Below are positions 1-64,000 of a stretch of DNA of 64,000 nt, one piece after another; positions within the stretch are counted from its first letter, which is position 1, and every line of letters starts with the position of its first letter. A program made the position numbers and the translations under genes. The notes below the pieces were generated by a model. The model made no database searches and had not been told where the DNA came from. It saw nothing but the letters and a program-made list of their open reading frames with translations. Source of the stretch: Lophium mytilinum (Eukaryota); NCBI GenBank assembly GCA_010093605.1, contig MU004185.1, forward strand, positions 1,695,334 through 1,759,333. Reading direction: 5' to 3'.

Positions 1-1150
1 TCAGAGATGAGGAAAGTCGCTGAGCACGGCCATACCCACCTTCGGTTGTCCATACCATCCAGGAAATCAAGGTCCACCCAGGATTGCTAATGAATGAGAG
101 TCTGCGGTGGTTGCCATCTTTACGGAGAGAGACGATGATGGAGGCTTTGTTGTCATCCCCTAGATCGTCGTGTTGGCGACTTGCTTTTTCTAAGAGAGCG
201 TCTTTTGTAAGGCGGCAGATATCACATGACAACGCTGACTTAAAAAATTCTGACTGAGGTATAGTGCAAAGGTCTTGGAGATCCCCATCTCCTAGATTAT
301 CTAAAGCTTGGCTGAGTTGAAGATCGCTACACCTGTCACACAGTAGTGCTGACACCATGCTGTCACGGAGAGAAGGCCGGCCACGCGAAGGAACTGTTGC
401 CCCAGTATAGGTGGTCAACAACAGTAGAGAACTGGGAATAGCGGTATAAGCGCTCGTAACATTTAGTCTGATAGATTGTTTGTTTCGCGACGGGACGAAT
501 AGAAAGCGTCTCGGAGAAGCAGGCTGAAGGAGGTTGTTCAGCTTGGATTACGTACGCAGCCTCAAAACTCAGCAAGCTCATCGCCAAGTGAAAGCTTAAC
601 CCAGCCTTCCGCGGCCCCCAGCCACAGTGCCACGAATCTCCAGCTGGGCGGAAACCATGCAAGGAGGCTACGCTGTGGTTGTGGCAACGTATCGTCACCT
701 AGACGCTGTATAATAACAGCGACGGGGTAGTGTTTTGGCAGTGCAGCATGGCCACACTGGTGGCACGCTACGGGTATCAGAAGACGGTGTGTATAATTGA
801 CGCGTAATGGGATAGTCGACTTTGGCCAATTGTGACGTGGTGATGGCCTTTGTGTGGCTTAGTAGGGCCGACCTAGCCGCGCCCAGAAGCACGCCCCCGC
901 CGATTCCTCTACCTACCCTTGCTGTCGCATTCCTCGACTCCTCTTTTAACTTCAGCTCTTCGCGCTTCTACACCTCACTCACCCTCTGATTGACCACTCC
1001 GCGCATCTGCTTGTAGGTGTTTATTGACCGTCTAATTACAAAGACAACAGATACTGACAAAGGACAAGCGCCCAAACACCAGAAACCGCCGTCACTCTAC
1101 GACCTCCGTCACCGCCAACCTCCTCGACACCAACCCAATACCTCCACACA

Positions 1151-1674
1151 ATGTCTGCGAACAACTACTACCAAGGTCAGGGTCAGCCCCAGTACCCGCC
1201 CCAGAGGTAGGCCTCCACCACTGCCCATCAATCTCCAAGAGTTATCGCAGGTAGCTAACTTGCCATCAGCTACGGACCACCCCAGGGCGGCTACCCTCCA
1301 CAGGGCTACCCACAGCAGGGCTACCCTCCTCAGGGCGGATACCCACCACAGCAGGTACTTTCCCCTCTAGTTTTCCCGTAATACTAGTCGTAGGCAAAGC
1401 AACTGACAAGAGATAGATGCAATACCAGCAAGGTCCTCCTCAGCAAGCGCCACGCCAGAAGAAGGATCGCGGATGCTTGGGCGCATGGTGAGTGAAATCC
1501 TCTATCATTCAACTCAATTACCGCATCCCCCAAGCCTATGACAATCAAAGAATCTAAGAACATCACTGACGTAATACGTCTGTAACCAGTCTCGCCGCCC
1601 TCTGCTGCTGCTTCGTCTGCGAAGAAGGCTGTGAATGCTGCGCCGACTGCTGCGAGTGCTGTCTCGAGTGCTAG
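1151..1674 (+). CDS. CYSTM cysteine-rich tail-anchored membrane protein (4 exons)
   Basis: Manual splice 1151-1206, 1270-1354, 1417-1487, 1590-1674 gives MSANNYYQGQGQPQYPPQSYGPPQGGYPPQ...[37 protein letters not shown]. All introns are GT-AG with branch motifs. Missed by the ORF track. Confidence 0.9.
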
Positions 1675-2487
1675 AACCCTCCTCCGAACTCGGCTATCCA
1701 CAAACCCGATTCACCCAATTTTCACAGCTTCAGCGCTTATACTACCCGCGTTGCGGCACGAACCCAATACCTGAACTGGACTGCGCCTTCTGTACATTCA
1801 CACCACTTTGCTTAGCTGCTTGCGAGACGATACGAGAGTAGGAAGGATGGATACGAGGGCTCCTGATGTTCGATACCCCACTGGATAGAGCATCATGGAA
1901 TCGATAACGAGCATATAAACGGCTGGGCCCTGTCTGGCGGAGTCTCTTTTACTCTTGCTCTGTGTTTGATTAGGCGACGTAGGCAGTCGGGTTTACTTTC
2001 TTATCCGTGGACAACGGAATTTGGATTCTCGAAGATGAAATATAATGAAGAGTTGCTTTGCTTCCAACAAAACTGTCTAACCCAATCCTCGTTCATGCGG
2101 AGCGCTGTGGGAGAACATCGCCACATTTAGATACGTCCTCTAATGCTAGCAGATTGTGGACTGCTTCGACATTCGAGTGGCTGCTGCGATGAACAAAAAG
2201 AGATTCGCGGGCTCCAGCGCAATATCAGTCTCCTGAAAATTGACTTTCGGACTTTCGACATGCACAGAATCGGTGGCCATGTACTTTGAAGCTCCAACTA
2301 CGAATACCACCGTGAAGGACGAGGTACAGGAGTACATGTTGACAGAGGTAGCGAAGGGCTCAATCATGGCTTGTTTTGTTATTTTTCGGAGTACAGGCTC
2401 GAGGCCGTGCGTCATCCTTCGGAGTGGGGATTCGGGGCTAGCACACATTCTATGTCAACTACACCGTTCCTTGTCTCATGTCCAAGG

Positions 2488-4614
2488 ATGCCACCGAAAC
2501 TCCCAGCTTGTGATCCGTGTAGATCTAGGAAGGTTGCTTGTGATCATTTGCACCCGCACTGTTCACGATGCAGAGACGCAAACCTGACAGCTGTTTGCAC
2601 ATACCGGTCACGACCGTTCAAAAAGAGGCAGATCCGCAGTATATCCAACAAGGTCCGCGAGCCATCACAACAACGGAATCTTGATGATCCGAGCACGCCT
2701 GCATCTCCCGGTGTACTCCTGAAGAGACCTCGTCAATATCCCAATCCAGGCTATCTCGGCTCGTCCAGCCATACCACTCTTTTCGACCACCTCTCATCTG
2801 GCAACAGCCCAAGCAGCGATGTTGATGACCATGACCAGGACAGAGAGAAAACTCGACACAAGTTTCGTCCGAGCCTGGTCAACGACGAGAAGATTGCTCA
2901 AGGTGCAGCGCTGATCAGACAAGTTCGTCTTTCCGCCAAAGCCTCGTCGTGGGTTTTGCTGGTCGAAGCTTGGACTGCCAAGGGAGTGAACCTCCCCCTT
3001 ACGGACTCATTTACGATGCAATGCGCTGAAACTGCTCAGCACATAGTCAAAAACCTAGGTTCTAGGGATGAGGATATCGTAACTTTGTCGAAAAAGCTAT
3101 TCCTTCACTCCTGTAGCTCGCTGACAACGGGTACTGATTCCACATTGAAAGATTTTTGTGGTACCTTTTGCGAGAGCAATGCGCGATGGGAGACTATGGG
3201 ACTGTTTTTCACTGCCGTCTCTCGAGCCACCATTGACCTACCATGCTTCGGTTTCCTCTACAATACTGATCTGGAGCGGCGCTACCTGCAAAGACTAGCT
3301 ATGCAATATTCGGATTCTTGCCTAAATCTGGCCCTCTCCCTCGACTGCTTGAACGATCTGCAACTGATTCTCCAGTATGAGAATTTTATCCTCCATTCCC
3401 TGGTAGATGGTGACCAAAGTAAGCGATTTTTGCTATTTAAACGGGCCCTACTAAGTGATTAGGCTACCATTCCTGGAGGAAGCTGGGAGACGTTGCTAGC
3501 TCATTGTTTGCTCTCGGATACCACGAGCAACTTGGCCACGAGTCCGCCGTGCCGACCTTCCTCGTAGAGTTGCGACAAGCAGCCTTCAACCGCGCTTATT
3601 CTGCAGACAAGAACGTCTCGATATTCTTGGGGCGACCGCCACGGATCCATAAAAAGTACTGTCCCATCGCATATCGAGTTCTCCAGTGGACACCGGAAGA
3701 GAACTTCACGTACAAGGTAGACACCCAATGGTCTGCTGTGTGTGCATTCCTTAAAGAAGACATCCTCGACCTTCGGAAAGAAGACAGCGACACCAAACTC
3801 CAGAAAGCTGGGTGGGTAAATTCTCGCCTTACTCCAAACCTTGCTGACAGAGCAAGGCTAATACAGGCTGATGCGGAAGCACAATGGGCGGCGTTACCTA
3901 CGCACTTCCATCTCGAAGAATCCATGATATCATACGATCGACGAGCCGTAGAATTAGATTTCATGGTTAGTGCGCGACTGAACTATCTGCACGTAATGTT
4001 CCTTTTGCGCTTGACCCTGGGACTTCGGATCTCAGAACCAGACGCCGAATTGCTTGTGGTCTCTGCGGAAATGCTGAGTCTTGTCGCTCAAGCAGTTGTG
4101 CTCAAACACCGTTTAGTGAACTCTGGAACATCATTGATTTGGAAGGCAAGTTTAGCCCTAAACTTCTATAGCCGATACTTATACAAAGTAGGTGGCTTAT
4201 TATGGACTGGCTGCAGCGGGAGTCATTTCTCTTGCTTTGCTCAAGGATGCTTTCGGAAGCGCCGACGCGGAGGTTTCTGTCTCCAAAGCTATCCGTGATT
4301 TGAGTGTCCTGGTCGCGGAGGTAGAGACAGGCGCCTTGGTTCAACCCCAAGATCCTAATTACGCATTACTATCGAGTGCTACGCAGACGATAAAAAGCCT
4401 TCTTGACCGGCTTATAACCAACAAATTCGCCAAGCAGGCAGTCACTCAGCCTACTTCTTATTCCCTCCCACAACCGTCGACCGCGTATCTAGATGAAGAT
4501 TGGAGCTATGAGACACAGGACTTTGACCCGGACTTTTGGCTTAATCTGGCCGAACACCCATTTTTAGTCGCCCCTGACGCCGCAATGCAAGGATCCTCAT
4601 GGACCGCTGAATAA
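2488..4614 (+). CDS. Zn(II)2Cys6 transcription factor with fungal-specific TF middle domain (4 exons)
   Basis: ACDPCRSRKVACDHLHPHCSRC..C binuclear cluster; DKNVSIFLGRPP middle-homology motif; acidic C-terminus. Introns at ~3419-3462, ~3812-3856 and 4146-4191 (GC-AG). Alternative ATG at 2452. Confidence 0.9.
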
Positions 4615-6155
4615 AGCGACGACACTGAGTCAAGCTCAAGAACCGAAGACACAGCATCCCCGAAACGACTTACCGCACGATCCAAATCGCCCTGAGGCGC
4701 AGCTGCAAAGGTTAGGCGAAAGCAAATCTCGGCCGGATAAATGTGATCCACCCGGAACAAGCTACCTTTGTTGACCAAGACACCATTGGCCTTTGCCTGA
4801 GACAATATTTGATCTTCGATGCTGGAAGAGGGCAGAGGACCTTCTTGACGACCGTATCCAGGCGACATCATCGCACATTTCGACAAGTCAACCCTGACCC
4901 AAAGAAACATGCCTTCTGCCGGTATGACCCAGGAACATATGGACGTGGGTAGGTAGCGAACGCACGCTTCGACCAAAATGTCCCGACGCTGACGGTATTG
5001 AGCCGAAAGATTCCTGAGCCAACCCAAAAAACCCTCATGGCCCCAGGTTTCATCCAGTAGCTTATATAGCATGACTTGTGAGACTCCGCTGGGAGACACG
5101 GTGCTTACTTCTGTGCGGGCCAGAAATTTGGCTACGATCTGTGAGCATGCCGTCATCCAGCCGCAACGAAGTCCAGGAGCAATGACCTTTGATGTGGAAT
5201 CGAGGCGAATTACGCGGCCAGATGCGTCCAACGATAAGTATGACACTGGAAGCTGGCTCATATAACGATCCACCAGTGCCTGAGCGGAGCTATCAGCCTG
5301 CGGCTCGGAGGCATCAGTCTCCAGTTGGAGGAAGGAATACGGATCGTCTTCGATGATGAGTAGGTCGTGTGATTCAGCAATCCTGTATATCGCCTTGCGA
5401 CGTTCCGCACTTTGGGTTGTGCCAGTAGGATTATGTCCCGTTGGGATCATGTACAACACCGCCGGCTTCTTTCCACTGGCAATGTCCCATGCTCTCAGCT
5501 TCAAGTCGAGATCATCCGGTATCAGGCCCTGCGCATCCATCTTCACCCCGAGCATCTTCAATCCTTGGGACTTTGTCGCATCGATGGTTCCGGGATAGGT
5601 GTATTCTTCCGCGAGGATCCAATCGCCACGATTGCAGAGAATCTGAAGGATGAGATCGATTGCAGACGTTGTTCCACATGTCAGGCAGCACTCCCAGTCT
5701 CCGTACGGCGGATCGCGGATCATCTCAACGTGCTCCGTGACGAATCGAAGGAGCTGTGGAGAGCCAGCAGCGAAGCCGTAATTCAACGCCACAGCAAGAT
5801 CGTACCCATTTTCTCCCGTCGTGCACGATATTTCGGCGCCACCACGCTGTCGCCAGCTCTCATCCACCCCACGCATAGCCATTGAACGCCAGGGGTAGAA
5901 CTCTGCAGCAGGCCTGCCGGTCCCTAGTGTTATTGTGTCGTCAGGAGCCTTGACTATGGCGGCTGCCTTCAGCACCGAGGCATTCTGTTTCAGAGCGTCG
6001 CGGCTGAATCGATGCTCCCAAGATCTTGCTGTGGGTTTAAAATCGGATGTTCTTGTTTTGAAATGATTGGAGGACGTGTACGGTGCAGGGCCTGAAGGCA
6101 GAGGCTTAGAAGAGAATCGCTTCTTTTGCAGCTCGGACAGCTTCTCTCGGAACAT
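4506..6155 (-). CDS. Aromatic amino acid / 2-aminoadipate aminotransferase (Aro8/Aro9-like, PLP class I), intronless
   Basis: Motifs ITLGTGRP, LNYG, EEYTYPG, PTGHNPTG, IIEDDPY, RLDSTSKVIAPGLRCGW (PLP lysine), FRLTFAA. The ORF extends to an ATG at 6260, so the start is uncertain. Confidence 0.9.
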   Translation of the reverse strand: MFREKLSELQKKRFSSKPLPSGPAPYTSSNHFKTRTSDFKPTARSWEHRFSRDALKQNASVLKAAAIVKAPDDTITLGTGRPAAEFYPWRSMAMRGVDESWRQRGGAEISCTTGENGYDLAVALNYGFAAGSPQLLRFVTEHVEMIRDPPYGDWECCLTCGTTSAIDLILQILCNRGDWILAEEYTYPGTIDATKSQGLKMLGVKMDAQGLIPDDLDLKLRAWDIASGKKPAVLYMIPTGHNPTGTTQSAERRKAIYRIAESHDLLIIEDDPYSFLQLETDASEPQADSSAQALVDRYMSQLPVSYLSLDASGRVIRLDSTSKVIAPGLRCGWMTACSQIVAKFLARTEVSTVSPSGVSQVMLYKLLDETWGHEGFLGWLRNLSAQYRQRRDILVEACVRYLPTSICSWVIPAEGMFLWVRVDLSKCAMMSPGYGRQEGPLPSSSIEDQILSQAKANGVLVNKGSLFRVDHIYPAEICFRLTFAAAPQGDLDRAVSRFGDAVSSVLELDSVSSLYSAVHEDPCIAASGATKNGCSARLSQKSGSKSCVS

Positions 6156-6311
6156 GTTTCCTGCGCAAACGGGCAAAGACAAGTATATGCGCAGATATTC
6201 TGCATTGCTTTTCGTCGCAACGTCTCGTATTTTATGGAGAGGATTATGGTGAAATCGCATGAGTCCGAAGACGCCGAGCGCTGTAGTTCGGGATGTCCAG
6301 AAGGGGCGTAT

Positions 6312-6393
6312 CGGCGTAGTGCTCGGCGTGATCTCAACCGGAGTGATCTCAGTGCGGGCGGAGTGATCTCAGTGCGGGCGGAGTGATCGCGGG
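6312..6393. promoter_or_regulatory. CGG-triplet direct-repeat array in the divergent promoter (candidate Zn2Cys6 UAS)
   Basis: CGG(C/A)GTGATC at 6324, 6339, 6359 and 6379; 20-bp unit cggagtgatctcagtgcggg repeated twice plus a partial copy. Confidence 0.55.
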
Positions 6394-6615
6394 ACCGACA
6401 CCACCAGTTTCAGACTGTTCACACCGACGCCGAGCTTACTTTTCTAGATTGGCTTGAACCTCCCGTACCAACTTCAGGGTATTAAGTCTATGGCATAGCC
6501 TCATTGCATGCCGAAGACTCCAACTCTAAAATCCAGCTACTTCTCTCTTCTACGAATCTCAATTCCTTAATTCCTTTTTCTTATATCTACAGTCATAAAC
6601 CCTGCAGTCAACGCG

Positions 6616-8391
6616 ATGGCGACCGTTTTACTGGCGGAATACCTCTTCACACGCCTTCATCAGCTAAGCGTAGGCTCCATCCACGGCGTTCCGGGCGACT
6701 ACAACCTCGAGTTACTCGATTACGTTGCACCAAATGGGCTGTGCTGGGTAGGCAATGTGAATGAGCTGAATGCTGGGTATGCTGCCGACGGCTATGCGCG
6801 TATCAAAGGCATAGGGGCTCTAATTACCACGTTTGGGGTTGGTGAGCTCTCTGCAATCAACGCCATTGCGGGAGCGTATGCTGAGCGCGCGCCTATTATT
6901 CACATCGTTGGTACCCCAAACCGGGCCACCCAAGATGCACGTCTTCTTGTTCACCACACGTTCAACGATGGAAACTACCGCCGCTTCGGTCAGATGCACG
7001 CTCATGTCACCGTAGCGCAGACTAGCCTGAGAGACCCTTCGACAAGCCCTGAGCAAATCGACCATGTTCTGACGCAATGTCTGCTGCATAGTCGACCCGT
7101 GTACATTGAGGTTCCGGTGGACCTAGTGTCGGCCCCTGTCCTCGCAGCTAGGCTTCGATGCCCCATTGCCATACCAGATGCGTCACCAAATCCAACCTGG
7201 GACAAAGCGTTGACCAAAGTGCTGGACATAATCTATGCTGCTAAGCAGCCCATCATCCTCGCAGATGGCGAAAGCAGAGCTCTTGATATCGTTGAAGATG
7301 TGCAGGCCCTTATCAAGTCTACAAATTGGCCCTCCTGGACGACACCTTTCGGCAAAGGTCTATTCGACGAGACTTTGCCAAACTTCCACGGCATCTACAA
7401 AGGAACATTCGACGACCCAGCGTCTCGAGACTTTTTCAACCAGGCGGATCTGATACTATGTTTCGGGCCGCACTGGAGCTCCACCAACACATACGACTAT
7501 TCCACCATACCCAAAACCGACGCCAGTATATGTTTCACAGACACAGAGATCAAAATAGGCGATCAGATCTTGCGCGACATCCCAGCGAGACTCGCAGTTC
7601 GTCAGCTCCTACAGAAGCTCAATCTCTCGAAAATCGAACGCTACGACTCCGTCAACCAAAGCGACCTACTCAGTCCCAATCGTCGCCCCCTGACCTTCTC
7701 AGACGTCGCTCCACAAGAGCCTATCACCCACGCCAACCTGTGGAACATTTTCTCCGGCTACCTCCATCCAGACGACATCATCCTCGGCGAGACCGGCACC
7801 GCAGGCCACGGCGTCCGCGAACTCGTCCTCCCGCCTCGTGCTCGCCTCTTCGCGCCCGCCACCTGGCTCTCCATCGGGTACATGCTCCCCGCGGCGCAAG
7901 GCGCAGCGCTGGCACAGCGAGAGCTACAGCAAGCACGCAGCCGTGATGATGTGCTCACGCCGGAAACAAAAAGCGGCCGTACCATCCTGTTTATTGGCGA
8001 TGGCAGCTTCCAGATGACAGCGCAAGAGCTATCCACCATCATCCGGCACAATCTCAACGTGGTCGTGTTCCTCCTGAACAATGACGGCTATACGATTGAG
8101 CGGTGCTTGCATGGACTGCACGAGGAATATAATGATGTTGCGCGCTGGCGGTATATGCGCGCGCCGGGGTTTTTTGGGGCGGAGGATGGTGCGTTTACGG
8201 CGGCAGTGGGGACGTGGGGGGAGCTTGAGGAGGCTTTGAATGATGAGCGGTTGATGGGTGGCAAAGGTTTGAGGATGGTGGAGCTGCGCATGGGTCGGGA
8301 GGATGTTCCGAGGGGGGCTTTGGTTGCGTGTCTTGAGCGGGAGAGACGGCGAGTTGAGGGCGTTGTGACGAACGGAAAGGAGAGGAAGTAG
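6616..8391 (+). CDS. ThDP-dependent 2-oxo-acid decarboxylase (pyruvate/phenylpyruvate/indolepyruvate decarboxylase family), intronless
   Basis: HGVPGDYNL, NELNAGYAADGYAR, TTFGVGELSA, WLSIGY and the ThDP motif GDGSFQMTAQE...NNDGYTIER. Confidence 0.93.
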   Translation: MATVLLAEYLFTRLHQLSVGSIHGVPGDYNLELLDYVAPNGLCWVGNVNELNAGYAADGYARIKGIGALITTFGVGELSAINAIAGAYAERAPIIHIVGTPNRATQDARLLVHHTFNDGNYRRFGQMHAHVTVAQTSLRDPSTSPEQIDHVLTQCLLHSRPVYIEVPVDLVSAPVLAARLRCPIAIPDASPNPTWDKALTKVLDIIYAAKQPIILADGESRALDIVEDVQALIKSTNWPSWTTPFGKGLFDETLPNFHGIYKGTFDDPASRDFFNQADLILCFGPHWSSTNTYDYSTIPKTDASICFTDTEIKIGDQILRDIPARLAVRQLLQKLNLSKIERYDSVNQSDLLSPNRRPLTFSDVAPQEPITHANLWNIFSGYLHPDDIILGETGTAGHGVRELVLPPRARLFAPATWLSIGYMLPAAQGAALAQRELQQARSRDDVLTPETKSGRTILFIGDGSFQMTAQELSTIIRHNLNVVVFLLNNDGYTIERCLHGLHEEYNDVARWRYMRAPGFFGAEDGAFTAAVGTWGELEEALNDERLMGGKGLRMVELRMGREDVPRGALVACLERERRRVEGVVTNGKERK

Positions 8392-10056
8392 GGATCTAAG
8401 GAATCTGGCAGCTGATGTCTCTTGAATGGTAAGGCTGTGAACTGAAATTCTAATAGAGGGCAAGAAAGCGAAGATAAGAGTAGGATACTGAGGTAAAGTG
8501 AAGCAGTCTGGTTGATACCGCTTCTTTTCGAACCACTTGAAATATACATATATCGAACAGCCACATCCACAAGGCAGAATCAAACATCACAGAATCTATG
8601 CTTTTCAGTTATAACTCTTCGTCGGCATTGCAGAATAGTCGGGCTATTACGATCACTAGCACCCTTCGATACGTTTCCACCAACTCATGCAACTTTCTTG
8701 CTCACCCCAGCCCTCGACCAGAGTGAATACCATGCACCCACATCAGACTAAGAAACCGGATCCGACTCTACGTGGCTAGTTCATTCAGGGTGTTGACGCG
8801 CGCAGAAAGATTCCATATCAAGGTATAAAGCCAACATAATTTTCCGCTACCCCAAATCAACTGGGAAAGCTTTCCTAGGTCCAGGGGTCTCCCTCCTTGC
8901 ACGATGTCAGTCCCAAACGCAGTGAGTGCAGTGGACGACCGATGGCAAGGCGTTGCAAGGTTGGTGTGCCTCCCTAGATCAAGGCAAGCCGTACCAGTTA
9001 GTCCCGGGACTCGCGCGCTCCTTTTTTTTTGGTTGGCTGGGTTCGAATCCCGCATGAAGCCCACCGTCTTTTGGCTTTCACTACTTAGTGATTTGATTGA
9101 TGGCTGGGCGGGATCACATGATCATTATGTGAAAAGGTCGGGAATACTGTAGGAGGACTATTTTACGGGACCGCACGAACAGATACGCTAAGGGTTCCTC
9201 AATCTTCCTAAAGCTCCGTGGCGGGATGTCGAGCGCCCGACGTTAGAGATCAGAACTCTGAAAATTGAACATATTTCTTTGTGTACGAGCGTCCGGAGCC
9301 CTTCAACCCCCTGAAACCATCCCAAAAGAGTGTATAAAAACATAATCGTCTGAATCAGACCTCTAGAAACCGTAACAGTACGGGGTAATTAGGACTCTCT
9401 TAACCTCCTCCAGAGAAAATTGGTGGATTTCCACAATCTCGGGATCAAGCGGAGGACTCTAAATGTCGCGTTGGAAGTAAATGTAGACTGCCCCCTCCAC
9501 GTGTCCTACATGCCGCAGTCACGGGGGTCCGAAAGCCTTTGGCGCCCAACTCAGACCTTCACAACCTACTACTAGAAGCAAACGTCAGGACGCTTCATAT
9601 TTCTTTACGCCATGACGACAATCACCGAGCCTCAATATCGAACGCTCGCCAAACCAATGGCTCGAAAACCTCAGAGGGACCCTTGAAGCGCTTTTACTTC
9701 CACCAGAGAAGCTTCAAGTACTGACAAGTTCACACCTAACAGAAACACAACATATCAGAACAAACTTTATTAAAACCAACTCATCACCGCCGCCCTCACC
9801 ACTTCCCCACCCTTCCAAAGAAAGCTCAAAAGAAGCAAACAGCAACAAAAGAACCGCTACTACCATGCAAATGCACGCCCTAAAACGACAGTACCGCGTT
9901 ACACGAAAATGGCTTCCGTCCACTCTTTCCCTCCCTCCCATCCCCACCTTTCACCTCCCCACTCCCTCCAGCTTACAAACAAACACAAAAGTATTTACAA
10001 CCCCTTCCCTCTCTCCCTCTCCCACAGCCCACCCCCGCAATCATACACACACACCC

Positions 10057-13000
10057 CTAAAACCCAAACGGATTCATCGGCGTCGCCTTACTCAAATCCG
10101 CCCGCCCCGTCGGCTGCGCCACCAGCTTCTTCGCCTTAGGCTGCGTGCCAAACCTTACCGGCGGCGCCGGCCCCGTCTTCTGCGGCGTAAGCGGCGCCAA
10201 CCCACCTGCCTGACCTCCAAAGCCCGTCGGCATCGGGGGCATCGGCGGTGCATTCTGCTGCTGCTGCCCGAACCCACTCCCATTCGTAGCGGTGCCGAAT
10301 CCCGTGCGCTGGGGCTGCAGCGCCGGCGGGAGGAACATGTTAATGCCCGTCGCCTGAGGGTTAAGCGGCTGCTGCTGGAAGGAGTTGAAGCCCGTGGGCT
10401 GGGGTTGAAAAGGCTGGGTTGGGGGGTCGGCGAAGGGGGAGGCGTTTTGCTGGAAGCCGGTTTGCATGGGCTGCTGTTGCTGGGGTTGAAATTGCTGGCC
10501 GAAGCCTGTGGGTTGAGGCTGCTGGAATTGCGGTTGCTGGCCAAAGCCGGTTTGCATTGGCTGCTGCTGCTGGGGAGAGAATTGGTTCAGGCCAGTTGGT
10601 TGGGGCATGATGCCGTTTTGGCCGAAGTTGTTGAAGCCTTGCTGTTGTTGTTGTTGCGGGAAGCCGGTCTGCATTGGTTGTTGCTGTTGCAGGAAGTTGG
10701 GGTTCATGCGTTGCATGTTTAGGTCCTGCAGGCTCTGGCCGGGTGGAGCGACTTGAGCATGCATGTTTGGTGCACCCTGGAAGCCGGTGAGCTGGGGCTG
10801 GAGCGGAGGAGGCCCAAATGCGCTTTGTTGGTTCTGAGGAGCTGATGAAGCCCTCGGAGGCGGCGGTGCGATCAAGCCACCGCCCAGAGACTGTCCTTGC
10901 GGTGCTTGTGGACGCTGCCTGGCTGCCGCAATCTGCTGATTTGGTGTTTGTGACATACCGAATCCGGTGGGCTGCTGTGTCATGAAAGAAGGCTGTTGAG
11001 GTGGTTGCGTTTGAGGAAGATTGGCGACCTGGTCAAATAGCGATGGTAAGCCACCTGTAGGGGCTGCTTGCTGAGGAGGTGCAGGTTGAGGCGCAGATAC
11101 TTGCTGTGGTGCTGGTTGCGGTGCTGGGGTTGGCTGCAGAGGAGGAGTGAGTAGAGACAACTCTACCAATGACCCAGTAAGGGCGGGAGTCGGTGCAGCC
11201 GGCGCTGGTGTTGGCGCTGGAGCTGACGCCTGAGGAGGCGGCGCTGAAATAGACACCGAAGGCTGTCTCGATGGCTTGACTTCCCAGGCGTTGTCATCGA
11301 ATCCGTCAAACTTCTTCTCCGGCGGAGGAAGACCGGCAAGTGGAGTCGCTGCAGCATCTGCGGGTGCCGGTTTCTTGACCGCATCGTCCGTCTTCTGCTC
11401 AAAAGCCTTTGCATCGACAATGTCGTTAGTTTGAACGGGCGGAGCTGGACGGCCTTTTCGCGTGTTGTTTCTCAAAGCACCTCCAGCACCACTGAAGAGA
11501 CCACCGTTCGCCTCGCCGTCCTCGTTGATGACTGAGGTATCGCCAAAGCTCACACCGCGCTTTTCCTGGTCGGCCCTTGACCTGTTGAACTTTCTGTCTA
11601 GGAACTTCATGACACGGAGAATATCGCCCTCTTTAAGACCTAGAGTGCGAAGCAGTTTTTCGTTGACGTCCGGGAGAACCTCTTCGCCCATCTCATCCCG
11701 TAAGAAGGCAGAGGCATACCGGTCGCATATCTGTGGATTGACACCACATCCCAGGAAGAAGTCAAACCAGTCATACTCGGGCCGCTTTGGCTTCTCCACG
11801 GTGATACCAGCTTTGCCTTCGGCCGAATCGCGCTCTTTTTGGCGTTGAGTATTTCTCCTCTTCAGGTCTGCCAACGGCTTATCCTCGTCCAATGAGATTC
11901 CGGTTGCCCTTTCGACGTACTCCAAATCCTCCATGGCCATCTTCGTCACCGGCACCGCAATTTTGACGCCATTGAGCTTATGAAGATGGATCTTTCCATC
12001 CCTGAGCCCGATGAATTCGGCTTCCACCTTAAACGAGCCAGATCGGTCGGTCCACGTACGGATTTTCGCTGCGTTGGGTTCTACAGAGATCAGTTTGATG
12101 TAGTTGTAAAAGTTCTGTATACTCACTCGGTTTCGCTGTTGCTGGGCTGTCTTTACTGCCGCGGGAGCCTCTCTGTGAAGTACGTCTATGGTCAACTTCT
12201 GTTTGCATCAAGCTGCTATGACGCTCAGGCAAAGCAAGGCCAGGGCCTACCTGTGCAGCGCCAGAATCACTCTCGCGTTTCTTATGCGCCTTAGAGGCTG
12301 CCCGGGTAAGTCTGTCCTCCTCCAGTCTGTTCTGGTCCACGGTCGATCGTCCTGTGTTAACGCCACTGCGACTCGAAGCCGAAGGTACTGCGATGGTCTC
12401 GGTGACCTCGACGAAATCCCGGGGAACAACACCCTCTTTCCCGTTCTTTAATCTCCTGACCTTCCACCACTCTTCACTAGCCGTATCATCAAGAATGAGA
12501 ACTTCATCGCCAATTCCAACTGTTACCTCATCATCGCCCTGAGCCATGAAATCGAACAAAATCTGGCCCTTCTTTTGCACGTTAGAGGTCCCTGAGCCTA
12601 CCGCAAGCACCTCCCGCAATCCTTCAGCCTTTGCCATTCCGGATAACTCGCCGAGAGACGCCAGGATTTCAGACGCAGTGTCCTTGGCCCCACAGTGGAA
12701 CTCAATGCTTTTGCTCGGCTTGACCAGCTCCATAAAGAGATGTTTCCCCTCTTGTGAATAATACGTCATTTTTTCCGCGGTCCACTCTTTCTGCGGTCCG
12801 TCGCGTGATTTCTCTGGTGCTATAAATATTGTCCCCTTTGGCACATTTATACCCAGGGTCATAGGCATCTTCCTCTTCTTTCCCATATGCGAAACCATCT
12901 CATGAATATTATAAAGGTGGAACCCAGCTGGCGAAAGCGGCCCGTGGGGATTACGATCGTCATCCCTATCGTCGTCGACATCTTGAAACTTTACTCGCGG

Positions 13001-13881
13001 ATTCGCTACTGGCGACATAGGCGGTGGAGACGCGGGTGATCGCGGAGAGGCGTAGTGAGTTGGAGGCGGTGAAATTGCCTGCAATTGAGGTCTTCGGGGC
13101 ATTGGAGGCGGTGCTTCTTCGTCAGACTCCTCTGGGGTGTATTGGGGCCGTCTTGATTGCGAAATCACCGGGGGAGGAGAAATAGGTTGTCTTTGCGATC
13201 CCGAATTCGCCGTCTTTTGCTGGAGCAGACCTGCCAACGCAGCGGCTGGACTCTGATGTACAGGGCTTTCTGGAGACTGGGATGTCGGGGGCTCATATTG
13301 TTCTTCGCGTTCTGGCTGCGAAGGGGCTCGAGGACGCCCTGGCAGTGTCGGTGGAGCGCTCTCCCCAGCGTCGATATAATTTGCTGGGGCAAAACCAAAA
13401 TCGCCATCCAAGCCGACCAGTGTCCAATCTGGATCCGTCGTATCGTATACATCTAGGGTCGTGTCTTCGCTGAAAGACAGCTCTTCGTCGGTTTGTCTAG
13501 TATAATCGTAGAGGGCCTTGGCTTTCTGTAATGGAACAGCCTGCGGAATAGCATGTTAGTACATGTTTGCAACAGAGAGTATATCCCAGAGAGGTTCTCT
13601 GATCCAGACAGGCGAGATTCTGCAGGGTTTTGAATCCCAATATGAATTGCCATCGTGGTCACAGCCTTCGCTCGAAAACTCACCTCCTCGACATAGTTGT
13701 TTGGTATTAATCCTTCAGGCTCATCATCGCTCTCGTCCGCAGCCTTCTTCTTAGCCTTCCACCAGTCATCGTCGGAGCTCTTCTCCAGGACGAAGAGGAG
13801 GTCGCCCTCCTTGATAGCTAGCTCGTTGTCGCCCTGCGGGACATAGTCGTAGATGGCGCGGTAGATGCCCAGGAACACCAT
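10057..13881 (-). CDS. SLA1: Actin cytoskeleton / endocytic adaptor Sla1 (SH3 x3, SHD1, SAM-like, QPTG repeats; 3 exons)
   Basis: N-terminal SH3 (YRAIYDY..DWW..GLIPNNYVEE), further SH3 domains, SHD1 RTWTDRSGSFKVEAEF, YDWFDFFL, QxTG repeats, C-terminal NPFGF. Introns at ~13541-13683 and 12081-12126. Confidence 0.95.
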
Positions 13882-14693
13882 AGTGTAGATCCCAAGGGCG
13901 GCGGGACCGAGTCGCTAGCTAGGGACAATGGGCGGCACTGTAGCGAAAGAAGCAGTGAATACTGGCGTGGAGGTGTCAGTGCTGGGTCCGCATAAGCTGA
14001 GCGGACAGCACGGGGGTTGCTGGAGAGATCGGGGGCTTGCTGTGACGCGGCAAAGCGCGGCGCCGGCGGATAGCACGTGTCGAGGACAGCGCGAGAGCCG
14101 GGCAGCAGCTGGATAGTGAATATGTGTTTTGTCTGGGAGGATGGGTAGCGCGGAGGGCTGGTGATCAGCGATGGTATGGCTGCTAAGACCTGACATCGGG
14201 AGGCCTGTTCAGTCGCGCGCACAGGCCGCGAATGAAGCAACTTGGCGCCACGCCTCCGTCATCCAACGCACAGCATCAGGGCACCCCTGTCGAGCTGCAC
14301 TTATAAGGAGAAGGTGAAGACCATATTACTACAGACAGCCTCTATTCTCAATGGATGCTCTTCATTATTTTCCCAGGAGAGTGTGAGACTCTAAGTAGAT
14401 GATATATTCAATGCCGAGACGCTAACCGCATGTATCACGAGCTGTATAAATTATACTCAAGTCAAGTACACAGAGCGAAGGCATGCTTTAGAATGTGTGT
14501 CAACAGCCTTAACGTGCTGCTCTAGTTATTCCTTGTGCCATTAGATTCGCACAAAGCCTCGATAGAGCTGTCTGGATCCCGGCGGAGAATCGACGACACA
14601 TTCACCCTTCTTGGCCAATTCATAGAGTACCGGCTGTTGTTTCAATACCTCGTTAGTCATGCCATTAACTCATATCCTTCCAGGCCTTTAGCA

Positions 14694-16301
14694 CTAGAAC
14701 GTGAATCGAAAGCCCTCCTGCGCGAGATCAGCAACTGCCCCTTCTCTCGACCAATCAGAAGACTTACGGTATTCTCGATCACCTTTTTGCCCTTCTTCTG
14801 CTTTTGGTTTGCTAGGAAGAAATAACCAGAAAACAAAATGACGCATGCAATCATCAGGATATGCGAGCTGCAAGGGCTGTCAGAAGACCCATCTGAGGTC
14901 AAGGGGAGAGACTTACCCTATGCTAACCCAGATTGCGGTGATGTAGCGCGGAGCTTCTGGCTGCCGTACTATGAAACTGCCCGCAATACCGCCAGCACCA
15001 TTGCAGGCTGTAACAGCAGCTGCAGTAAACACCCTCTTCCACTGTCTGTATCAAATATAAGCATCGACTGAATTTTGCGTATGTTGTGGATGCGCATCTT
15101 ACCCGACGATGTTGTTGGCCTGATATGCATTCAGGGCCGCCCAATTCGCCACATAGGAGCCAGTCGCGAGATACGTCCCGATGTATCTAACTGTTACTTG
15201 ATTGCTGAAACCGAGCATACAGAAGCCAACAATGAGGCAGATTGAGTTGAACACGATTACAGGGCCGCGAAGTCTAAAGCGGTCTCCGACCCACGATGAG
15301 AGCAGTGCTGGGATGACCGCGTAGTAGTACGGAGGGGCTGAGAGGAGGATCGCCTTGTTCGTGCTGAACCCCATCCCTCCTTGGAGAATGATTGGTAGAA
15401 AGTAGGAAAGCGAGGTCGAGACGAGGTTGAGGAGAAAGTACATGACACAAAAGCCGTAGACTTTTGGATCTGCAGCATGGCAAAGGACCTTGGACCAGGC
15501 AAAACCGTCGATTTGAGAGTCCCCTCTGTCTTTTTGGATCCTAGATGCCGCAAAAGCGCTCTCCTCTTTCGAGAGGAACAAAAAGCTTTTATGAGAACTC
15601 TCCGGGAAGTCGACCATCCACCAGAACGTGACAATCCCCAGGAACATGGAGATAGCCCCTTGCACGATGAACATCCACTGCCACCCCTTAAGCCCCTGCT
15701 TGCCGTTGAGCTGGTTCAAGCCATAGTTGACGATGCCGCCGGTGGCGAGAACGATGACCTCGCCGCTTTGCAAATACGCAAACCTCAGCTGTTGCTCTTC
15801 TCGCGTGTAGTACGTGCTGATCAGATAGGTCAATCCTGGGTAGATGCCCGACATGGAGATACCAAGAAGCACTCTCAGTGCAATCATCTGTCGCCATGTT
15901 CGCACAAAGGCGGTCGCAAGCGTGATGACGCCAAAGCAGAAGGTGATGAAGGCAAACCAGATTCTGGGACCAAACGTTCGAACTGCGATTGTTGAAGGCA
16001 GCTGAAAAGCAATGCTGGCAACGGTGAAAATGAAGATAGATACGGAATAGCGGTTTCCTTGATCCAGATGCAAGTCACTGAGCATCGAGGTCACAGAGGC
16101 ACTGGAGATGACGCCGCTGTCCAGCAAATCGAGGCTGCAGAGGATGCCAGCAATGCTGCATAGCCGTAAATCAATTTTCAATCGCAGCCGTCGCTCAATG
16201 GCTGCTTTCTGTTCATCTGTTTCATCTCTTTCGTCTCTGAGGTCGTCGACGTCATCGTCCTGGAGCAGCTCCGGCTCTGCGGAGGGAATGTTCTTCGACA
16301 T
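14694..16301 (-). CDS. MFS transporter, allantoate/nicotinate permease (Dal5/Tna1, ACS) family
   Basis: KIDLRL, YYTREEQQLR, GLKGWQWMFIVQG, DFPE, GDRFRLRGP. Three introns in the 3' part; the last exon EGFRFTF* is typical of this family. Confidence 0.88.
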
Positions 16302-17045
16302 TGGTGCGAATTGGGGTGGGTGTCATGGTGGAAAATGGCAGAGACACACATTTTGTAATCGGGGTTTGTGATTGTCGAACAGGCCCCTCGTGCCTTCCTT
16401 CCGGCTCAGTTTCCAGCCACTCGTTCCCGATGCACCAGCGATGCAGATACCGACCTGCCGAGTCACGCTAGCCAGGAAAAAAGTGGCATTCTCAATCAAG
16501 CAGTTCAACAACGTCTGAGGTGGCCAGGAGAGTTATCACACATGCCAAAGCCTGTATTTCTTGAAGGCAATAGCGTACTAGAGGACTTCAGCTGGTTTTC
16601 AATCTAGGTACACAGAGATAGTTGGTATTACTTATAGATTCGATGAATGCTAATTTCTCCTGTCACTTAAGTACCACGCTGTCTTATGTTTCCTAGAAGG
16701 TAGGTGGACCTTTCTACTACTGCTTAGGGTGCTTCAATAAGTTTCTATATGGTCTAAGACCACGAGCTTCAAATGTGTTTATTTTTTGAAAAAGCTCTAA
16801 CGCACCAGTACACAACGGAAAGGGCAGAATAGAGTGCCACCTTTTTCATGCCCCGGGTGCGAGTGCGGAGGCTTTGGCTCCACCTCTAATCCTCCTATCC
16901 TTTCCGAGATCGTCAGCCTGTTGCTTACCAATAGCCGATGTGACTCACGAGCGTAACCATTGTCAAATGGACAGTGCCTTGAAACTCTCCAATCTTCGCA
17001 CAAGACAGTGGCTTGCAAAATCAATTCTTTCATTGACTAAAAGAG

Positions 17046-18707
17046 ATGGCTTCTTCAACCTCAAGGGCACCTCACGAGGGCATAGAGTTACAGGCTATTC
17101 CTGATGAGTTACACATTTCCCAGCAGACGTCCAGAAATGGATCTGCATATGCGTCTTCATTGAACCCGGCACTAGACGAACGGCAATCGCCTCGAAATCG
17201 AAGGTAGGCTTCAATTGTCACACCAATTCATATATATTCAATATGTTTTGATCTCATCCTATCCCTGTCTCACAAACACTGTTCTATACCATATTCTTGG
17301 TAAGTCCTGCACAAGCTAACGAATGCAATATTCCACAATCCAGAAGAGCCATCCTCGTCGTCATCGCCGCCTCCACCCTCACTTTTACAGGCTGTGGTCT
17401 CAATTTCGCCTTCGGCGTCTACCAAGAACTCTACGAAACCCTCGATGGCCCATTCTCCCACGCTAGCCCCGCAATCATCGACCTCATCGGCACTCTCGCC
17501 GTCAGTCTAATGACCGTTCTCGCACCCCTGGCATCAGCGTGGACAAAAGCCTACTCACCGCGGACAATGACCCTCATTGGCGCCTGTATCTTCTTCCTTG
17601 CCAACATCCTCGCCTCCTTCGGCCAACAGCTCTGGCACTTTATCCTAACGCAAGGCGTGATGCTTGGCTGCGGAACCTGCTTAACCTATATCCCTGCCGT
17701 GACCATAGCACCGGGCTGGTTCGACACACGTCGCGGCCTAGCTATGGGCATAATCCTTAGCGGGTAGGTTCTATTCTCGGAGGTGTAACAATACGTGCGA
17801 CATGCAAACTAACAATCTCAGCACCGGTGTCGGCGGAGTGGTGTGGGCGCCAGCACTACGCTCTCTCAACGCCTCTATCGGATTCCGGAACACCCTTCGC
17901 TTGACCGGCGGCATCGCATTCATCCTCATATGCGCCGCTGCATTTGTACTGAAATGGGATCCCGACAGCGAAAGACGCAACTTGATCGAGTATCCGCCAA
18001 CCTCTTCCAAGTCCTTCGGAGCAAGATTCATCCACATCAAAATCCCGCTCGTCAACTGGCGAATCGCGCGCACGAAAATCTTCGTTGCGGAAGCGTTGGG
18101 CGCGATGTTGCAAGCGGCTGCGTACTACACTCCGGTGTATTTCTTCTCAGCCTATGCGAGGACGCTTGGGTATAGCGCTGCCAGCGGTGCGAGTTTCATC
18201 GCCATTTCGAATGCCTCGTCTGCGATGGGGAAGGTCGTACTGGGCTACGTTGCGGATCGGACTGGGCGGATCAATACACTCCTGGTGTGCACTGTCATTA
18301 GCGCTGTTTCTGCGTTGGGTTTGTGGTTCCCTTCAACCTCTGTAGCCGTCGACGAGGGGCAGAAGGCTAAATCCCTCTTTATCGCGTTCACTATCTTATA
18401 CGGCATATTTGCGGGCGCATACACAGCCCTCTTCCCAACTGTCCTCGTAGAGTTGTTCGGGGTTCAGCATTTCGCAAGCGTCAATGGCTTCCTATATATG
18501 GTCCGCGGATTTGGCACACTGCTTGGTACGCCAATCGCTGGCGCACTCATCCGTTCGTCTGGAGCTGGTGTCTCGACAGGATTCGGGCACAAAGCGATGG
18601 ACTATACAAAGCCGAGCGTTATGGTAGGTTCGCTGCTGGCGGCTGCAACAGTCAGTGTGTTCTGGGTCAGGTTGGAAGCCGGTGGTGTGACGAAGTGGAA
18701 GGCGTAG
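17046..18707 (+). CDS. MFS monocarboxylate-porter (MCT/Mch-like) transporter (3 exons)
   Basis: FAFGVYQELY, TQGVMLGCG, WFDTRRGLAMGIILSG, GYVADRTGR, ELFGVQHFASVNG. Introns at 17204-17343 and ~17764-17821. Confidence 0.87.
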
Positions 18708-19161
18708 ATTGCGGTGCCCAACTGTACGCATATTGTACAGAAGGTGAAAAAGCGAGGTAGTGACCGATTCATCTCTTCAATGCTCAGAATTGACGTAACA
18801 GAATAACTGTTTACTTGCTTCTTGTTGAAGGCGAAGGCGATAGCGTAAGCTCCCCACCCTGCCAAAGCAAAGATCTCCTTGAACGAAGCCCAATTACAAT
18901 CCAATCGGCATATACACCTACATATTGTGACCTCCTTCCGAAAGTTCAGACCTCTTTGCGGAGTGCAGCCAGGTCGGATACAGTGACGTGGTGTTCACTT
19001 ATGTTCTCCATGCGGTACAGTGCATTTCTGAGCCCAACAGGCTGAAAGGAGGCATTTTCTTCTCCTTGCTGTTTCCCTTATCAGATGGCCTCTCACTTTG
19101 AGATTCCTCTTAACTCGACAAATTCTCACCCTTCTACCCAGCAGCCTTTTCGCATACTCTC

Positions 19162-20788
19162 TCAAACATACTTTACGCCCCACCTCTCCCCCGTCCGACT
19201 CCCGACTCCACTCCTCTCCCTAATCCCCCTCGCACACTCTTTCGCCTCCTCCATCAACTTCCCCTCATCTACCGCGACTAACTCCCCATCCTTAATTCTC
19301 ACAACCCCACCCACAACCACCATCTCTACATCCCTCCCCGTACACGCATGCACAATCGTCGTAACCGGATCCACCCCTCCCCCCTGCACCTCCCCCCAGC
19401 CCCACGGACTCGCCCCAATCCCCGGCCTCACCACCACAAAATCGGCCTGCTTCCCCTCCTCCAACTTCCCCACCTCCCCCTCCATCCCCAGCGCCCTCGC
19501 CCCGTTCACCGTCGCCATCTCCAGCACCTCATACGCGTCCACCACCCCCGCCTTCTTCCCCTCTGCACTATGAACCACCCCGGCGAGGTGCATCTCCCGG
19601 AACATATCATACCCATTATTACACGGCGCGCCATCCGTCCCCAAACACACATTCACGCCCCCGTCCCGCATCGCGGGGACCGGCGCGATCCCATTCCCGA
19701 GCTTCGCGTTCGAGGTCGGGTTGTGGCTCACACTCGTGCGCGTCCGCTCTAGAATCCCGATATCGACATCGAGATCCGGGTGCACGACGTGCGCGAGAAC
19801 GGTCTGCGGGCCGATAATATCTGCTTTTTCGCAGAACTCGAGGGGCGTGAGATCGTATTCTGAGCGGAAGATGGAGAGGTCGGCGGGGGCTTCGGCGCAG
19901 TGCATGGTTACGCCGATGGGGAGGGAGGCGTGGGCGTGGCCGATGGCGGCGTGGGTGGAGAGCGGGGAGCCGCGCGGGGTGGAGGCGGCGAGCCAGATGC
20001 GGAGGAGGGGGTTGTGGGTGAGGTGGTGGGTGGAGTGGGCGAGGAGGGCGGAGGGGAGGGACATGGAGGCGGCGTCTTTGTCGCGGGCGTCGGTGAGGTT
20101 GAGGAGGGCGTTGGTTTCGAGGGGTTTGACGAGTTTGGCCTGGGTTGGGGGTTAGGGGGGGATAGCAGCGAGTGTAGAGATAATAAAGAGAAGATATTAA
20201 GAGGCTAGAGGAAAGATTTGGTGGGAAAGGGGCACACACCAAACACGCCCTCACGCCCATCTCTCCCACCGCGCGAACCACGTTCTCGATCCCGGCTCGG
20301 TGCGTCAACATGGCTTCTAGGAAACATGTCGTTCCTGTCTTCAGCATCTCGGCTATTGTAAGCTTGGCGGCGATATAGCCATCTTCGCCTTCGTAGCATG
20401 CTTCCAGCGGCCAGATGGCGTCGCATAGCCAGGAGTGAAGGTCGAGGTCTTCAGCAAGGCCGCGGAGTAGGGACTGTGCGAGATGGGCATGAGTGTTTAT
20501 CAAGCCCGGGACGACTATCCTATTCTCGAGGGAGACTGTGGGTATGTTTTGTGGGAGAGCTGTAGGGGTTCAACAAGTGAGCATATTGCAGGGGTTGAGG
20601 GGAACCCAAGATGAACTTGACGAATGGATGAACGGACCTCCGCCTTTGTATTTTAGAGTCCCTGTTTTTCCAATTGCTGCTATTTGAGATCCTTCGACAA
20701 GAATGGAGCCATCGAGGATGATTTCGCGTTCTTTGTTGACTGTGATGATGGTGCCGTGGGTATAGAGGGTAAGAGAAAGGGAAGACAT
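19162..20788 (-). CDS. Metal-dependent amidohydrolase, MTA/SAH deaminase - guanine deaminase - AtzA/TrzA group (3 exons)
   Basis: PGLINTHAH (HxH), LLRGLAEDLDLHSWL..IWPLE, MHCAE (HxxE), LAHVVH, HNPTSNAKL, LGTDGAPCNN, GKLEEGKQAD. Confidence 0.9.
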
Positions 20789-21296
20789 GATGACTGAAAT
20801 TACGAAACAATGAGACTGAAATGAACTGGGTATTGTAGATAGTTTAAAATGCAAGATCGGCGAGAAAGAAGATCCTCGCAAGGTTTCCCAGAAATCAATC
20901 GCGGTGAAGTCCGATTTCGGGTCTGGGCATCTGGCGGGTGCCGCTGTCAAAGTGACCAGTCAGACCAATTGAATTATACGTATCTGTGCACTAGAAAGCT
21001 ATTATACGGATAACAGCTGAAAAAGGAACGCGAGAGGATTATGGATTGATGTAGTGTGAAGTGTATGAAGATGTAGTTCTGGATGATGGGGTCGGCCGTC
21101 GTCGGCCGAGATTCCAGATAGGACCCGAGCGAATCGGCGATAAGCCTCCAAGTACTCTAATGCAGTAGTGCAAGAGTGGAGGTCAAGTATAATAGTCTTG
21201 CCGCGCGGGAATGTGGAGAAGAATTAACAAAGTGTCTCCTGATTATTCTTACCACCCTTGTCCATAATCACACATCTGCTTCCAGATTGGACAATA

Positions 21297-23197
21297 ATGG
21301 AGGCTCCAATTGACAAAGGAAAGGAGGCTGAGCGGGAGCAAGTAACCGCATATGAGCCTTCCACAACCAATGGCGAAGTCAGCGAAGAACAAGGACGATT
21401 TGGAGCGCTGAAGCGCACATTCCTTACGCGGGACGGATGGATAGGTGACTACGTGAGTTGCAAACCTATTTCAACTTCTTGAAAAGCCATAGTCTCATAG
21501 AATCCTAGGATTATCTATACCTAGTGACTCCAAACATCTGGCCCCTAAATCGAAAGTACAAAAACTACGAGGCGCCGTTCTATGGCCTGAACGATGAAGT
21601 TCCAATCCTACTCACCATTATCCTCGGACTCCAGCATGCTCTGACGATGATCGGCTCCGTGGTGTCTCCGCCGTTGGCGATAGCTGGAGGAGCTTTCAAC
21701 TTTGACCCTATCGTGACCGAATATCTGGTCTCGACCGCATTTATCACGACCGGAATCGCGACCGCTCTTCAGGTCACCCGGGTGCATATCGCCAAAACCC
21801 CCTTCTTTATCGGCACAGGTCTGTTGTCGGTTGTCGGTCCTACCTTTGATATCATCCCCGTCGCCATCAACTATGCAACCATGCGATACAAAAATGGAAC
21901 TTGCCCAGTTGCTGCCGACGGTACTCTGCTGCCATGTCCAGAAGGTTGGGGAGCTGTGCTCGGTACGATGCTTTGCTGTGTCTGGGTCCAGATATTCATG
22001 TCCTTCGTCCCTCCAAAGACGCTGAACAGGATCTTTCCGAAACTCATTACTGGAGGCCTGTTGCTCCTCGTGGGCGTCTACTTGGTGTCCAATGGAATGC
22101 AGAACTGGGGTGGGAGCTCCAACTGCCATGATGGTAAAGGCTTCTACGCGCTTTGTCCGAATGTGGCTGCACCACGGCCATTGGAATGGTGAGTATCGCT
22201 CCTCGTCGTCATATCTCAATGTGGATATTTCTAACATGTCCAAGGGCTGACCCAAAATTGATCGGATTGGGTTTCTCGGTCTTTGTAACCATCATCATTG
22301 TCGAGACCATAGGTGCGCCGCTTATGAGGTCTGCCTCAGTAATCGTTGGGCTTGCCGTAGGCTGCATCATCTCTGGAGCGACTGGGTATTGGGACCGAAG
22401 CCAGATCAACGAGGCACCTGTGGCAACCTTTATGTGGACTCATACCTTTAAGCTCTCCGTAGACGGTGCACTAGTGCTTCCGCTGCTGATCATGTTCATC
22501 TGTCAAGCTGTCTCATGTATGCCAGATATCCTAGCCACAGCGGAGATTAGCGGTGTCGAGATCGAGGGTACCAACTTCAACAGCAGGATCCAAGGAGGGA
22601 TTCTGTGTGATGGCCTGGGGAGCTTTCTCAGTGCCCTTGGTACAGGACCGCCTATGGTCAGTCAAGCGGGAAACAACGGTGTTATTGTCTTGACCAGCTG
22701 TGCTGTGAGTGCTTCCTCTTGGATGAAATGATACGATGGCTGACTGGAAGCAGAGCAGAAGAGCTGGTTGGTGCGCATCCGGATTCCTCATCCTCATGGG
22801 CATATTTGGAAAGTTTGGCGCCGTTTTCGCCTCGATGCCTCCATCGGTACTCGGAGGCATGCAAGTGTTCCTCTACAGTACCATCGCAGTAGCGGGTATT
22901 CGTGTTCTCGGTCTGATTCCCTGGACGCGTCGTGACAGATTCATCCTGTCAGCTTCTCTTGCCATTGGGTTTATCGACATCGTTCAACCGACTTGGTTTA
23001 ACAAGATTCTGAACTACAGCGGGTCGAATGTCCATCTTCAAGGCTTTGAGCAGGGCATCAACTTGATTGTGGAAACGCCTTTCGTCATTGCGGCTGTCGT
23101 TGGAGTTTTCTTGAATAGCTTTTTACCCGCGGATAGAATGAAGAAGATGGATGTGCATGGTGATGGGCACAAGCATCCCGTGCTAGGGGAGTCTTAA
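21297..23197 (+). CDS. NCS2/NAT nucleobase-ascorbate transporter (UapA/UapC-like) with an atypical signature (4 exons)
   Basis: GWIGDYDY, LGLQHALTM, GTGLLSVVG, RIQGGILCDG, NNGVIVLT, SVLGGMQVFL, RRDRFIL. Introns at ~21453-21508, ~22189-22244 and ~22705-22752. Confidence 0.9.
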
Positions 23198-24006
23198 TGG
23201 TGATGGAAAATAGAGAGATCATGGAGTTAGAGATGAACATCGAGCGGCTAAACTTAGAGGGATATAGAAGTAATTTCGCTTCGCTACTTTCTATTAAAAG
23301 AGTCCTTGTTTGCGATTTACTAGTAATACCTACTATTCTAAGCCTACTTGAAATGCTCAGCTCAGATCTAATAACGAGCATCTGACAAGCTCAAATGTCC
23401 ACACCCTTTCCTCTATTTAGTACCCAGTCTGGCAGGTCTTGGCCTTGTGTTGAAGGCAGACAAGCTTCTTTGCACTGCCCCGCCAGGGTCTGCGGGGTCG
23501 GGGTCCCCTGCAACGCGTTGTCGTATTCTACTCCCCACCATGACAGCAGTTGGGCATCATGCCTCTGTCGTCTTCAACACCATTTCCGAGCCTCTACTTC
23601 GACGTCTTTAGCCAAAATCGCGCCAGCTAGCCTGGTTTCGTTGCTGTATCAAACAAGGACGACTCCGACGCGTAGGCATTGCGTTGCCCAACCCCGGCTG
23701 AGATACATCCCCGGTACACCCCGACGAAGACACTAGTCCCCCAGCGCTAGGTAGAGCTTCAGCTGAAGGCGTGGAACGTCAGCTCGGTGGAGGTTGCGTG
23801 GAGCTTCGGTCTGAAAAGATACTTAGGGCGAGACAATCCGGTCTGTCTGAGAAGACTTGAGTCGTGGTCCTTTCAGCCTTCTACTTACGGCACAGCACCT
23901 CTCAACGGTAGTCTTGTGACGAGGCTGTGAAGGACAGAGGACACCTCTCCCATATTTCCATCTACACCCTACAAACCACCATTCCGGGTGTATTCAACAC
24001 TCAGCC

Positions 24007-24541
24007 ATGGACCCCATCTCTACCTCGAACCCTCCCTCCGCTGCTACAGACGCCGCTCCCATCTCCCCCGTCGCCCGTAGTACCTCCATCCCGCACAAGA
24101 CTACTTCAGCTGCGACGACTTCAAAACCCTCCATCGATACCTCCACACCAGCGATCAACACCGAGCCGATCGAAATGGACGCTAGCCCGACTGTTGAAAG
24201 GCGGGAGACTGGCTTGAGTGAGGAGGGGGAGGGCAGGATGTTCAGCCCGGATCAGGACGATGAGATTATGGAGGAGTTGGGGGTGAAGGGGGATGGAGCG
24301 GGTGTCAGGGAGGTGAGTTTGAATACAAGTGTTATGATAAGATATATGGGCTAATGGGCTGGTGGTACAGAAGAGAGCAGCTATGCTCGCGGCACGCAGC
24401 AAGGACCCGGCGGTTTTGGTGGATATCCCTCATGACCCGAACGCAGAGGAGGTCGCGGCAGCGAATACGACTGCAGGCCAAGTGACCCCAGCCCCGGAGA
24501 GAGCGGATCCATTGGAATCAGGGCAGCAGGAGAGGTCATGA
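24007..24541 (+). CDS. Small hypothetical low-complexity protein (2 exons)
   Basis: ORF with GTGAGT donor at 24313, CTAAT branch and CAG acceptor at ~24371; the second exon KRAAMLAARSKDPAVLVDIP... is open to TGA at 24539-24541. Confidence 0.6.
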
Positions 24542-26255
24542 TAATGAAAATAAAGGTGGGATACTGCTGGTGGATGATGGGGCCAGGAAGTGGAGGTAAA
24601 CGGACGTATGAATTCATGAGAGCGGATGTTAGTTTGAGCGTTGCCAGCATGTCCTTAGAATCGATTACGCAGGGTATGTATCTCTTGAAGTTTCAACTGA
24701 TATCTCTCATTACGATCTTATGGTCCCTGAGCACCAAGCGCGCTTTAATTGTTCTCTGGTCAGTTGATTCTGCTATCGTTCCTCACTCTGCATCTCTGCA
24801 ATCCTGAAGCTCCAACGCCCCTTTCCCGCGCCTCGATACTACTGGGAACGAGTCCATTAATCCCAAACCCCATGACACACGCGTGCACCCGCCCGCTCAC
24901 GTGCTAGAATGTAGGTTCTCCTATATAAAACTCCCCAATTCTCTTCTTACACTTCTTCCAGCATGGGTTTCGAGGTCTTGGGCTACAAAATTGTCCTATC
25001 TCCGCACTAATGGCCTGGTCTGCAACATCGGCTTTCGTCTAGCGATATGAGTCGAGTGGTCGTGTCTGCTTCCAAAAAGTCGATCAAACCAGTTTATGGT
25101 GTGGATGGGAGTGTGTTGGATTAAGACAATCACCTACAGCAATCAATGCTAGTAGCAAACAGGGTCGCTCCATGTACATAACGTAGCGTCCCAACTCAAT
25201 ATCAGATGCTACGGCTTGCAATCAACAGAGTGTGGGTCCCAAAAGCTGACACGAATTAAAGCCATGGTGTTCGGGTGTTGGGAAGTAGAAGGTTTTCTGG
25301 CACTGGCTGATGGAGGTGGCAGCTTCAGGGATTCGGTGGTGATGAGCGTGATCGGGGGATGCTGGAGAGTATTGGGAGAAAACATGGCGAGTGGAAGAGG
25401 TTGTAGAAGGAAGTGAGGGTTGGTAGGGGTCGGTGGTGATCCAAATCATTGCAGTTGATGATGAGAGCAATTGGAGAGCATGTCGAAGAATATACTCTGC
25501 TGTCGCTATCCAATCCCACTCATGTGTCCGGGCACCTGTATGATGTTGATCTCAGAATCTCCATGAAGTGCTTCTTGATGCAATTTTTCTGGGTGTTCTT
25601 TCCTTTTCTTCTGTGAAATTGTTTCCTAGTAGAAAAAAATCTTTATATGTAGATGTTCAGGGGTGTTCCGTGGCAGTCACGTGAATAGCACATGACTTAG
25701 TCCACCCAGTAGATATGCAGTATGCAGCAAAATTTAAGAGTAATCCAACCTACAGAGATAATTCCCTTCTCATGGAAACAAGAGGCTTGGCGATAAAGTC
25801 GAAATGCTCAATTAGATCGTACAGTAAGACCAGGAGACATTGAGAAGCATTTCTTGGCTGTTACATAACTTCAGGCTGTGATATATCTCAGATTCTACTT
25901 CCATGAGGTTGGGAAATGTGACACCGTCTATATACGAGCTTCTTATGAAGAATTTGAATACAAAATGGGTACAAGAGCCACACGAAGCTGAAGAGCGTGT
26001 GGCGCAGGAAGATATCGTGGGGGCCAGACAGGAGACGGGATCTACATGCACAGCCCCTAATTCCAGGCACATGCGTCTATGCCAACAACTGGAGACCTCG
26101 ATAACCATGATGAAGACCCAATTGACGTGTTTGAGCACACATACGGGTCAATGTAGGTGTTACTCTCTCCGTAATGCGCTATCTTCTGACCGCAATCAGA
26201 TATACCCATAGAGCTCCCCATGCTTCCTTGAGCTATACTCAACCCCTCCAATGCG

Positions 26256-27263
26256 ATGGAGGTAGCTCTACGACCCGCGCCTAGTAGCGCAATCGCCCAT
26301 GGTACCGCGGTGGAAGTTCCTAGGCCATCTGACGCGGGCAGCGAGCTCCAATACTCTCTAGAAGACCTCACCGAAACCGACCGACGGCGCTTCAACACCA
26401 CCCAAGTCCTGGGCCATGGCGCGTACGCCTGGGTCGAAGAGGTCCAAGACCTGGTCAAAGGGGACACAGTAGCCATGAAAGTAATACCAGCCCTAAAACG
26501 GAAGCGCGAACAAACCAGGAAACGCGTCCAAGAAGAGGTAGAAATACTCCGGAAGATATCAGGGCATTGTCATATCGTACGGCTGCGACACGCGTTTGCT
26601 GAGAAACGAGGATTCTGCATTCTAGTTGAGCCAGTTGCGGAATGCGATTTGGCGGCTTTTTACGAGCATTGCGCTGCGGAAAAGTTCCCCGGGAAGATGA
26701 TACGGGAGATTAGGATGTGGTTCTCGTGTTTGGCGCATGGGTTGGAGTATATACATTCGCATCGGATACGGCATAAGGGTGTGTTCAAGCACTCGCTTTG
26801 TTGGATATATGCTGATTGAAGCCCAGATATCAAACCTCAGAACATTTTAGTGAAGGATGGGAACGTACTCTTCGCTGACTTCGGTCTTGCGAAAGATTTT
26901 GCGTCCTCCGACGGCCTGAGCAGTACGACGGAAGGCTACACACAGAAGACGCCAATGTACGCAGCTCCTGAAGTCCACCAGCAAGGTGAAAGGAGGTACT
27001 CTGCGGATATCTTCTCCCTAGGATGCGTGTTCGCAGAGCTTGCGTGTCTCCTAAACGGTGGGCCTGTGTCCGCCTTCTATGACTTCCGGATTAAATCGAA
27101 ATCATATGGCTCCGAAACTCATGCGTTTCACGAGACGCTTGATCTTGTTGATCTCTGGCTAGAGAAAAGTACACTCCGGATCTATCATGTTATCATGGAC
27201 ATGCTTGAAGAAGAGGCGAGCCAGAGACCAACTGCACTTGAACTTCAAGTGCTTATTTCATAA
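26256..27263 (+). CDS. Ser/Thr protein kinase domain (2 exons; 5' end uncertain)
   Basis: LGHGAYAWV, VAMK, HK|DIKPQNIL across an intron at ~26779-26826, DFG, YAAPE, DIFSLGCVF, RPTA. Confidence 0.85.
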
Positions 27264-27275
27264 AACTTCCCGGAG

Positions 27276-28166
27276 ATGCTCCCGTGCAGTCATGTTCCGA
27301 CAAATTCAGAGGGCGCGACAACGAGACCTATTCGCCCGGGACATTATCAAGTGGATCCTAAACGCCGGAGTATCGTCCCATCGCTTGTAGCTGAACCAGA
27401 AATTGCCAGTTGCGCCGTGGCCATAGGGGAGCAGTGTCAGGCAACCCAACCCACCTCTATCGTGGACAGCAGTAAGGCCTTCAAGGTAGAGTCCACCAGC
27501 TCCAACCGAAAAGAAATCTTCGAGCAGCATCTTCGAAAGATAAAGCCACCCCAGATCGCGGAACCATTCTCAAAACCAGCTATTCATGTCAAAAAGAAAG
27601 CGCTTTTGACTCCGCCCAAAATGACCACCTCAAAAGTCATCGTTCTGCTAGGCGCCGCTGGTGCAGGCAAATCTGCACTCGTGCGATCTTTCACTAGTGG
27701 CCGCTTTTACCATGACTACGATCCTACAATCCAGGACACTGCCTGCAAACCCGTCACCACCCGTTCCCTAACTACGCTCCTCCGCATCGTCGACACGGCC
27801 GGCCAGGACGAGTATGCTGAATTACGCGAAACCAGCGCGCTCGATGCGGACGGTTTCGTCATCGTTTACAGCATCGAGGATCGCGGGTCCTTCGATCGTG
27901 TACTTGGTTTTATCGAAGATGTCCAGCGGGTTTGGGCGTGGGCGCAGCAGCAGGGGCGGAAAGAGGAAGGGCAGCATCCACGGTTCCTGACAATCGTGGG
28001 GGCTAAGGCTGATTTAAAGGGAGAGCGATGTGTGCGGGTTGAAGAAGGGGAGAAGCTCGCGAAGAGTGTTGGGTGTCAGTTCTTAGAGACTAGTGCGAAG
28101 GAGAATTGGAATGTTGACGTTCTCTTTCGCGATGCTGTTGAGAGACTGGTGGAAGGAAATGGGTGA
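27276..28166 (+). CDS. Ras-family small GTPase domain with N-terminal linker (in frame with the upstream kinase; alternative start 27621)
   Basis: G1 GAAGAGKS, G2 YDPTIQD, G3 DTAGQDEY, G4 variant GAKADL, G5 ETSAK. Confidence 0.85.
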   Translation: MLPCSHVPTNSEGATTRPIRPGHYQVDPKRRSIVPSLVAEPEIASCAVAIGEQCQATQPTSIVDSSKAFKVESTSSNRKEIFEQHLRKIKPPQIAEPFSKPAIHVKKKALLTPPKMTTSKVIVLLGAAGAGKSALVRSFTSGRFYHDYDPTIQDTACKPVTTRSLTTLLRIVDTAGQDEYAELRETSALDADGFVIVYSIEDRGSFDRVLGFIEDVQRVWAWAQQQGRKEEGQHPRFLTIVGAKADLKGERCVRVEEGEKLAKSVGCQFLETSAKENWNVDVLFRDAVERLVEGNG

Positions 28167-29211
28167 GTGATGAGTACGCGCTCGCGTCGAGGTTATCGAA
28201 CTGCATCGCCCCAACTGTACCCTTTCCCGCCTTAGCTCGACATGTTTCGATGCCTTGGGAATGCTGGTAACGTCTGCAAAGGCCTGTAAGTTGAATGGTG
28301 TTGTTCCCCTTCGGTGCCCTCACTGACTGACAAACAAGCCTTGCGATAAGAGTCCGTTGCTAGTTGAAGAACGGCTAGCTTCAAGCTCTCGTTCTCGACC
28401 TCGCATTGAGTGTTCAGCATTGGACCCTTTCGAGGTATCCTTGAGGGCCATTCAGTCAACCGCTAGAGGCTTACCGACGCCTGCTAGGCAATGTGCGGGA
28501 ATAACGTATCGTTATTAACTTATTATGGGTGGAAAACTTGCGACGATGTCTCAAGGGCTAGCTCTGCTTTGAGACGGGCACATCAAGCTCAGCCTCTCTG
28601 GACGTCTGTAGCGCTGGGCTTCTTTCCAATTCGTCTGTGACTGGTGCGAGCAAACGCTGGGTATGGGCTGGCACACTCAGATTGGTCTACCCTGCAGCGG
28701 GCGAGCTGCAACACGAACATGCAGGCTTCGCAGCTGAGGCACCCTTCCGCAACGAAATCAATGTGTATCGGGCTAGTGGATTGAAAGCACCCAGCCTCGG
28801 AAGGTACTCGCCAAGTGCGCCAAAAGACTTCCATGTGTTTAGAATGCCTGGTTGTAGTCCTTGGAAGGTCCGGTTAGAGACCTACTGCTATACAATCTCG
28901 ATCTCTCGAACGGACATATACGTCCAGGCTGCAGCAAGGCTCTGCCGATTTGGATATGCCTCATGCAGGTTGGGGGGCTGTGTAGGCGGGGCTCGGGCCA
29001 TCAGCTTTACATACGGTCTCTTTCAAACTCCTTCATCATCGCCACTCCAATCTAATGACTTTGACGACATATTTGTGGATTAACAACACACAAAATCAGG
29101 ACTCAACTGATACTCGTCGCGTGCTCCGTACGCCCAGATACATTTCTTCGACGCGCGAGCTGGCGACGGCACTTCCGGTCGGTCGGATCAAGACCTTGGC
29201 CCAACTGGAAC

Positions 29212-31242
29212 ATGACTTCTACCAAATCCGCGAACGGGTCCTTACCCCTCTCATCCTCTGTTCAGGCCTTGAAGTGCCCGGTATGCGGCAATTTGGAGCC
29301 CAACACTCGACGTCCCTCGGGGCGCTATAAAACTCGCCTTGACCTTCTTCAAAAATCAAGGCAGGAAGGCTGTGAATTTTGCGCCTTGCTTGTGGATGGC
29401 ATACTTGCCCAAGAGTATGTTTTGGATGCCACGGATACCCTACTCATTACCATATATTATGACTTAAACATAAATTTGGAAGTTCGTAAAGTTTCTCTAA
29501 ACAAGGCGAAAGATGGCTCTAGCGGTACTTGGATCGCCAATTTAGAGTTTTTTACATATGAAGGTGAGTTCTCGTTCTCTTGTGCCTTCATATTCCTATT
29601 TCACCACTAAAAAATTGAAGGCTCAGAGGTGGCGCTGCCCCGTGTTCCAAATCGCCCACGCTTCAATGATTGTCCAAGCTCAGAAGAGAGCATTTTCAAA
29701 GTGAAGCAGTGGATTACTATGTGTGAATCTGCTTGGCACCATAGATGCAATGAATGGACTGTGGCATCAATGGCGGCTATCGACAAGCCGAAACGACTGA
29801 TATGTGTAGGCTCTCAAGACCATGCTCCGTTCTTATACGAGCCTTCTTTGGAATACCCAAATACGAAGTATATTGCCCTTAGTCATTGCTGGGGCAAAGT
29901 ACAGCCTATGCGCACACTCCAGGGAAATATCAAAGACATGAGGAAATCCATACCATGGATGGAGATGCCCAAGACTTTTCAAGATACCATCACAATAGCA
30001 CGGAAGCTGGGAATAGAATACGCGTGGATTGACTCGTTATGCATTGTGCAAGATGACCTTGATGACTGGGCGAAAGAATCTTCTAAGATGGGCGACATCT
30101 ACTCCGGAGCTTATCTCACTATCGCGGCCGCGGCGGCTCATGACAGTTCCGCGGGATTCTTAGGAGCACGTCAGAATCTTACAAAAGTGGTCTCTTTACG
30201 ACTGAAAGGGAGTTTAAAGGCTCACGATATTCATGTACGGCCAAGGCTTGATTCCCTGGGGAAGGGGCCATTGCAAGATCGTGGCTGGGCCTTCCAAGAG
30301 CGTATTTTGTCCCCAAGAATTCTCAGATTTCTGGAGCACGAGATGGAATGGGAATGTCACAGTGCAAGATGCTGTGAGTGTGAAAGCAGGATCTTATTCC
30401 TCAGCGAGCGGCTACCTATGCACTACACCTCGAACACAGACAGCACATATTTCTGGGGGCGTGATTTTGTTGCTGATTTCTCACGTCTGAAACTGACGCA
30501 AGAGATGGACACACTCCCAGCCCTATCGGGCATTGCTGCCTCTTATAGAGAAGTGACTGCGGAGGACTACTTGGCAGGACTATGGAAAACACACCTTGCA
30601 CCTGGACTTCTTTGGCGTTCCAAAACACCCGGTACACTACCTACAAGCTGGCGAGCGCCCTCGTGGTCGTGGGCTTCTGTAACTGGACCAGTTGACTATC
30701 GCTTCGCAGTTGGCCCAAACGTACACTCGTGTCACGTTGAAATCCTCCACGCACAATCCACGAAGGCAACAGCAGATCCATTCGGTCGCGTGTGTAGTGG
30801 GTTCATCGACATGAGAGGCCCGATCCTTCCGGCATTACTGAGCCGTGACAACTCGCAGCATCAAGTGATCCTCAGAGACTCACCAATGCCGCTTCGACCT
30901 CACTCCTCTAATGTCTATTTAGATACATGTATGGATGCGATGATCATTCCAACCTCGTCTGGGCCTCACAGGTCCCCCGTCAGGAGCCGCAACAAGCTTA
31001 AAGATCTAACCGAGGAGAGCCTTGTCGGAGAAATCTGGCTCATGGTCTTGTCTTCTGAATCAGGGCATCTATCTTTGTTTGGTTCAGGATCTCGAATAGT
31101 CTGTCTCATTCTTGGACTCTCGCCAAACGTGCAAGACTGTTATGAGCGGCTTGGTTTGTATGTCTATCGTTCCACAGCCCCATATTCCACAGCGCAAGAC
31201 TATATTGCCTCCATAGAGGCAAAAGAAGTCAGGGTCGTCTAA
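29212..31242 (+). CDS. HET-domain (heterokaryon incompatibility, PF06985-type) protein (2 exons)
   Basis: PKRLI, YIALSHCWG, PKTFQDTI, YAWIDSLCIVQDD, MGDIYSGAYLTIAA, RGWAFQERILSPR, YLAGLW, APSWSWAS. Intron at ~29564-29620. Confidence 0.92.
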
Positions 31243-32239
31243 TGAAGAGGACAACGGAAGTTAGTGGTAGAAGCTGGAGGCTAAATATGCGCTGAGGACA
31301 ATCCCGGTATTGCACCTAGGTACTGCACTACACATCTAAGGTCTTCGTATGCCAAATGCCAAGTAATATTCAAAGCTGGTGTGAGATCAGACTCTGTGCG
31401 ATGTATCCGCCATGTCTCTTCTGCCAAACACAGGCCACCCAAAGTGGACCGAGCCTCGATCCAGCAAGTGGGCAAAACCATTCTCGTTGTCCGACTAGTA
31501 GATCTTTGCCAACATTCTCTGCCCATCCAAGTTAATGAGTTTTTCAAGCATGTGGCCTGCTCCAACACGCGTGCATATAAGACAAAGATACATTCATATT
31601 ATGATGAATAGTATTACGACTTCAAATGCTCTGGAATTACTAAAAACAAAGACCGATGGCCCTTAAGACAACGGGAAATAGGGGGATCTCTATGGCCGCC
31701 GTGATATTAGCTGTGTTTGTCTGAGTAGCTTGTGCTATACCATATCAAAGCCTTTATATCCATCTTCAGCTGAATCCCGAATGGGCTTCAGGTATAGCGG
31801 TAGCCCTCCAGCGTAGATCAGAGCTTCTCTACGTTTCCGGGGATATTAGCGCCTGCTAAAAATCAATCTTCATGCACGACATGCACGTCAAACAAAAGCA
31901 TCAAACACAACCCCTTAATTCGAAGCCTGTCACTGCCACCGTCTTCTGTGAGGTCGATTTCCCTTGATACCTTTTTCTCTCCATCACAAGATAGGTTTGA
32001 TTTTTGTGAGTAAAACCACTTACCAGTGTACCACGAGTCAAAGTTGTCTCGCAAGTTCCGCGCATGCAATCGGACCATAGCCTCTTTCCAATCCAGCTCC
32101 GCCTGTTGCTGCGGATAGATCTTTGTCTGGCCGGCGTCCCGCGTGCCTTTAACTCCAGCTTTCCGGCAATGAACCCGTCGAACCAATCCCTTTTGTCACT
32201 GCACTCACTGCACCACCTCCTCTATAATTCTCTTGAATT

Positions 32240-33310
32240 TTTTGAGAGTTTGCACGAAAAGGCAGATTTTCCCCCAGTCCTTTCTCTTAGGTTGCAAGCT
32301 TGGCTTCGCCATTACAACGCCATTCTTGCAATCAACAAGTAGAAGCTGCACATTGGCCCCAGAGGTCATTAAGACCTGGCCGTTTCGATCCGCAATCCAA
32401 TACGAACGGTACGTGACAGCGTCGAAACTCGGTCATATTCACCCTTCTCCGCAGAAGCGGCAAACGGAGCCTGCAACCCATCGTCTAGAATGTCCTTGAT
32501 TCAGCTCTCGGGCAACATGCCCTGGCCACCTTGAAGAACGACTGACCAAGCCGAGCAATATCGCGAACAGTAGCGCAGATTCCAGCCGCGGCCCTGGCAT
32601 TGCCGCTGCGGTCTACAATGACAGCAGCGTCGCTTTCAGCCCCTATCGGTTGCCAGAGACATTCGCTAAGCGCTTCTAACAAGCGCTTGCCCGAGACTCG
32701 CTCAATGACCCAGCCCATAAGGTCGGCGTTGGCGGAGCTGTAGTCGAATGGCGGACTGTCCAGCCCATCAGCAGGCGTGGACAGCGAGCACAGGATTGTG
32801 GGGATGTAAGTGTGCAGATCCGTTGGCTGTTCATCTTACTCCAAGGGATATAAGCCCGTAGCTCTGCGATATGCGGGTGATGCGTCATCGTGGTCGACGC
32901 CCGATCGCATATCCAGCAACTGTCGAACCGTCACGCTTTCGCACGCAGATCCTTTGACCTCGGGACGTATGACGAGGCCAGAGCGTCGACGTCCAATTTG
33001 CCCTGTTCCACGAGTATGTCACAGAGGAGTCCGGTGACAGATTTTGATAACGAGAATGTGGCGTAGGCAGACTTTTCGGTGTTGGTCCGATCGTAATGAT
33101 CGTACACGACAACGCCATCTTGGGCACGACCAGCCCATCAGTTTCGGTTTGCGAGAGGAACGAGGATAAGTCCAAAGATGTGCTTTCCGGAAGATCGAGT
33201 CTAAAGCCGTCGAAAGCGTATGGTTTAGACCGTAAAAGTGGATGTTTCGGGACCTTCAATCGTCGCGTCGGTCTGGATGATTTGCTGACGTTTTGAAAGC
33301 CCCAGATATT
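32240..33310 (-). pseudogene. Degraded beta-lactamase-family serine hydrolase (6-aminohexanoate-dimer hydrolase-like)
   Basis: Fragments in several frames: WGFQNVS, TETDGLVV, FSLSKSVTG (SxxK), TVRQLLDMRSG, FDYSSANADLMGWVIERVSG (YxS), WQPIGAESDA, GICATVRDIARLG. Frameshifts and an in-frame stop are present. Confidence 0.75.
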
Positions 33311-34929
33311 GTGTCCTCACGTAAAGGCCTCCTTACTTAAAATCAACTTCTTTGATCCGATCCAATAGTTCCTGAAATCGACTCTAACGGCAAAAGAGCA
33401 TGGAGAGGTACCTAGACATTTCAGACTGATTTGTATGCATGAAAAGGGAAAGCTGGGAGGAGAGGTTGAGACTGGAAATCTAGAAACTTGGAGGGGGGCT
33501 TACGTCGACCTATAAAGCGAGTAGATTAATCAAACTTTTGGATAGGCAAATACGCAATTCTTCTTTAACACCTTTTTGTTTACTAGATTAACGGTAATAG
33601 AACCTCAAAAGGCTCTTCGGCTTGCATTCCAAACAAACCTGGGACTGATCACTGCGATAAATCGCACATTGTTACAGTCTCCCACAAAAGGAACTCTTTT
33701 CCCTGAGCTCATTACCCAAGCAGCTTCTAAACCACGTGATGCGCACATGGCTCTGCTCCGCTCCCGGTATAAAACCTCCCCCACACCCACACTGAATCTA
33801 CAGGAATGGCGGACGTTCTGTGTCCTGCAAAAATTTGCCAAAGCGAACGCGCATGTTGGCGTGGATACTTGGGGCCGGATCAACATCGGCCTTGATGAGA
33901 CGTCAAATTGGTGTGGTTCCACTTGCGAATTTGTTCATCAAATGCGTGAAACAAGGTCTCGAACGAAGTGAGGTCGCAGAGAGAAGGTGGAAAACATACA
34001 ACAACCTCGCCCCGTATGGCTGGCGGGACTGAGTGGGCGGTGGAGGGGTGTAGTGATGATATGTGTAAGTAATACGAGGCGATGTTGCCGAGTATCTTTG
34101 ATTCGAGAGGAGAAGTATCGGTGCCCCGGCTGGATGATGGTCTCGCGGAAAGGGGTGCTTCTCTGGCATCGTCAGGGGCTCTAGCATTCTCTCTTCTAAG
34201 ATCTCGTATCGACCATCACTGAGGAGTGATGGTGACCCTCATCTTCGAAAAGTGCGATGCGTACCTTCCTCTCACCCTCCCCAACTCCACTCCATGCAGA
34301 GTCTGTATCGGCACTTTTGATCCCCAATCCCTCCACCAAGCTCCATTTGACTGGAGGGAAGCTTCTGATCACGGAACCCATGATCCGTAGATTCGGGCAC
34401 TTTTTGAACACTTCCGAACCTCACCTCCATCTCGCTGCGAAGAATCTAAGTCCAGCTAGAGGAAGTAACATTATACCTCGCGTGATCCATAGTCACGTGG
34501 CTAATACGTGATATCAGCTGGCTCACCGACATATGTCTAGCGCAGCCCGTATAAGGACTTGTGGAATGGGATGATGCTCCGACGGATCACTTGGCTCAGT
34601 CTGGATGGTTTGCGATAGAATTATTGCTTTGCTAGAAGAAGGGCAGGAAGGAAGTGAGGTAAGAACTTCAAGAAAGGTTTCCTCACGTACCCCGAGCTTG
34701 ATTTGTGTTGCAAAAGAAGCATGAAATCGTACCAATATATTTCTCGAATAGTAATATAATACGTCGTAATAAGACATGCGTAGGCTCGCCAAGTAGGTAT
34801 CAAGAAAATCCAACCCCTTTTGTACCCCAAATATATCCAATTCAACCCAATCTCCCTCATCATCCAAATCATTACCTCCCAAGACCAGACTGCCCAAAGG
34901 AGAAGAAGCGAAAATGAACAAGTACACCC

Positions 34930-37900
34930 TCACTTCCAGATCTTCCAACTCGCCCTCTTCTTCGGCGGCGGCGTGATCGTACCATCTGTATAATCTTCCT
35001 CGTCATCATACCTCCCCGCCCCATTATATGCCTGCCTATCAGGATATCCCCTAGCAGCACCCACACCGCCATCAGCTCTTGTGCTTGGCGTATGCGTGAG
35101 CACATGTGCATCGCGCTCAAACCGATCATCCCGCTCGTTCCCCAATATCCCGCCCATCGTCCGAACCTGCGGCTTCGGCTGTGGCTGCTGCGGAGGAGGC
35201 GGTGGCTGCGCTCTCGCGGCTGGCTGCACCGCCCTCCTTGGCGGCGAGTCAGGCTGCGAGTAGGAGATGCGTCGATGCCCGCCTCCGCCGAGAGTCATGA
35301 TAGGCTGCGCAGGCTGCTGAGGCTGCTGGGGTAGAGCAGTGACATTCGCGCCGAGGGCATCGCCGCCCATGGGCATCTTGCCTTTATTCTGGGTGGGCGC
35401 GGCGCCCGCGCCAGAGCTGCGGGGCGGGACGGCGTAGCCGTCCTCATCTTCAGTCATGTCTTCTTCCGTGTCGGAGCCAGACTGGCTGTAGCCGTCGTCT
35501 CCCACCGTTCGCTTCTTGCGGCCGGCAAAACGACCTCGGACCGAGCCAAAGACGGTGCCGATCTTGCTCTTTCGACGTTCTGGCACGCCAGTTGGTTGGC
35601 CTGTTGGTTGGCCTGTTGGTTGTACTGCAGATGGTTCCTCGTAGTCCAGTGCTGGGATGAGAAGGCGGTACGGAGTTGTAATGCCCGCTGGGTCTTTCTG
35701 GCTCACTTCGACATTAAGGACAATGTCGAGACCACCTTGTAGGTCAACCATCGCGGCGGTTGTTGATTTTCTGCCTATAAGCGTGGGTCGGCGGTGGAAT
35801 GGATTTGGTCGAGGCGGATTGGATGGGTCGGCAGAGACTGAGTTTTGTGAGAATGAAACGCTGTTGCGTGGGTTGCCGGAGATGCTATTTCGCTTGGATT
35901 GGGACGACCCAGGAGGTTGTTGAGGAATTGCGTCTGCCGAGTTACCCCGATTCATGAAGCGTGAAAGAGAGTTACGGCGACGGCCTCCAGTTTCCTCGGC
36001 AGTGGCATAGGATGGATTGTTGAAGTAAGCTGGAGGAGGTCCTGCTCCAGAACGTGAGAGTCGCCTTACGAGTTTTCCTGGAGCTGAGTCCGAGAGTGTT
36101 CGCATGAGTTTAGGGCCATTCCGAGCAGCTGAGGGTGATGGCGATCGCGAGGCTGGGGGAGTAGTCCCAGGATGATATTCGCGGAGGGAACACCAGTTGC
36201 GGCGAGGTAGGAGGTGCTTATTGTTTCTCGGTTTGCCGTCAACATCGTGAGAAAACATAGGAATCATGTCTTCATCAGTTTCGGCGTTGAGATGGTGGAT
36301 CTTATTGCGTTTGTTGAGAACGTCGGCCATCATGTCTGGAGGCGGTGTATTAACAATGGCCGAAGATACGATGTTGGGCATGTATCGATGATCGCGGTCC
36401 TTGGGAATGCCGAGTTTCTTGTTGGAGTAGAACTGCCCAACTGCACCCAGATGCACATCTCCGCCAAGGATGGTGATGCGGACAGATTTTTCAGCGGCGA
36501 GGTGTTGTAGCTCCTCTACAAACCAGTTGCGCTCCTCCTTGTGGTGTTTAGCTGTCCAGTGATCATCGAGATCGTCGAGAATCTCGACACCTCCATCGAA
36601 CTTGTTCACGAATCCGCCTAGCATTCCCACACGTCCCATGGCCTTGATAGGGTCCATGAGGCGAGAAGTCAAGACCATTTCGAGGAAGTTGAGTCGTGGG
36701 TAGGCAATAGGCTGTAAGCTGTCAGCAAATAGTAAATGATGACGAGTAGGAGTACGCACCACGCCAAGGAGGACAATGAGATGTTTTGTCTCTCCTTTGA
36801 TTATTTCGCGATCCAAGCGATCAAGGACGAGGTCGTAAGTTTTCTCGCTAACAATCTCATCTCGCTAATCGCATGTTAGTAATAGCATCATAACGCTAGT
36901 GAGGGAATATACCTGTCTCTCTGTGCGGCAGTCAAGGCCCAAGAATGCCACCTTTCTTCCGAGGAACATGAAAATGCTGCGGCTCAGCTCGTTGATATAG
37001 GGGCCAGGGCTGGAACCGAGCAACCAGGAAGGCTCGGTCTTCTCCGTCTCATCCACTACGCTTTGGTGTTGGAAAAGCATGTAATATTTAAAGGCGACTG
37101 CACCCACGCCCGTGAAGACTGGGGTGCTCATGAAGTGGTGAGGATATGATCCGAAGCCCTGTGAGAGATGTTAGCAATTGCATAGAAGCTAAAGCTCGAG
37201 CTTAGACTTACGTCAATAATATCGTGATCATCCCAGATGTTGACCATGGGGATCTGCGAATTCGCCATGCCAAATAAACCCTGTGAAAACCACATTGAAT
37301 ACCGATTGAGATAGAACTCTTCAAGTTCATTCTGCATTTCTGGCGAAAACTCTGCGTTGTGCTTGTGCACGGCGTTCTTGCTCTCTGTCCATTCGCGGAA
37401 TAGCTTTGTGTCTCGCATGGCAGCGTCGTTGTAGATCTGATCGCCACCTCCGAGCATTACATGGAATGGTCGTGTCTGATGGTTGTTTAGAACATCTCGC
37501 CACATCGGATCAGGCCCGCAGAATTCATTCGACTGGACGCTCAGGCTGAATCCGTTGCAGCTGTGGAACATCATGTTCATGGTCTCGCCTCTAGCAGGGA
37601 CCCAGAACCCGATTGCCGGTCCTCGATTGATCCGGTATGCCACTCTAGTCTGATGAGCGCTCAGTTCGACCTCCAGGTTGAATCGCCAGAACGTGACACC
37701 TCTTTCAGCATGCAGTCGAATGCCTGGAATCTCTTTTACTTTACCAATCTTTTCTCCGTCTTTATTTTTCACGCGCCTCGATTTTGACTGGGCGCCGCCA
37801 GAGCTGTTTCCATATGGCGATGTCCGCTTCTCCTCAAAGAGACCAGTATCATCCTCGACTCTGGATAAATCTGCCTCTTCTCGAAGCATGTCTACAGGTT

Positions 37901-40040
37901 TTACAAACAGTGTTTTACCGGACCGGGAGACCTTGACTTGGCCAGCTAACGGATCGACATACTCTGGATCAAGTTGCTGGCCACTCGCAGCGTCAAGTTC
38001 CACTGGCGGAGGGGGCAAAAGGTCCATAGGCTGTTTGAATAGGCGTAGTGTTGGTGGTGTTTGGTAGGAGGAATACTCATCGGTGGTTACGATCATAACA
38101 CTACCTCGCCAAATATCCCTAGTCATATCCTTGCGCATGCCTGAGTACCTAAGTAAGGGGCCACACTTCAGATACAGCGGAGGATTGAAGGAAGTCTGTC
38201 CTGCCTGTTCCTCGTATGTTCCGTCGTTATTGGCGTCTTTATAGGAGCCAGAGGCCCTCCTTCGCTGAGATTGGTTTTGTTCCCACCATGCTTTGTTTGC
38301 CGCATCAGATGCAACTTCTGGAGCCTCCAAATCGAGATCCGGGGCTAGGAGAGTTGCTGGCTTTCCCATTTTCCATTCATCGAGCACTTGTGGGGCTTGA
38401 TAGCGGCGTTCAGGATCGTGGTGTCGGTGGAAAGGATGATGTAGGGAGGCATGACTGTGTTGGTTTGATTCATGATTATGCGCAGCCACATCCTCTGGAT
38501 TCGTAGCGCCGAAACCAACTCGATCGCGTGCCACTTGTCCAGCAGCAGTTTGAGGCGGTATCTCGTAGGTTGGTCCGACTTGAGCATTCCGGACAGCTTT
38601 GGCAGGCAGCGGATCGGGCACCCGAAGCCCTCTCGAAATCTGAGACTTTTGACTTTGTTCCATGCGTTCTTGCTCCATCTGCCTCTGAGCTGCAAGAATG
38701 CCTCGGCTGTCTCTGGGGCCTGTTGCTTCCTTCGGCGCTGGAGGAAGTTCCTTGTCTACCAAGCGTTTACTATCGTGACGGCTGACGGGTGCTCCAGATG
38801 ACCGCCTCTGGCCTTGTGCTTCGTTCATGCCATACAGGCCTAACCCAGTTGCAGCAGCACCGCCTTCAACCATACTGTTCCGATCGCGTCGATAACTTTT
38901 CTGGCCAGCTACATCAGTGTTCTGCGTAGGCGCTCCAAATCTATCCCGGAAGCTGGCGCCTCTTGACACACCAACGGGCTCTTTCCCCCTGGCGTTGGCT
39001 GCGCCATGTTGGCCGTCGAAGTAAGCAGTGGGGACACTTCTGCGCTGTGAGCCAGACGAAGCTACATTCGTCTGATATCCTCGGTCTCCGGTTGATGATT
39101 CTCGAGATTGCTGAGTGCTAGGTGCAGGTGGTTGCGTGGGGTCCCATGGGGGTGTCAGGTCCACGAGCTCGCCCTCTTCTTCGCCAAGCTGACGAGCCAC
39201 CTTTGAGGGCATTGAAACATGGCGTCGGTTGCTAACTGTACGCATGGGCACAGTACCAGTTGGTCCTTGCCCCCCAGACACCACGCGTTTTTGTGCATTT
39301 GCAGCCGTCAGGGCCCGGCGCGCAGCCCTCTCAGCCTCAGCTCTTTCTTGAGCCGCTAATTCGATTTCTTGTATCCTCGCCCGCTTCTCTTCTTTGCTGA
39401 TATCGTCGATTTTCCTTTCCAAAACTTGAAGTGGCGAGCGGTCAGGCACAGAGCCTCTCCTCGCAGCCGATTCTCTCCGCAAAGCCGCATCGGTAGTAGG
39501 GGATACTGGTGAGTCGGGGGAGACGGCTGCACCCCTTGAGTCTAGAGGTCGACTGGAAGGAATCTGTATGGTAGGTAGGTCCCGGTTCACCTCCCGCATC
39601 ACTGGGGCTTGCGCCATGGGTTGTGGCGGGCCTCGTGACCTTGTCGAGTAAGACCTCGAAGTGCCCTGAGATCGAGAGGGGTTCATGGTGTCATATGGGT
39701 CTTTGTAGGAAGATGGAGGGGCTCGAGGCACATCAGGTGCTGCTGGAAGCGGGACGGAGTTCGCAGATGGGGGTGGTGCGTAATGCTGGCTATCCCGCCT
39801 GCGGTGGGACGTCGACCTGGATACTCCATTGGTGGGCTGGGCACCAGAATACTGTCTTGCGGTATTGCTAGGAGTATATCCCGGGATAACAGGCGATTCG
39901 CTGTCGGTAGCTATTGGCTGCGCCGGCTCAGGTGGACGTCTGTAGGAGGATCGCTTTTGTGGGTAGTTGTCGGGAAGTGCGCCTAATGGGGGCAGATTCT
40001 GTCGGGGGACATTGGAGCCGCTGGTCCTACGTTCGCTCAT
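34930..40040 (-). CDS. Fungal PhoD-like metallophosphoesterase-domain protein with long disordered termini (4 exons)
   Basis: KCGPLLRY, FHSCNGFS, GGGDQIYND, WDDHDIID, LDCRTER, GGDVHL, SSAIVN. Confidence 0.87.
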
Positions 40041-40974
40041 GTTGCACAAGGATCATGTAGGAATGTATGTAGCGTGCGAAGGTGGTGGAGGCTAGATTGG
40101 GCGATGGAGGTAAATTGGGTGCGATGCGGGATTGAGACAGTCGCAAGAAAGATTTGGGGGTGCGATATGCAATACGCTAGACACAGGAATGTATTAAAAC
40201 CATACGGAATCAGTGGAATATCGGACAGAATGGCTACCTAGGAGTGACGAAGCATGGCGCAAAGGACGCTGACGGAGCGCATGCCCGAGATGCGAAAGTG
40301 CGGAGGGCTGCTGTGGGTGCCGACGGCAAAGGGCAAAATAGCAATTGACGGTAGAAATGAAGAAACAGGCAAATTGTAGAAACCCCAGGGCACAGAAAGG
40401 GATAGATATGTACAGGGAACGGGGGCGCGAGGAGGCTGGGAGTCGCAGTCCCAGCCATCGCGAATTGACGAACAGCTCAGAGCCCCGCCAAGACCTGTCA
40501 GATCGGCAAACCGACGCGCCTTCCCTAACATCACCTAGCCCTTCGGCCCGGACCCATTATTGAGGACAGATGAAGCGGCTCCTCCAGCAACCTCATTCAC
40601 CATTCATCCACCCACCACCCCCCGGACGACACCCACCGCCGCGCTCTGTACACGACCGCCCCCGTTCCGAATACCCTCCTCCTTTGTACACTACTCCCCG
40701 TGTCTTGGACTGGCTCTGCACGCCGCCGCCCGCTCCTTCTCAGCATCGTCTTCGCAAGCCGGCCTCCCTTCCGTGAACCTTGAATACATTGCTTGCCTGG
40801 TTGCCTGTCTATACCCCATCATCCAGTCATACTCCCGTGCACCTAGTCACTGGTGGCTCTGTCATCCTCCCAGGCCTCTACCGCTCTTTGGAATTCTGTC
40901 GCCATCTCCAATACTCCCTACATGGGGCTGACGTCCCTTTCGCTCTCCTAGCTTCCTCGCGGAGCCTCCTCACC

Positions 40975-43518
40975 ATGCGAAGCTCTTTACTATGGCAGCT
41001 GCTGGCAGTAGCATCATTAAGCGCTGCGAAATCCCTACCTCCACGAAATTACGCGACCCACGATTATTACGCTATACACCTCTCGCCCTCGACCTCCGCT
41101 GCCGAACTAGCGGAGAGTCTGGGTCTGGCTTATGAAGGAACGTTGGGCGAAATAAAAGATCACCATGTCTTCAAGACTACAAAGCAGGACGCCGACCTGG
41201 TCCAGGATGCCATAGAAGACCTCAAAAGGCGCCGGCGGAAACGAGACGTCACTTTGGAGGACCACCCGTTGGATGCCGTTCGATACTCCAAAAAGGCAAA
41301 GCTAAAACCGCGGATGTGGAAGCGAAACGTGCCTCCTCTTGTACAAAGAGCACAAGGCGGCGATGCCGTAACGCAGCAGAGGGAGATCGCGAACAGTCTT
41401 CAGATTAAAGATCCGGAGTTTAACGGACAGTGGCATTTGTTCAACACAGCCACGCCTGGCAACGACCTCAACGTTACCGGCGTCTGGCTACAAGGCATCA
41501 CCGGGAAGAATTCCACTGTCTGTATTATTGATGATGGTTTGGACATGGACAGTGAAGACCTGAAAGACAATTACTTTGCCAAGGGCTCCTACGATTTCAA
41601 TGACCACGTGGACGAACCGAAGCCGAGGCTGAGTGACGACAGACATGGAACGAGATGCGCCGGAGAAGTCTCTGCTGGAAAGAACAATGTCTGTGGCGTA
41701 GGAGTCGCCTATGAATCGCGTATCTCAGGAGTCCGGATTCTCTCTGGTGAAATCACCGACATTGACGAAGCTCTAGCACTTGATTACGAGCTGCAGGAAA
41801 ACGACATCTACTCATGTTCCTGGGGTCCTCCTGATGATGGCAAGACCATGCTGGCCCCGGACGCTTTGCTGGAAAAGGCCATGATTACAGCCGTTCAGAC
41901 TGGCCGAGGCGGAAAAGGTTCAATTTACGTATTTGCAGCCGGCAACGGCGCTGCTAGCGACGACAATTGCAACTTCGATGGCTACACCAACAGCATTTAC
42001 AGTGTCACTGTTGGCGCTATCGACAACAAGAATAATCACCCCTACTATTCCGAGGCGTGCTCTGCTCAACTTGTTGTTTCTTACAGCAGCGGTGGTGGCG
42101 ACGCTATACATACTACCGATGTCGGGGTGAACAAATGCACCAATGGTCACGGAGGTACCTCCGCAGCCGGACCGCTCGTAGCAGGCGTTTATGCTCTTGT
42201 CCTTGAAGTTCGACCTGAACTCAGTTGGCGGGATATCCAATGGCTTACCGTCATGACCGCTCTACCTTTCGATCAACCCAGCGACTGGACCACCACCAAA
42301 ATTGGGAGGTCTTTTAGTCATCAATTTGGATATGGCAAAATGGATGCTGGTGCCATTGTGGAAGCTGCCAAAACTTGGGAGCTTGTCAAGCCTCAGGCCT
42401 GGTATTGGTCTCCCTGGATGCATGTCAAGCAAAAGATTCCGCAAGGAGACAAGGGTCTTGCCAGTGTTTTCGAAATTACCGAAGAGGAAATGAAAACGGC
42501 CAATCTTGAACGATTGGAGCACGTTACTGTTACGATGAACGTCGAACACACCCGCCGTGGCGATCTCAGCGTTGAACTGATTAGCCCTTCTGGTATGACC
42601 AGCCATCTTTCCACTACTCGACGCGACGATGACTTCCGTGGCGGCTACAGCGACTGGACCTTCATGAGCGTAGCACACTTCGGCGAATCTCCCATCGGCA
42701 AGTGGACCATTGTCGTGAAAGACACCAAAGTCAACGAAAACGAGGGCAACTTCACCGACTGGAAGCTCCGCCTCTGGGGCGAATGCATCGATGCCTCCAC
42801 GCAGAAACTCCGCCCTATGCCCACTGAGCACGACGACGATGACCACGATGTCATCGCCGCGCCCCATCACACTGTCTCCGTCAGCGTCCCGTCCAACTCT
42901 CCAACCGCGGCCCCCAACCCATCGGACCTCCCCTCGCGCCCGGTAAACCAGAAACCAACCCCCCAAGCGCCCTCCTCCACCGCCCCATTCGAACCACCTA
43001 CTCAAGCCACCTCCGTTCCCACCTCCTCGCCCACTTCTCCCTCTGATCAAGAGCACGACCACTTCCTACCCCACCCCTTCCCCACCTTTGGCGTCTCCAA
43101 ACGCACCCAGGTCTGGATCTACGGCTCGCTCGCGCTAATCCTCTGCTTCGTAGTCAGTCTGGGCTGCTACTTCTATCTCGCACGGCGCAAGCGACTCCGT
43201 AACAACCCACGCGACGATTACGAATTTGAGGTTCTCGACGACCGGGGCGAGGACGACGAAGGCGCTGCGTTGACCGGTGGTCCTGGAAGGCGTGGGAAGA
43301 GGAGGGCCGGCGAGCTGTATGATGCGTTTGCGGGAGAGAGCGATGAGGATGTCTTTAGTGACGATGATGAGGACGTTGGGGGCGTAGGCGGTGTGTATAG
43401 GGACGTGGATGAGAAGGATCAGGGGGCGGAGGAGTATGACGAGAAGGCGCACCTGAGGGGGAGGGGGAGTGGAAGCGGAAGTAGTTTTGAGGGCAGCGGG
43501 AGCAGTGGGGTGAGGTAG
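40975..43518 (+). CDS. KEX2: Kexin, subtilisin-like proprotein convertase
   Basis: Signal peptide, prodomain, catalytic IIDDGLD / HGTRCAGE / GGTSAAGP, oxyanion GNG, P domain, Ser/Thr/Pro stalk, TM helix and acidic tail. Confidence 0.96.
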   Translation: MRSSLLWQLLAVASLSAAKSLPPRNYATHDYYAIHLSPSTSAAELAESLGLAYEGTLGEIKDHHVFKTTKQDADLVQDAIEDLKRRRRKRDVTLEDHPLDAVRYSKKAKLKPRMWKRNVPPLVQRAQGGDAVTQQREIANSLQIKDPEFNGQWHLFNTATPGNDLNVTGVWLQGITGKNSTVCIIDDGLDMDSEDLKDNYFAKGSYDFNDHVDEPKPRLSDDRHGTRCAGEVSAGKNNVCGVGVAYESRISGVRILSGEITDIDEALALDYELQENDIYSCSWGPPDDGKTMLAPDALLEKAMITAVQTGRGGKGSIYVFAAGNGAASDDNCNFDGYTNSIYSVTVGAIDNKNNHPYYSEACSAQLVVSYSSGGGDAIHTTDVGVNKCTNGHGGTSAAGPLVAGVYALVLEVRPELSWRDIQWLTVMTALPFDQPSDWTTTKIGRSFSHQFGYGKMDAGAIVEAAKTWELVKPQAWYWSPWMHVKQKIPQGDKGLASVFEITEEEMKTANLERLEHVTVTMNVEHTRRGDLSVELISPSGMTSHLSTTRRDDDFRGGYSDWTFMSVAHFGESPIGKWTIVVKDTKVNENEGNFTDWKLRLWGECIDASTQKLRPMPTEHDDDDHDVIAAPHHTVSVSVPSNSPTAAPNPSDLPSRPVNQKPTPQAPSSTAPFEPPTQATSVPTSSPTSPSDQEHDHFLPHPFPTFGVSKRTQVWIYGSLALILCFVVSLGCYFYLARRKRLRNNPRDDYEFEVLDDRGEDDEGAALTGGPGRRGKRRAGELYDAFAGESDEDVFSDDDEDVGGVGGVYRDVDEKDQGAEEYDEKAHLRGRGSGSGSSFEGSGSSGVR

Positions 43519-44820
43519 TGGTTTGAAGAGTGTGTATTGTTAGCAAACTGCGTGGCGTTTGGGTTCGTTACGGGTGGTTTGTGGGATATGATTTGGTATG
43601 GCATTGCGTAGGTAGTTCATTGCATCCTCAATCTTGTTCCTTTCTGCACTTTTTCCTCGGTGTTTTGAGTTTTGCGGCCGGGGCGGAAACTACTGCACGT
43701 GAATTAAGCACTGATCACGTGCTAAGCAAAGGTCGCCAATCGACGGAAGGTATAAAGTCTTTCAACGGAGATTTGTCTTCGGCATGGAGGAATTTTGAGA
43801 GGATCAACAGGAAAGGCCATCAGTAGTTATAGCGCTGGTACTGCAGCTCAGACTGGTGAGGCATGAATAGTTCGTGGTGGCAAGTGAAAACTGAGAGTTC
43901 GACGATCGTATGAGCTCGGATCGACCAAGTCTCCTGGATCTAGTTTCATGTGGTAGTCGGCCATTTCCATTCAACAAGTCGACGATCATAATACGCACCA
44001 CCAAACCATGATGCCGAGAACCTACCATCATCAACGCTTCTAATCTTCTACTAACTAGAATCAAGAGTCTAGTCTAGTGATAGTGATGGCTATCATAACC
44101 CTGCCTAGTGGCTTCAAAGTTTTAATCACTGCCGGTACTCGCCATCATCACTCTTTTTACTTCCCCCCTCTCCATTTCTCATCGTGTTCGTCTGTTTACA
44201 CACCACCGCAGCAGCCATATACCAGCACCTCCCCCAGTCTTACTGCCCACCATGAAGAAGTAGTGACTGCCTGTTGCACACCAGCCCCACAGCCATGAGA
44301 GCATCAGCGAAATATTTGACTCTCCGCCATGGTGTGGATGCTGGTACGGTTCTCGCACTCCGCTTCTTCCTCCAGCCATCGAATTGCACTGTAGCAGATT
44401 TGACTCTCACCATCATAGGATTGGTCGTGGTTTTTTTGCACGCCATCCACCCAGTGCACTCTTCCCCAGGTCTCACAGCCATAAAGGTGTGCTCCACAAG
44501 GCTTTGCACTCCGTCGAATCCTCCACAACTCCTGCAGAAACACTGGAGAGCGAGTCGGGCTGAGATTTTATCCCCCCTCGGGGAGGTGAATTTGGATGAG
44601 CACGTGGCGAGCACGTGGCAATTCCTGCAAGCCGCGACGCAGCTATTCCGTCTTTTGAAGCTGACTAGCATGAGTGAAAAAGTGTGGTCTAGAAACAGAG
44701 CGCACGTGACTGTAGAAGGTTCACAAGTTGGTCGGGAGATCATCTATTCACTTCGAGAGAAACAGGACGCACGTGATCGACCTGATTTGAACATTCTCAT
44801 TCTAAAGTTTAGTAAGCTGA

Positions 44821-45071
44821 GTGAAGATGTGTCTAGTGAAGATCAGAAGCAGGGAAGAAACTAACGCGCTTACCACGTGGCAATAAGCGAAACTTAAATC
44901 GGTGCATAGGAGATGGCGAGCACGCGAGGAGTCTGGACTTAGTTAAGATTTGTCTAGTGATGATAACAAGCAGTGAACAAACTAATGCGCTTACCGCGTG
45001 GCAATAAGCGAGACTTGGCCAGAAGCAGGGGAGATGGCGAGCACGTGCTGACTCTAGACTCGGTGAAGTAT
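44821..45071. repeat. 121-bp degenerate tandem repeat (2 copies plus start of a third) with internal imperfect palindrome
   Basis: Units start at 44821, 44942 and 45063. Shared tgtctagtga..aagcag..aaactaa.gcgcttacc(a/g)cgtggcaataagcga.actt..ggagatggcgagcacg. Confidence 0.8.
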
Positions 45072-45229
45072 GTCGTAAGCGAAAGGTGATAATTTTGCGG
45101 ATGGAAGATAGGAAGCACGTGATTGGACCTACAACGGTGAATTGACTTAGGTAAGAGCAACGGATGGGGCCGCGACCGAGGCCTCTTTTACCCCGCTCAG
45201 GCGGAGGTGCCTGCGGTGACGCTCTGGGG

Positions 45230-45860
45230 ACTTTAGTTGCAAGTTTTTGCAGAATTGACTGCGCGAATGGAATTTTAGGAGACGCCGAGGGTACGCGGGT
45301 CTCTCTGTGTGGTTGGGTCTGAAGCTGGTAACTACAGCTTGAGAATCAGCGTACTGTTTGGAGGTTATGTGAGACCCGTGGAGTCCTCCCGTTGACAAGC
45401 TGGGTAGGCTAGTTGCAAGTTCTTACGGAATTGACCGCGTGAACGATATTTTAGGAGACGCTGAGGGAACACAGAGGGTACTTTTTGTAGTTACTTCTTG
45501 ACCTGTAAACACAGCAGCAGAATCAGGTCGACGCTCTTAGGATTCCAAAAGCAAGCTGAGGTCGTCCGATAGAGGGAGAGGGAAGCTTAGTTGCAAGTAC
45601 TGACAGAATTGACCGCATGAGAGCGATTTTGATAGTCGCGGCGTGTGCGTAGAGGGTACGAAGTCTAGTTGTTACTAACCCGTAAAGGAAGCGCCAGAAT
45701 CAGACTGCCGTTTTTAGGATAGGAAGGGCAAGCTGAAGGCCTCCCGTCGAAAAGCTGAGAAAATCGGTTGCACGTTTGTACAGAATCAACCGCGTAAGAC
45801 CAAACATAGCAGACGCGGAGGGTACCCAGCGTGCATCTAGCGTAGTTACTTTGGCCACTC
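45230..45860. repeat. ~177-bp degenerate tandem array (about 3.5 copies)
   Basis: Anchor (a/g)gttgca(a/c)gt....gaat(t/c)(g/a)ac(c/t)gc at 45235, 45411, 45589 and 45766. Also shared: agacgc.gaggg, agaatcag and aagctg blocks. Confidence 0.8.
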
Positions 45861-45997
45861 AAGTTGTCTAATATTGCCTGTGCATTATTAAGTAGCAGTA
45901 TCTTCTAATTGTAGGAGCGCAACGAGTTATCAAAGAGATACCTGAGGCCAGTCCTTCTATCCGATTCTAATTCTAAAGTCTCAAAACTCACAGTCCC

Positions 45998-47755
45998 CTA
46001 TGCCAGGGTAGCCGCCTCGATCTTCTTCCCAAGCTCTTCATCTACTCGCTTGAACATAGCTATGAACTATTAGCAACATGCTCGTACAAGTTCGAATGGG
46101 TCCAACTTACCAAAGGTTTCCTTCTGCACCCCCGGAACGGCTTGCTTCAATGTCGCCGCCACGTTCCCCACAAGATTCTCCTGTTGTCCCTTCTGTCTCC
46201 CCAACACATCCCACAGCCCTTTGGCCTGCACAAAATCTTCATCTGTGACCTCACTTGAGAAGTCGCTGACCTCGCCGACCCACTTCTCATGTGGATTGTC
46301 CCTAGCAATTGTAGCCGTCTTGCGGAAAACAACCTTCTTTTGAGTGGAGCCGACGTAGTTTGGGTCACCGCCGTAGTTAGATCCGAATACCATACCGCCG
46401 TCACGCTGGTAGGGAGAGTAGACAGGGCATTTGGCAGCGTTGGGAGGGAGGGTTTGGTAGTTGACGCCGAGGCGGTAACGGGCCGCGTCTGGGTAGGCGA
46501 ACATGCGGGCCTGGAGCACTAGGAGGAGGAATGTTAGTTTCTCAGTACGTTTGTCTGTAGTAGGTCGAAACTTACTGGGGTCTGCGGATGGCGCTATCCC
46601 GGGGACCATATTAGAAGGTGAAAAGGCGGCTTGTTCGATGTCGCGATAGTAGTTGGATGGGTTTTCATTGAGCGTCAACTTCCCCACTGGTCGGAGCGGA
46701 TAGTCCTTCTGTGGCCAGACCTTCGTCATGTCAAAGATGTTCCAGCGGTATAGCTCCGCATCTGCTGGGTCCATGACCTGCACGAAGAGGGTCCATGACG
46801 GGAAATCTCCATGTGCGATGGAGTCGTGGAGGTCTTGAACATGAGCATCTGGGTTCTCGCCGGCGAGCTTCGTAGCTTCAGACCTCGTCAAGTTCTTGAT
46901 GCCTTGATTCGTCTTGAAGTGGAACTTCACGTATTTGAAAGATCCGTCGTCCTTGACCAGCTTGTAGGTATGTCCGCTGTAAGAGTTTATATTGCGTATT
47001 GAAGCGGGGGTTCCACGATCGCTGAAAAGGATCATGAGTGCATGAATGCCTTCCTGGTTGGCGTTATGAAAGTCCCAGAACATAGACCAGTCGCCGAGGT
47101 GGGTTCGTGGATTTCGCTTGTGCGAGCGGTTGACGGAGGGGAATTTGATGGGATCTCGGATGAAGAACACTGGCTTGGGGCGCAGTCAGTACCGTCCTAG
47201 ACATTCGATCCAACGCATAATTCTTACAATATCATTGAACACAAAGTCCTGGTTTCCTTCTTCAGTGTATATCTTCATCCCCCATCCTCGAACATCTCGG
47301 ACCGTATCTGCCCCACCTGCTTCAGGCCCCACCGTCGATACCCGCAGGAGGCATTTGGATTTCTTGCCAATTGTGCTAAGGAATGCAGCCGAAGTGATAT
47401 CGGTCACGTCGTGCGTGACTTCGAATTCGCCAAATGCGCCAACAGCGCTAGCATGGACCACTCTAGGATGTGTCAGCGAGCTATAGCGAAACAGGTATTT
47501 GATTAAATATGATCCATTGGCGCAGCGTACCGTTCTGGGATTCTCTCACGGGAGAAATGAGCCAAGGTTTCAATTAGTTGCGTATCTTGCAGCAATACGA
47601 GTCCCTTGATGCCTTGTCCGCCGAAGTGTTGGGCTGAAGCTGGATCGGAAATGGGACGCCCTGGTGTCAAGCATTTAGAAATCGCTAAACGAGAACAATT
47701 TGATTGGAGGAGAGGTCGTACCTTCGGCCAATGTATACAAAGGAGCGTTAGTCAT
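45998..47755 (-). CDS. Small-subunit monofunctional heme catalase (6 exons)
   Basis: [32 protein letters not shown] (distal His), [41 protein letters not shown] (proximal Tyr). Ends ...IEAATLA*, with no PTS1. Confidence 0.95.
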
Positions 47756-48081
47756 GGTTGAAATGTTGATAAGCTTTGGAGATTGGGTTCGTCACTTCAA
47801 TAGAAAGATTCGAGCTGGCGGGATAACATAAATATAATAAACGCCAAACACCACAATGACGAAACCTTCCCTGGTATAACTCTTGAAAACTCCCAGGAAA
47901 GCCAATACGCATAACGACAGTCAAGCTGACAGACTCGGGTAGGCATTTCAACGTTGCCACTGGTATGAGAATCAGGGCGGGCTCGCCACTGAAGCCCCGT
48001 GCTGACAATGCATGCCTGTAATGCTTGTGCAGGAAGCAAAGATCCCTCCGGGAATAAGTGGGCTCCTGACGCTTTGAACCC

Positions 48082-48840
48082 CTACTCCATGCCCTCTAGC
48101 AGGTCCAGCAGTCTCTTTAACCGAGTGGCTCTTTTGGCCTGCTCGTCGTCGGGCTCTTCTCTTGCTGCACGGTCGTCCCCGCCCATTAGCAGCGCGACGA
48201 GCGCCCGCAGTCGGTTGCACTCAGTCTTGAGCACGGCATTTGCTGACTCCATGTCCTCGGATTTCTTTGTCAGGTCTTGGACTTTGACTTCGAGTTCCCG
48301 AATTTTCGCTTCTTTCCTTTCTCTGAACGCTCGTTGGCTTTGGCGATTTCGCTCTCGACGCTTCTGTGGCTCTGGTCAGTGCTGGTTCATGTGGGGAGAT
48401 AGTATTTCGCGATCTAGGGGCCAAAAGGGCAGGCAGCTGCGTTACTAACAGTGAGTAACAGCATAAGGCACTTACCTCGGTCACTATCCCGTCAATAGTG
48501 CTAGCGTGTTGCTCGTCTATTCGCTCGGAGGTAGCACTAGTCGTATCCGACATAGTTCGAAATGGGCTCTGCAGTGATTTCCCAAAGGGCTGGGCTTCCG
48601 AACCGCTGCCAGAGAGCCCTTCTGAACTCTCTGATCCTTGTCGTGAAGACAGTGAGGGGTATGGGAGTCCCTAGCCATCGTCTATCAGCAATGAACCGCG
48701 ATCAGGCCATGAATACGTACCTGTGAGGAATTGCTGATAGCCTCGTAAGGATACTGTGAGTGCATGCCGAGGGGTGCTCCACTTGTGGATAAGAAACCGC
48801 TTGAGACTGGCCAGGGGCCTGAGTAATAGGAGGTCATCAT
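48082..48840 (-). CDS. Small bZIP transcription factor with a YAP/AP-1-like basic region (3 exons)
   Basis: Manual splice 48840-48721, ~48671-48476, ~48363-48082 gives KRRERNRQSQRAFRERKEAKIRELEVKVQDLTKKSEDMESANAVL. Not recovered intact by the ORF track. Confidence 0.85.
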
Positions 48841-49518
48841 TGAATATGTCGTGCAGTGAGATGATGGGTTAGATATCGAAGAATTCCGTCTGGATCGAGC
48901 GATAGAAATACAATTCTCAAAAGCAGGTATAATATGCTAGGCTAAAGGAGTAAAGGACACGGAATGCTGACTTACGGGAAGTTGCCGCCGGTCTTTATAG
49001 GACGCGAAGGTTCCCACTTAGATAGTCTGGAGAGCATTCTCCTGCATTAGAAACGCCAAGCGTTACTCAACATGACTAGCGGAATATGCACTGCTAAGAT
49101 GCATGCTTTGTCCAAAACGATGAATTAGCAAGCACCTACCCAGTAGAGCTCCAGTTATGAGCCACTGACGTCGGGGTGGTATGTTCAGTCCCGGTGCTAC
49201 TGTTGCAGGCTTCTATGCCGCCAGCCTATACACGTACAAGGCTTAGCGAGTTTGCGTCAACGATTACGCTGCAACCCGTATTCTCGCTATCGTTGATGTT
49301 GCGATACCACGGCGGTATGAGGAGGAACCAGTGAGGGACACGCCTAGAGGCCTGACAAAAACCCCAGTTCATTCTATTCATGGAGAATGCCGCCAATTTT
49401 GGGCCTCTTTGGGAGAGTACAGCCGTTGGGGTAGATTGTATTCGCGCAGGAGGCTGTCTGACGTCTTTCAACTGGTCTTCTTGATGGTGAGAAGTCGGGA
49501 CACAGCATGGTTCGTGAT

Positions 49519-49554
49519 ATCTGACGGAGATCTGACGGAGATCTGACGGAGATC
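49519..49554. repeat. 11-bp perfect tandem repeat (ATCTGACGGAG)x3 in the bZIP / formate oxidase divergent promoter
   Basis: Directly visible: atctgacggag atctgacggag atctgacggag atc. Confidence 0.85.
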
Positions 49555-50439
49555 ATCTGGAGAAAAAGAGGTCCGAACGGCCTCCGGTTCCGAATAGCGG
49601 CCGAGATAAGATTGCTCCAAATCTGCCAGGTTCAAAATGTTTCGAGAAAAAAGCCCCTAGTTGACACAGTACAGCCTAGTATTTGCCGATTTGAATCTCG
49701 GAGCTACTCATTATCCCCGGGGGCACACTAGGTTTCCAACCGTTAGTCTGTATCCATAAATAATGCAGGGCTCTAAAACTCCAACGTCGTTGCACACATC
49801 ACCAATTGTTGACTCCTCGGAGCATTCCACGTAGCCCAGGCCCGATATAGGCCTTAGAGAATTGCTTGAATGTAGCTCAGTGCCCGATCATCTCTCATCC
49901 CTGGTGTCAACCACGGCACCACCCGAATCCGAGCCATAACCACCGCGATATTTCCACGTCACATGCCACGCACCCAGACACGCATACCACTGCCTCTTCA
50001 GACACTGACACAGCAGCTGGCGATATTATCTTATGCCTCCCACAGGCTGCTCGCCGTGCGTTGCAGCTGAGTCACCCACTTCCCCAGACGCCTCCCTGTC
50101 ACCCTGCGCCGGCCATCGCCGGACCGGGCTTGTTCTTGGCCTCAAGCCTGCTTAGATATTCGAAGAAATATCACGCCCGATTCTCGCGCACCCTCACCCT
50201 TGCGCAAATCATTCTCCTTCTTCTTGTTCCCCTGCACAGTGCCCGCATGCCGTCACGCTTACGTTCTCTCTTTGAACGTCTCTATGGTTTGCCAACCCTC
50301 CGTGGCTTCACAACGTAAGCTTCATGGGCCCTTGCCGGGCTTCCGATGGACCCATTTCGGTGCCGAGATTGTAGGGAATGTGCTGTGTCTCCAACGGTGG
50401 AATTGATATAAATATGGGTGTGGTCCCGCACGAGGGTAG

Positions 50440-52580
<2,141 letters not shown>

Positions 52581-53838
52581 TTGGAAAAAGTCTTCCTTAT
52601 TTACGGCTTGGGGTAGAGAATCTTGTCGATCGATCTAATGAACCTTGAACTTAGCTCAGATATTAATGTTCCATACCAATATGAATTGTGTTACCTTGAA
52701 GTCTGGCTTGTCAGGGCCTTGATGGGGACTCCCTTTTTGAAGCTAACGACTTCAACGTGCTAGTTTGGCAAATACTCATAGATATACCCCGTAAGCCTCG
52801 GAATTCGAAGCCAGCTGTCCGGGCCTACATTGCCTAATAGTCTCTAGGAATCTCGGGGGCACATGAACGTTAACACACAGCTTGTGTTCTTGTGCAAGGA
52901 AGTGAACTCGTAAGTCTAATCGCCCTTGTGCAACGCGCGTGGGTATCGCTGTCACACGCCGCTGACCTCCCAGTCGTCGCGACCACGGCTACGAGCCTGC
53001 ACTTTGTTCAGCCAGGCTAGGAAGCGGGGGCGGTATTCACTTCGTGCACCCAAATGTAACAACGAGCTCATCTCTACCATAGTAGCCCGTCACACGAAAC
53101 CCCCTCGAGCACGCATATATGCTTGAACACATAGTTTCTCCCTAAAGCATAGACTCACCATGCACGCCGCTTTCACGGTTCAATTACACCCCAACGCAGG
53201 TTCCTGGAAAAAGCCCCGCCGAAAACAGACGTTTGTGACGCCGTTTTGTGAGGGCCTTTTCTAGCTATACCAAGAGTAAAGCCGCAGCCTCGCGTAAGCG
53301 CGCTAAGGCTCCATCTAATAGTAAGGTTTAACCCTACTAGGTGATATTTAGTAGGAGAGTTGCCGACCATATAACTAGCATGAGCATATACGCGTCCCCT
53401 TGTTTCGCCCCCGTCAGTCTAAAGGGGAGGAGATGGCTAAATAGATGAAAGGTGAATGTCGGTAGCCAAATGTGGAGATCGGATGACCGGGTGGTGAAAG
53501 CTTGTGGAGAGCCGCACCGCCACGTGTGTCGATCATGTAGTAGGATAAAATTGCTGTTTTCCGGGAGCAGCACCCTCAGACTCGAGTCAAGTGAGAACGG
53601 AGAAGATTAACATTGTTTTCATGATACAGAAACGAAAGTATAATATGTAAATATGGTGGTAGGAATCGTGATGTGTGTAGTTCGACAAGCAGTCGGAGAA
53701 GGAATTGTCTTGCTATAGGTAGGACGACCAGGTGTCCCCCAAATGTCGGCAGCTAGCCTTAGAAGCCCCGAGGCTTAGTAAGCTCAAATACCACGTGATC
53801 CAACCCCAAAGACATGCACATGTCCCTGAACCACAGAC

Positions 53839-55248
53839 CTAAAATTTCGCAGCCTTACCAAGCTGAATTAGATCATCTAGCACCTTAGAAACGTCGTCAC
53901 AATCCGCCAAGTTCATAACAGCATTCTTGACTTTGTCGTCCTTATCCTTCAAAGATAAGGCTTTGAGAACCGTCGCGTACTTGTCCTCAGCAGCCTGTTG
54001 GTAACCATCGTCACCTGGAAGACCTGGGTACCCTGTGACAGTAATGTTGACAAGTTCGTCGCCGATGTTGAACGTCATATAACCAAGGAAGTATTGAAGG
54101 TCATCAGAGATGGACACCGTCTTGATATTTCGTGTAAGATCTTGCGCAATCGGGTTGGCTACCAATGCGTCGTTAAATTCCAGCGGGTTCCGCATGTCGA
54201 CGACAAGTGGAGCTACGATATCAAAAGGGATGCTGTACTGAGCCACAGCAAGCGTCGTGACATTCTGGATCCAATTATCGGGGTCAAGAACAGCCGGGCC
54301 AGCGAAGACGGTGATGTTGCTGATATCCGATGGGCTCCAGGTACGACATTGTCGGTACTGGTCAACGGCGTAGACGAACCCGAGGCTTCGAGCATGAACC
54401 GGCAACGTTTTGAGAGTCTGGGCAGAACTCTCCCACTTTTCACCTAAACCGTCGATCAAGAGAGTCGGGTCGGCGTCAAGGGCAAAGGCGCGGAGGTAAC
54501 CATATTCCTGTTCCATGACGTTGAGTGGGCCTTTGATTCCGGCTTTGGCAAGGAATGCAGCTTCAGCACCGAGTTGGCCTCCGCTTGCTGGATGCGTTCG
54601 TCGTGTTTCTGCTTCGGTATGGAGCCACGATGAAAGACCGGCTGAATTGGATGCCGCAAGACCCATGGCCGAAGCGATCATTTCGGCATCCCAACCCATC
54701 AAGTTGCCAACTGCAGCAGCTGTAGCTGGAGGGGCATTGATCATGGCATGGAACGCTGTCTCTTTCTCTACCACCTCAGAAGTCTCGGAAAAGCCGACAG
54801 TAGCGAAACCAATACGAGTCGCGTACTCGTATCCAATAGCCATCGCTGAGAGAAACTCTTTTCCGGATTTGTGGTTCGCGGCCGCGACGCAAAGTAGTGC
54901 GGGAAATACTCCCGAAGCGGGATGTGAGGCGGAAACAACATGTTCGAACTCGAAGGCTGCAGCGGCAAATCCCATCATGTACATCTGGCCCGAAAGTGAG
55001 GTTTGCGTGCCATCAAGAGTAGCGTAGCTGACGTTGCCCCTGCCGCTTCCGTGCGTGATCTTGACGGCCTCAAGTGCAGATTGGTAGATGGGTTGAGCCC
55101 TTCCAGCCAGCATGACGGAGAAGTTGTCGAGCATCCAGATTGATAGGAGGAGCAGAAAGCTCGCAGGTAGGGCCTCGAAGGTAGTATTGGCTGCGAAGGT
55201 GGCCATCTGGGCCGTATAGGAAGTAGCCTCTATCGAGTGGTTCCACAT
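53839..55248 (-). CDS. MmgE/PrpD-family protein (2-methylcitrate dehydratase / cis-aconitate decarboxylase / IDS epimerase fold), divergent and intronless
   Basis: SHPASGVFPALL, SGKEFLSAMAIGYE..RIG, AMGLAAS..AGL, AAFLAKAGIKGP..ME..YGYL, GLGEKWE, KTLPV, AQYSIPF. C-terminal AKF. Confidence 0.85.
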   Translation of the reverse strand: MWNHSIEATSYTAQMATFAANTTFEALPASFLLLLSIWMLDNFSVMLAGRAQPIYQSALEAVKITHGSGRGNVSYATLDGTQTSLSGQMYMMGFAAAAFEFEHVVSASHPASGVFPALLCVAAANHKSGKEFLSAMAIGYEYATRIGFATVGFSETSEVVEKETAFHAMINAPPATAAAVGNLMGWDAEMIASAMGLAASNSAGLSSWLHTEAETRRTHPASGGQLGAEAAFLAKAGIKGPLNVMEQEYGYLRAFALDADPTLLIDGLGEKWESSAQTLKTLPVHARSLGFVYAVDQYRQCRTWSPSDISNITVFAGPAVLDPDNWIQNVTTLAVAQYSIPFDIVAPLVVDMRNPLEFNDALVANPIAQDLTRNIKTVSISDDLQYFLGYMTFNIGDELVNITVTGYPGLPGDDGYQQAAEDKYATVLKALSLKDKDDKVKNAVMNLADCDDVSKVLDDLIQLGKAAKF

Positions 55249-55769
55249 GATGAATGATCCAGAAATGATATGATGGAAGGTGGAAGGTTGTCTCGGTGAC
55301 TGAGTGGATGAGTGGATGAAGCTGATGTGGTCGAACTCTTTTACCTTATATACCGACCCCTAGTCATTGCTTTTGGTAGTCTACCACACACTTACAAGTG
55401 ACAGGCTTCTAATTGCCAGAAGAAATGCTCAGCCCCGCGATTACGTTCCATTTCGCAACCTTCATCATTTTCAGCAAGGCGACCGAGATTCGGCTGCTAG
55501 GGTACCGTTAGCAGCCGATCTACTTGCGCGTATATTGATGCCAAGTCATGTTGGTCCATTCTAGGGCATAAGCACGGATATGAACAAGAAAAACCCCACT
55601 ACGTAGATAACCATATTGAGGGCTAATTGCGACTTGCTACTGGTATAGTCAGAGGCGTAGCAAAAAGTTAGATGAAGAGTGTGTGTGCACAGGAGAGAGA
55701 TCCAAGGTTGGGGGGCTTGGCCTATAGCTGCTGTCGTCAGGGAAAAAGTTACCAGCATTTTTCCAACAT

Positions 55770-56405
55770 TTAGCCGCAACTTGCTGCCAAATGCGCGTAC
55801 TGCGCGGTTTACGCAATAGCTTATAGTATTATTTTCGCAGCGGCAACTTACCGCAATCTATCTAGTACTAATTTTGTATGCGCCTTGGGCGCGTTAGACG
55901 CAAAGTGCTGCACTTGCTGCACTCGCCGCACTCTGCGCATAACGCAGTAAACTGCGCACTCTGCTACAAGCTGCGCACTTCGCAGTAAACTACGCACTCC
56001 GCTGCAAGCTACGCACTCTGCGCATAATGTAGTAAACTGCGCACTCCGCTATAAGCTGCGTACTCTGTAGTAAACTACGCACTCCGCTGCAAGCTATGCA
56101 CTCTGCGCATAACGCAGTAAACTGCGCACTCCGCTATAAGCTGCGCACTCCGCAGTAAACTATGTACTCTGCTGCAAGCTACGCACTCTACTATAGGCTA
56201 CAGTAAAGCGCTGTATTAATATTATATAGTTTAAGCGCGAAATTATTATATTATTAGGTGCTAGTATTAATAGACTAATAATTATTAGAGTATATAAGAT
56301 ATACTATATAAGTAAGCTCTATCTACTATTTATTATATATTTTTAATGCTATAATATAATATAGAATTTTAGATAAAAATATCTAGAATTTTAATAAGAC
56401 TAGCT
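55770..56405. repeat. RIP-mutated repeat remnant: 85-bp (38+47) higher-order tandem repeat x3 followed by a very AT/TpA-rich tract
   Basis: g(c/t)agtaaac anchors at 55944, 55982, 56029, 56067, 56114 and 56152. Copies differ by C/T and G/A transitions; 56215-56405 is nearly devoid of C and G. Confidence 0.8.
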
Positions 56406-56654
56406 ACTACCGACCGGATCCTCAAGTGGGAATCACCGGCTGTCCGTAGTTGGGGCTCTCTACAACAACTGGTAGCATTGACGATGAACTCGCAGCCGCC
56501 TTCGGAATTCGAGAATACGGGTGCGGGAGTCAAGACGAGCGCGGTGTGGAAGCCAAAAGTCAAGGTCAGAGTGGATTCGGAGAATAAGGTACAGATCGTT
56601 GTTAGTGACCGACCGGGGATGTCAAACGTGCTACCGGGAGAAAAGTACACTTGA
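56370..56654 (+). pseudogene. 3' remnant of a fungal membrane-protein gene whose 5' part is lost or RIP-mutated
   Basis: Open frame IKISRILIRLATTDRILKWESPAVRSWGSLQQLVALTMNSQPPSEFENTGAGVKTSAVWKPKVKVRVDSENKVQIVV...* resembles the common fungal C-terminal W.S..ELVALA.NS...NT.AG motif. It runs out of the AT-rich tract with no credible start. Confidence 0.5.
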
Positions 56655-56908
56655 GTGATGGGCGTGGGGTTAGAGACTGGTATGCTTGCATGTAAGAGCA
56701 TGATGCTTTCTTTTCATAACAACGACGGACGATGATGACATGTATATTACCTAATTCTGACACTCTTTTGCCACAGCGTGAGGAGTTTCATAGCAGTTTT
56801 TAGCTTTCCGAATGACAGAGAGTTTCAGCATTTCGGACAGATAGTACACTCCGCAAGACTATCTCATATATTCGACGTGTCTTTGCTACCGACAACCTCG
56901 AACTAGCC

Positions 56909-58167
56909 TCATTCTGAACTCATCCCGGTCCCATTCCCATTCCCACTCCCACTCGTCCCAATAAAAACAACCTGCACAGCCGCAAACCTACACACTCATT
57001 AGTCCAATCCCTGAAACCCCCCTCTCCCCTTCCCTCCAAACCACCACCATGAAAGAAAAGGAACACTCACGCAGCAGTAGCAGCAAAAACCTCCCCCCGC
57101 CTCACCGTCGCGCACCCCGCAAGCAAAAACGCAAACAGCGTATCAAACCCCGCCATAACCCCCAACCTCGCCTTCATACTACTCAGCGAATACAGTATCA
57201 CCACTGACACGACCGGCAGCAACGACGCCGCCACTGCGGTTACGACGGCGGTGACGCGGCAGATCACCGAGCAGCGCTGGAGCTGGGCTTCGAGAACGGA
57301 TTCGCGGAGGAAAGGGAGGGATTTGGAAGTAGTAGTGGTAGTTTTGGGTTTGAAAGAGGGGGCGGGGATGACCGCACGCAGGAGGCGGAAGGGGAGGAGG
57401 AGGTACGAGACGAGTGTTGCGGAGAAGCGGTCTTCGATATTCGCGAGGGGCGCGATGAGGTCGCGGGCTTGGTCGGTGGTTGTGAAGCGGTAGCCCCAGA
57501 TGCGGCAGTCGCGGCCGATGAGGGAGTATTGGCCGCCGGTTGGGCGGGCGAGCCAGTCTTGGAGGGTTCGGAGAGCGGATTTAGAGGGGAGTTGGAGTTT
57601 GGCGAGGGATTGTTGTTGGAGGAGTGCTTCGTCTGGCGTTATCATGTATCAATGTGTATGCTGTGAAGCGGTAGGGCCGGTTGGAAAGGGTTTGGACGTA
57701 CTGTACTCTTTCAATACTCCCCTCATTCTCCTTACAATCCCCCATTGCCGCCCATCCTCATCTTCTTCGCTTACGCTCAACCAAAACCAATCCCGCGCAT
57801 ACATCCGTCTCTTTCCCTTCTCCGTCTGTGCGTCAAGCTTCTCTTGCGCTCTTAACTCGAACTCGAGATGCTTCAATTCAGCTTGTAGATACAGGAGGTT
57901 CTGAATGTTCAGCGCTGTGAAGCGTCGTAGGATGACGGTTTCGGGTGCTAGGCTCATGAAGCCTGCGAGGCGGGGATAACCGGCAACGAGCTCGTCGGCG
58001 GGAGTGTAGCGGGCGGATGTGGGCCCAGGGGGTGCATCGATGGAAGTGTGGGAGGGCGTGGATGAGACATCTGACTTCTCGTCGGTAGAGTCGTCGATTT
58101 GGATGATGAAAGGGGATTCCGTAGGCTGTGCTGGGGCGCATGGCGGATGTGTGAGCGTCGTCAGCAT
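56909..58167 (-). CDS. DUF6594-type fungal membrane protein (3 exons)
   Basis: GYPRLAGFM..PETVILRRFTALNIQNLLYLQAEL, LKEYNEALLQQ, C-terminal TMs, EVFAATAA|FAAVQVVFIG. Confidence 0.85.
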
Positions 58168-58700
58168 TGTATAAATACTTTGATCAAAAATGTGAGTGCA
58201 ATTCTGAACTTCCACAAAGATAGTATGGAAGTGAGGAGGTAAATACTCGTTGGCCTGTACTGAGGGTCAGGAGGCAGTCCGATAGAAGTCAGCCTCGTCT
58301 CGACGGCTTCTTGCATGCAGTGCCAACAGTATTGCCACCTAGGCCAATCGTCCTACCGCCGAGACGCTGCAAAGCCCCCGAGGCGGCTATGACGGTGCGT
58401 GAGACCAGTGTCGTGGGACCGAGTCAATGCCTTGTTAGGTGTAAATGGAACCGATTTCCATCAGAGCAAACACTCTGACGTCAATACTTTGTGGTGCCTA
58501 TGTGTGTGACCTCAAAAACACAAACATGAGGCTGTGCCGAAGCGTACTGCACATATCATGATAACAATGCAGTCTAATTCTTGGTCTACGTACCCTTATA
58601 GCCATAAATCATACCCAGATTACTCGTCTTTTGACTTTCAATTCCGGAACTCCGCAAACTCCAAATTTTCGATGTCCAGGGTGGTAATAATGACCCGTTC

Positions 58701-59860
58701 CTATACCTGGCGTAAGATAGTTCCATGTCTAACCTTTCTAGATACTCCGTCTGGCATATCGACCATCTTGGTCCAATTCCATAGGTCGTTGCTATCAGCA
58801 TACATCACGTGACCGTGGTAGTCGTCTGCCCACCTGTTTATCATCAGAACCTTTTGCACACTTCAACTCTCCCATGAACCAGAATAAATGAACTTACATT
58901 CTCCATCCACCACCCGGCTTCTGCACAACAGCCGGGCCTTCCTTAATGCCCCACCCTGCGAAATCCCCCTTCTGCACAAATTCCCATGGTCCCTCTACGC
59001 TAGCCGCTGCTAGGTGCTCAATGTGCTTTTCGACCTCATTTTTCATGAAGCCGTGGTATGGCGTTGCTTTGTCGCTGCCATTGTAAATCACAAACATGTC
59101 GATATAGGAATCTGCAGGGGTAAGTCCAATGACATCCAGTTGCTTCCCGGGGGTCCACGACTTGAGATCTCTCGAGGTGGCGGTGAAAATGTACGGGGCG
59201 AAGTTGGTTTTCATTTCAAAGTCCGGTTTTGGCTCGATGGGAGAGGGCAGTCGGAGAGAGATGATGATGTGGATGTTGTTTGTTTGCGGATCGCGGAAAA
59301 ATTCCTGAGGTTTGAGATCAATGTGAGGTTCCCGAAGCTGTGAACATATACCGTTCCACTGTAACGGAGGAAGCACATACCGGGGCCCAAGACTGCGCTA
59401 CTCGAGGCTTGTTGTCTTCAACTTTCAGGTCTTCATCTGTCAGCTTTATCTTGATGGTGACCACGTGATCCCAAGTCTTCAAATCTTTGCTCCTGATGAG
59501 AGCAAAGTCATCTCCGTTCCAGCTCGTCGTGTGGACAACATAGTACCAGCCGTCATCATGCAAGATGATGCTAGGATCTCGCAGCAAACTGTTCTCGGGC
59601 ACATAGGCCCCCATCACGTAAGGGGCGAAATGGATTCCATCCGCAGACGTGTAAACATCGAGGGTGCGTTCATCTTTGCCATTCTCACCACCAAAAGTCG
59701 TGAAAATGTAATTGAAGCAAGCTGGAGGCGAATCGCAGATTTGTTGCTCCTTTGCTGCTTTGGGGCCCGACGAAACGAGCGATAGCGGAGAGTTCGGGCT
59801 ATCTCGAAAAGCAACGGTGAGGAAGGAGGACAGCGCAACAACTTCAGAAAGGGAGTCCAT
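58701..59860 (-). CDS. Five-bladed beta-propeller glycoside hydrolase (GH43/GH32-like, arabinofuranosidase-like; 3 exons)
   Basis: LLRDPSII..DGWYYVVHT, SKDLKTW, WAP|EFF, YIDMFV, FMKNE, EGPAVV, SNDLWNW, RHGTILR. Confidence 0.8.
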
Positions 59861-60953
59861 AGTCAGAAAACGGGATCAAATTGATCCAAAAAGGCTTCAA
59901 GAAGCGTGATTCAGGGACTGGGGATTTGTGGATGCGGTGGAACTGGGGGAAAACGAGGAAAAACTCACGCAGGAGCGCAACAGCTAAAACTAATCTCACG
60001 ACGCGCCTTCTACTCCTCCACCGGCCGTACATCGTGAACACGCAATGCCCACGGCACACAGCCAACGCCGCAGTCGATGGCAATCTAGAATAGTCCAATC
60101 GTCCAATGTCAGGGTCTCATCGGATGCAGCGTTCGCCACGCTGTTTGCCGCCAAACGCACGATAGGTACTCAGCTCAGCGCAACGACTCATGCCACTGCA
60201 GAACCTTTACCTCCATCCGCGTGCCTGCATCGTGACCAGCCTCGTGATACGTCGCCTTGGCACAGACGGTGGGGAATTGCTCGATAGAGACGGTCTGGCC
60301 CACCGGATTGCCGAACACGTATCAGGTGGAGACGAGACGGCGTTGTCGTGGCGCACCTTGCATGTAGTGAACGGTGAAAAGACGGTTTGGGGGAATGTGC
60401 AGCGGATGAACTGCGCTTTAAATCGAAAGAGAAGCGAGAATCTGATAGAACGATGGAAGAAAGAAGAAAGAAAGTGGTAAGACAAGGCGAGCCAGGAACA
60501 CGGGCTGACTTGCAAGCGCGACGTGACGACAGTAGCACGTGATGTACATTACTGCGTTCTATTTATAGCATGATGAGAACTGTTCGAGCCGAACACTGTA
60601 TCTAGACAGAGGTTGAAGAGCATGAAAAATGAGATTTGAAGCAAGAGTGTTGGAATCGCAACTCAGAGCGTGGCAGAGCGATATGATTGTCACGGACGTG
60701 AGTCGAGTGCGCATTAAAGCATAAAGGGTCCGTGCGTTCTGCTTAAAGACGCACGGGCCCTTTATGCCTTGATGCGCACTCACGCACTCGACTCGCTTTG
60801 CGAAGTACAACGAATAAGCTAGATATCTAGGGGCAGCGATGTTTGTTTTCCGCGTCGTAGTGTTTTCAACGAGGCAGTATTCGTAGCAGTGGTTAGATCC
60901 ATGAAAGTTTAAGTCTCTCTACATTCCATTGAAATATCGGATTATCGTACCCC

Positions 60954-62723
60954 TTAAGCATTATACCTGCATCCCTTCTCATGTTCGGTATTTCCCCTCT
61001 TCCGAATCCGCACATAGTCCGCCTTGCAAAGCCAGCAGAACTCCCACCTACACCTCGAGCAAGTCATATGATCACATCCATCTTTCTTCTCGATCCACCA
61101 CCCGCATTCCGGTCCGGGACATTGTTTTGCAAACTTTTGAAGAGTCCACTCGCTCCAACGCTCTTGTTCGAGCTGCTCGTGAGTTCGTCGGGACATGCTG
61201 ATGCGGGTATTGTACGCTTCGCACGACTCGTTGGGGTGTGAGGGAACAGGGTCCGGGGAGTCAGGATGATTGGTACAGAAGCTGTGCTGGCATGCGACGC
61301 AATTAAATAAGGGGAAGTGCTCTGGGTCGCCGTGGTGGACTTGACCGGATGTGCAGTTGAGAGAGGGACACCAGAGGAAGTTGGGGATGGTGGAGAGGGC
61401 GGCTCGGGTGGTTAGCGTGTCGTATCTATGTTCAAATGAGTATGCTAGATTTGTAAAAGATAGCTGGAATCACAATACTAACCTCGCAAATGTTTCTGCG
61501 GAAGCAAGACTCTTTATGTCCTCATACTCCAGCTCTCCAGAACATTGGGCGCAAGTGATACGATCGAGACCATTGCTCTCTATGCTCGACGCAATCCAGG
61601 TCTCAAAGCAGTCGCGACAAGTTTGCGAAGGATGATTACAGTGAGATACACGCATGGGAAAATCCCATAATGGTCTCAAATCGCTGCATACTACACATGC
61701 CTGTGACTCAGGCTTGGGAAGGGTGTTTTCGAAGCAGCGTCGCGTTACTGGATTCAACGGTATCAATGGCGCTCCTGTCGATTCAACATCTCTCCAAGTC
61801 GGTACTGCAAAGCCCTGGTGTGGTCCATGAGGTACCCGATCTAGCGGTTGCGCTGAATCCGCTAACTCGGATGGATTTGTGATCAGTGATGTCGGCCATT
61901 CTAGTTGTGACAGAAACTCGTCTGCTGGAAAGAGGGCCGGTAATGACGGTACGTAAGTAAGGTTCGCGTATAGACCCTCGGATGGTGGAGACACACGACG
62001 CTCACCACTTGGAGGACCAGGCGCACCTGTGGAACTCGTGATACTTTCCCACAACTCTGTGTATGTATGTCTCGAAGGTGGTATGGTTTGAACAAGTCGA
62101 TCAGTCTCCGCATTGATTCGTCTGGTCTCCTCATTGAGCTGTAGGGTCTCCTCATTGAGCTGTAGGGTCATCTCATAGAGTGCTCTGATATCCGCCTCGA
62201 TGCTTCCGGTTATAGACTCAATTCTTGTCCTTTCCACTAGGGCGAGTCTGCTCTCAGCATGGCCATGCTCTCTCTCAGGAAAGAGTTGCGTGGTCTCCGG
62301 CTGAAATGTCTCCGCGATGTCGTATAGTGCTTGAAGTGGCTCTAAAGGCGGTAGTGACACTGGGCGACGCTCCTGTGCTGTCTTTCTTCCCAAATCTCCT
62401 CTTGAGGAAGCCAGGCGCGCACGATTCAACGATCGCTGCCCGATAGTATCGATAATCCTCCTACCTGCACCGGCTCCAGATTCTTGCGTGGCTCCATACT
62501 GTGATTCCCTAGCAGAAATGGAGAAGTCTGGCGGGATAGGTGTGTGATCAAATGATTCGAGAAGTCCTGTCGGATACGCAATTGGTGTAACAAAATCCGT
62601 CGTGAGTTCCAATTTCGGTAACCTGTATGTCGGGGTCGGACTTGCGCACTGTATTGTATACGGTGATGGTGTTTGCTGCTCTAATTCGGGCGTATGCTGC
62701 TTTTTGGATAGTGCCTCCGCCAT
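60954..62723 (-). CDS. RBR (RING1-IBR-RING2) E3 ubiquitin ligase; 5' end uncertain
   Basis: RING1 CVVC..CNH..TCRDC..CAQC, intron at ~61427-61482, IBR WCPSLNCTSGQ..CVACQHSFC..H..CREAY, RING2 KQCPGPECGWWIEKKDGCDHMTCSRCRWEFCWLC. Confidence 0.88.
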
Positions 62724-64000
62724 CCTACCCTTCGTATGAGGACACTGCCGACCCCTCTTACACTCACAATAACGATCAGACCTCCGCGAGTTTGAACACA
62801 AAAAAGGATTGCAAGCCGCCACCACAACGCTGACGAGGATGCTGCGGTGTTAATGGCCAGCGCACGAGCCCGAGGCAGACACAACTAAAAACGCCCTGGC
62901 TGTTGGATGAGGGGAATCCAGCCCTACTAGCCCTGCTCCCGTTTCATGATTCGAGGAGATGACCTACCGTGGTTCGTCTATTCTGTCAGCGGAGCAGGAG
63001 GGCTTAGAATAATACGACGCGCGCGCATGAGCGATATCCGGTTCTACTACTGGACACGAGGCATGGCTCCCCACGCCGCTTGCCGCAGTCAGCTCGCCAG
63101 CGGAGGCAGAGAGGTAGCGTGATTGCCTAATGGGCGATAGGTGCCATGGTAGTGAGGAATGTCGTTGGATCTAGGTTGGTTGAGACGAGAATAGACTTCG
63201 CCGTACCAGCTATTTTTGGCGATTCGTCTCAATTGTCATTACGGCATTGCATCATTGATTATATGGAGGTACATACAGTCCCAAAATTGATAATGGGCAC
63301 GAAAATGATGAGGTTCAGATTCTCAGGTAGCTGAGGGATGAGAATGAAATGAGCCTCAGGGAGCCTCCTAAAGTTGAAGTTGCACGGGCCTCAAATTCGC
63401 CTGTCGCTAGAGTTATTCTAAGCCCCATCCAACACCCAAGCCTCTAGAAAAGCCTCTGTGAGGCTGATACTCCTTGTAAGGCTGAAACTGTGCTCGATTT
63501 GAGAGACATATTTACGGTTTCAACAGCCGTAAACTTGCATTAAACAGGAAGGCTAGGAAATCTAGTTCGCTAAACTCCCACGCGCCCCCCGCCCCCCCGC
63601 CGCTCACCACAAGAACACCGGCGGACCACGACAATTGGTGGGCAGTCAACAGTGCAATCCGTGGAATGAGACTACCACCATACTTCCAGATCTGTAAACT
63701 CTTTACCCAGCTACCCCAAGAGGATCATTAGGGTGAACAAAGCTGAGTCGGGTAGCACGTGACACTTAGTCATCTACAAGTCAGCCAAACGACTGATCTA
63801 TACACCCTGAACGGCGAAGCTAGTGCACCTAGTCGGCATGAAAATAGCAAGAATGTGATCCAATTTGGTCACGCTCTTTTGACTCTTTCTAACTCGACGG
63901 TCAGAGTAGATTTCACTATCGCCATGTCCTAAGAACTACATCACTGCCCTTGCTTGACTCCTTCACAGGATGGAAAAGACTTTAAGTATTGAAGAGATCT

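Follow-up and report, generated by a model that had tools for sequence, protein, structure and literature searches.

A protein kinase and a Ras-like GTPase follow one another in a single reading frame in the genome of Lophium mytilinum, and one TAA stands between them. Are these two genes, or is this one gene interrupted by a mutation, and what does the locus then produce? The region lies on the + strand of a 64,000-nt stretch of DNA (assembly GCA_010093605.1, contig MU004185.1), hereafter the window, and all coordinates are window positions. We consider it probable that the L. mytilinum copy of a conserved kinase-linker-Ras gene is a nonsense allele, recent and specific to this lineage, which truncates the kinase just before a conserved tail.

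Layout of the locus

The kinase frame opens at ATG 26256; a stop lies in frame upstream (26229-31), and the protein of the sister species Mytilinidion resinicola begins with the same MEVALRPAPS. The first kinase exon (26256-26778; Pfam Pkinase, 1.3e-19) encodes the start codon, the N-terminal 45 aa and the N-lobe as far as its H-K-(D) catalytic loop. It is followed by a 48-nt in-frame GT..AG intron (26779-26826), which contains a TGA (26817-19) and splits the HKD codon; in the RNA-derived contig the joint is 26777>26826 (cut +1), and across the junction the annotated proteins of both species read HRIRHKDIKPQN. From 26827 to 27260 the second exon (Pkinase, 5.4e-16) supplies the catalytic loop, DFG (26877-85), APE and the C-lobe, ending ...ELQVLIS-TAA with the stop at 27261-27263, which is codon 320 of a 620-codon conceptual ORF. 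Ahead of the kinase, a 5' leader exon (26013-26152, its start being the reach of the RNA contig) is joined over a 47-nt GT..AG intron (26153-26199; joint 26152>26200, seen in the RNA contig only). After this RNA-supported splice, an upstream ATG at 26079 opens a 52-codon uORF, which ends at TAG 26282-84 out of the kinase frame.

Past the TAA the same frame stays open for 300 codons (27264-28166), namely 119 linker codons and a G domain that ends at TGA 28164-66. By our own arithmetic (GC 0.526), the chance of a 119-codon open frame is about 0.005, before it is demanded that it be the kinase frame. The G domain begins MTTSKVIVLLGAAGAGKS... at ATG 27621, and the downstream ORF matches Ras (PF00071) at 1.1e-40. 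The ORF reading and Pfam thus agree with the first-pass annotation that a single in-frame TAA divides a kinase from a Ras-like domain.

Kinase, tail, linker and G domain

Both kinase exons score above the PF00069 cut-off of 31.7 bits (71 and 59 bits), and the intact M. resinicola orthologue reaches 151 bits. The beta3 Lys of VAMK (26478-80), HKDIKPQN, DFG and APE are all present, with HKD, not HRD, in the catalytic loop, and 264/274 kinase residues (96.4%) are identical to M. resinicola. Immediately after the stop comes the tail NFPEMLPCSH (27264-27293), which follows the family pattern P-E-[LM]-x-x-C-x-H. Its Cys and His (C153 and H155 of the alignment), 8 and 10 residues past the stop, are invariant in 12/12 aligned sequences. 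In the AF2 model of the 619-aa M. resinicola protein, which is good for the kinase only, pLDDT is 96, 88 and 74 for residues 311-320, 321-330 and 331-340, and the tail past residue 320 is modelled as ordered and as belonging to the kinase module. The linker that follows (27294-27620) evolves fast and is predicted to be disordered: identity to M. resinicola is 63/106 with one 1-aa gap, no Pfam family matches it at E<=1, and AF2 pLDDT is 34-60 (M. resinicola residues 341-440).

The G domain (27621-28166; 181 aa and TGA) is 91.7% identical to that of M. resinicola. It scores 139.3 bits against PF00071 (cut-off 21.6), covering profile positions 2-160 of 162, and its best PDB matches are R-Ras2, Rap2A, Rheb and K-Ras (E 3e-28 to 4e-25). 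The Ras motifs are found at G1 (GAAGAGKS, 27651-74), G3 (DTAGQ) and G5 (ETSAK), and G11, G16, K17, D58, T59, A60, G61 and S158 are invariant columns among 30 aligned sequences. It has the full G-domain fold signature of Ras-subfamily GTPases (R-Ras2, Rap2A, Rheb, K-Ras; fungal Ras1), stand-alone members of which are 38-44% identical to it. Canonical Ras differs in several respects. G4 here is AKAD (28002-13) instead of NKxD, with Ala for Asn and with Lys and Asp kept; the Asn is present in at least 90% of the 30 aligned sequences, and M. resinicola also has AKAD. An 11-residue insertion precedes G4, and an Ala in GAAGAGKS (against GAGGVGKS) stands at what we take to be the Gly12 position of Ras. 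There is no CaaX: the ORF ends EGNG-TGA and that of M. resinicola EGSG, whereas the CaaX Cys is nearly invariant among aligned homologues. A further exon supplying CaaX past 28163 (a GTGAGT overlapping the stop, with C-K-G-L-stop at 28275-89 in another phase) was considered and rejected, as the RNA contig is unspliced there and the models of both species end G-[NS]-G. The intact C-terminal G domain would therefore be a divergent, non-lipidated Ras-family domain, and it was never found free-standing.

The AF2 pLDDT of the G domain is 32-62, because the alignment used (A3) held no Ras homologues, and a complex prediction between M. resinicola kinase residues 40-335 and the G domain, run without alignments and without controls, scored 0.00 and counts neither for nor against contact. 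In the intact protein, the G domain may serve as a tethered nucleotide switch or as a docking module for the kinase.

Fused relatives

Only two annotated close relatives exist, and both hold Pkinase and Ras in one protein: the deposited L. mytilinum protein (P0001), discussed below, and that of M. resinicola (P0002), which is 619 aa long, uninterrupted, and 84% identical at 100% coverage. The conceptual 620-aa translation of the window aligns with the latter from end to end, with one gap of 1 aa. Eight ORFs of environmental origin (P0003-P0009, P0075) run unbroken from the kinase C-lobe through tail and linker into a GxxGxGK[ST] P-loop, and the metagenome contig L001 has the same kinase-tail-linker-G-domain layout in one frame, its G-domain part being 60/107 identical to the window. 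A Pfam scan of 22 multi-stretch matches from a representative search returned one Pkinase+Ras protein (P0165) and two fragments of the kinase-tail-linker-Ras family (P0003, P0009); the remaining 19 were tandem-Ras or other Ras-domain proteins. A search for an orthologue of the G domain standing by itself found none, the best free Ras match having 44% identity.

The kinase-tail-linker-Ras family is conserved in Mytilinidiales and several environmental fungal lineages. The gene in the window would then be one of a small uncharacterised fungal family that joins an N-terminal Ser/Thr-type kinase, a PE[LM]xxCxH tail, a disordered linker of ~110 residues and a Ras-like domain. Our full-text literature search, to which PMC4986451 and PMC1325252 contributed in part, returned no paper describing fungal kinase-Ras fusions.

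The stop codon in DNA and RNA

Four contigs were compared with the window: X1 and X2 from DNA runs, X3 from RNA, and X4 from a relative. X3 is labelled 'RNA? (a guess)' and carries another sample and study code than the DNA runs. Since it lacks 26153-26199, 26779-26826 and 28286-28338, all with GT..AG ends and all kept in X1 and X2, it derives from spliced RNA. Over 26826-28285 it is colinear with the window with 0 differences, so that the TAA is present in the RNA and 27249-27311, the interval removed in the deposited gene model, is left unspliced. The letter at 27261 is T throughout: in the window, in both DNA contigs (word depth 143 for X1, 180-239 for X2) and in X3 (depth 79), with no alternative letter listed. 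The assembly may itself derive from X1 and X2, and the RNA of X3 is probably from the same strain, which means that the evidence on the TAA probably comes from one strain; contigs of this kind are also blind to transcript ends and rare isoforms.

The position of the stop is a sense codon elsewhere. M. resinicola reads VLIS-Q-NFPDMLPCDH where the window reads VLIS-TAA-NFPEMLPCSH, so that Gln occupies the very position of the stop; in ten other aligned relatives, too, this column holds a sense residue, and no other aligned sequence has a stop there. The change is most simply CAA (Gln) to TAA, the most economical path, M. resinicola being known at this site from its protein only. The first-pass annotation had proposed a kinase-GTPase fusion carrying a nonsense allele, and this proposal has gained from the comparison: fused orthologues were looked for in relatives and found (M. 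resinicola, the eight environmental ORFs, L001), the sister species has Gln, and the stop is in the RNA.

A single point change would have put a premature stop at codon 320 in L. mytilinum, in a gene that is still transcribed as one spliced RNA. Translation of this RNA should give a 319-aa kinase that is missing its conserved tail as well as linker and G domain, the TAA presumably being read as a stop. We infer the direction and the date of the mutation from the relatives. Past the P-loop the environmental ORFs enter intron sequence, so differences in the G domain were polarised with L001 and not with alignment A1; of the nine that L001 can polarise, five are derived in M. resinicola, two in L. 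mytilinum and two are ambiguous. Aligned to M. resinicola, the 620 codons contain no second stop or frameshift. The change would be recent, since the remainder of the 620 codons is undamaged and the L. mytilinum lineage has no extra change in the G domain; the lesion, if disabling, is accordingly young. Of the marks of a young pseudogene, a premature stop at a sense site was found, and further lesions or relaxed constraint downstream were not.

Alternative explanations

Besides a nonsense allele, a functional split of the gene could be considered, in which the G domain is made separately from Met 27621, through an internal promoter or reinitiation, giving a kinase-only and a free Ras-like protein. 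We regard it as unlikely. A Met does stand ahead of the G domain in both species, the G domain is intact with no excess change on the L. mytilinum lineage, and RNA covers the whole region. However, this Met is ancestral and so not a new start, and the remaining members of the family that extend to the P-loop (M. resinicola, the eight environmental ORFs and L001) are all one-frame fusions. The lack of a free orthologue above 44% identity also speaks against a split, as does the loss of the invariant Cys/His tail from the truncated kinase. In eukaryotes, moreover, reinitiation after an ORF of 319 codons is inefficient.

Readthrough, by which some ribosomes decode the TAA at 27261 and make the full 620-aa protein, is to our judgement very unlikely. 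The stop-bearing RNA and the perfectly preserved downstream frame would suit it, but a recent mutation explains the preserved frame equally, and the stop is not conserved among orthologues, as that of programmed readthrough should be. A TAA followed by A, as here, is also an efficient terminator context in fungi. The 300 intact downstream codons and the persisting RNA, taken for themselves, fit readthrough or a separately translated G domain equally well as a very recent loss.

The deposited L. mytilinum protein P0001 (595 aa) offers another way past the stop. It is a kinase+Ras fusion, identical to the window except for a 21-aa gap; it reads ...TALELQ|GATTRP and jumps the stop by skipping the 63 nt of 27249-27311 (GTGCTT...CAGAG). 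The earlier statement that GT-AG introns drawn over the stop fail to restore the frame does not hold for this interval, which does restore it and is used in the deposited model; the RNA contig does not splice it. P0001 reaches the G domain only through this invented intron. Were the interval spliced at low frequency, a stop-free 599-aa fusion would arise as a minor isoform, to which we grant as small a chance as to readthrough. The GT..AG ends, a length divisible by three, its use in a public model and the tendency of contigs to drop rare variants are in its favour. Yet the assembled RNA keeps the interval while three other introns are removed, and its donor GTGCTT lacks the +5 G of those three (GTAGGT, GTGTGT, GTAAGT). 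If the AG that comes before it, at 27308-09, were used, the excision would be 61 nt long and would shift the frame. The interval encodes the invariant Cys and His of the family, so that its removal deletes the conserved tail, and it is coding in M. resinicola. The first intron of P0001 disagrees with the RNA contig as well: the model starts at ATG 26079 and joins 26152 to 26342, against the RNA joint 26152>26200. The public 595-aa protein, which is without assembled-RNA support, hence hides the premature stop and lacks the invariant Cys/His tail, and those who use it in comparative or structural work obtain a protein that the strain probably does not make.

A sequencing or assembly error with C as the true base at 27261, as the first-pass annotation had allowed, can be set aside almost completely, because the RNA library, which is separate from the DNA runs and belongs to another sample and study, has the same T as the window, X1 and X2.

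As to how the nonsense allele arose, the suggestion of a 'RIP-type' CAA>TAA change stands only in the trivial sense that C>T occurred at CpA. RIP requires duplication, and its usual thresholds are a TpA/ApT of ~0.89 or more and a (CpA+TpG)/(ApC+GpT) of ~1.03 or less. The two indices are 0.72 and 1.15 in the gene, and 0.72 and 1.22 in the whole window. Compared with X4, which has no contig over 27160-27341, the window shows C>T at 31, T>C at 31, G>A at 23 and A>G at 20 places, with no directional excess of transitions. Neither the dinucleotide indices nor the transition counts support RIP as the origin of the TAA.

Relation to known systems

In ROCO proteins (LRRK2, Dictyostelium Roco kinases, DAPK1), one polypeptide likewise unites a protein kinase with a Ras-like G domain. 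In ROCO, however, Roc is directly followed by COR, and the M. resinicola protein has no COR among 15 matches at E<=1. It also has no repeats, its domains are joined by a disordered linker, and it ends 5 residues past the G domain. Pfam Roc does match the G domain (5.1e-11), at 43 bits against 139 bits for Ras. Without COR and repeats, with a Ras score far above that of Roc and with a disordered linker, the locus is not a member of the ROCO family. The earlier description of it as having the reverse order to ROCO is right in that the kinase precedes the G domain; the contrast needs qualifying, for in DAPK1, a ROCO member, the kinase is also N-terminal to the Roc G domain, and the protein here lacks COR. 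The same order, kinase then Ras, recurs in P0012 and P0165 (eukaryotes) and P0069 (the coral Pocillopora verrucosa), which are only 27-34% identical to the locus, have unrelated linkers and are probably independent fusions.

Outside the fused family, the nearest relatives of the kinase are modular fungal kinases of the non-self-recognition type (kinase-HET, TPR-kinase, kinase-ankyrin-kinase-lectin). Among 19 that were scanned, eight have ankyrin or TPR repeats, four of these also a fungal fucose lectin, and one has HET; a Ras domain is present in 0/19. PKinase is named among the N-terminal domains of fungal NLRs by Dyrka et al. 2014 (PMC4986451), but the kinase-Ras protein has no NOD/NACHT module.

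The HET neighbour and implications

The gene lies beside a HET gene, as the first-pass annotation had it: a HET-domain ORF (29611-31242; PF06985, 8e-32) adjoins downstream on the same strand. X3 continues for 2,504 nt past 28800 (record positions 1-2504) and so reaches this ORF, and one RNA contig therefore bridges the two genes. Between them lies a 53-nt intron (28286-28338, GTAAGT..AG, joint 28285>28339), 120 nt past the G-domain stop, which belongs either to the 3' UTR of the kinase-Ras gene or to the 5' leader of the HET gene. A repeat at 28587-28747 showed no flanking inverted repeat. In P0066, a distant kinase-HET fusion, identity is just 29% over the kinase and 26% over the HET domain. 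We take the adjacency as a hint of non-self-recognition signalling.

It is conceivable, if doubtful, that the family represents a new class of fungal signalling proteins, in which a non-RD kinase would be switched by a tethered Ras-like domain, free of lipid and self-cycling (Ala for Gly12, and Ala for Asn in NKxD). Such proteins would act together with the co-oriented, possibly co-transcribed HET gene, either in recognising non-self or in cell death. On this view null alleles (the TAA here, the copy with two nonsense codons in L001) would be no accidents; they would represent the presence/absence polymorphism that typifies loci of this sort.

In its intact form, the protein is a compact fusion of a kinase with a Ras-family domain, without COR, repeats or lipid anchor, and may provide a minimal system in which to study the control of a kinase by a small GTPase tethered to it. 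The natural nonsense allele offers a ready comparison between a kinase-only strain and a sister species with the full-length protein, and through the HET neighbour a link to incompatibility signalling in fungi can be tested.

Layout of the gene

The kinase open reading frame starts at ATG 26256 on the forward (+) strand, is interrupted by an in-frame GT..AG interval of 48 nt that contains a TGA (26779-26826, +), and continues from 26827 to ...ELQVLIS and TAA 27261-27263. The same frame then stays open for 300 codons, from 27264 to TGA 28164-66 (+). In a Pfam profile scan, the first 119 of these codons matched no family, and the chance of an open frame of that length is about 0.005 (our own arithmetic, GC 0.526); the last 181, from ATG 27621, constitute a complete Ras-family G domain (PF00071, 1.1e-40). 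Pkinase is matched by both kinase exons (1.3e-19 and 5.4e-16). The motifs VAMK, HKDIKPQN, DFG, and APE are all legible in the translation, with HKD replacing HRD, and on these motifs the kinase looks catalytically competent. The first-pass annotation had described and placed the kinase, TAA, and G domain correctly, as judged by sequence reading and Pfam.

Transcription across the stop codon

Four public sequencing runs were compared with positions 25800-28800. Two DNA runs (X1 and X2) are colinear with the window and identical to it, and may be the source of the assembly itself. In X2, the contig graph is interrupted at 27264-27293, and a 53-nt contig fuses 23 foreign letters to 27264; we take these to resemble a loxP-type mate-pair adaptor, so the break beside the stop codon is probably a library artefact. 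A third run, X3, differs from the DNA runs in sample code and study code. It is a single 5,144-nt contig minus exactly three GT..AG intervals, all on the + strand and all retained in X1 and X2: 26153-26199 (47 nt), 26779-26826 (48 nt), and 28286-28338 (53 nt, 120 nt past the G-domain stop). X3 is therefore of spliced RNA origin; being a contig, it is blind to transcript ends and rare isoforms. From 26826 to 28285 it shows 0 differences and 0 gaps relative to the window, and hence the TAA is real and transcribed.

Once the 47 nt are spliced out, ATG 26079 begins a uORF of 52 codons, which runs to 26282-84 and overlaps the kinase ATG out of frame. Kinase translation must therefore begin at ATG 26256; the Mytilinidion resinicola protein begins at the matching point (MEVALRPAPS). 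No splicing occurs in X3 at the GTGAGT that overlaps TGA 28164, and the G domain thus terminates in ...EGNG without a CaaX box.

The deposited gene model

Searching with the read-through frame (X at the stop) returned two near-full-length relatives, both Pkinase plus Ras and both named 'kinase-like protein': the deposited L. mytilinum model (P0001, KAF2498744.1, 595 aa) and the M. resinicola protein (P0002, 619 aa; 84% identity, 100% coverage). Beyond the acceptor of the model's first intron, P0001 and the window agree letter for letter except at ...TALELQ/GATTRP, which means that the model excises 27249-27311 (63 nt, GTGCTT...CAGAG), TAA included. The first-pass annotation had held that no GT-AG intron over the stop restores the frame; this one does, and it is retained in the assembled RNA. 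P0001 starts at ATG 26079, and its first intron, joining 26152 to 26342, is without support, X3 using the splice 26153-26199. The deposited model is wrong at the start, at the first intron, and in the invented 63-nt intron.

Ancestral fusion and probably derived stop

Around the stop the window has VLIS-stop-NFPEMLPCSH and M. resinicola has VLIS-Q-NFPDMLPCDH; the conceptual proteins (620 aa in the window, 619 aa in M. resinicola) align with a single one-residue gap. Identity is 80% over the N-terminal 45 aa, 96.4% (264/274) in the kinase, 8/12 in the 12 residues after the stop, 59.4% (63/106) in the remaining linker, and 91.7% (166/181) in the G domain. Eight environmental ORFs (P0003-P0009, P0075; 40-60% identity) each have an unbroken kinase C-lobe, a P-E-[LM]-x-x-C-x-H tail, a variable linker, and an LVLLGDxGVGK[ST]ALV P-loop, after which they enter an intron. 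The Cys and His located 8 and 10 residues past the stop are invariant in a 12-sequence alignment. When the M. resinicola protein is modelled with AF2, residues 311-340, which take in both the site of the stop and the Cys/His tail, lie within the ordered kinase module (pLDDT 96, 88, 74), and residues 341-440 are disordered.

The DNA of a metagenome contig, L001, has the same gene layout in a single frame, interrupted by two in-frame introns. The search for Pkinase plus Ras architectures that had been suggested thereby found fused orthologues in P0002, the eight environmental ORFs, and L001. The G-domain part of L001 is identical to that of the window at 60/107 positions, the best stand-alone Ras proteins reach just 38-44% identity, and the only close matches among longer proteins are P0001 and P0002; judged from these comparisons, the G domain is known solely within this kinase-Ras fusion. 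The sequences likewise indicate that the ancestral gene was a fusion without the stop. L001 itself has an in-frame TAG (537-539) in place of the family's invariant Trp (TGG>TAG) and an in-frame TGA (1236-1238) where the window has the Arg of LLRIVDTAGQ. Both are transition-type changes, and L001 seems to carry a family member that was broken independently, contig errors being possible.

Age and type of the mutation

The most probable reading is that a conserved kinase-tail-linker-Ras gene has recently acquired a nonsense allele, specific to this lineage or strain. The fused relatives, the Gln in M. resinicola, and the TAA in RNA bear out the kinase-GTPase fusion with a nonsense allele proposed at first pass. 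RNA is still produced from the stop-bearing gene, and its product would be a 319-aa kinase without the invariant tail and without the G domain. Aligned with M. resinicola, the 620 codons contain no further stop or frameshift. Of the 15 sites at which the two G domains differ, L001 as outgroup allowed 9 to be polarised: M. resinicola carries the derived state at 5 and L. mytilinum at 2, the other 2 being ambiguous. This gives no sign of relaxed constraint on the L. mytilinum lineage. Relative to X4, a relative's run, differences fall at third codon positions in 15/18 cases in the kinase C-lobe and 8/22 in the linker (our own count, 40 of 160 differences listed), a pattern in keeping with constraint on the kinase and rapid evolution of the linker.

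The gene's dinucleotide ratios (TpA/ApT = 0.72; (CpA+TpG)/(ApC+GpT) = 1.15) resemble those of the rest of the window, and transitions relative to X4 are about as frequent in one direction as in the other (31 each for C>T and T>C, 23 for G>A and 20 for A>G), so RIP is unsupported. Of the CAA>TAA RIP-type change envisaged earlier, the base change itself survives: a single C>T at CpA would be enough if the ancestor was CAA, the Gln of M. resinicola being known from protein alone.

It is unlikely that the G domain is translated separately from Met 27621. Two further explanations are each very improbable: low-level readthrough of the TAA, as the stop is unconserved and the next base is A; and a rare 63-nt splice form, as its donor is weak, a rival AG lies upstream, and invariant residues would be deleted. 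Sequencing error, also raised at first pass, is for practical purposes excluded because the RNA-derived X3 carries the TAA.

Nature of the intact protein

The best PDB matches of the G domain are R-Ras2, Rap2A, Rheb, and K-Ras (E 3e-28 to 4e-25), which places it in the Ras subfamily by sequence. It differs from Ras, in both L. mytilinum and M. resinicola, in having Ala at the Gly12 position, AKAD instead of NKxD (the Asn is present in at least 90% of 30 aligned sequences), an 11-residue insertion ahead of G4, and no CaaX. In Ras, GAP-assisted hydrolysis becomes slower when Gly12 is substituted, and nucleotides exchange faster when Asn116 is lost. By analogy, a reasonable guess is that the G domain would be a mostly GTP-loaded, regulator-independent switch. 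ROCO membership is ruled out, as the Pfam scan gave no COR domain at E<=1 and the G domain scores far higher as Ras than as Roc; the likeness is limited to the pairing of a G domain with a kinase.

Kinase relatives and genomic surroundings

Other relatives of the kinase are modular fungal proteins: ankyrin or TPR repeats occur in 8 of the 19 scanned, 4 of these 8 also having a fungal fucose lectin, and a HET domain occurs in 1/19. This kinase-HET protein (P0066) is distant (kinase 29%, HET 26% identity). The kinase-Ras gene is followed on the same (+) strand by a HET-domain gene (PF06985, 8e-32); the remaining neighbours encode transporters, PhoD-type phosphatases, an amidohydrolase, and a kexin-like protease. 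Thus, of the HET-linked non-self role suggested at first pass, the adjoining HET gene is confirmed, and these relatives and neighbours hint at, but do not establish, a part in non-self or cell-death signalling.

X3 extends 2,504 nt past 28800 into the HET gene, and by its length spans the kinase-Ras gene, the spacer of ~1 kb, and the HET gene (26013-31400). One contig over two genes is not proof of a single transcript; the bridging could reflect overlapping UTRs, readthrough transcription, or one long transcript. Within the spacer, a transcribed stretch of ~164 nt (28584-28747) occurs once in the window and again, in diverged form, elsewhere in the genome (additional X1/X2 contigs, 19 differences, 13 gaps). 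It is missing from X4, where 28583 is joined to 28748 with 4 other letters between, and no terminal inverted repeat was found in it; the stretch could represent a small dispersed insertion. The HET gene seems to have an upstream same-frame coding exon (29065-31242 overall): ORF 29065-29610, with ...MTSTKSANG... and Cys-rich CPVC/CEFC, has no Pfam match and is separated from the HET ORF by a short in-frame stop-containing interval. At 19162-20569 and 21509-22731, the amidohydrolase (two overlapping ORFs, - strand) and a xanthine/uracil permease (two ORFs, + strand) appear split, presumably by introns or frame changes.

Significance

A full-text literature search found no paper on the kinase-Ras architecture. 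The nonsense allele is an ordinary event, and the chief practical outcome is the error in the deposited gene model (start, first intron, and 63-nt intron). The architecture, already present and unremarked in public databases, is that of a kinase plus small-GTPase multidomain protein.
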